Part shown: one piece after another, positions 1 through 5,505 of the stretch
Layout: every line of letters starts with the position of its first letter
How positions within the stretch are numbered: position 1 is the first letter of the stretch
Source: a virus
Lineage: Duplodnaviria; Heunggongvirae; Uroviricota; Caudoviricetes
Length of the DNA stretch: 5,505 nucleotides
IMG/VR virus record: IMGVR_UViG_2690316184_000003
Reading direction: 5' to 3' (one strand)
The notes under the pieces: generated by a model
Databases searched by the model: none
What the model was told of the DNA's origin: nothing
Seen by the model: only the letters and a program-made list of their open reading frames with translations
Position numbers and translations under genes: made by a program

Positions 1-750
1 AACCTTGAAGCCTTACCAAAATATTACTCCCCAAAATCTCCAAAATTGAGCGATGACGCACCGGCGACAGGCTCAGGTGGTTTAACGATTACGGATGTGA
101 TGGCTGCGCAGGGGATGGTGCAGTCGAAAGCACCGCTTGGGTTTGCCTTATTCCTGGCAAAAGTTGGTGTTCAGGATCCTCAGTTTGCGATTGAAGGTCT
201 GCTCAATTACGCGATGGCAATGGATAACCCGACATTGAACAAATTGAGTGAAGAAACCCGGTTACAGATCATCCCTTACCTTGTGAGTTTTGCCTTTGCT
301 GATTATTCCAGGTCTGCGGCAAGTAAGGCTCGCTGTGAGCATTGTGCTGGTACTGGATTTCATAGTGTATTGCGCGAAGTGGTGAAACACTCCAGAAGCG
401 GGGAATCTGTTATCAAGGAAGAGTGGGTGAAGGAATTATGTCAGCATTGCCATGGTAAGGGAGAAGTCAGCACGGCTTGCAGAGGGTGTAAGGGTAAAGG
501 CATTGTCCTGGATGAAAAAAGAACCCGGCTTCATGGCACACCTGTTTATAAGATTTGTGGGCGTTGCAATGGAAACCGGTTTAGTCGTTTACCGACCACA
601 CTGGCACGACGTCATGTCCAGAAGCTGGTACCAGACCTGACTGATTATCAGTGGTACAAAGGATATGCAGACGTCATTGATAAACTGGTAACAAAGTGCT
701 GGCAGGAAGAAGCATTCGCTGAAGCACAATTGAGAAAGGTGACGAGATAA
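1..750 (+). CDS. Q: Late-gene antitermination protein Q (lambda Q family); 5' partial, start codon probably the 3 nt just upstream of the window
   Basis: Frame 1 is open from nt 1 to TAA 748-750; the track start at 46 is an internal TTG. The translation (NLEALPKYYSPKSPKLSDD..., TDVMAAQGM, FAFADYSRSAA, CGRCNGNRFSRLP, C-terminal VTR) matches lambda Q as I recall it (MRLESVAKFHSPKSPMMSD..., FAYADYCRSAA, CGRCKGVGYSRMP, ...VTR). It has four CxxCxGxG repeats. It sits directly upstream of a PR'-like promoter and the lysis genes. Confidence 0.85.
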   Translation, partial: NLEALPKYYSPKSPKLSDDAPATGSGGLTITDVMAAQGMVQSKAPLGFALFLAKVGVQDPQFAIEGLLNYAMAMDNPTLNKLSEETRLQIIPYLVSFAFADYSRSAASKARCEHCAGTGFHSVLREVVKHSRSGESVIKEEWVKELCQHCHGKGEVSTACRGCKGKGIVLDEKRTRLHGTPVYKICGRCNGNRFSRLPTTLARRHVQKLVPDLTDYQWYKGYADVIDKLVTKCWQEEAFAEAQLRKVTR

Positions 751-781
751 GTGATTTTCACCGAAGATGGCGACATGATGC

Positions 782-825
782 TTGCATTTCTCAAAAAATA
801 TGGATAAGATTTTCCCAACGATGGG
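782..825 (+). promoter_or_regulatory. PR'-like late promoter with a downstream -10-like pause element
   Basis: -35 TTGCAT (782-787), 17-bp spacer, -10 TAAGAT (805-810), then tttccc and AACGATGGG (817-825). Lambda PR' as I recall it has the same layout (TAAATT tgactc AACGATGGG), where AACGAT is the sigma70-dependent pause-inducing element needed for Q loading. It lies 32 nt after the Q stop. Confidence 0.65.
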
Positions 826-855
826 CTTTGTATGTCTACCGTTGATGAGTCCAAG

Positions 856-888
856 AACCCGCCGCCGAGCGGGTTAAATTATTTTTTC
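856..888 (+). terminator. Intrinsic terminator (tR'-like) ending the short PR' transcript
   Basis: Stem AACCCGC (856-862) / GCGGGTT (869-875), loop cgccga, followed by a T-rich tract aaattaTTTTTTc (T-run 882-887). About 70 nt downstream of the predicted PR' start. Confidence 0.55.
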
Positions 889-904
889 TTACACGGGGAT
901 ATGG

Positions 905-1435
905 ATGTTATACCGAGATCTTTTGCCTATTTTCTCAGAAAGACCCATATTTAAAGCTCCTGAGGCTGAAAGAATACTTCGTGAGCAATATTCTATCGCC
1001 GCCCCCACTCCTGTAATTCAGGAGATTTATTATGGATTGGCAGGTTATGACAGATTTCAGGAGCTTTATGGGGATCTTAATATTGACCAAATCGAATGGA
1101 AATTGATTGAACTTCCCACTAAAAATTTTTTAACTATCGGGGATAATGCTACTTACCCTGATTTTTTGCATGAGGTCGTTGAAGATTTCACAACCCGTAA
1201 AGGCGATGTATTTATGGATGATGAAATAAAAGCGCATTGGTGTAATTTTGGCACATGGTGTGAACCTCCATTTTTTATAGATCGAGCTTTGCTGAAAAGT
1301 AATACAACAGGGCTTCATTTAATGGAAGGGCATACAAGAGTTGGAACCCTGTTAGGGGCAGTTAAGTATAACTTCGTTAAGCTTGCTAATACTCATAAAA
1401 TTTATTATGCGCAAGCAAAAGAATGTATTAAATAA
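905..1435 (+). CDS. Hypothetical protein, 176 aa, AT-rich cargo (moron) gene of unknown function
   Basis: ATG at 905 preceded by GGGGAT (895-900) as a possible SD; uninterrupted 176-codon ORF. A 60-nt sample is about 37% GC against about 50% in the flanking Q and methyltransferase genes. A strong intrinsic terminator follows. I do not recognise the protein family; it contains YPD-x20-EIK, a possible PD-(D/E)xK-like motif, which is weak evidence only. Confidence 0.7.
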   Translation: MLYRDLLPIFSERPIFKAPEAERILREQYSIAAPTPVIQEIYYGLAGYDRFQELYGDLNIDQIEWKLIELPTKNFLTIGDNATYPDFLHEVVEDFTTRKGDVFMDDEIKAHWCNFGTWCEPPFFIDRALLKSNTTGLHLMEGHTRVGTLLGAVKYNFVKLANTHKIYYAQAKECIK

Positions 1436-1471
1436 GTTGAGTGAAATTACTGTTTTTTTTTAACAATACTT

Positions 1472-1493
1472 ACCGCGTTCTCGCGGTTTTTTT
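1472..1493 (+). terminator. Rho-independent terminator downstream of the 176-aa ORF
   Basis: Stem ACCGCG (1472-1477) / CGCGGT (1482-1487), loop ttct, followed by seven T (1487-1493). Confidence 0.8.
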
Positions 1494-1616
1494 ATAAATT
1501 AAACATTGGTGCAGTACGGTAAACACGCTGGTGGTCGTGAATACTGACTTTTTATCTTGCTGGCTTTTTAGACAAGAGTTATTGGTATGTCATGTTAACC
1601 ATGAAGGTAAAAAGAC

Positions 1617-1811
1617 ATGCTAAAACAGCAAGATATGACAGAAACGGCGAAAGTTGTTTTTAATGAATTAAACGGCAAACCGGCAACAGTCGGGGAGATA
1701 GCACAAAACACATACCTTTCACGCGAACGCTGTCAGTTAATACTGACCCAGCTGGTTATGGCGGGGCTGGCAGATTACCAGTTCGGCTGTTACAGACGCC
1801 TTCAGCAATGA
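1617..1811 (+). CDS. Small winged-helix DNA-binding protein, PapI/FaeA-like (64 aa)
   Basis: ATG 1617 with GAAGG (1603-1607) about 9 nt upstream. The segment NGKPATVGEIAQNTYLSRERCQLILTQLVMAGLA resembles the PapI/FaeA pattern (NGGKTAEIAEAL...YQARYYLLLLEKAGMV, from memory). Same strand and immediately upstream of the methyltransferase gene. Confidence 0.55.
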   Translation: MLKQQDMTETAKVVFNELNGKPATVGEIAQNTYLSRERCQLILTQLVMAGLADYQFGCYRRLQQ

Positions 1812-1960
1812 AGGGCTTTTAATTTGTGAAAATGGGCGGCTGGTGGGTGTTGGTAGCACCTGCCAGCCATTCGCTCATGCTTACTGGTCACAAGCGAACC
1901 ATGGCCCACTGCTTTAGCGCAAAAGCAGAGTGAGCCTACCAGAGTTACGCTTACTGATCC

Positions 1961-3022
1961 ATGAAAAACACTGTAAAAATAAACAGTATTGATTTAATCA
2001 ACGCTGATTGCCTGCATTTTATTCAGTCCCTGCCTGATGATTCCATTGACCTGATTGTTACCGATCCGCCTTACTTCAAGGTGAAACCCAACGGTTGGGA
2101 CAATCAGTGGAAAGGGGACGAAGATTACCTTAAGTGGCTGGACCACTGTCTGGCCCAGTTCTGGCGGGTGTTGAAACCTGCCGGAAGCCTTTACCTGTTC
2201 TGTGGGCATCGCCTGGCATCTGATATTGAGATCATGATGCGTGAACGTTTCAACGTGCTTAACCATATCATCTGGGCGAAGCCGTCCGGACGTTGGAATG
2301 GGTGTAATAAAGAAAGTCTACGCGCATATTTTCCTGCCACAGAGCGCGTTCTGTTTGCTGAACATTACCGGGGGCCATATCGCGGCAAAAGTGACGGCTA
2401 TGTGGCAAAAGAAAGGGAACTCAAACAGCACATAATGGCACCGCTGATATCGTATTTCAGGGATGCTCGTGCCGAACTGGGTATAACGGCAAAACAAATT
2501 GCCGAAGCCACAGGTAAGAAAAATATGGTTTCCCACTGGTTTGGTGCCAGTCAGTGGCAGTTGCCGAATGAGGCTGACTACCGGAAGTTACAGGCACTGT
2601 TTTCCCGTATAGCGGCAGAGAAGTTTCAGGAACAACAACTGGAACAACCACACCACCAGTTGGTGGCATCTTATGATTCACTGAATCGCAAATATTCTGA
2701 ATTGCTGGATGAGTTTAAATCTCTCCGGCGCTATTTCTCCGTATCAGTCTCCGTGCCTTATACCGATGTCTGGATGCATAAACCCGTTCAGTTCTACCCG
2801 GGTAAACATCCGTGTGAGAAACCGGCGGATATGCTCAGGCAAATAATCAATGCCAGTAGTCGACCCGGCGATCTGGTTGCTGATTTCTTTATGGGATCCG
2901 GTTCCACAATAAAAGCAGCAATGGCGCTGGGGCGTCGGGCGTTAGGTGTTGAGCTTGAGACAGAGCGGTTTAATCAGACCATCCAGGAAATCAGTATGTT
3001 ATCAGCAAATACAATTTTGTGA
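1961..3022 (+). CDS. DNA methyltransferase, beta-class amino-MTase (N6-adenine or N4-cytosine), apparently orphan
   Basis: 353-aa ORF. Catalytic motif IV DPPY (IVTDPPYF) lies near the N-terminus and the AdoMet motif I FxGxG (DFFMGSGST) near the C-terminus, the circular permutation typical of beta-class MTases (PF01555-like). The middle region has an HTH-like segment (GITAKQIAEATGKK). No restriction endonuclease partner is recognisable in the window. Confidence 0.9.
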   Translation: MKNTVKINSIDLINADCLHFIQSLPDDSIDLIVTDPPYFKVKPNGWDNQWKGDEDYLKWLDHCLAQFWRVLKPAGSLYLFCGHRLASDIEIMMRERFNVLNHIIWAKPSGRWNGCNKESLRAYFPATERVLFAEHYRGPYRGKSDGYVAKERELKQHIMAPLISYFRDARAELGITAKQIAEATGKKNMVSHWFGASQWQLPNEADYRKLQALFSRIAAEKFQEQQLEQPHHQLVASYDSLNRKYSELLDEFKSLRRYFSVSVSVPYTDVWMHKPVQFYPGKHPCEKPADMLRQIINASSRPGDLVADFFMGSGSTIKAAMALGRRALGVELETERFNQTIQEISMLSANTIL

Positions 3023-3264
3023 ATTAATTCAATTATTGGTGGGATGTCTGTGCCGTATAATGATTACAGATACAGTGTATCCTGCAATGCAGCAGGGCTG
3101 ATGTGGTGGGTTGTACATAGCCTGCAAAGGATTGGCTTCATTAATTCATCGTTGATACAAGCGAGTCACGGTTGACCACGCCAACGGCTCATCGGTAAAA
3201 ATCCGACACCGTGTCTTCTTAACTCACTTATTGTTTCCACCCATGTTTTTGGATACCTGCTGTA

Positions 3265-3303
3265 GCTGTCAGATTAGCGCGATAATCTGACAGCTTTTTT
3301 TTT
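3265..3303 (+). terminator. Strong rho-independent terminator
   Basis: Perfect 11-bp stem GCTGTCAGATT (3265-3275) / AATCTGACAGC (3284-3294), 8-nt loop, followed by nine T (3295-3303). Confidence 0.85.
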
Positions 3304-3591
3304 ACAACGAATCCTTCTGATCTGCTTTTGCGGGGCTTTTTTGTATCCGCTCCATGCCCGGCGTATAAGCGGAGGTTGGTCAGTTTTCTAAAAATTGAAA
3401 TACCTCACAATTCAGCCAGTTAATGGTTGTTTGTCTGGCGAAGAGTTTGTAAATAAAAAAACGCATGGTGAATCCCCCTAAGCGGCGGGGCGAATCAGCA
3501 GTCAGTTCTGGGATAATCGCGGGTTCGTATGCTGATGCCGGACTCACCGGGAGGCACCCGGCACCATGCATCATGGTCATCCCCTTGTATG

Positions 3592-3618
3592 ATACCCCTC
3601 TCCGGAGGGGTATTTTTT
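3592..3618 (+). terminator. Rho-independent terminator ending the structured element at 3463-3590
   Basis: Stem ATACCCCTC (3592-3600) / GAGGGGTAT (3605-3613), loop tccg, then TTTTT (to 3618). Confidence 0.7.
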
Positions 3619-3622
3619 GGAT

Positions 3623-3650
3623 AAAAAAGCCCGCGCTGGGAGGCACGGGC
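3623..3650 (-). terminator. Minus-strand intrinsic terminator, convergent with the 3592-3618 terminator
   Basis: On the minus strand: GCCCGUG / CGCGGGC stem (7 bp with one G-U pair), 8-nt loop, followed by UUUUUU (plus-strand A-run 3623-3628). Confidence 0.5.
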
Positions 3651-3885
3651 GGCAAGGAATAAAACGTGAAGAAATTTTCACAGGCGCATAATAATCCGAT
3701 GTTGCCAGATTTTGCAACTGCATCATCTGGTTATTATGTGAGCTGGAAAATCAGATTCTGTATGGACTGAAGCCATGCTGTTATTTAGGGCCAAAGAGCT
3801 GGCTTTTTCCCGCCTTCTCTCCAGTAACGATTAATGAGAAAAGAATGAAATGCTTTTCCTGGGGAGGAGGGCAGTAGAAAAAAGA

Positions 3886-3943
3886 ACCCGCCAGCAAAAA
3901 TATGGGGGATGAACAGCTTTTGCTACTCAGGTTGCTGGCGGGT
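3886..3943. repeat. Perfect 12-bp inverted repeat separated by 34 nt
   Basis: AACCCGCCAGCAA (3886-3897) pairs exactly with TTGCTGGCGGGT (3932-3943). On the minus strand the hairpin is followed by a T-rich tract (plus-strand agaaaaaag, 3876-3884). Confidence 0.6.
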
Positions 3944-4051
3944 ATGGTTCTTCATGAAATAAGAATGTTACGCGGTATTTTTAATGAAAATGATAATTAT
4001 TGTCAATTGGTTGTGCGTATTTTTTCATACATGACTGGTAAAGGTGATTCA

Positions 4052-4083
4052 GGCCATCAGAGTTTTGCTGATGGCCTTTTTTC
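4052..4083 (+). terminator. Rho-independent terminator immediately upstream of the holin gene
   Basis: Perfect 9-bp stem GGCCATCAG (4052-4060) / CTGATGGCC (4068-4076), 7-nt loop, followed by TTTTTTcttt (4077-4086). Confidence 0.8.
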
Positions 4084-4115
4084 TTTCCGGTAGCACAGGT
4101 CTGTTGGGGCGGGAT

Positions 4116-4331
4116 ATGTATCAGATGGAAAAAATATCAACAGGCATTGCCTACGGCACCTCCGCAGGCAGTGCTGGCTACTGGTTTTTACAATGGCTTG
4201 ATCAGGTTAGTCCGTCTCAGTGGGCTGCGATTGGTGTACTGGGAAGTCTGGTTCTGGGCTTTCTGACTTATCTGACGAATCTGTACTTCAAAATCAGAGA
4301 AGACAGAAGAAAGGCTGCGAGAGGAGAGTAA
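4116..4331 (+). CDS. S: Class II holin (phage 21 S-like pinholin) with dual start (Met1 antiholin / Met4 holin)
   Basis: The translation [71 protein letters not shown] (71 aa) closely matches the S21 holin as I recall it. Two in-frame ATGs at 4116 and 4125 give the 71/68 dual-start arrangement. Two hydrophobic segments and a charged C-terminus. The track ORF from 4044 is a GTG extension that runs through the upstream terminator hairpin and is unlikely to be real. Confidence 0.85.
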
Positions 4332-4335
4332 TATA

Positions 4336-4680
4336 ATGGTCCAAAACTATGAAATGATTGTGAAAGGGATCCGCAATTTTGAGAATAAAGTTACGGTAAC
4401 TTTAGCATTACAGGACAAAGAACGCTTTGACGGTGAAATTTTTGACCTGGACATCTCGCTGGACCGTGTTGAAGGTGCCGCGCTGGAGTTTTATGAGGCA
4501 GCAGCCAGAAGGAGCATCAGACAGGTCTTCCTGGATGTTGCTGCCGGGTTATGTGGAGGGGATGAGCAGTCGCCGGAAAAGCGCCCCATAATTTTAGAGG
4601 CGCAGAGTGTGTGGATAACCTACAAAGGAAAACTGCCGGGAAGAATTACTGGTTCACTGAAGACTCCGCCGAAATGGTAA
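4336..4680 (+). CDS. Conserved prophage lysis-cassette protein of unknown function (resembles the small ORF found between holin and endolysin in E. coli prophages, possibly DUF826/YdfR-like)
   Basis: ATG 4336 lies 4 nt after the holin stop, with SD GAGGAGAG (4321-4328) overlapping the holin 3' end, which suggests translational coupling. 114 codons with protein-like composition. The family name is from memory and uncertain. Confidence 0.65.
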   Translation: MVQNYEMIVKGIRNFENKVTVTLALQDKERFDGEIFDLDISLDRVEGAALEFYEAAARRSIRQVFLDVAAGLCGGDEQSPEKRPIILEAQSVWITYKGKLPGRITGSLKTPPKW

Positions 4681-4918
4681 TTTCACCAGCATATTTTTCT
4701 TCCAGTAATACCGCCAGCCACTTGAAAGAATTTTGTTGTTGCTGGGACCATTTGGGGTTGAGTGATTCAAGCTGGAGCGATGCCAGTGTTGGTTGCATTT
4801 GTTCCTTGGGAATTGAGAATGCCAGATATGAAAATGCGACAGTAAGGGCATTTACATCATCCCGAAGCCTGGAAATGCAGTCGAGCAACTCCTGTAGAGA
4901 AATGGTGCTATTGTCCAT
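4646..4918 (-). CDS. Candidate small protein (90 aa) encoded antisense inside the lysis cassette
   Basis: On the minus strand a strong SD AGAGAGGA (plus 4925-4932) sits 6 nt upstream of ATG (plus 4916-4918). The ORF has protein-like composition (MDNSTISLQELLDCISRLRDDVNALTVAFSYLAFSIPKEQ...), unlike the Cys/Ser-rich plus-strand overlap 4611-4943. Its 3' end overlaps the 4336-4680 gene by 35 nt. A promoter-like TTGAAT-N15-TAAATA lies upstream on the minus strand. Confidence 0.4.
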   Translation of the reverse strand: MDNSTISLQELLDCISRLRDDVNALTVAFSYLAFSIPKEQMQPTLASLQLESLNPKWSQQQQNSFKWLAVLLEEKYAGEITISAESSVNQ

Positions 4919-5023
4919 AAACAATCCTCTCTATTGTATTTAACTATTCCTTGCCTGATTCAACAGGCCGGGACAGATAAACATATCCAGGGTTCAGAAA
5001 CCGATAAATCCTGATAAATATCC

Positions 5024-5505
5024 ATGAACGCAAAAATCAGATACAGCCTGTCGGCTACTGTACTAGTGCTGATTGGTGCAGGCGCGTCTGCTCCTCAAAT
5101 ACTTGACCAGTTTCTGGACGAAAAAGAAGGTAACCACACAACGGCATACCGTGATGGTTCCGGCATCTGGACCATCTGTCGGGGTGCCACGATGGTGGAT
5201 GGAAAACCCGTTTTTCCCGGTATGAAACTGTCGAAGGAAAAATGCGACCAGGTTAACGCCATCGAACGTGATAAGGCGCTGGCATGGGTGGAACGTAATA
5301 TTAAAGTACCACTGACCGAACCACAAAAAGCGGGTATCGCGTCATTTTGCCCCTATAACATTGGCCCCGGTAAGTGTTTCCCGTCGACGTTTTATAAGCG
5401 GCTTAATGCCGGTGATCGTAAAGGTGCCTGTGAGTCGATTCGCTGGTGCACATCAAAGCAGTCTGTCAGTCAGTGCGTGAAGCCACCACCGCCTCCGGCG
5501 TGGAT
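5024..5505 (+). CDS. R: Endolysin, GH24 (T4/P22-type) lysozyme with N-terminal hydrophobic SAR/signal-like segment; 3' partial (runs off the window)
   Basis: Translated by hand: MNAKIRYSLSATVLVLIGAGASAPQILDQFLDEKEGNHTTAYRDGSGIWTICRGATMVDGKPV...VPLTEPQKAGIASFCPYNIGPGKCF.... It shows the E...D...T catalytic pattern and overall similarity to P22 gp19-type lysozymes as I recall them. The hydrophobic N-terminus fits a SAR endolysin paired with a pinholin. No stop before 5505, which is why it is missing from the ORF track. Confidence 0.85.
   Translation, partial: MNAKIRYSLSATVLVLIGAGASAPQILDQFLDEKEGNHTTAYRDGSGIWTICRGATMVDGKPVFPGMKLSKEKCDQVNAIERDKALAWVERNIKVPLTEPQKAGIASFCPYNIGPGKCFPSTFYKRLNAGDRKGACESIRWCTSKQSVSQCVKPPPPPAW

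Follow-up and report, generated by a model that had tools for sequence, protein, structure and literature searches.

The window analysed in this study, a stretch of 5,505 nucleotides, is part of the late region of an Escherichia coli lambdoid prophage and is 100% identical over 100% of its length to several E. coli chromosomes. Judging from the sequence, positions 782–888 form the late-gene control cassette of a Qin/SfV-type lambdoid prophage, with a layout homologous to that of lambda PR'. The features of the window are as follows.

1–750, plus strand: Q antiterminator gene, 5' end cut by the window edge, open frame throughout (PF03589, E 1.4e-53)
782–888, plus strand: PR'/pause/hairpin module, starting 32 nt past the Q gene and located upstream of the holin and lysozyme genes
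782–787, plus strand: putative PR' −35 hexamer TTGCAT, at the position of lambda TTGACT; TTGCAT or TTGCAA is kept in the SfV, Qin and phi80 subfamilies
788–804, plus strand: 17-nt spacer TTCTCAAAAAATATGGA, presumed Q-binding element, identical to the lambda spacer at 10 of 17 positions when aligned from the −10 hexamer
805–810, plus strand: putative PR' −10 hexamer TAAGAT, followed by 6 nt (TTTCCC) and then the pause element
817–825, plus strand: putative sigma-70-dependent pause element AACGATGGG, composed of a −10-like AACGAT and a discriminator-like GGG, with the predicted transcription start at A817
817–843, plus strand: predicted 5' stem-loop of the leader, nt 1–4 pairing with 24–27 and nt 6–10 with 18–22 (MFE −7.7 kcal/mol)
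831–834 (+15 to +18), plus strand: TATG, which fits the T-N-Y-G consensus of the scrunched pause, 1 base downstream of the lambda TTCG
856–875, plus strand: tR' hairpin AACCCGC-CGCCGA-GCGGGTT, stem 856–862/869–875 with 7 bp, of which 5 are G-C pairs (−10.6 kcal/mol)
876–887, plus strand: non-canonical tail AAATTATTTTTT, the left junction of a cargo cassette, with the U-run 6 nt away from the stem
876 to about 1505, plus strand: cargo cassette, 35.7% GC compared to 47.6% for the neighbouring Q and methylase genes
905–1435, plus strand: orf176, an AT-rich ORF of 176 aa and the first gene beyond the hairpin
1472–1493, plus strand: canonical terminator ACCGCG-TTCT-CGCGGT followed by T7, the right end of the cassette (scores +22 and +26.6)
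between the terminator at 1472–1493 and an sRNA-rich gap: a small TrmB-like ORF, then a DNA methylase gene
4119–4331, plus strand: holin gene (P21-type, PF04971), downstream of PR' on the same strand
4336–4680, plus strand: DUF1327/YdfR gene between the holin and lysozyme genes
from about 5024 to the right-hand end, plus strand: lysozyme gene, annotated under the 100%-identical matches and placed by its open frame

A lambda-type cassette is defined by a Q gene, PR', a sigma-dependent pause element, a terminator and late genes, the Q-lambda family being PF03589 (PMC9388147). The Q gene of the window is annotated as antitermination protein in the listed genome matches, and its product belongs to the lambda-Q family with a duplicated zinc-ribbon insert. 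Lysis and late genes follow downstream of PR' on the same strand. This context supports the reading in the earlier note of a lambda-type PR' at which Q would engage paused polymerase.

Lambda PR' reads TTGACT-17-TAAATT-TGACTC-AACGATGGG, and the geometry and the 9-mer of the window are identical to it. The earlier note had described a PR'-like architecture with a pause element 6 nt past the −10 hexamer and had suggested an alignment with lambda; the description proved exact, and the alignment gave the same layout, the same 9-mer and the 10/17 match in the spacer. One match to the composite pattern TTG-N20-TANNNT-N6-AACGATGGG was found in the window and none in 200 dinucleotide shuffles; the 9-mer by itself is not rare if one mismatch is allowed (1.24 occurrences expected). 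The two hexamers, which are conserved in relatives, agree with the sigma-70 consensus in no more than 7 of 12 positions, and a generic promoter scan did not list the site, so that the case for a promoter rests on homology of the architecture and not on consensus strength. TTGCAT is the annotated −35 hexamer of pR' in the phi80 record. The Q-binding element of lambda is located in the spacer between the −35 and −10 hexamers (PMC9388147), and in the subfamily of the window a spacer consensus TTC(A/G)(A/G)AAA....TGG is visible.

Sigma-dependent pause elements are −10-like sequences, often followed by a discriminator-like sequence, and at lambda PR' the polymerase pauses at +16/+17, the scrunched state favouring T-N-Y-G (PMC9191641). 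The first transcribed position of the window was placed at A817 because lambda agrees with T-N-Y-G only when the first A of AACGATGGG is taken as +1. With this numbering, TATG would put the pause around +17 to +18. This part of the assignment is weak, and a chance match is plausible.

Compared to known systems, the window shares with the lambda PR'/qut/6S-tR' region the Q family, the −35/17/−10/6 layout, AACGATGGG, a hairpin thereafter and lysis genes downstream. Differences are also apparent. The Q proteins of SfV and lambda are only 34% identical (E 3e-42), and SfV-type Q contains an extra zinc-ribbon insert of 42–47 aa. Lambda 6S RNA is 194 nt in length, the predicted leader of the window about 65–71 nt, and only the first 9 nt are common to both. 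Ahead of the pause element, lambda has a −35-like TTGACT where the window has TTTCCC, and the U-run of tR' is displaced in the window. Phage phi80 resembles the window in its lambda-family Q, the TTGCAT hexamer, the offset of its pause element and the compactness of its leader (about 74 nt), but differs in the pause element itself (AACGCTGGG), the spacer and the terminator hairpin. Its record annotates −35, Q site, −10 and a terminator about 50–80 nt downstream.

The closest relatives are found in SfV, mEp460, Ayreon, Stx2c and Stx2k phages and in the K-12 prophage Qin (ydfT-quuQ), in which the Q/PR'/hairpin block (window 700–875) is about 90% identical. They are like the window through the tR' stem; past it, their T-run adjoins the stem whereas the window has AAATTATTTTTT. 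The module was found in 694 of 5,426 complete E. coli genomes (about 13%), and in Stx2k and Stx2c phages it is located upstream of stx2. In K-12 MG1655, Qin carries an intact-looking module downstream of ydfT/quuQ, TTGCAT-17-TAAAAT-6-AACGATGGG with a canonical terminator, and a predicted RNA of 63 nt (locus L104, minus strand 6423–6361, equivalent to NC_000913.3 1,642,422–1,642,360). Two natural recombinants are of note. In L029 from IMG/VR, an SfV-type Q and PR' are joined to lambda 6S sequence exactly at AACGATGGG, and L013 has a different terminator at the same distance from PR'. This kind of module is already known and annotated in relatives.

For a survey of the family, lambda-family Q loci were collected from IMG/VR (99 loci of the same PR' type as the window), from GTDB (63 loci, one genome per species) and from phage records (phi80 and phages of Proteus, Erwinia, Cronobacter, Serratia, Klebsiella and Salmonella). 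The related-locus search in IMG/VR yielded near-identical Q genes only; the diversity came from the GTDB scan and from tblastn against phage records. Among 39 non-redundant leaders, every one has A1 and A2 of the pause element, and at least 90% have T6, G8 and G9. We take A2 and T6 to correspond to −11A and −7T in a −10 element. Although the Q proteins range from 37 to 99% in identity, the pause element hardly changes, whereas the spacer between −35 and −10 varies by Q subfamily, as expected if it has a role in Q specificity.

Several short low-coverage GTDB contigs (L213–L232 and L243), assigned to Oceanobacillus, Segatella, Bradyrhizobium, Kitasatospora and others, carry a Q gene of lambda length (621 nt) that in each case is 35% identical to the SfV query. 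In the one of these loci that was read downstream, L213, the PR' and 6S region equals lambda base for base. These contigs most likely represent contamination of the assemblies with lambda DNA.

A terminator with a positive score (perfect-stem hairpin plus U-run) was found in 36 of the 39 leaders. The predicted RNAs are 51–166 nt in length with a median of 65 nt, and 32 of the 36 fall between 51 and 76 nt. The compactness of the PR'-tR' unit, pointed out in the earlier note, is nothing special, and the SfV, Ayreon and phi80 records already annotate the terminator of such units. Leaders of about 65 nt are the norm in the lambda-Q family and the 194-nt 6S RNA of lambda is the outlier. The three leaders lacking a positive score are those of lambda, whose bulged tR' stem is invisible to the perfect-stem search used, of L233, a decayed copy, and of the window. 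The window is therefore the only intact-looking module among the 39 leaders without a positive-scoring terminator.

The reason lies in the sequence after the stem. In comparisons with 35 phage records and with about 600 E. coli genomes, homology stops at position 875, the last base of the stem. In the relatives the sequence continues as GCGGGTT-TTTTTGTG (GGGTT-TTTTTGT), with 4–5 further T's right after GGGTT in Qin-type and 6–7 in SfV-type copies. The window instead reads GCGGGTT-AAATTATTTTTTC and runs into orf176, so that the closing UU of the stem is followed by three A's (876–878). The original U-run is lost because the junction falls exactly at the end of the stem. A score of the d'Aubenton-Carafa type, calculated with ViennaRNA energies and meaningful only for comparing variants, put the window at −50 or −26. 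The SfV version reached +9.5 or +23, and the terminator at 1472 reached +22 to +27. The same junction AAATTATTTTTT is carried by 90 E. coli genomes, including the window; one chromosome with exactly this variant is that of IHE3034 (NC_017628.1 571,028–576,917). A second lineage, 93% identical, has the same tail and in addition a C-to-A change that breaks a stem pair.

The earlier note had expected a terminator within about 70 nt. As regards the hairpin at 856–875 this was right, and the SfV and Ayreon records list its homologue as a terminator; the U-run that should adjoin it is displaced. Taken together, tR' of the window is probably weakened and leaky, its U-run having been pushed off the hairpin by the insertion of cargo. 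Some termination is likely because the tail is all A/U and has six U's 7–12 nt from the stem. As a counterpoint, with the stem ending at 875, release at 882–884 would keep the canonical distance of 7–9 nt, so that termination might yet be reasonably efficient. The earlier note had all downstream cargo shielded from PR' in the absence of Q; for the first cargo gene this is doubtful, given the displacement of the U-run by 6 nt at the cassette junction.

The hairpin AACCCGC-loop-GCGGGTT with a T-run is also shared downstream of three unrelated Q families, i.e. lambda-type, 82-type (PF06323) and the DUF1133/PF06530-type of Sakai Sp10. The sites are window 856–875, L264 1452–1471, L266 1450–1469 and L105 19640–19668. 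Homology between the modules breaks at the end of the shared hairpin, which looks like a mosaic joint for swapping late-region cargo.

The cassette inserted in the window holds orf176 (36.9% GC), whose ATG is 29 nt from the hairpin. The promoter scan found no promoter-like site in the cassette, and there is no room past the hairpin for a promoter of orf176 itself. On the right side, SfV-type sequence (GCAGTACGGTAAACACGC...) resumes about 15 nt past the terminator at 1472–1493, which is probably the effective stop for PR' transcripts that pass 887. The orf176 protein matches phrog_8867 (function unknown) and belongs to a small enterobacterial family of hypothetical proteins, of which 22 clusters were found; the family has an invariant E-G-H-T-R motif. 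It had no match in Pfam or PADLOC, and its AlphaFold model (pLDDT 78) gave only weak fold matches of the ParB/sulfiredoxin/GmrSD-N-like type. A blastn comparison of the cassette with phage records gave no match, and tblastn found one Salmonella prophage.

Homologues of orf176 are the first gene after Q in every context that has a Q gene. The adjacent Q is lambda-type in E. coli and Q82-type (PF06323) in the Salmonella prophage, Hafnia, Klebsiella oxytoca and Citrobacter freundii. The terminator ahead of the homologues is canonical in Klebsiella and Citrobacter (L264, L266), with the same AACCCGC..GAGCGGGTT hairpin, and degenerate or absent in Salmonella (L259), Hafnia (L262, L263), L268 and both E. 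coli lineages. Apparently, the family is sometimes gated by Q and sometimes exposed to PR'. Exposure is not a general feature of this cargo, because a canonical tR' precedes the gene in the Klebsiella and Citrobacter lineages.

Based on these results, we consider it rather probable that the module is a genuine Q-controlled PR' which yields a leader of roughly 65–71 nt at reduced efficiency, with read-through into orf176. The architecture, the homology, the family-wide conservation and the junction are directly visible in the compared sequences. As regards promoter activity, pausing, Q dependence and termination efficiency, the predicted course would be the following. RNA polymerase with sigma-70 would start at A817, and sigma region 2 would bind again to the −10-like AACGAT(GGG) on the non-template strand, so that the complex would be held, scrunched, at about +16 to +18. 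The lambda-family Q encoded by the prophage itself would bind the spacer between −35 and −10, load onto the paused complex and make it resistant to terminators, and the Q-modified polymerase would run on to the holin and lysozyme genes. Without Q, transcription would arrive at the tR' hairpin (+40 to +59). Most relatives have 6–8 U directly past it, which should lead to the release of a leader RNA of roughly 65 nt. This RNA would start with a stem-loop at its 5' end, continue through an A/U-rich linker and finish with the terminator hairpin and its U tail. In the window, where the cassette is joined right past the stem, the tail would be UUAAAUUAUUUUUU and termination only partial. Some polymerases would release an RNA of roughly 65–71 nt and the rest would cross orf176 to the terminator at 1472–1493.

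A more far-reaching version, put forward only tentatively, is that the insertion disabled tR' altogether. PR' would then drive orf176 (ParB/sulfiredoxin-like) in uninduced lysogens, 1472–1493 would be the new Q-controlled stop and the cassette would be a promoter-less moron.

Three other explanations need to be weighed against the favoured one. The earlier note took 856–875 with the T-run as an efficient tR', so that lysogens would make practically nothing but an RNA of roughly 70 nt and everything from orf176 onward would be silent without Q. We regard this as rather unlikely. It is consistent with the hairpin being the conserved tR' hairpin of the family, with the purely A/U tail and its six U's, and with the lenient terminator scan, which accepts the hairpin; the canonical tR' before the Klebsiella and Citrobacter homologues moreover suggests that orf176 is normally a Q-dependent late gene. 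However, the A's at 876–878 and the negative score set the window apart from all 36 scored relatives, the original U-run is gone at a junction exactly at the stem end, and the second lineage with this junction has a weakened stem as well. The opposite explanation is that the hairpin is dead, PR' serves as a constitutive promoter for a moron-like orf176, 1472–1493 is the real tR' and the '6S-like' product is in fact an mRNA of roughly 675 nt. It would account for the disrupted U-run, for the 29 nt without a promoter-like site ahead of the start codon, for a cassette that has a terminator and no promoter, and for the degenerate or absent upstream terminators in Salmonella (L259), Hafnia (L262, L263) and L268. 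We nevertheless judge it to be quite improbable: at least some termination is usually seen where a stable, G-C-rich hairpin precedes an all-A/U stretch, and the canonical tR' in L264 and L266 argues against a general need for constitutive expression.

It is extremely improbable that the module has become inactive as part of a cryptic prophage, or that its conservation stems from a small ORF (782–877 or 832–954) or from an antisense promoter (838 to 809, minus strand). A 30-aa hypothetical protein is called over the leader in some genome annotations, the minus-strand site matches at 9 of 12 positions with a TG, and K-12 Qin, which has the same module, is a cryptic prophage. Yet the Q frame is open through the window and annotated as antitermination protein, and the same module occurs in the inducible phages SfV, mEp460, Ayreon and Stx2k. 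Moreover, the conserved positions are those of the pause element and not codon positions, and promoter-like hits in the window number 7 compared to 8.6 expected.

The minus-strand site itself (838–809, TAGACA-18-GAAAAT, preceded by a TG) is directed back into Q, and its sequence overlaps that of the leader. It is unlikely to be meaningful, because such hits are no more frequent in the window than expected by chance.

A further property of the leaders is a predicted 5'-terminal stem-loop. In most leaders of the family, the partner of nt 1–4 (AACG) would be a CGUU at about +24 to +27, and that of nt 6–10 (UGGGC) a Y-rich stretch at +18 to +22; other cases are L004 (788–812) and L104 (minus strand, 6423–6397). 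In the window leader, nt 1–4 are paired with a probability of 0.93. In an unfitted MAFFT alignment of the family, 81% of the cells pair in register compared to 33–47% when slid. Double changes occur at four pairs, with a covariation score reached by 15 of 500 shuffles, and the first 34 nt fold lower in energy than shuffles that keep nt 1–9 (mean z −1.04); in reading these statistics it should be considered that the sequences are mutually related and that the structure was derived from those same sequences. Variants of the pause element are compensated (AATGA/TCATT, AACAA/TTGTT, AACA/TGTT). RNAalifold on the 36-nt leader alignment predicted no structure, and stem searches sequence by sequence gave none that was significant individually. 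The stem-loop thus emerges from folds of single sequences and from counts of pairs only, and the evidence for it is moderate. By sequestering the RNA copy of the pause element, it may serve a conserved function in all leaders of the lambda-Q type. Speculative roles would be to protect the 5' end and to hold the obligatory GGG apart from the C-rich 5' arm of tR'. A description of such a stem-loop was not found in the literature on Q cassettes and PR' leaders consulted.

These leaders can also be viewed as candidate small RNAs. In Stx phages, RNase E processes the PR'-tR' transcript, 258 nt in length, into the Hfq-binding sRNA StxS of 74 nt; antitermination leaders were suggested as a source of sRNAs, with lambda 6S RNA named as the StxS analogue (PMC7547250). 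The earlier note was right in naming StxS as an sRNA processed from a PR' transcript. In its working, StxS (Sp5, Sp15, 933W) is a likeness of the module studied here, as a constitutive PR' transcript ended at tR' in lysogeny becomes a stable regulatory RNA (PMC7547250). StxS differs in its 258-nt primary and 74-nt processed forms, and in that Hfq binding and the targets rpoS and stx1B were shown for it; sequence similarity between the two was sought by Rfam, with no match. From the sequence, we infer that lysogens would contain a constitutive short RNA.

The canonical leaders fold into a 5' stem-loop, an A/U-rich linker and the terminator (z −3.35 for SfV-type, −4.28 for Qin-type); the fold of the window leader is less distinctive (z about −2). 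StxS comes from phages with a Q of the Q933/Q82 type, unrelated to the lambda-Q family. An Rfam search of 782–888 with E values up to 1 yielded no family matches. RNAduplex predictions of the leaders against the 5' region of hha gave long, non-specific duplexes, and the window was no better than shuffles. Two papers, on the diversity of Stx pR' (PMC6266700) and on phage SfIV (PMC3851460), contain nothing on the leader of this SfV/Qin-type module.

HnrS (EcOnc10-12), a 66-nt multicopy prophage sRNA, is similar to the leader in size, in its intrinsic terminator and in its location in the late region of lambdoid prophages (PMC13502914), but is not the same RNA. An identity of the PR' leader with HnrS was rejected, the SfV-type leader being absent from Sakai Sp10. 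A PR'-proximal candidate of Sp10 with the same end hairpin (NC_002695.2 1,940,601–1,940,667) was also rejected, as it is single-copy in Sakai compared to three identical copies of HnrS.

The PR'/pause/tR' cassette is textbook knowledge and widespread, and its confirmation adds little. More relevant is that lambda-Q-type leaders are typically about 65 nt in length with an architecture like that of Hfq-type sRNAs, which after StxS makes the very common SfV/Qin-type leader a candidate for a host-directed sRNA. In addition, insertion of cargo at the mosaic joint past the tR' stem can turn a Q-gated position into one exposed to a constitutive promoter. If true, this would be a route by which prophages express cargo in lysogens without a dedicated promoter.

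Two further segments of the window, both on the plus strand, gave matches in Rfam. Dyads of Hfq-binding prophage sRNAs of the AgvB/AsxR type have been described in the zone between the late promoter and the lysis genes. The segment 3434–3622 falls into this zone; it strongly matches the sRNA family STnc100 with 114.5 bits (gathering score 47) and is 76% similar to a segment of Sakai Sp10. Just upstream of the holin gene, 3986–4082 gave a sub-threshold match to SgrS (24.8 bits, gathering score 37, E 7.7e-4) that covers no more than the 3' seed-like stretch and the terminator at 4051–4077. It could be a mimic of the SgrS seed or a chance match driven by the terminator.

Follow-up and report, generated by a model that had tools for sequence, protein, structure and literature searches.

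Locus and phage context

Between the Q antiterminator gene and the lysis genes of a lambdoid prophage late operon, the window (the whole stretch of 5,505 nt that was analysed) contained a cassette of a small open reading frame, here called s64, and a DNA methyltransferase (MTase) gene. The following features were located:

1..750, + strand: Q-type late antiterminator gene (PF03589 Antiterm, E 1e-53; annotated 'antitermination protein Q')
781-809, + strand: putative late promoter TTGCAT-17 nt-TAAGAT, read by eye and not called by the scan
856-890, + strand: terminator hairpin and U-run after the putative promoter (scan; also annotated at the corresponding position of phage SfV)
1472..1494, + strand: intrinsic terminator upstream of the cassette (scan)
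1556..1616, + strand: conserved block upstream of s64 (CTTGCTGG...CAGAGTTAT...GTATGTCA), including an AAGG ribosome-binding site (cross-genus conservation)
1617..1811, + strand: s64, 64-aa winged-helix protein, phrog_331 (profile searches, predicted fold, selection)
1798..1826, + strand: hairpin over the stop codon of s64 with an adjoining U-rich run, a weak intrinsic terminator termed T0 (scan, covariation)
1824..1960, + strand: structured leader RNA (alignment folding, covariation, covariance model)
1961..3022, + strand: M.EcoGII-family beta-class N6-adenine DNA (and RNA) methyltransferase, 353 aa (domain, motifs, identity)
3264..3303, + strand: strong intrinsic terminator, 13-bp stem and T-run, downstream of the MTase gene (scan)

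Both cassette genes start with ATG and are separated by 149 nt (1812-1960), the same-strand arrangement at a distance of about 150 nt described in the original prediction. In RefSeq the two genes are present in an E. coli chromosome that is 100 % identical, labelled 'hypothetical protein' and 'DNA-methyltransferase', and the Q gene starts about 3 nt before the window; the NCBI name of s64 is 'TrmB family transcriptional regulator'. The annotation of the surrounding +/-12 kb listed Q, a hypothetical gene, a holin, DUF1327 and a lysozyme as neighbours. Holin and lysozyme beside the MTase gene are of the P21 type. No endonuclease was annotated within this range, and PADLOC matched MTase models only, leaving the neighbour genes without a match; the MTase was thus correctly taken for an orphan without a restriction partner. 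A neighbouring gene product of 176 aa had no match in Pfam, NCBIfam, PADLOC or the PDB, and its single-sequence AlphaFold model was unusable (pLDDT 34). Among other small RNAs in the late region was STnc100. Q, terminators, holin and lysozyme were all present and co-oriented, and a candidate late promoter was identified by eye only. The prophage of the source genome appears defective, with a truncated lysozyme gene and a DLP12-like site, hence the copy in the window may never be induced.

The methyltransferase

The MTase domain PF01555 was detected with an E-value of 4.6e-42, and the motif order DPPY (residues 35-38), target recognition domain (TRD) and FxGxG (FMGSG, residues 309-313) confirmed the assignment as a beta-class amino-MTase. 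The suspected kinship with prophage-borne non-specific adenine MTases of the M.EcoGII type was substantiated: over the full length, TRD included, 280 of 348 residues (80 %) were identical to M.EcoGII, whose sequence was taken from the machine-read supplement of PMC11551740 and contains a few OCR slips. The identity was 81 % to the enzyme of phage 1720a-02 and 88 % to Anc291, a reconstructed ancestor that is experimentally active. The nearest reported site-specific relative, M.PflMI, is only 27 % identical to M.EcoGII. With 80-88 % identity to enzymes proven to be non-specific, the MTase of the window would methylate adenine in DNA and RNA without sequence specificity.

Activity and physiology are known from the literature on close homologues. 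[quoted passage not shown] Beta-class MTases act as dimers (PMC7544214). Lysis and lysogeny still occur after an insertion in the P840 homologue. M.EcoGII is widely used as a reagent for chromatin and RNA footprinting, and its known natural biology ends at a lysogen-silent, toxic and probably anti-restrictive enzyme. The upstream small open reading frame and the leader RNA are not described in the M.EcoGII literature examined, and nothing specific was found in the literature on a small open reading frame, a leader or induction-dependent expression for M.EcoGII-type MTases.

Distribution and synteny of the module

The co-occurrence of the two genes in other prophages, proposed as a check of the pairing, was observed in about 90 of the 97 loci that could be evaluated. 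Here 142-153 nt separated the small open reading frame from the MTase gene downstream of it; the remaining loci were deletion derivatives. Of 5,426 complete E. coli genomes, 2,164 carried the module, with a maximum of 8 places in one genome, and in many Shiga-toxin phages it lies directly upstream of stx. Homologues of s64 take the same upstream position in Morganella, Proteus and N15-type phages, and the leader recurs upstream of the MTase family in lambdoid, N15-like and Vibrio phages. Relatives of the MTase gene adjoin lysis genes in lambdoid, N15-like, Vibrio and P2-like phages. In N15, the s64 homologue is located upstream of the late promoter and a terminator and not beside the MTase start. 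The small-protein alleles of cdtI and mEp460 share only about 50 % identity next to nearly identical MTases.

Terminators, promoter and upstream block

The terminator scan detected 22 terminator-like sites on both strands, compared to 5.9 expected from shuffled sequences; those on the + strand were at 856, 1472, 1799, 3264, 3591 and 4051. The region 781..890 would be a pR'/tR'-like unit that marks the start of the late operon. A terminator was present at the place of 1472..1494 in every related locus, with differing sequences. The hairpin of T0 covaries, one pair being UA in 21 and CG in 15 sequences. Homology to other phages stops at about 2979-3003, and the terminator at 3264..3303 was taken as the 3' boundary of the cassette region.

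Genomes ranging from E. coli to Proteus retain the block 1556..1616 but have unrelated sequences further upstream. A weak promoter, an operator or a 5' UTR element are candidates for its role. The scan called no sigma-70 promoter for the cassette on the + strand between the flanking terminators, 1556-1616 included, and a conserved palindromic operator was not found in the block, as an inverted repeat shifts its register between genera.

A predicted structured leader RNA precedes the methyltransferase

The most constrained element of the locus was missed in the original prediction: the spacer between the two genes, which according to the computed fold would be a structured RNA occluding the MTase start site. 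It is conserved as strongly as first and second codon positions, with a mean pairwise identity of 0.88 versus 0.52-0.53 at third codon positions, and had a length of 142-153 nt in 94 loci. Three helices were predicted unaided by RNAalifold:

1832-1847 with 1859-1878, + strand: helix P1
1886-1895 with 1949-1959, + strand: helix P2, covering positions -2 to -12 relative to the MTase AUG
1903-1914 with 1923-1936, + strand: helix P3

The invariant segments AUGGGCG and GGCCCA are single-stranded or switch segments. The leader of the window had a fold z-score of -3.8, and 96 % of the cells in the leader alignment were paired versus 28-43 % in slid controls. Among 53 distinct sequences, both sides had changed in 29 of 35 pairs and the covariation score was 0.45 versus about 0.06 for slid controls; as alignments A4 and A5 of the covariation analysis had been fitted to the model, pair counts are inflated. 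Since G.U pairs are abundant, the folded strand is the sense strand. The helix touching -2 to -6 covaries, one pair being CG in 26, AU in 15 and GC in 1 sequence and a second pair AU in 28, UA in 14, GC in 1 and GU in 1. A Shine-Dalgarno sequence is absent before the MTase AUG; with the start-adjacent bases paired in the leader, translation of the MTase would be intrinsically throttled. In the broad set the lower stem of P2 is weak (64 % paired). RNAalifold preferred an alternative pairing of AUGGGC with GCCCA for the A5 set and for the N15-like subgroup, and single-sequence folds of N15 and PY54 likewise favored it, so the repressing fold may not dominate everywhere.

A covariance model gave full-length, same-strand matches ending at the MTase ATG in 78/87 and 46/76 distant MTase loci. 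The leader ended exactly at the MTase start codon in 100 of 124 leader-containing loci. In 87 of these 100 the last three positions of the model were the start codon called by tblastn; in the other 13 the match ended 25 nt inside the tblastn match, and here the true start is most simply the ATG of the model, tblastn having extended the match upstream. A detectable leader was absent in 32 of 156 distant MTase loci, e.g., phiO18P. In Vibrio phages some 130 nt lie between the end of the element and the MTase gene; the element precedes a small open reading frame that the MTase gene follows after 22 nt.

Known tRNA, tmRNA and other RNA families were not found in the spacer. Rfam 15 gave no match below E = 1.6 in the leader of the window and none spanning the leader of either N15 or the Vibrio phage. 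The leader is apparently undescribed and a candidate for a new cis-regulatory RNA family, with a sequence diversity sufficient for immediate experimental and statistical validation. A coding function of the spacer was rejected, as a 35-aa open reading frame with GTG start (1826-1933) varied from 8 to 50 codons among relatives. A hairpin found by hand (1870-1875 with 1893-1898) was dropped: it showed CG/UA/AU covariation in close relatives only, and in the broad set just about 28 of 53 sequences paired at three of the six positions.

The small protein s64

Judged by purifying selection, s64 is a real gene, as the original prediction had presumed: pN/pS was 0.06-0.34 in comparison to orthologues with synonymous sites near saturation, the AAGG-type ribosome-binding site is conserved, and 320 relatives were present in databases. 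The family proved compact: a set of 1.84 billion proteins contained 63 representatives. Matches to Pfam were weak and generic for winged helices (TrmB 0.0074, MarR_2 0.016, DprA_WH 0.038), and the predicted model is a winged helix with a pLDDT of 86.5. The best 50 Foldseek matches in the PDB comprised winged-helix domains of IclR, MarR, Rrf2, SelB and O-MTases, the top ones being N-terminal dimerization domains of SAM-dependent O-methyltransferases. With a near-neutral charge and a hydrophobic third helix, s64 would be an atypical nucleic-acid binder.

The gp51 of N15, encoded at the same position, is a distant homologue of s64 (hhalign probability 92 %, E 5e-7). A direct HMM search upstream of distant MTases detected s64 in only 19 of 156 loci. 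A direct link between a 98-aa open reading frame of Vibrio phages and the s64 family was not significant (probability 3.9 %); the relation rests on gp51 as intermediate. The Vibrio variant of the module is also the only one with a zinc-ribbon open reading frame (38 aa); its affiliation to the Com family was rejected, as the PF10122 match was not significant (E 0.28). In the loci examined, the s64 family was always upstream of leader and MTase gene and was found in no other context. We consider s64 a dedicated accessory of the MTase module, possibly regulatory; a regulatory link to the MTase is plausible because the two genes co-occur almost invariably.

Possible roles of s64 and the spacer

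The small protein had originally been labelled PapI/FaeA-like, and the gene pair regarded as a self-contained, methylation-dependent epigenetic switch resembling phase variation. PapI is a winged-helix protein, thus s64 shares with PapI/FaeA the generic fold, a similar size and the stand-alone nature, and the two cassette genes are adjacent and co-conserved. The family membership was nevertheless rejected. A match of PF04703 to s64 was obtained by hmmscan neither at E<=0.1 nor at E<=10, the domain was absent from all 120 relatives listed of the 320, the profile comparison with PapI (PDB 2HTJ) aligned 25 columns with an hhalign probability of 1.4 %, and PapI was not among the best 50 fold matches. 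Genomic context and partner enzyme logic also differ: every locus examined was a phage late operon (Q ... holin) and not a fimbrial switch region, the setting in which PapI works at GATC sites together with Dam and Lrp; and since enzymes of the M.EcoGII family modify all adenines and stay silent in lysogens (PMC5778455), they cannot write a heritable site-specific pattern. This explanation can practically be dismissed. A second suggestion, control of the MTase in the manner of controller (C) proteins of restriction-modification systems, shares with those systems the small gene upstream of a restriction-modification-type enzyme gene whose expression it may time. C proteins have an XRE-type helix-turn-helix, bind to C-boxes and control mainly the endonuclease gene. 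The analogy fails on fold, since HTH_3 did not match s64 and a winged helix is predicted, and on context, since an endonuclease gene is lacking and the conserved intergenic signal is an RNA structure. More broadly, s64 could bind DNA at 1556-1616 or in the spacer and repress or activate transcription of its own gene and the MTase gene. The weak matches to TrmB, MarR and Rrf2, the IclR and MarR structures among the fold matches, the upstream block conserved across genera and the strict synteny are in line with a DNA-binding factor. Against it stand the lack of a sigma-70-like promoter in the scan between the flanking + strand terminators, the lack of a conserved palindromic operator, the position of the N15 homologue away from the MTase start, and the nature of the spacer constraint, which through its G.U pairs and compensatory changes points to RNA pairing and not to a DNA motif. 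We regard this role as unlikely, if conceivable.

An action on the enzyme itself, as an antitoxin-like inhibitor, a chaperone or an activity modulator, would be consistent with the dimerization domains of O-methyltransferases as top fold matches, with the near-neutral charge and hydrophobic third helix, and with an MTase that is toxic and belongs to a dimeric class. M.EcoGII is, however, fully active by itself, the genes lie 149 nt apart with a terminator between them, which is not the arrangement of toxin-antitoxin pairs, and the combination of about 50 % identical small proteins with near-identical MTases in cdtI and mEp460 argues against a tight, co-evolving interface; a protein partner is accordingly rather improbable. 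The spacer RNA might also serve as a processing or stability element, e.g., as an RNase III target within P1 (16-18 bp), or be a separate small RNA freed from the late mRNA, with s64 as a hitch-hiking moron. The long and almost perfect hairpin P1, which contains an internal loop, resembles phage RNase III sites, other small RNAs such as STnc100 are present in the late region, and the element of Vibrio phages ends distant from the MTase gene. Yet in most leader-containing loci the end of the element coincides exactly with the MTase start codon, the helix next to this codon covaries, the Vibrio element still precedes a small open reading frame closely followed by the MTase gene, and the s64 family occurs in no other context. 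These observations render a processing element or separate RNA very unlikely.

Proposed control of the methyltransferase

With a probability of about 60 %, the module encodes a late-expressed anti-restriction hypermethylase restrained by terminators and by a leader that sequesters its start site, with s64 as an accessory and most likely a regulator. The gene identities, the synteny and the computed RNA structure with its covariation were established in this analysis; that the module depends on Q, that the leader represses translation and that s64 has a regulatory role is our inference. The module would have the fixed order of small winged-helix protein, intrinsic terminator, leader RNA of about 135 nt and M.EcoGII-type MTase. 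In a lysogen, where Q protein is lacking, late-operon transcription would halt at the stacked terminators and the toxic MTase would stay silent. On induction, Q-modified RNA polymerase would pass the terminators and transcribe the module along with the lysis genes. The MTase could then methylate replicating phage DNA ahead of packaging, so that the progeny would resist adenine-methylation-sensitive restriction in the next host. By pairing the bases just 5' of the MTase AUG with an upstream segment, the leader would throttle translation and may be switchable. The protein s64, probably not essential for catalysis, would most likely act as a regulator on the leader, the terminator or nearby DNA, like Com of phage Mu does for mom.

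A farther-reaching interpretation is tentative: the leader may represent a new class of bistable RNA that gates the translation of a promiscuous adenine MTase in an ancient circuit, with s64, the MTase or SAM/SAH as possible triggers. In the predicted structures, the invariant AUGGGC can pair either with the proximal GCYCRU or with the invariant GCCCA. The small protein could be an RNA-binding translational regulator, although its fold is not usual for this function in phages. Winged-helix gene, terminator, leader and MTase gene would then act as one circuit common to lambdoid, telomere (N15-like) and Vibrio phages.

Comparison with known systems

The nearest known counterparts of the MTase are M.EcoGII and M.EcoGI of an E. 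coli O104:H4 prophage (Murray et al. 2018, PMC5778455), prophage-borne beta-class enzymes of the same family with the motif order DPPY-TRD-FxGxG. The same study reported an MTase very similar to M.EcoGII in phage 1720a-02, which shares with the window the layout of small open reading frame, spacer of about 150 nt and MTase gene. For this family, the present analysis adds a testable control architecture: stacked terminators, a covarying leader predicted to hide the start site and a dedicated small protein. The terminator-flanked slot between Q and the lysis cassette is also that of the lambdoid late-operon morons downstream of Q/pR', e.g., stx; the module differs from these in being also the first late-operon unit in telomere phages of the N15, PY54 and phiKO2 type.

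The module may function like com-mom of phage Mu and the operons of com and non-specific alpha-class MTases in Mu-like prophages (PMC6483171, PMC3299994), with unrelated parts. Like these operons, the module would comprise a toxic, late DNA-modifying anti-restriction gene that is silent in lysogens, and a small protein gene lies just upstream on the same transcript, with synteny in about 90 of 97 close loci. In both, an mRNA structure would sequester the start of the modification gene, which in the window is the predicted task of P2. In Mu, Com binds the mRNA and activates translation. The components differ: s64 is a winged-helix protein without a cysteine-rich zinc motif, whereas Com is a zinc finger (PF10122); the enzyme is a beta-class MTase instead of Mom or an alpha-class MTase; about 135 nt of RNA form a three-helix element instead of a single inhibitory stem-loop; and a terminator lies between small gene and leader. 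If s64 or a metabolite indeed flips the RNA, the module would be a second, independently evolved answer to the problem that Mu solves with Com.

Genomic setting

The window was 100% identical over 5,505 bp to a chromosomal prophage region in several E. coli strains and represents a lambdoid prophage late operon, comprising the following features:

up to 750, + strand: Q-type antiterminator (PF03589, E 1e-53)
856-890, + strand: hairpin terminator (terminator scan; the SfV annotation has a terminator at the homologous place)
905-1435, + strand: 176-aa gene, function unknown (phrog_8867)
1472-1494, + strand: terminator of the 176-aa gene (scan)
1617-1811, + strand: 64-aa ORF
149 nt, + strand: spacer between the 64-aa ORF and the methyltransferase (MTase) gene
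1961-3022, + strand: 353-aa MTase (PF01555)
3264-3303, + strand: strong terminator 3' of the MTase
3434-3622, + strand: STnc100 sRNA match (Rfam, 114.5 bits vs gathering score 47)
after the STnc100 match, + strand: P21-type holin, DUF1327 gene and lysozyme

The original prediction had placed both ORFs correctly in coordinates, strand, size and a spacing of about 150 nt. It had also called the MTase an orphan, and no endonuclease is annotated within 12 kb of it. Just after Q, a promoter-like TTGCAT-17 nt-TAAGAT was read by eye only; the stretch 781-890 (+) is likely a pR'/tR' unit, a putative promoter followed by a terminator. AACGAT at 822-827 resembles the lambda pR' pause element. By analogy with lambda 6S or StxS, the terminator in this unit would yield a short late RNA of ~70 nt. 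Positions 876-1510, including the 176-aa gene, are an extra insert missing in SfV; only some loci carry this gene and its own terminator as an insertion separating tR' from the MTase cassette. The 'EGHTRVG' motif of its product resembles ParB/sulfiredoxin, a resemblance backed by no Pfam, NCBIfam, PADLOC or PDB match, and the single-sequence AlphaFold model had a pLDDT of 34.

The STnc100 match lies between MTase and holin, its 3' end being a terminator, and in many loci of Stx phages, BLAST blocks at ~3395-3693 reappear 3' of the MTase. A sub-threshold SgrS-like Rfam match at 3986-4082 (+; 24.8 bits vs gathering score 37) overlaps the terminator at 4051-4077 just 5' of the holin and is probably hairpin similarity only. 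On the minus strand, RefSeq annotates a 92-aa ORF (4646-4924; phrog_2411, E 3e-59) that overlaps the DUF1327 gene at the latter's 3' end, which places a gene in antisense orientation within the lysis region. The prophage occupies a DLP12-like site (intD ... ompT, envY) of the source genome and looks partly degraded. Since the lysozyme (5024-5446) is marked incomplete in RefSeq and this site also holds tail-fibre fragments and an iss gene, the source copy is probably defective.

Methyltransferase and cassette

The MTase carries DPPY close to its N-terminus and FxGxG close to its C-terminus, the beta-class order. The suspected link to M.EcoGII held, with 80% identity over the full length (M.EcoGII sequence from the PMC11551740 supplement, with a few OCR slips). 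Identity was 81% to the MTase of phage 1720a-02, named as a close relative in the M.EcoGII paper (PMC5778455), and 88% to Anc291, an ancestral reconstruction whose purified enzyme methylates DNA and RNA. According to the Anc291 paper, M.PflMI, the nearest site-specific relative of M.EcoGII, is only 27% identical. Given these close identities and the distance of the site-specific relative, we strongly infer that the window allele methylates adenine non-specifically.

The MTase itself is already known. M.EcoGII is unexpressed in the lysogen, slows growth upon expression and is thought to shield phage DNA from restriction (PMC5778455, PMC12707154). Yersinia phage P840 with a transposon inserted in its homologue was still capable of lysis and lysogeny, as expected for an accessory function. 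Relatives (E<=1e-20) occurred in 95 records of a curated phage collection and adjoined lysis genes in 7 of 7 records with inspected annotation: lambdoid phages, the telomere phages N15 and PY54, a phiKO2-like Klebsiella phage, a Vibrio phage and the P2-like phiO18P.

Via the small protein 101 loci were fetched (80 viral contigs, 21 species-representative genomes), ~97 with enough downstream DNA. The MTase followed directly on the same strand in ~90 of these 97, thus the proposed co-occurrence of the two genes in related prophages was confirmed. In 94 loci spanning Escherichia to Proteus, the stop-to-ATG spacer measured 142-153 nt, and 38 distinct spacer sequences were seen. Six deletion derivatives (loci L045, L058, L060, L074, L078, L100) kept the small ORF and had lost the MTase; their homology breaks at window ~1850, 1879, 1926 or 1939, within the leader. 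Locus L043 had an internal MTase deletion (2246-2509). The deletion derivatives are what selection against a toxic gene could leave behind as prophages decay. The block shared between loci starts at ~1480-1572 and ends at ~2979-3003, and 2,164 of 5,426 complete E. coli genomes carried the cassette 1556-3022 at >=80% coverage, in up to eight places per genome.

Leader RNA

Mean pairwise identity of the spacer was 0.88 in 17 diverse loci; the flanking genes of the same loci reached 0.84-0.92 at first and second codon positions and 0.52-0.53 at third positions. A short ORF within the spacer was dismissed, being not conserved among relatives. The window spacer had a folding z-score of -3.8. RNAalifold predicted three helices from the 38 distinct spacers; a further hairpin lies upstream of them:

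1798-1826, + strand: hairpin and U-run across the small ORF stop codon
1832-1847 with 1859-1878, + strand: P1, long hairpin
1886-1895 with 1949-1959, + strand: P2, closing helix
1903-1914 with 1923-1936, + strand: P3, nested hairpin

P2 is predicted to pair the bases at -2 to -12, counted from the MTase AUG, ahead of which no Shine-Dalgarno is visible. In the 38-spacer alignment 96% of cells were paired vs 28-43% with slid partners, eleven pairs changed on both sides; none of 500 shuffles attained the observed values. Read on the opposite strand, the many G.U pairs would become A.C mismatches, which identifies the sense transcript as the strand that folds. The spacer encodes a structured RNA.

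No ORF separates the late promoter/terminator from the MTase in N15, PY54 and the Klebsiella phage, yet all three carry the same leader element, with hairpin arms unrelated in sequence but complementary. A covariance model built from 18 leaders gave full-length same-strand matches in 78 of 87 loci obtained via the N15 MTase and 46 of 76 via the Vibrio MTase; the leader was present in 124 of 156 evaluable distant MTase loci. Matches nearly always ended at the MTase ATG; those of the Vibrio group ended ~130 nt upstream, before a 38-aa zinc-ribbon ORF that precedes the MTase. In alignments of distant leaders fitted to the model, a fit that favours structure, 88% of cells were paired vs 30-42% slid, and 29 of 35 pairs changed on both sides with a covariation score of 0.45 vs ~0.06 in slid controls (53 distinct sequences); a second sequence set behaved the same. 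The unconstrained consensus fold of 52 distinct sequences of one such alignment (A4) recovered P1, the start-proximal part of P2, and P3. This distribution indicates that the leader RNA predates the lambdoid cassette and extends beyond it. No Rfam 15 family matched it in E. coli, N15 or the Vibrio phage, and no description was found in the literature searched.

The Vibrio variant (locus L109, 2232-3547, and ~20 related loci) is arranged as leader, 38-aa CxxC...CxxC zinc-ribbon ORF, MTase and holin, with 22 nt between zinc-ribbon ORF and MTase. This ORF is annotated 'RNA polymerase subunit P'; its Com-family match had an E of 0.28.

An alternative fold is predicted as well. The invariant AUGGGC (1832-1837) can pair either with the proximal GCYCRU (P1-low, 1873-1878) or with the invariant GCCCA (1904-1908), otherwise part of P3, and the two pairings are mutually exclusive. 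AUGGGC/GCCCA was preferred by RNAalifold for a further model-fitted alignment (A5) and the N15-like subgroup and is the minimum-energy fold for N15 and PY54; the predicted fold is lineage-dependent. Covariation is indecisive between the two folds because both AUGGGC partners are nearly invariant. We hypothesize a switch, since two conserved exclusive pairings are what it would look like.

Small winged-helix protein

The 64-aa ORF is a genuine, conserved gene, as had been assumed: its AAGG ribosome-binding site is conserved, 320 relatives score E<=1e-3, and its pN/pS is 0.06-0.34 against orthologues with synonymous sites near saturation. An exhaustive search of 1.84 billion representative proteins returned only 63 relatives (E<=1e-3), most of them fragmentary members of the same enterobacterial family. 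PHROGs lists the protein as phrog_331, 'unknown function'; NCBIfam and PADLOC gave no match, Pfam sub-threshold winged-helix families only (TrmB, MarR_2, DprA_WH, Rrf2). Its AlphaFold model (pLDDT 86.5) is a minimal winged helix, H1-H2-H3 plus beta-hairpin, matched in Foldseek by IclR, MarR and Rrf2 regulators, SelB RNA-binding winged helices and O-methyltransferase N-terminal dimerisation domains. The original prediction had named the protein PapI/FaeA-like. This was rejected: PF04703 did not match even at E<=10, the family profile reached an hhalign probability of 1.4% against the PapI sequence (PDB 2HTJ), and PapI was absent among the top 50 Foldseek matches. The resemblance is therefore limited to a very common fold.

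A direct HMM detected the small protein in only 19 of the 156 evaluable distant MTase loci, always alongside the leader. Clustering of the nearest upstream ORFs placed the N15 gp51 family in the equivalent position; gp51 (75 aa) lies 125-140 nt upstream of the leader, with an annotated late promoter and terminator between. This family aligned to the 64-aa family with an hhalign probability of 92% (E 5e-7, 56 columns), and a 98-aa ORF upstream in Vibrio phages linked to gp51 (83%, E 9e-6), with no direct link to the 64-aa family in profile comparison. An identity of gp51 with Q was ruled out, because telomere phages encode their Q antiterminator at another site, the immB region. In cdtI, mEp460 and Stx2c phages, the leaders and MTases behind two small-protein alleles of only ~50% identity are almost the same, a sequence pattern which implies recombination between small gene and leader. 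The second allele (67-75 aa; 2123-2350 in L111, the phage cdtI locus; also in mEp460 and Stx2c phages) is followed by a near-identical leader and by MTases 85-98% identical to that of the window. The small protein is more replaceable than the leader RNA. The gp51-family position in distant phages and the alleles before the same leader and MTase indicate a conserved order of winged-helix gene, terminator, leader and MTase.

A block 5' of the small ORF (1556-1616, +), CTTGCTGG...CAGAGTTAT...GTATGTCA, is conserved across loci ranging from E. coli to Proteus, and the sequence 5' of it differs and is unrelated between loci. Neither a consensus promoter nor a fixed palindrome was found in the block.

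Proposed working and comparison with known systems

Without Q, the stacked terminators would halt transcription and the MTase would be silent. With Q, RNA polymerase would pass the terminators and the module would be co-transcribed with the lysis genes. The leader may restrain or gate translation of the dangerous MTase, which would then broadly methylate progeny DNA ahead of packaging. Of the methylation-coupled switch proposed originally, a functional coupling of small protein and MTase is plausible, while a Dam/PapI-type switch is unsupported. The small protein may act on the leader RNA, on DNA, for which the conserved block 1556-1616 may be considered, or on the MTase protein. This last reading is kept alive by the near-neutral charge of the small protein and its fold matches to protein-dimerisation winged helices.

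The conserved module, especially the leader RNA, appears undescribed, and both are readily testable. The closest functional precedents are com-mom of phage Mu and the operons of com and a non-specific alpha-class MTase in Mu-like prophages. There, a late, toxic anti-restriction gene has an inhibitory mRNA structure at its start, and a small protein encoded upstream opens this structure (PMC6483171, PMC3299994, PMC12707154). The parts of the window module, however, are unrelated to Com and Mom, thus the resemblance is one of working principle, not of membership.

Follow-up and report, generated by a model that had tools for sequence, protein, structure and literature searches.

A candidate island of small RNA genes, with STnc100- and PapR-family members, between the methyltransferase and holin genes of a toxin-free lambdoid prophage

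The late operon of the lambdoid Escherichia coli prophage analyzed here contains about 1.1 kb of DNA that RefSeq leaves blank or, in some genomes, fills with "hypothetical proteins." This region covers positions 3023 to 4115 of the window, that is, of the whole 5,505-nucleotide stretch of viral DNA under analysis, and its neighbors encode Q (PF03589), a DNA methylase, a P21 holin, DUF1327, and lysozyme. What such a region, dense in hairpins and poor in open reading frames (ORFs), contributes to the prophage is the question addressed here. We consider it about 80% probable that it is a small RNA (sRNA) island of the late operon, made of self-contained units, each with a sigma-70-type promoter and an intrinsic terminator, in the moron slot between Q and the lysis genes. 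This layout is known from earlier descriptions of lambdoid prophages, Shiga-toxin prophages among them, and the sRNA families are already named.

By scanning the window for terminators, we found eight terminator-like sites in 3023-4115, against 1.3 ± 1.1 expected from dinucleotide shuffles. The four intrinsic terminators named in an earlier, sequence-only reading turned out to be the four top-ranked sites of the whole window: T1 (3264-3304, plus strand; 13-bp stem and T8), T2 (3591-3618, plus strand; 10-bp stem and a T-run), the terminator of a PapR-like gene (3650-3623, minus strand; 8-bp stem with 7 GC pairs, and T6), and T4 (4051-4083, plus strand; 10-bp stem and T5). The "long inverted repeat" of that reading could be placed at 3886-3897/3932-3943, with 12-nt arms that are 100% complementary and 34 nt between them, and a second, imperfect repeat of 32 nt lies at 3674-3705/3720-3751. 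As for the several promoter-like hexamers that it had mentioned, the promoter scan found two pairs, both on the minus strand and both kept in relatives, but they do not amount to an enrichment (2 against 2.3 expected).

The region holds no coding genes. Its largest ORFs measure 91, 65, and 63 amino acids, none is longer than 91, and no toxin ORF is among them; a Pfam scan of the 91- and 63-amino-acid ORFs gave no match for either, and ARAGORN detected no tRNA or tmRNA gene in the region. Together with the start-codon and frame evidence described below, these results bear out the earlier statements that no convincing protein-coding ORF exists and that neither tRNA genes nor stx is present. The slot is indeed one where relatives carry such genes, with tRNA clusters in two related prophages (L011 and L016) and stx2B in Sakai Sp5. 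About 120 genomes carry the region with 100% identity, and near-identity there is therefore uninformative on selection. Strains with this prophage include IHE3034, APEC O78, and PMV-1. In the comparison with related prophages that the same reading had proposed, the pair of sRNA genes described below, the two minus-strand promoter-like sites, T4, and the holin-proximal stems proved to be conserved.

An Rfam scan, likewise proposed earlier, placed STnc100 (RF02076) above threshold at 3434-3622 on the plus strand. The match scored 114.5 bits against a gathering threshold of 47 (E 2.3e-25), more than double the gathering score, and covered the model in full (positions 1-206 of 206). Beyond STnc100, the Rfam search returned sub-threshold noise only, with no AsxR, AgvB, Esr41, or IsrK; an SgrS match (RF00534) at 3986-4082 was rejected, reaching 24.8 bits against a gathering score of 37 with only the terminator-proximal part aligned. 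The STnc100-family gene spans 3463..3620 and includes T2. RNAalifold on 14 family members, the window copy among them, yielded 33 pairs, 8 of which show changes on both sides. The closing helix is formed by GCAUGGUG and CACCAUGC, while the other helices of the family are a 5' CCCCU/GGGG hairpin, a GGGUUC/GAACUC helix, a CCGGG hairpin, and the terminator. The window sequence pairs in every helix, with a U.C at the loop-closing pair of the 5' hairpin as the sole mismatch, and the gene folds with a minimum free energy of -67.2 kcal/mol (z = -2.25). By eye and by family comparison, we recognized a promoter-like site at 3427..3455 (plus strand; TTGTTT, 17 nt, TAAATA), which is weak by consensus and was unflagged by the promoter scan. 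The RNA is predicted to start at G3463 from homology to the mapped PasD2 start, GCAUGGUG... (PMC8550237, table S6).

EcOnc27/sRNA103 and PasD are transcribed, Hfq-associated small RNAs (PMC4104026, PMC8550237), and STnc100, which is related to PasD1/PasD2, corresponds to the EcOnc27/sRNA103 family, which has the same helices and the same genomic slot as the window copy. In Sakai Sp5, the Rfam search places an STnc100-family match 75 nt after stx2B, and this copy overlaps the Hfq-bound EcOnc27/sRNA103 (PMC12370729, PMC12711010). The window copy is only about 72-82% identical to the common STnc100 variants, and its central helix, its pre-terminator linker CAUCCCCUUGUAUGAU, and its terminator sequence are peculiar to it. 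Membership in PasD1/PasD2 was considered and rejected, as the seed GUGAGU before the terminator is absent and the window aligns with canonical STnc100. Since it has its own linker and central helix and no PasD seed, its targets probably differ from those of its known relatives. Judged by score and helices, 3463-3620 is a new member of the known STnc100 family.

On the opposite strand, positions 3681..3623 show homology to PapR of uropathogenic Escherichia coli (UPEC) UTI89, described by Khandige et al. in 2015, which is the same RNA as EcOnc42/21/08 and E2348C_1409.E2348C_1408.IGR. The PapR sequence was identified by mapping the published cloning and knock-out primers, which fall on an EcOnc42-type RNA convergent with an STnc100 copy; one knock-out primer, JMJ755, spans both terminators of that pair. 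Against PapR nt 99-178 (of 179), the window is identical at 66 of 80 positions (83%, E 6e-18), and the gene also aligns with the Sp15 and E2348/69 copies. Common to the window and PapR are the 3' 80 nt with an internal promoter-like TATTAT, a U-rich linker, the seed AUUCCUUGCCGCCCG, and the terminator, and both copies are convergent with an STnc100 copy. Relative to PapR, the window copy has a 7-nt deletion in the linker, and no similarity to PapR was found upstream of window position 3693 on the minus strand. It has no counterpart to the first 100 nt of PapR, in which the mapped start GGGCUGAAGUCCGG... and the LRP-site/LRP-dependent promoter region lie, so that the window gene may differ from PapR in expression and size or may be a truncated relic. 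The predicted short form of about 59 nt, which falls in the 51-60 nt size range of the AsxR/AgvB class, would consist of a 5' hairpin, the U-rich single-stranded seed AUUCCUUGCCGCCCG, and the terminator 3650-3623 (z = -4.96 for the fold of the gene). Among the variants of this gene, a C-to-U change in the terminator stem gives a G.U pair on the minus strand only.

Pairing of the PapR family with papI mRNA is placed about 74-96 nt into the ORF, and both the window copy and PapR are complementary to papI nt 75-105. The duplex was calculated in silico at -33.3 kcal/mol for the window and -32.5 kcal/mol for the UTI89 type, and 2 of 500 shuffles reached the energy of the window in this seed-restricted test; whole-molecule duplexfold is uninformative here because giant loops are allowed. 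The papI-pairing seed is kept in the window copy. The predicted start at 3681 lies behind a promoter-like site at 3688..3717 (minus strand; TTGCAA, 18 nt, TATTAT). Across 30 distinct variants, the -10 TATTAT is invariant in 29, and the -35 is either TTGCGC or TTGCAA at a constant spacing of 18 nt. This site aligns with the AsxR -10 (TAAAAT) in Sp5; RACE has located the primary 5' end of AsxR (PMC4104026), which by the Rfam AsxR match (L010, 6630-6682) falls about 7 nt downstream of TAAAAT. A promoter so aligned predicts a 59-nt RNA convergent with STnc100, the 5' end coming from prediction. The plus-strand mirror of TTGCAA/TATTAT (inverted repeat I1) has a 14-nt spacing and was judged non-functional. 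The AsxR (RF02703) and AgvB (RF02702) models, which describe a conserved 3' domain of about 42 nt, gave no match in the whole window at E<=1 or in 3615-4115 at E<=10, while the AsxR model found Sakai AsxR at 88 bits in the same search. By homology, 3681-3623 is a gene of the PapR/EcOnc42 family and not of the AsxR/AgvB type.

The STnc100 (plus) and PapR-like (minus) genes end back to back with their terminators 2-5 nt apart, and nearly all of the about 110 viral contigs with a PapR-type RNA also carry STnc100. Such an arrangement at the moron site, with two convergent sRNA genes in the stretch from PR' to the lysis genes, was described as a dyad by Tree et al. (2014, Mol Cell; PMC4104026), and convergent Hfq-binding sRNA pairs occupy this position in at least eight Sakai prophages (PMC4104026, PMC7873438). 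The published dyads include EcOnc27/AsxR in Sp5, where the STnc100 and short-RNA pair directly follows stx2B, EcOnc42 in Sp15, and EcOnc06/AgvB. The window dyad agrees with them in its slot in the Q-controlled late operon (after the moron or methylase, before the lysis genes), in its plus-strand STnc100-type RNA and short minus-strand RNA with back-to-back ends, and in a minus-strand promoter that aligns with that of AsxR. It differs in its host, an ExPEC/APEC-type prophage without stx or tRNAs, in its minus-strand partner, which is of the PapR/EcOnc42 type and not AsxR/AgvB, and in the extra units that flank it. On this homology, T2 and the terminator 3650-3623 each end a gene whose sRNA family is, from the work of others, expressed and bound by Hfq, which supports the earlier suggestion of insulated units giving short independent RNAs. 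The lambda PR'-tR' 6S RNA and StxS also come from late operons controlled by Q and are short, ending at terminators that are overridden by Q-modified polymerase. However, they start at PR' itself, directly after Q (the equivalent in the window would be at about 782-890, outside the region), whereas the window RNAs are predicted to have promoters of their own, and two of them lie on the opposite strand.

Upstream of the dyad, a perfect TATAAT -10 hexamer was read from the sequence at 3056..3061 (plus strand). Four variants with only 72-76% identity elsewhere all keep it unchanged, and it was unflagged by the consensus scan because the -35 is poor. It precedes a candidate structured RNA domain, A1 (3068..3216, plus strand), in which AGAUACAGUG (5' arm) and CACCGUGUCU (3' arm) form a helix, with a UCGG-UAAAAAU-CCGA hairpin directly before the latter. 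The conserved blocks and the closing helix are present in four variants, the helix with one mismatch in the window copy. Rfam STnc100 matches 3048-3255 over model positions 1-206 at 17.6 bits, below the threshold of 47 (E 0.06-0.11, from small searches), and A1 is possibly a diverged STnc100-like paralogue. T1, in a segment (3215-3304) that folds with z = -5.1, probably ends both the A1 transcript and any transcription running on from the methyltransferase gene. The sequence has a mosaic junction at 3214/3215, and the region looks modular, as in L014 the whole 3215-4115 cassette, T1 included, stands behind a different, unrelated gene, while in L011 tRNAs replace 3023-3720. Between T1 and the dyad, 47 nt at 3321..3367 (plus strand), with a weak terminator-like hairpin at 3321-3334, are a relic of a tRNA cassette, the same sequence following a tRNA-Ile/Arg/Arg cluster in related prophages. 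Matches of 44 nt at about 91% identity occur in about 126 E. coli genomes and also in phages, and in L016 the sequence lies 20 nt after the last tRNA-Arg. L011 and L016 belong to the same prophage family, and their tRNA clusters come directly after the homologous methyltransferase.

At the other end of the region, the fold, a conserved promoter, and a terminator point to an unnamed candidate sRNA at about 3971..3878 on the minus strand. Here the 12-nt inverted repeat forms a 12-bp outer stem around an 8-bp hairpin and is followed by U6, and the minus-strand fold has z = -6.2. The promoter-like site at 3977..4006 (minus strand; TTGACA, 17 or 18 nt, TAAAAA or AAAAAT) is the best of the window, with 10 of 12 consensus matches; its hexamers are invariant in nine distinct variants (88-100% identity), in which 4 of 17 spacer positions vary. 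The stems vary in 2 of 24 columns and the discriminator in 7 of 10. No covariation was detected, as no pair changed on both sides among 13 known, very similar variants, and two of the three stem substitutions fit plus-strand pairing better than minus-strand pairing. Of 58 loci, 51 could be assessed (the other 7 had less than 400 bases of flank), and in 40 of these a P21-type holin has the candidate 150-200 nt upstream in divergent orientation. The block 3860-4090 is found in 1428 of 5426 complete E. coli genomes (26%), and the block with the candidate occurs also on ColV-type plasmids beside iss; it is nowhere annotated. A gapped-pattern scan of GTDB species genomes located the candidate only in E. 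coli and Shigella, and a literature search for its sequence strings found no paper. Like PasA/PasC of EPEC (EcOnc51/52), it is a minus-strand unit that adjoins the holin divergently, with TTGACA in its promoter and GCCAGC in its terminator stem. This is a shared place and layout without detectable homology: pairwise z-scores were only 0.6-2.1, and a PasA/PasC covariance model (R1), which scores PasA at 107 and PasC at 100 bits, found nothing in 3870-3975 at E<=10. Identity with PasB was also rejected, with no similarity beyond the shared terminator in two loci.

On the right, the island is bounded by the class II (phage 21 type) holin gene (4116..4331, plus strand; Pfam PF04971, 1.2e-35; RefSeq annotation in IHE3034), and T4 lies 33 nt before its start codon. 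For a short plus-strand RNA ending at 4083, we found only a poor -10 (TTTCAT) 17 nt after TTGTCA, and such a promoter is not claimed.

It seems that these elements could work together as follows. The core of the island would be the tail-to-tail STnc100 (plus, ~3463-3620) and PapR/EcOnc42 (minus, ~3681-3623) genes, flanked by the diverged STnc100-like unit, the tRNA relic, the holin-proximal module, and T4. In a lysogen, transcription from PR' would end at the early terminators, while each sRNA would be transcribed from its own promoter and, with the help of Hfq, regulate host mRNAs in trans through base pairing; the plus-strand terminators would bar both the sRNA promoters and PR' from reaching the holin. 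Upon induction, Q-modified RNA polymerase would pass all five plus-strand terminators, and the lysis genes would be expressed. Transcription, 5' ends, Hfq dependence, and targets at this locus are what we infer in this scheme.

The same terminators might chiefly be cis-acting insulators that keep PR' and moron promoters off the holin and endolysin genes, making lysis strictly Q-dependent, with the short RNAs as functionless by-products. We regard this as a real possibility, if short of an even chance. Five strong plus-strand terminators do stand between Q and the holin, T4 and the holin leader are conserved as a unit in L115 and H212 despite different DNA upstream, and StxS is a terminated late transcript that can be an antitermination by-product (PMC7547250). 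However, the terminators 3650-3623 and 3949-3878 are oriented such that they could not shield the holin, STnc100 has a conserved and covarying structure ahead of its terminator, and trans targets have been demonstrated for PapR, AsxR, and AgvB (PMC4546395, PMC4104026). Insulation and sRNA function are compatible, and the insulating role is more a complement than a rival to the sRNA island.

Decay has also to be weighed, because the prophage of the source genome appears lysis-defective, its endolysin being fused to an Rz1-like sequence at 5449, and parts of the region could be decaying with it. The region would then be a purposeless, hitch-hiking leftover of tRNA, toxin, and moron cassettes and truncated sRNA genes, as the tRNA relic, the lost 5' 100 nt of the PapR-like gene, the A1 score far under the STnc100 threshold with its closing-helix mismatch, and the location of the 3719-4086 copies among IS elements in plasmids and islands might suggest. 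We find this improbable, for the STnc100 copy is full length with intact helices, and neither minus-strand unit shows any change in its promoter hexamers among diverged copies, in which spacers and discriminators do vary. Moreover, the short PapR-like form recurs in L025 and L028 with substitutions of its own, and 3876-4115 is kept at 87-92% identity, against 79-88% for the adjacent 3721-3875. Small proteins instead of RNAs, encoded for instance by 3902-4093 (plus, 63 amino acids) and 3380-3574 (minus, 64 amino acids), which PGAP annotates in some genomes, are very improbable. Pfam gave no match; the former ORF runs through two hairpins and, in plasmid and island copies about 85% identical, suffers an ATG-to-ATT change and a 1-nt indel frameshift while the DNA is conserved; the latter is antisense to the full-length STnc100 match, and an ORF over PasD1 in EPEC was likewise noted as antisense (table S6, PMC8550237). 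Both RefSeq ORFs look spurious.

With the sRNA island as the preferred reading, about 120 identical prophages can now be given STnc100-family and PapR-family genes, and the "sRNA dyad at the moron site" of EHEC extends to toxin-free prophages of neonatal-meningitis and avian pathogenic E. coli. PapR of UPEC, EcOnc42 of EHEC, and a RIL-seq candidate of EPEC are joined as one family, whose build seems to be modular, with the seed and terminator conserved and the 5' parts exchangeable. The unannotated block that travels with iss on ColV plasmids and lies beside pap islands is a candidate virulence-linked regulator. More speculatively, and doubtful in its full extent, the block ~3860-4090 may encode an undescribed Hfq-type minus-strand sRNA (~3971-3878) with a near-consensus promoter, carried with iss and pap-linked islands to ColV-type virulence plasmids and ExPEC pathogenicity islands and present in roughly one in four complete E. 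coli genomes; the 59-nt PapR-like RNA may be a short isoform that is functional, either repressing papI as before or acting as a sponge for another sRNA, and a second, highly diverged STnc100-type gene may lie at 3068-3304. If this is true, ExPEC would possess a prophage-derived sRNA set tied to serum-resistance and fimbrial loci.

The window comes from a lambdoid prophage and covers its late-regulatory and lysis region, as judged from ORF calls and Pfam. The Q antiterminator (PF03589) ends at 750 and is followed by two small ORFs, an N6/N4 DNA methyltransferase (1961-3022), the stretch at 3023-4115, a phage-21-type class II holin (4116-4331), a DUF1327/YdfR protein and a lysozyme from 5024. 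ExPEC, APEC and NMEC chromosomes (e.g., IHE3034, APEC O78 and PMV-1) show 100% identity to 3023-4115, and these strains carry iss, a bor homologue, 3' of the lysis genes; at least 80% of the stretch is held by 123 of 5,426 complete E. coli genomes. The match to the IHE3034-type prophage stops at 5448, and over the divergent 5449-5505 a lambda-Rz1-like sequence is continuous with the endolysin ORF (..CTSKQSVSQCVKPPPPPAW). This junction appears to result from a deletion that joined R to Rz/Rz1, which would probably make the source prophage lysis-defective. Further upstream, the hexamers TTGCAT (782-787) and TAAGAT (805-810), 17 nt apart, form a candidate PR' late promoter; together with the terminator that follows (856-875), it would by analogy yield a short PR' RNA, within about 782-890, akin to lambda 6S RNA/StxS; a bidirectional terminator (1472-1487) lies 3' of the ORF at 905-1435.

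The sequence-only reading had described 3023-4115 as ORF-poor and dense in hairpins, and this observation is confirmed. Its four terminators are the top four terminator-like sites of the entire window in our scan, with 8 such sites in the region vs 1.3 ± 1.1 in shuffles. The long inverted repeat it mentioned is a perfect 12-mer (3886-3897/3932-3943), and a tRNA search of the region finds none, as it had stated. That the region encodes small proteins is highly improbable, and we rejected this explanation: the longest ORFs have 91, 65 and 63 aa, a Pfam scan of the 91-aa and 63-aa ORFs gave no match, and the two ORFs that RefSeq annotates here in some genomes both look spurious, one being antisense to an STnc100 match and the other (3902-4093) losing its ATG and its frame in diverged copies.

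The plus strand at 3434-3622 matches the full STnc100 model of Rfam with 114.5 bits (gathering score, 47). From related loci we collected 55 distinct 215-nt stretches beginning at the conserved 5' motif, and we aligned 14 diverse members, PasD2 included. Their consensus fold consists of one closing and three internal helices plus a terminator, and 8 of its 33 pairs changed on both sides. The window copy forms all of these elements; a single pair, the one that closes the loop of the 5' hairpin, is mismatched (U.C). This family lies directly 3' of stx2B, overlapping the Hfq-bound EcOnc27/sRNA103 (PMC12370729, PMC12711010), and is related to EPEC PasD1 and PasD2 (bioRxiv 10.64898/2026.05.13.724894). 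By analogy with the mapped PasD2 5' end (PMC8550237 table S6), the RNA encoded here would run from G3463 to about 3620 (~158 nt); its promoter-like site (TTGTTT, 17 nt, TAAATA) is only moderate by consensus. Some prophages hold two or three tandem STnc100 genes (L077, 7246-7950; L102, 12653 and 13121; L016, 3339 and 3822) that have the 5' domain in common and differ in linker and terminator, which suggests that seed and terminator modules are shuffled within the family.

On the opposite strand, the terminator at 3650-3623 closes a PapR-like gene. Over its 3' 70-80 nt, this gene aligns with an EPEC candidate (E2348C_1409.E2348C_1408.IGR, a listed homologue of EcOnc08/21/42), a Sp15 copy 3' of stx1B, and the copy in E2348/69 PP6. 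The published UPEC UTI89 PapR primers (cloning, knock-out and primer extension) map exactly onto the EcOnc42-type RNA; therefore PapR, EcOnc42 and the EPEC candidate are one family. The knock-out primer also covers the STnc100 terminator. PapR nt 99-178 match the window at 83% identity (E 6e-18), and no further similarity to PapR was found upstream of this match. The PapR seed is intact, and its pairing with papI nt 75-105 is predicted at -33.3 kcal/mol vs -32.5 for the UTI89 type, an energy that only 2 of 500 shuffles reach. A promoter-like site (TTGCAA, 18 nt, TATTAT; 3717-3688) is conserved in hexamers and spacing across 30 distinct variants and aligns with the promoter of AsxR, an RNA whose primary 5' end is known from RACE (PMC4104026). 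On this basis we predict a 59-nt RNA (3681 to 3623; fold z = -4.96) that opens with a hairpin and continues through the U-rich seed into the terminator, which would make it similar in size to AsxR and AgvB. Two related loci, L025 and L028, also have this short form, with substitutions of its own, and there a protein-coding moron, not STnc100, precedes it. An imperfect 32-nt inverted repeat (3674-3751), centered on the palindromic -35 TTGCAA (3712-3717), mirrors this promoter onto the plus strand with a spacing of only 14 nt, and is probably a degenerate counterpart of the Sp5 plus-strand hairpin overlapping the AsxR promoter. Inside the methyltransferase, 23 nt at 2572-2594 (GGCTGACTACCGGAAGTTACAGG) resemble the PapR 5' end at 20 of 23 positions (E 0.003), probably by chance.

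Convergent pairs of Hfq-binding sRNAs occupy the PR'-lysis gene interval of at least eight Sakai prophages (Tree et al. PMC4104026; review PMC7873438). In Sakai Sp5, the Rfam match to STnc100 lies 75 nt 3' of stx2B, and a convergent AsxR follows at a distance of 2 nt. Judged by its sequence, the window is a further case of such a convergent pair, in a toxin-free ExPEC prophage. In E2348/69 PP6, ISEc13 interrupts the STnc100 copy (L002, 2121-2297; its 5' end, at L002 position 578, lies beyond the element) that converges with the EPEC PapR-type RNA, so that pair is half-disrupted. Related loci show the island to be modular: L014 has an unrelated gene ahead of the cassette 3215-4115, L011 replaces 3023-3720 with four tRNAs while retaining 3737-4113 and the holin, and in L016 a piece matching 3321-3367 trails a tRNA-Ile/Arg/Arg cluster.

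Two further candidate units, on weaker evidence, flank the pair. Upstream, a structured plus-strand domain, A1 (3068-3216), follows a perfect -10 (TATAAT, 3056-3061), is conserved in four variants (72-76% identical) and matches STnc100 below threshold (17.6 bits; E ~0.06-0.11 in small searches); with the terminator at 3264-3304 it would make an STnc100-like gene of ~236 nt. Near the holin, the best promoter match of the window (TTGACA, 17 or 18 nt, TAAAAA or AAAAAT; 4006-3977, minus strand) is followed by a 12-bp stem around an 8-bp hairpin and U6, ending near 3878 (z = -6.2). Over nine distinct variants both hexamers are invariant, with variable positions at 4/17 of the spacer, 7/10 of the discriminator and 2/24 of the stems; no covariation was found in this candidate. 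Comparison of sequence and structure rejected PasA and PasC as its identity. Of its 58 places, 7 had <400 bases of flank; in 40 of the 51 that could be assessed, a P21-type holin lies 150-200 nt from the candidate and in divergent orientation. The block 3860-4090 occurs in 1,428 of 5,426 complete genomes, with ~639-641 places on plasmids, and is annotated in none of the places found in complete E. coli genomes. It adjoins Rz remnants and iss on ColV-type plasmids and the pap operon on chromosomal islands, where a copy of the 3719-4086 type lies 1-2 kb from papI. Copies ~85% identical to 3719-4086, without holin or lysozyme, occur in pAPEC2908 (L007, 4001-4359) and the ATCC 25922 and THO-008 islands (L008, L012), with an IS200-type STnc490 element and Rz remnants 3' of them.

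We propose that in the lysogen these units would fire from their own promoters and, as shown for relatives, act in trans with Hfq: PapR represses papI (PMC4546395), AsxR and AgvB sponge FnrS and GcvB (PMC4104026), and EcOnc27/sRNA103 increases fimZ and espA transcript levels. The five plus-strand terminators between Q and the holin may meanwhile block lysis-gene expression from PR' and the sRNA promoters, and on induction would be overridden by Q-modified polymerase. Such override is established lambda biology. The terminator at 4051-4083, kept with the holin leader whatever DNA is upstream, is read as the final insulator ahead of the holin; no convincing plus-strand promoter was found for it, and its resemblance to SgrS scores below threshold. 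A purely insulating role of the terminators is a possible account, though a tentative one, and compatible with the sRNA reading, but it leaves the two minus-strand units and the covarying STnc100 body unexplained. It is unlikely that the stretch consists of decaying relics: the tRNA relic, A1 and perhaps the truncated PapR-like gene could have that status, but intact helices and invariant promoter hexamers oppose decay.

The suggestion of short, independently transcribed RNAs is supported, in that two units match named sRNA families by sequence. Such an island is, on this comparison, of a kind already known, with two parts in the STnc100 and PapR families; the window adds new family variants and a widespread but unannotated candidate.

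Follow-up and report, generated by a model that had tools for sequence, protein, structure and literature searches.

A copy of the STnc100 small RNA gene, with a predicted pseudoknotted core, in the late region of a cryptic Escherichia coli lambdoid prophage

Identity and setting of the element

The locus considered here raises the question of what a lambdoid prophage encodes in a gap that RefSeq leaves without annotation, extending from position 3023 to 3901 of the window (by which we mean the whole 5,505-nucleotide stretch of viral DNA under analysis). A first-pass annotation, prepared from the letters alone, had placed in this gap a structured non-coding element at 3463-3618 with nested long-range stems and a terminator at its end, and had suggested a search of Rfam and a comparison of homologous prophage sequences as checks. 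This element proves to be one of the copies of STnc100, a catalogued small RNA gene of lambda-like prophages. When the whole window was scanned against Rfam, the STnc100 covariance model (RF02076) matched the + strand at 3434-3622 over its full length (model positions 1-206 of 206) with 114.5 bits and E = 2.3e-25, above the gathering score of 47 that marks membership of the family; RefSeq annotates nothing at these positions, and the first ~29 nt of the match are probably promoter and not RNA. All consensus helices of STnc100 are present in the window and are supported by covariation among 68 homologues, namely the closing stem, the CCCCC/GGGG hairpin, the stem preceding CCGGG, and the CCGGG-AGGCA-CCCGG hairpin. 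The 3' intrinsic terminator characteristic of the family is likewise present, as a hairpin at 3591-3614 followed by a U-run, and the copy occupies a lambdoid late-region position near the Q gene and upstream of lysis genes. The proposal of a structured non-coding RNA with a terminator is thus borne out both by the Rfam match and by covariation, and the element is not a decayed known gene. No new kind of element is present in the window: the family is already known because its relatives in the literature are transcribed, Hfq-dependent small RNAs, and what is added here is a structural model comprising a pseudoknot, a helix termed P3a and a modular organization. The sole other Rfam match in the window is a sub-threshold one to SgrS at 3986-4082, which consists largely of a terminator hairpin and a brief sequence similarity directly upstream of it.

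The window is the late region of a cryptic E. coli lambdoid prophage, and several E. coli chromosomes match it at 100% identity. As assigned by RefSeq and Pfam, it contains a Q antiterminator gene (PF03589) ending at 750, a DNA methylase gene at 1961-3022 and, between the two, a pair of hypothetical genes recorded by RefSeq; beyond the gap, a 63-codon ORF precedes a class II holin gene (PF04971, 4116-4331), which is followed by YdfR and then by a truncated lysozyme gene. Some ~2.7 kb thus separate Q from the element, which follows the cargo genes (the DNA methylase gene among them) and precedes the holin and lysozyme genes. Comparable settings recur among homologues. In 73 homologous loci, the first downstream ORF codes for a holin (22 loci), a DUF1737 protein (11), a SASA esterase (9) or a DUF6645 protein (8), the DUF1737 and SASA esterase domains residing partly in the same proteins; in a few loci it is a lysozyme, terminase, Kil or GnsAB gene. 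The ORFs upstream include seven for Q proteins of three unrelated families and three for methylases, along with Stx B, TerB and some proteins of repressor-like type. A few copies are located outside late regions, where they adjoin Kil or repressor-type genes. By blastn, relatives are found in 2786 of 5426 complete E. coli genomes, at up to 11 places per genome, and the window's own variant (at least 99% identity) is found in 122 matched records; the late regions of Qin and DLP12 in K-12 carry no counterpart.

STnc100 belongs to the sRNAs that are annotated in the greatest abundance, and no function is given for it (PMC9029176). In the EHEC strain EDL933, eleven copies (STnc100_1-11) are transcribed and one of these, STnc100_4, is Northern-positive (PMC5331693). 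The copy downstream of stx2B overlaps an Hfq-bound sRNA designated EcOnc27 or sRNA103, whose overexpression raises espA and fimZ mRNA levels (Refs. PMC12711010, PMC5030294); sRNA103 lacks complementarity to espA, and its effect on espA is therefore apparently indirect. Sequence variants that predict haemolytic uraemic syndrome (HUS) overlap the same stx2B-downstream copy, and this copy is present in outer membrane vesicles (PMC12370729). Two more distant relatives, the EPEC sRNAs PasD1 and PasD2 (strain E2348/69), adjoin Q and are Northern-validated and Hfq-stabilised, with partners identified by RIL-seq (PMC8550237); Zhu, Shabalina and Storz report that both are homologous to STnc100 in structure (bioRxiv 10.64898/2026.05.13.724894).

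The element in the window shares with STnc100/EcOnc27/sRNA103 the helices P1, P2, P4 and P5 and the terminator, as well as the location in a lambdoid late region between Q or cargo genes and lysis genes. It differs from EcOnc27/sRNA103 in that its upstream cargo is a DNA methylase gene and not stx, and its linker-terminator module is a lineage-specific variant, ~70-80% identical to copies from sequenced phages. PasD1 and PasD2 resemble it in being prophage-encoded near Q and in ending at an intrinsic terminator, the PasD RNAs being Hfq-stabilised, whereas PasD and STnc100 are not linked by BLAST and have different seed regions (Zhu, Shabalina and Storz).

Architecture of the conserved core

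For comparative analysis, ~200 loci were fetched from viral contigs and from Escherichia, Shigella, Enterobacter and Leclercia genomes by exact-pattern scans for either the P5 hairpin or the 5' motif ATGGTGAATCCCCC. The resulting set comprises 170 distinct instances in 90 clusters, and 68 distinct cores were aligned with MAFFT with no structural input (alignment A1). This sampling relied on exact anchors and many of the loci are related prophages; of the controls used below, shuffles ignore phylogeny, while slid and permuted controls allow for it in part.

Folding of the single sequence 3461-3620 yields a minimum free energy (MFE) of -66.2 kcal/mol (z = -2.07), a value equalled by 5 of 200 shuffles; the fold stands just modestly above chance, and one sequence therefore proves little. 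The outer stem survives in this MFE structure, as do the CCGGG hairpin and the terminator, and the inner stem reported in the first-pass annotation gives way to a helix formed by GGGTTCG and CGGACTC (3521-3527/3539-3545). On alignment A1, the full structure has 81.9% of its cells paired, as compared with 38-46% when the partners are slid, and its covariation score of 0.350 exceeds those of the slid structures (at most 0.153) and is reached by none of 500 shuffles. RNAalifold, applied to the same 68 homologues, finds P1, P4 and P5, along with P2 bearing a single bulged base, and compensatory changes at 15 of 24 pairs, so that the suggested comparison of homologues did disclose covariation. As deduced from the aligned sequences, the core is a 107-nt five-helix junction (3463-3569) composed of P1, P2, P3a, P4 and P5, which is closed by P1 and, as predicted, locked by a pseudoknot.

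The closing stem P1 pairs GCATGGTG (3463-3470) with CACCATGC (3562-3569), both on the + strand. This is the outer stem whose perfect pairing had been recognized previously; the pairing is confirmed from the sequence, and the helix covaries strongly, with double compensatory changes at 6 of 8 pairs and 93.8% of cells paired in A1. Among homologues, the GCATGGTG/CACCATGC combination is replaced by TTGTGGTG/CACCACAA, ATGCAGTG/CACTGCAT or CTGCTGTG/CACAGCAG. P2 (3474-3489, + strand) is a hairpin in which CCCCC (3474-3478) is joined through the loop UAAGC (3479-3483) to GG-C-GGG (3484-3489); C3486 is bulged or mismatched in the RNAalifold consensus on A1, where the paired columns are 17-32, 18-31, 19-30, 20-28 and 21-27, and CG is exchanged for GC in 10-16 sequences. 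P3a, identified on A1, pairs GCGA (3490-3493) with TCGC (3517-3520) on the + strand and encloses one strand of the pseudoknot together with a variable P3 region (3501-3516). Its columns 33-34 and 91-92 are 90.4% paired in A1, and it covaries in that C-G is replaced by U-A in GGGGT...ATCAC variants (GC...GC to GU...AC).

P4 pairs GGGTTCG (3521-3527) with CGGACTC (3539-3545) on the + strand and is followed by an unpaired A3546. In A1, its cells are paired to 81.3% and double changes affect 7 of the 8 pairs aligned, and the helix exists in the variant forms GGGTTCAG/CTGAACTC, GGCTCTGTG/CGCAGAGTC and GATACCAG/CTGGTATC. P5 (3547-3561, + strand) is the CCGGG-AGGCA-CCCGG hairpin that had been pointed out at these positions; it is confirmed by the sequence, abuts the 3' strand of P1 with no linker, and is nearly invariant in the family. 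Its invariance in A1 arises partly by construction, as a consequence of the collection route, but P5 is also exact in 119 of 129 copies (92%) retrieved by the 5' motif alone, i.e. independently of P5. Among the unpaired nucleotides, the AAU that follows P1 and the loops of P2 (UNNGC) and P5 (AGGCA) are nearly invariant. For a possible loop-loop contact between L2 and L5 (GC with GC), L5 hardly varies, so that variation is too scarce for a comparison by covariation.

G-U pairs occur on the + strand only, and the selected structure therefore belongs to an RNA of that strand. The substitution pattern is in this respect RNA-like, which bears on the two ORFs that overlap the element, at 3465-3662 (+) and 3380-3655 (-). 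As candidates for small proteins, these frames are open over 65 and 91 codons, and some phage records do annotate a 'hypothetical protein' at the element. Neither ORF, however, has a Pfam match or a corresponding CDS in RefSeq, the ATG at 3465 falls within the covarying P1 and is missing from many homologues, and the cores, 107 to 142 nt long, show no three-base periodicity in their lengths. We consider protein coding at this site to be almost inconceivable; the ORFs on both strands, neither start codon nor frame of which is conserved, are artefacts, as had been supposed.

A second interpretation concerns GGGTTCG, which had been described as T-loop-like in an element that does not fold as a tRNA. 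This motif, like CGCGGGTTCA in relatives, is similar to the 5' half of a T-arm; it also resembles the 3' end of E. coli tmRNA, and the element could on this account be the decayed remains of a tRNA or tmRNA, such as might be left at an att site. ARAGORN detects no tRNA or tmRNA, and Rfam yields no tRNA or tmRNA match at E <= 1, in agreement with the statement that the element is not a tRNA. Furthermore, GGGTTCG is the covarying 5' strand of P4 and not a T-loop, and it is replaced in other lineages by the unrelated sequences GGCTCTGTG, GGCCATG and GATACCAG; selection thus maintains a fold other than that of tRNA. The tRNA/tmRNA-remnant interpretation is effectively refuted.

The inner stem of the first-pass annotation, ATCAGCA (3494-3500) with TGCTGAT (3530-3536), both on the + strand, is indeed a perfect complement, but it is not nested. 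The first strand (X) is the junction strand right after P2, while its partner (X') resides within the P4 loop (3528-3538), and the two consequently form a pseudoknot. The earlier contention that three nested helices are unlikely to be accidental accordingly holds with respect to the reality of the helices, which covariation supports, and fails with respect to nesting. Among homologues, X pairs with its own P4 loop at a mean duplex energy of -9.04 kcal/mol, as compared with -5.38 kcal/mol (sd 0.26) for permuted loops, and none of 5000 permutations is as good. Nearly every lineage retains the pairing with other letters, there being at least 20 distinct sequence pairs, among them CCAGTC/GACTGG, CTAGAC/GTCTAG, CAGTTAA/TTAACTG, AATGAC/GTCATT, ACTGGATA/TATCCAGT and GACTGACAAA/TTTGTCAGTC. 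In the MAFFT alignment, the pseudoknot columns are 57.3% paired with a covariation score of 0.394 in register 0 and 54.2% paired with a score of 0.341 in register +1, as against 23-37% and at most 0.15 for other slides. In one variant (L003, L014 and L196), X pairs instead with a strand directly 5' of a short P4, giving rise to a nested helix. The structure line of the STnc100 model, as displayed by cmscan, shows no pseudoknot, the word for it is absent from the 2026 bioRxiv preprint on PasD (Zhu, Shabalina and Storz), and we found no description of the pseudoknot or of P3a in the STnc100-related papers examined; a literature text search for the P5 sequence string likewise returned no paper containing it.

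Promoter, linker and terminator

Upstream of the core, a promoter-like region was read by hand on the + strand at 3427-3455, with TTGTTT (3427-3432) and TAAATA (3450-3455) separated by a 17-nt spacer. This is a weak match to consensus, at 8 of 12 positions, the window also offers the alternative hexamers TTGTCT-N17-TAAAAA, and an automated promoter scan of the window did not list the promoter at 3427-3455. Across the family, a sigma-70 pattern placed 3-8 nt before P1 scores at least 8/12 in 64% of 75 cluster representatives, as compared with 16% of shuffles, and at least 9/12 in 24% as compared with 3%. In most lineages, the sequence upstream of P1 conforms to TTGAC(A/C)-N17/18-TAAATT or TTGTCT-N18-TAAAAG, ending 3-8 nt before P1. 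At Salmonella STnc100 copies, an RpoD ChIP-exo signal has been recorded (PMC10794520). Transcription would start at ~3461-3463, and with an end at ~3618-3620 the RNA would be ~157 nt in length.

Between the core and the terminator is a linker, AUCAUGGUCAUCCCCUUGUAU (3570-3590, + strand), which is unpaired in the MFE structure, is lineage-specific, and represents a candidate seed or Hfq-contact region. Tests of its pairing with translation starts in the window yielded nothing significant after seven tests; in the two best cases, pairing with the start of ORF 905 reaches -17.3 kcal/mol, with 2.3% of shuffles as good, and pairing with the start of ORF 3902 (TCATCCCC with GGGGATGA) reaches -17.4 kcal/mol, with 3% of shuffles as good. 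The linker is followed on the + strand by an intrinsic terminator (3591-3620) with a 10-bp stem, the loop TCCG and a U-run; the hairpin, GATACCCCTC-TCCG-GAGGGGTATT, spans 3591-3614 and the T-run extends to 3618, which agrees with the terminator proposed earlier at 3592-3618. Further terminators are found in the window at 3264-3295, 3321-3334 and 4051-4077. A second GGGAGGCAC at 3637-3645 is confined to this lineage and is not a feature of the family.

Of the 90 clusters of the family, 54 possess a strict terminator that ends 30-71 nt downstream of P1, and the remaining 36 are without one. The linker and terminator beyond P1 change as whole blocks from one lineage to another, and the RNA thus has a modular build, combining a conserved core with a variable 3' part. 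Some subfamilies carry the same core with no terminator, the sequence running into ORFs, which shows the core to be independent of the sRNA format. The core is found in addition in tandem arrays of 2-6 copies.

Small terminated RNAs are familiar from lambdoid late regions. The lambda 6S RNA and StxS are pR'-tR' transcripts that Q-modified polymerase reads through; such transcripts begin at pR' right after Q and carry Q loading and pause signals. The RNA in the window differs from these in lying ~2.7 kb from Q, behind cargo genes, and in having its own predicted promoter.

The succession of a promoter, a P1-closed and pseudoknotted junction, a terminator and ORFs is also the layout of a transcriptional riboswitch, in which the core would be an aptamer that gates the terminator at 3591-3620 and thereby read-through to the lysis genes. 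Several results argue against such a leader. The 3' strand of P1 is no more complementary to its own 60 nt downstream than to permuted partners (-6.91 kcal/mol as compared with -7.09 kcal/mol, with 2811 of 3000 permutations at or below the cognate mean), and linker and terminator are exchanged blockwise between lineages. Moreover, the holin start is ~500 nt away and behind the terminator at 4051-4077, and Rfam returns no riboswitch match. We regard this arrangement as very unlikely. Two candidate switching elements were also rejected: CATGGT repeats in the linker are confined to lineages with the palindrome CATG in P1, and an antiterminator pairing between the 3' strand of P2 (GGAGGGG) and the terminator is available only with the CCCCTCTCCGGAGGGG terminator, the terminators of other lineages being unrelated.

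Marginally more improbable still is a processive antitermination RNA of the put or EAR type that would render polymerase resistant to terminators. The HK022 put RNA resembles the RNA in the window as a structured nascent RNA of a lambdoid phage that is promoter-proximal and followed by terminators. It is, however, ~70 nt in length, has neither a closing stem nor a pseudoknot, being built from a V-shaped pair of stem-loops, and is located in early operons (PMC9378689), in contrast to the closed, 107-nt, five-helix core of the late region, and we detected no sequence or structural match between HK022 put and the window element. Additional arguments against this mechanism are that relatives accumulate as discrete terminated sRNAs, that constitutive antitermination into the holin gene would kill lysogens, and that Q proteins are already encoded upstream.

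Possible functions of the RNA

We consider it likely that the window carries an STnc100-family sRNA gene of ~157 nt with its own promoter, whose product acts in trans as an Hfq-associated regulator and whose terminator serves also as an insulator. Transcription would most likely proceed from the weak sigma-70 promoter, beginning at the first P1 base pair (~3461-3463), and would end at the intrinsic terminator (3591-3620). The transcript would then be composed of two modules, the conserved 107-nt core and a lineage-variable linker and terminator with its U-tail. By analogy with its relatives, the RNA may associate with Hfq and regulate host and prophage mRNAs in trans; the 3' module would supply the Hfq contact and probably the pairing region too, and the folded core would constitute a stable structural or recognition domain. 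In cis, the terminator together with those at 3264-3295 and 3321-3334 may block transcription from the cargo genes and from the element's own promoter before it enters the lysis genes of a lysogen, and Q-modified polymerase would pass these terminators.

The five-way junction, the covarying pseudoknot and the invariant loops are unusual for a seed-type Hfq sRNA and suggest a structure-dependent function beyond base pairing; a pseudoknotted core exceeds the needs of an Hfq-pairing mechanism and points to a structural role or a partner. It is conceivable, if clearly less probable than the sRNA reading above, that the core itself is the functional unit and serves in the recognition of some conserved factor from host or phage, be it a small ligand, an RNase, RNA polymerase or another protein. 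In keeping with this are the compactness of the junction with its near-zero linkers, the pseudoknot in at least 20 sequence classes, the near-invariant unpaired nucleotides, the recurrence of the same core in tandem arrays and terminator-less contexts, and the apparently indirect action of sRNA103. The core could then possibly adopt a tRNA-like layout, with P1 serving as the acceptor stem, P2 occupying the place of the D-arm and P5 stacked on P1 in the manner of a T-arm, and Hfq pairing would be secondary. The core does share with tRNA-like RNAs (tRNA, the tRNA-like domain of tmRNA and bacterial Y RNAs) a closing stem, a 5-bp hairpin stacked on the 3' strand of that stem, and a hairpin at the D-arm position after a 3-nt linker; it differs from them in having five helices and not four, a 5-nt P5 loop and no CCA end. 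Speaking against the core as the functional unit are the lack of a tRNA-like signal by ARAGORN or Rfam, the lack of a T-loop pattern in the 5-nt P5 loop, and the co-purification of relatives with Hfq and their presence in RIL-seq chimeras.

With the same tentativeness, we suggest that the core, more than an inert scaffold for a seed-type sRNA, may be an autonomous folded module, with its invariant P5 hairpin and possibly a stacking like that of tRNA, that binds a conserved host or phage factor and is deployed in several formats, as a terminated sRNA, as tandem arrays and as terminator-less leaders before small ORFs. If this is true, STnc100 and PasD would represent a new class of structured phage RNAs, and the virulence effects and the link to HUS would operate through the binding partner. 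Terminator-less leaders before small ORFs are beyond the reach of the Rfam model.

A further, rather doubtful alternative is that the locus is mainly a cis element of the late operon, acting as a terminator or insulator that silences the lysis genes in lysogens, as a processing or stability element of the Q-antiterminated late transcript, or as both, with the sRNA as a by-product. Its position just before holin or esterase-holin genes is conserved, and terminator-like sites are in excess in the region 3000-4200 (9 as compared with 1.1 expected), four of them being strong + strand hairpins before the holin gene. On the other hand, a terminator alone would require neither a 107-nt covarying and pseudoknotted core nor its own promoter, a strict terminator is missing from 36 of 90 clusters, and a few copies lie outside late regions.

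STnc100 is one of the most frequently annotated families of bacterial sRNAs, and one of its copies lies directly downstream of stx2. The structural model presented here, with its pseudoknot, its P3a helix and its division into a core and a 3' module, is testable and can be used for the design of EcOnc27, sRNA103 and PasD mutants. Genome annotation, for its part, leaves the STnc100 locus blank or places spurious ORFs there.

Structural diversification and tandem copies of STnc100

Among the loci fetched for homologue comparison, divergent subfamilies of STnc100 carry a different P2 (GCGGC...GCGCACGC) while having P1, the pseudoknot, P4 and the invariant P5 hairpin in common. This altered P2 was found at L131, L133, L135, L138, L143 (10173-10296), L148, L163, L171, L172, L182 and L189. 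In an Rfam scan at the gathering threshold, none of the five such loci checked (L131, L133, L138, L148 and L171) returned an STnc100 match, nor did the plus-strand copy in L143. Several members of these subfamilies lack a terminator and instead continue into further hairpins or small open reading frames, one of which encodes a 36-aa hydrophobic protein (MSRNGIRSLVIVL...). Three further fetched loci, L003 (4933-5041), L014 (3245-3353) and L196 (8035-8143), present a natural topological variant in which the strand following P2, GTGATACC, pairs not with the P4 loop but with GGTATCAC immediately 5' of a short P4; the equivalent helix is therefore nested rather than pseudoknotted.

Tandem STnc100 arrays were identified in the viral contigs L144 (342-1038), L174 (4349-5513 and 8357-8555), L008 (6775-7212), L194 and L156, with spacings of ~220, ~253 or ~484 nt between copies. 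One viral contig carries three STnc100 copies followed by a tRNA gene, and another carries six together with a match to isrI.

A putative convergent minus-strand unit and a repeated P5 segment

Downstream of STnc100, a putative small transcription unit lies in convergent orientation on the minus strand of the window (3620-3717). It comprises a promoter-like sequence, TTGCAA-N18-TATTAT (3717-3688), upstream of a predicted RNA of ~64 nt. This RNA has a hairpin at its 5' end, then a U-rich single-stranded stretch of 14 nt (GUUUUAUUCCUUGCC) and finally a terminator, GCCCGUGC-CUCCCA-GCGCGGGC-U6, which stands back to back with that of STnc100. The predicted RNA has a minimum free energy of -21.1 kcal/mol (z = -4.82; as good a fold in 0 of 200 shuffles) and no match in Rfam. 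The unit is restricted to the ~123 genomes bearing this prophage variant, and its sequence is near-invariant among them.

Part of the invariant P5 hairpin, GGGAGGCAC (3549-3557), recurs 88 nt downstream at 3637-3645. This second copy falls within the minus-strand terminator, which would give the convergent RNA the sequence GUGCCUCCC, complementary to both the loop and the stem of P5 in STnc100. The repeat is limited to one lineage, represented by the window and the fetched locus L079, so the complementarity may reflect either chance or local pairing between the two small RNAs.

Prophage state and comparison with E. coli K-12

Within the lysis cassette, the lysozyme gene (window 5024-5446, corresponding to 11024-11446 of locus L001) is annotated as a truncated pseudogene and is followed by the serum-survival gene iss. 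The truncation indicates that the prophage is probably cryptic; its STnc100 gene is intact. STnc100 is present in neither the Qin nor the DLP12 late region of E. coli K-12 MG1655 (L202, L203), and the large K-12 RNA data sets are therefore uninformative on this family. What lies between Q and the holin gene in K-12 is either nmpC/IS5 or a set of csp genes whose leaders are thermoregulators of the cspA type.

Terminators and candidate small RNAs in the window

A terminator scan of positions 3000-4200 found nine terminator-like sites, against 1.1 expected. Two such hairpins lie on the plus strand ~240 nt past the methylase stop (3264-3334), the first (3264-3295) with a 13-bp stem and T9, the second (3321-3334) shorter; the preceding interval, 3023-3263, is devoid of annotated genes and could harbor another small RNA. 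Farther downstream, the 3' end of the annotated hypothetical 63-codon open reading frame (3902-4093) falls within a strong terminator (4051-4077) located 40 nt upstream of the holin start, which consists of the hairpin AGGCCATCAG...CTGATGGCCT and a T-run. A sub-threshold match to SgrS (24.8 bits vs 37) consists mostly of this hairpin, and the 3902-4093 region may be a small RNA or leader instead of a gene.

Follow-up and report, generated by a model that had tools for sequence, protein, structure and literature searches.

Among the closest described counterparts of the gene examined here are lambda bor and E. coli iss, which run against the late operon in the lysis region. Their product (Bor/Iss) is a lipoprotein of the outer membrane that carries a signal peptide, and lysogens express bor. 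A further counterpart, by position, is orf6 of the Stx2-converting phage 86, which specifies a 104-aa protein from the minus strand, between a long DUF1327-family gene and the lysozyme gene. Antiholins and lysis-timing regulators (i.e., S107, S21-71, and T4 RI) also belong to lysis cassettes, and are membrane or periplasmic proteins that are co-transcribed with the lysis genes. Morons in the sense of Hendrix, finally, are characterized by presence or absence with sharp boundaries among otherwise collinear phage genomes, by a differing base composition, by a promoter and terminator of their own, and by expression from the repressed prophage.

Our analysis concerned the window (i.e., a 5,505-nucleotide stretch of viral DNA recorded as IMGVR_UViG_2690316184_000003), and more specifically a small ORF on its minus strand, situated between ydfR and the lysozyme gene R (further referred to as the minus ORF). 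Like bor and iss, the minus ORF runs counter to the late operon where the lysis genes lie, and iss itself occurs in the same prophages, in antisense orientation just downstream of Rz and a few hundred bases from the minus ORF. Unlike Bor/Iss, however, the minus-ORF protein is predicted to be cytoplasmic, and the proteins share no sequence relationship. With orf6 of Stx2 phage 86 the minus ORF shares both slot and orientation, but no homology to this positional analogue was detected, BLASTP between both proteins yielding no alignment at E ≤ 100. The likeness to S107, S21-71, and T4 RI is limited to the location in the lysis cassette, with the minus-ORF protein predicted to be soluble and encoded on the opposite strand. 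Full-length likeness was found to PHROG 2411, and, in length (89–99 aa), conserved core, and variable tail, to the product of a gene that other bacteria carry on the chromosome, between dinI and bssS (further referred to as X). The latter gene differs from the minus ORF in being stand-alone and chromosomal, outside any prophage, antisense to nothing, and without overlap with a neighbor.

The lysis cassette and its minus-strand ORF

The window stems from a lambdoid (P21/DLP12-like) E. coli prophage, of which it covers the late region, and DNA identical to the window is present in strain KD602 and a few others. The following features were delineated:

46–750, antiterminator Q
1961–3022, DNA methyltransferase gene, which follows two hypothetical genes downstream of Q
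3434–3622, STnc100 sRNA
4116–4331, plus strand, P21-type class II holin (PF04971, E = 1e-35)
4336–4680, plus strand, ydfR (DUF1327; PF07041, E = 2e-42), the convergent neighbor of the minus ORF
4646–4918, minus strand, the minus ORF (PHROG 2411; RefSeq WP_000370551.1), 90 aa, from the ATG at 4916–4918 to the stop codon at 4646–4648
4925–4932, minus strand, Shine-Dalgarno sequence AGAGAGGA with core GAGGA, 6 nt (TTGTTT) from the ATG of the minus ORF
5024–5446, plus strand, lysozyme gene (endolysin R; PF00959), shortened in the window

The initial annotation had pointed to a holin–endolysin distance of about 690 nt with about 340 bp of extra sequence, and the measured values were indeed 693 nt from the holin stop (4331) to the lysozyme ATG (5024) and 343 nt for the gap between ydfR and the lysozyme gene (4681–5023). 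The lysozyme gene in the window has suffered a 384-bp deletion that reaches into Rz and is annotated as a pseudogene in KD602, with the corresponding span measuring 1890 bp in most genomes vs. 1506 bp in the window. In full-length relatives, the lysozyme gene is followed by Rz and then by antisense iss/bor.

Every coordinate given for the minus ORF in the initial annotation also held, i.e., its 90-aa length, the Shine-Dalgarno sequence 6 nt from the ATG, and the 35-nt 3′ overlap with ydfR (4646–4680). RefSeq already carries the ORF as hypothetical protein WP_000370551.1 and starts it at the ATG, while the ORF listing arrives at 92 aa by starting from a TTG upstream, at 4924. Upstream of the ORF, the GAGGA core was retained in 20 out of 21 distinct sequences, the exception reading AAGGA. 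The last 35 nt of ydfR double as code for the C-terminal tail of the minus-ORF protein, which is predicted to be disordered, and the ydfR stop codon (4678–4680) was kept wherever ydfR was intact. A point missed in the initial annotation is that the plus strand also contains an open frame over the same DNA (4611–4943; 110 aa), further referred to as the mirror ORF, whose third-codon positions coincide with those of the minus ORF.

Coding strand and selection

The minus-ORF protein matched PHROG 2411 with an E-value of 3.1e-59 (198 bits), residues 1–90 aligning with all 90 profile positions, and a protein search retrieved 64 clusters of homologues from Escherichia, Shigella, and E. albertii at 68–98% identity. 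Nearly all of these clusters are 90 aa long, and their N-terminal half is strongly conserved. At the DNA level, the ORF-carrying segment was present in 1221 of 5426 complete E. coli genomes (ca. 22%).

The dN/dS comparison proposed in the initial annotation proved unsuited to tell the strands apart. More specifically, pN/pS was 0.37 for the minus frame and 0.27 for the plus mirror frame, as compared to approximately 1 for the other four frames; because the minus ORF and the mirror ORF share their wobble positions, both frames look constrained, and dN/dS was discarded as a strand test. As such, the low values in two frames indicate that this DNA is coding, without distinguishing between its strands. 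Counting changes in the overlapping frames pair by pair even gave a slight tilt in the wrong direction (0.19 for minus-only changes vs. 0.10), although this is a thin test in which the higher minus-only rate is due to a few common K/R polymorphisms.

The choice for the minus strand was based on stops in the mirror frame, the conservative nature of minus-frame replacements, the composition of the plus-frame product, and the existence of distant homologues. Among divergent E. coli copies, the plus mirror frame was interrupted by stops at at least seven different positions while the minus frame stayed at 90 aa, bearing in mind that these copies were fetched via intact minus-frame proteins and are thus biased toward a constant length. 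An event-based count revealed ten variants that alter the minus-frame protein alone, all of which are conservative (K/R, D/E, S/N, Q/H), and 18 variants that alter the plus-frame product alone, including three stops and many radical swaps (S>R, N>K, L>R). Moreover, the plus-frame product has a composition of 20% Ser and 8% Cys, distant homologues are known for the minus-frame protein only, and the mirror frame was closed by stops in all 79 extractable chromosomal orthologues (see below). The initial annotation had itself considered that homologues of the 4336–4680 gene might extend through the region, making the antisense frame incidental; long YdfR homologues were found not to do so, and the plus frames contained stops in divergent copies.

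Taken together, these sequence comparisons show that the minus ORF is a genuine gene that codes on the minus strand and is under purifying selection, in agreement with its RefSeq CDS, its PHROG, its 64 homologue clusters, and its distant homologues. Nevertheless, nonsense mutations were present in 3 of 96 loci and several clusters were frameshifted to 94 aa, and such broken copies mean that the gene is dispensable in some prophages.

Settings of the gene in prophages, plasmids, and chromosomes

Comparison with phage vB_EcoS-611R1, which has the same holin–ydfR–lysozyme cassette with a gap of just 63 nt between ydfR and R, revealed a clean extra segment of ca. 280 bp in the window:

4681–4962, presence/absence segment comprising the ORF, its Shine-Dalgarno sequence, and ca. 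40 nt upstream; the right edge is fuzzy and may reach up to ca. 4990

The GC content of this segment is 42.6%, a modest difference from ydfR (47.8%) and R (50.4%). Most related phage records aligned in two pieces that skip the ca. 280-bp segment, and the protein is encoded by only three records of the phage collection, while the cassette is common to hundreds. When the most divergent of the E. coli proteins was used to scan viral contigs, no match was confirmed.

The gene was also encountered in other settings. In Stx2k phages, holin, ydfR, and the ORF are followed by an unrelated lysis module (holin8/holin3_7/M15-peptidase), and on other contigs the ORF is kept next to what is left of ydfR, a C-terminal stub. 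A Citrobacter prophage harbors a 61%-identical copy in antisense orientation directly upstream of a different holin, where it overlaps a 63-aa gene whose product ends in ITGSL(K/R)xPxK (i.e., the terminal motif of YdfR). In strain F11, a ca. 60%-identical copy is located beside iha, amid IS fragments, in a decayed cassette remnant where the 3′ end of ydfR and the beginning of the lysozyme coding sequence (its first codons) can still be recognised; holin, ydfR, and lysozyme genes are otherwise gone from this remnant, leaving the ORF as its sole intact gene, with a pN/pS of 0.27 between this copy and that of the window. A further copy of the gene resides on an IncF plasmid. These settings show the gene to be optional cargo, whichever kind of endolysin follows it. 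Furthermore, since the unrelated orf6 of Stx2 phage 86 sits in the same slot, the ydfR–R junction of P21-type cassettes is a recurrent cargo slot that was filled more than once by unrelated genes.

More distant relatives emerged when 1.8 billion representatives were searched with a profile and a word-indexed search was then run as a second step. These proteins (81–99 aa, 30–45% identity, profile E-values from 8e-5 to 2e-28) stem from Serratia, Sodalis, Citrobacter, Chania, Gibbsiella, Chimaeribacter, and Acerihabitans, and have the core ELL..I..L...VN.L.VAFSYLAF....E....I..L.FES.N in common while their tails vary. All five distant relatives that were compared with PHROG 2411 (including proteins from Citrobacter, Serratia, and Sodalis) matched it, and in this reciprocal comparison the E-values ranged from 5e-9 to 2e-13 for those of Serratia, Sodalis, and Chimaeribacter. 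The Serratia marcescens gene is located between dinI and bssS. A locus scan that took a single genome for each species retrieved 149 loci, of which 80 were kept, and in all 80 of these (from Serratia, Sodalis, Acerihabitans, Chimaeribacter, Pantoea, Mixta, Erwinia, Winslowiella, and Biostraticola) the order was pyrC–dinI–X–bssS–solA, with X in single copy and with neither lysis genes nor a ydfR partner nearby.

Across 25 Serratia species, pN/pS of X was 0.17. In ten dinI–X intergenic regions that were read, an intrinsic terminator follows dinI, upstream of X, and in at least six of these ten X has its own sigma-70-like promoter (TTGGAA/CTGGAA, a 17–18 nt spacer, and TGTAAT), with a strong Shine-Dalgarno sequence in most. 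Control of X by LexA was considered and rejected, since the exact LexA-box matches were situated upstream of dinI (at locus positions 3527–3594, where listed) and the terminator parts dinI from X.

In E. coli K-12, the gap between dinI and bssS measures 286 nt and bears no trace of X. E. coli lacks this chromosomal copy, and its members of the family are confined to mobile DNA. Given its location in a prophage cassette and the empty gap in K-12, the window copy is a mobile paralogue or xenologue of X rather than the orthologue. The family as a whole is an unnamed family of the Enterobacterales without a Pfam or NCBIfam model.

Product, expression, and possible roles

The minus-ORF protein has a mass of 10.2 kDa and a pI of 4.4, and contains neither a membrane segment nor a signal peptide (maximum Kyte-Doolittle score of 0.88). 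AlphaFold2 modeling, in which two alignments agreed, yielded three helices (residues 8–33, 38–52, and 59–77; mean pLDDT of 81) and a disordered stretch at residues 80–90 (pLDDT of ca. 40), which is the tail encoded in the ydfR overlap. The product is therefore modeled as a small acidic cytoplasmic three-helix protein, of which the last ca. 10 residues would be an unstructured read-on tail without a separate role. Comparing the model with known folds gave no informative match, and neither the protein nor its wider family had a match in Pfam, NCBIfam, PADLOC, or a PDB sequence search. For the protein, PADLOC profiles revealed no family at E ≤ 1, PHROG 2411 itself has no functional annotation (so that the family is named but its role unexplained), and literature searches on ydfR/DUF1327, on the accessions of the protein, and on morons in lysis cassettes returned nothing relevant.

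With regard to expression, a promoter and terminator scan near the minus ORF returned nothing at threshold. Inspection by hand singled out the following candidates, those for the promoter being weak or awkwardly placed:

4933–4963, minus strand, promoter candidate 1, with TTGAAT (4958–4963), a 19-nt spacer, and TACAAT (4933–4938), within the upstream region 4919–5023
4980–5008, minus strand, promoter candidate 2, with TTTATC (5003–5008), a 17-nt spacer, and TATGTT (4980–4985), within 4919–5023
4937–4983, upstream of the ORF, conserved imperfect inverted repeat TGTTTAYCTGT ... ACAGGTAAATA
4577–4603, minus strand, weak terminator-like hairpin GCGCCUC–9 nt–GGGGCGC followed by UUUU, inside ydfR and 43 nt past the ORF stop

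Candidate 1 would place the mRNA start inside the conserved Shine-Dalgarno sequence, whereas candidate 2 would yield a leader of ca. 55 nt containing the conserved inverted repeat; the TATGTT element of candidate 2 is present in ORF-bearing variants, with CAGGTT found instead in the ORF-less 611R1. A structured 5′ leader was nevertheless rejected, since the repeat is conserved but none of its 18 predicted pairs was changed on both sides. The hairpin at 4577–4603 forms in the minimum free energy fold with a z-score of only –1.9, which is not statistically distinctive, and it also occurs in ORF-less ydfR genes and in the iha-linked remnant; it was not picked up by the terminator scan.

The minus ORF is probably a genuine, independently acquired moron in a P21/DLP12-type lysis cassette that would be insulated from late transcription, be expressed in the lysogen, and act on host physiology. 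As the ORF is opposed to the Q-dependent late operon and has a Shine-Dalgarno sequence of its own, it would be driven by its own promoter in the ca. 100 nt upstream. With such a promoter opposed to the late operon, expression would take place while that operon is silent, i.e., in the lysogen, as for bor/iss. The product would then bind a partner protein of the host, rather than holin or endolysin, and thereby alter host physiology. The initial annotation had suggested a lysogeny-expressed moron serving as a lysis regulator or exclusion factor: its moron part is sustained by the presence/absence segment, the lower GC content, and the orientation against the late operon, while the two suggested roles are disfavored by the lack of a membrane segment and of a PADLOC match, and by persistence of the gene without lysis genes.

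Among the other explanations, a prophage-expressed superinfection-exclusion, anti-defence, or other phage–host conflict factor is improbable. The protein is small, acidic, and helical, as are many phage inhibitor proteins, and its distribution is patchy and mobile, but it lacks a PADLOC match and, unlike classical Sie proteins, is not membrane-associated. Moreover, a stable single-copy orthologue with fixed synteny and purifying selection in several genera would be an atypical pattern for such a factor.

Still less probable is regulation of lysis, either by a protein that modulates the pinholin/SAR endolysin or by an antisense transcript that keeps accidental read-through into the endolysin gene low in the lysogen (via convergent transcription or RNA pairing). 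The convergent location between ydfR and R with its 35-nt overlap would fit this, as would the adjacency of the gene to a holin in both E. coli and Citrobacter, and the weak minus-strand hairpin with its U-run in ydfR could end an antisense RNA. However, the protein has no membrane segment, many working cassettes do without the ORF, and the gene persists before the unrelated M15-peptidase module, in a remnant devoid of lysis genes, and, as chromosomal orthologues, in 80 species without lysis genes nearby. The minus-ORF protein is thus probably not part of the lysis machinery.

That the ORF and ydfR work together as a convergent pair (toxin–antitoxin-like or mutually antisense-regulated) is highly improbable: the 3′ overlap does recur with the 63-aa gene of the Citrobacter prophage, but some cassettes have ydfR and no ORF, others keep the ORF while ydfR is no longer intact, and the chromosomal orthologues have no ydfR partner. 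Finally, an incidental antisense frame, with the mirror ORF, a C-terminal extension of ydfR, or a non-coding spacer as the real feature, is refuted by the plus-frame stops, the Ser- and Cys-rich plus product, and the minus-only distant homologues, even though the mirror frame is open in the window and longer YdfR-family proteins exist, its lower pN/pS being expected anyway from the common wobble positions.

As to what the moron might do, there is an outside chance that the dinI–X–bssS family is an unrecognised small SOS/biofilm-stress regulator that was repeatedly captured by mobile elements, which would provide approximately one-fifth of E. coli strains with a prophage-borne modulator of the stress response. 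In a sharper form of this improbable reading, the antisense placement would in addition shut off expression of the ORF exactly at the onset of Q-dependent late transcription. The gene had been annotated as hypothetical and its PHROG existed already, so that the modestly new element is the link to a dinI–bssS family missing from E. coli. While this finding leaves the understanding of phage lysis unchanged, it concerns a widespread uncharacterised small protein encoded in ca. 22% of the complete genomes of E. coli, among them BL21(DE3)-derived, ST131, and neonatal-meningitis and avian-pathogenic (NMEC/APEC) strains, for which the link to the chromosomal dinI–bssS gene offers a concrete handle on function.

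Opposite-strand features at the ORF and within ydfR

Two features were noted in this part of the window:

4611-4943, plus strand: mirror ORF of 110 aa, on the same DNA as the minus-strand ORF, with wobble positions common to both
4577-4603, minus strand only, within ydfR and 43 nt beyond the ORF stop: GC-rich hairpin (7 bp, 9-nt loop) followed by UUUU

The mirror ORF has a pN/pS of 0.27, a low value that is misleading, and it was rejected as a coding frame since stops close the plus frame in divergent copies. The hairpin may serve as an antisense terminator inside ydfR (the convergent DUF1327 gene); it was also found in ydfR genes without the ORF, as well as in the iha-linked remnant of E. coli F11 described below.

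Upstream signals of the ORF and of its chromosomal orthologue

A conserved imperfect inverted repeat lies upstream of the ORF:

4937-4983: TGTTTAYCTGT ... ACAGGTAAATA

Its left arm is common to cassettes that lack the ORF (i.e., holin-ydfR-lysozyme without the inserted segment), its right arm is situated within that segment, and no compensatory changes were found in the repeat, which might function as an operator or be a scar left by recombination. In an Stx2 prophage (L087, 4001-4273 and upstream), the insertion of an IS66-family element, 48 nt ahead of the ORF start, has removed the more distal promoter candidate and left the ORF intact.

At the chromosomal loci (L111-L190; pyrC-dinI-X-bssS-solA), the 10 dinI-X intergenic regions that were read showed that X, the orthologue of the ORF, is preceded by an intrinsic terminator 3′ of dinI. 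Moreover, a conserved sigma-70-like putative promoter (TTGGAA or CTGGAA, 17-18 nt, TGTAAT) was present ~100 nt upstream of X in at least 6 of these 10 regions. In the loci with listed positions, LexA boxes were located upstream of dinI and not of X.

The holin and lysozyme flanks of the cassette

Upstream of the holin, two further plus-strand features were identified:

3434-3622, plus strand: STnc100 sRNA, a strong Rfam match (114.5 bits, E 2e-25)
4051-4077, plus strand: terminator-like hairpin with T-run (terminator scan), within region 3986-4082

The STnc100 match sits between the DNA methyltransferase gene and the holin, and is overlapped by several mechanical ORFs. The terminator-like hairpin falls within an annotated 63-aa hypothetical gene (3902-4093) that directly precedes the holin, and region 3986-4082 (plus strand) also gave an SgrS-like Rfam match below threshold (24.8 bits vs. 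a gathering threshold of 37).

At the other end (5024-5505), the lysozyme gene is shortened, with 384 bp absent compared to most related genomes. Through this loss, what is left of the lysozyme stops at 5446 and is fused with the 3′ portion of Rz, and the lysozyme of strain KD602 is a pseudogene according to RefSeq. The cassette copy in the window is therefore lysis-defective.

Related loci and the ydfR-lysozyme junction

Three genes were noted at other loci:

2946-3218 of L104 (E. coli F11): ORF copy, ~60% identical, adjoining iha
5239-5430 of L108 (Citrobacter freundii prophage), minus strand: 63-aa gene overlapping the 3′-terminal part of the ORF homologue
2043-2357 of L006 (Stx2-converting phage 86), minus strand: orf6, 104 aa, antisense, flanked by a long YdfR-family gene and the lysozyme

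The F11 copy, the only intact gene of a decayed ydfR′-ORF-′R remnant, is oriented divergently from iha (a siderophore receptor/adhesin gene) at a distance of 325 nt. Best matches in the 60-80% identity band were obtained for 73 E. coli records, sorted by identity alone and irrespective of genomic context.

The Citrobacter 63-aa product ends in ...KITGSLRAPIKL and YdfR in ...RITGSLKTPPKW, the motif being the same in both; outside this C-terminal motif, the protein is unrelated to YdfR. Finally, orf6 of phage 86 occupies the same slot as the ORF, although it is unrelated to it, which suggests that the ydfR-lysozyme junction is a recurrent cargo site.
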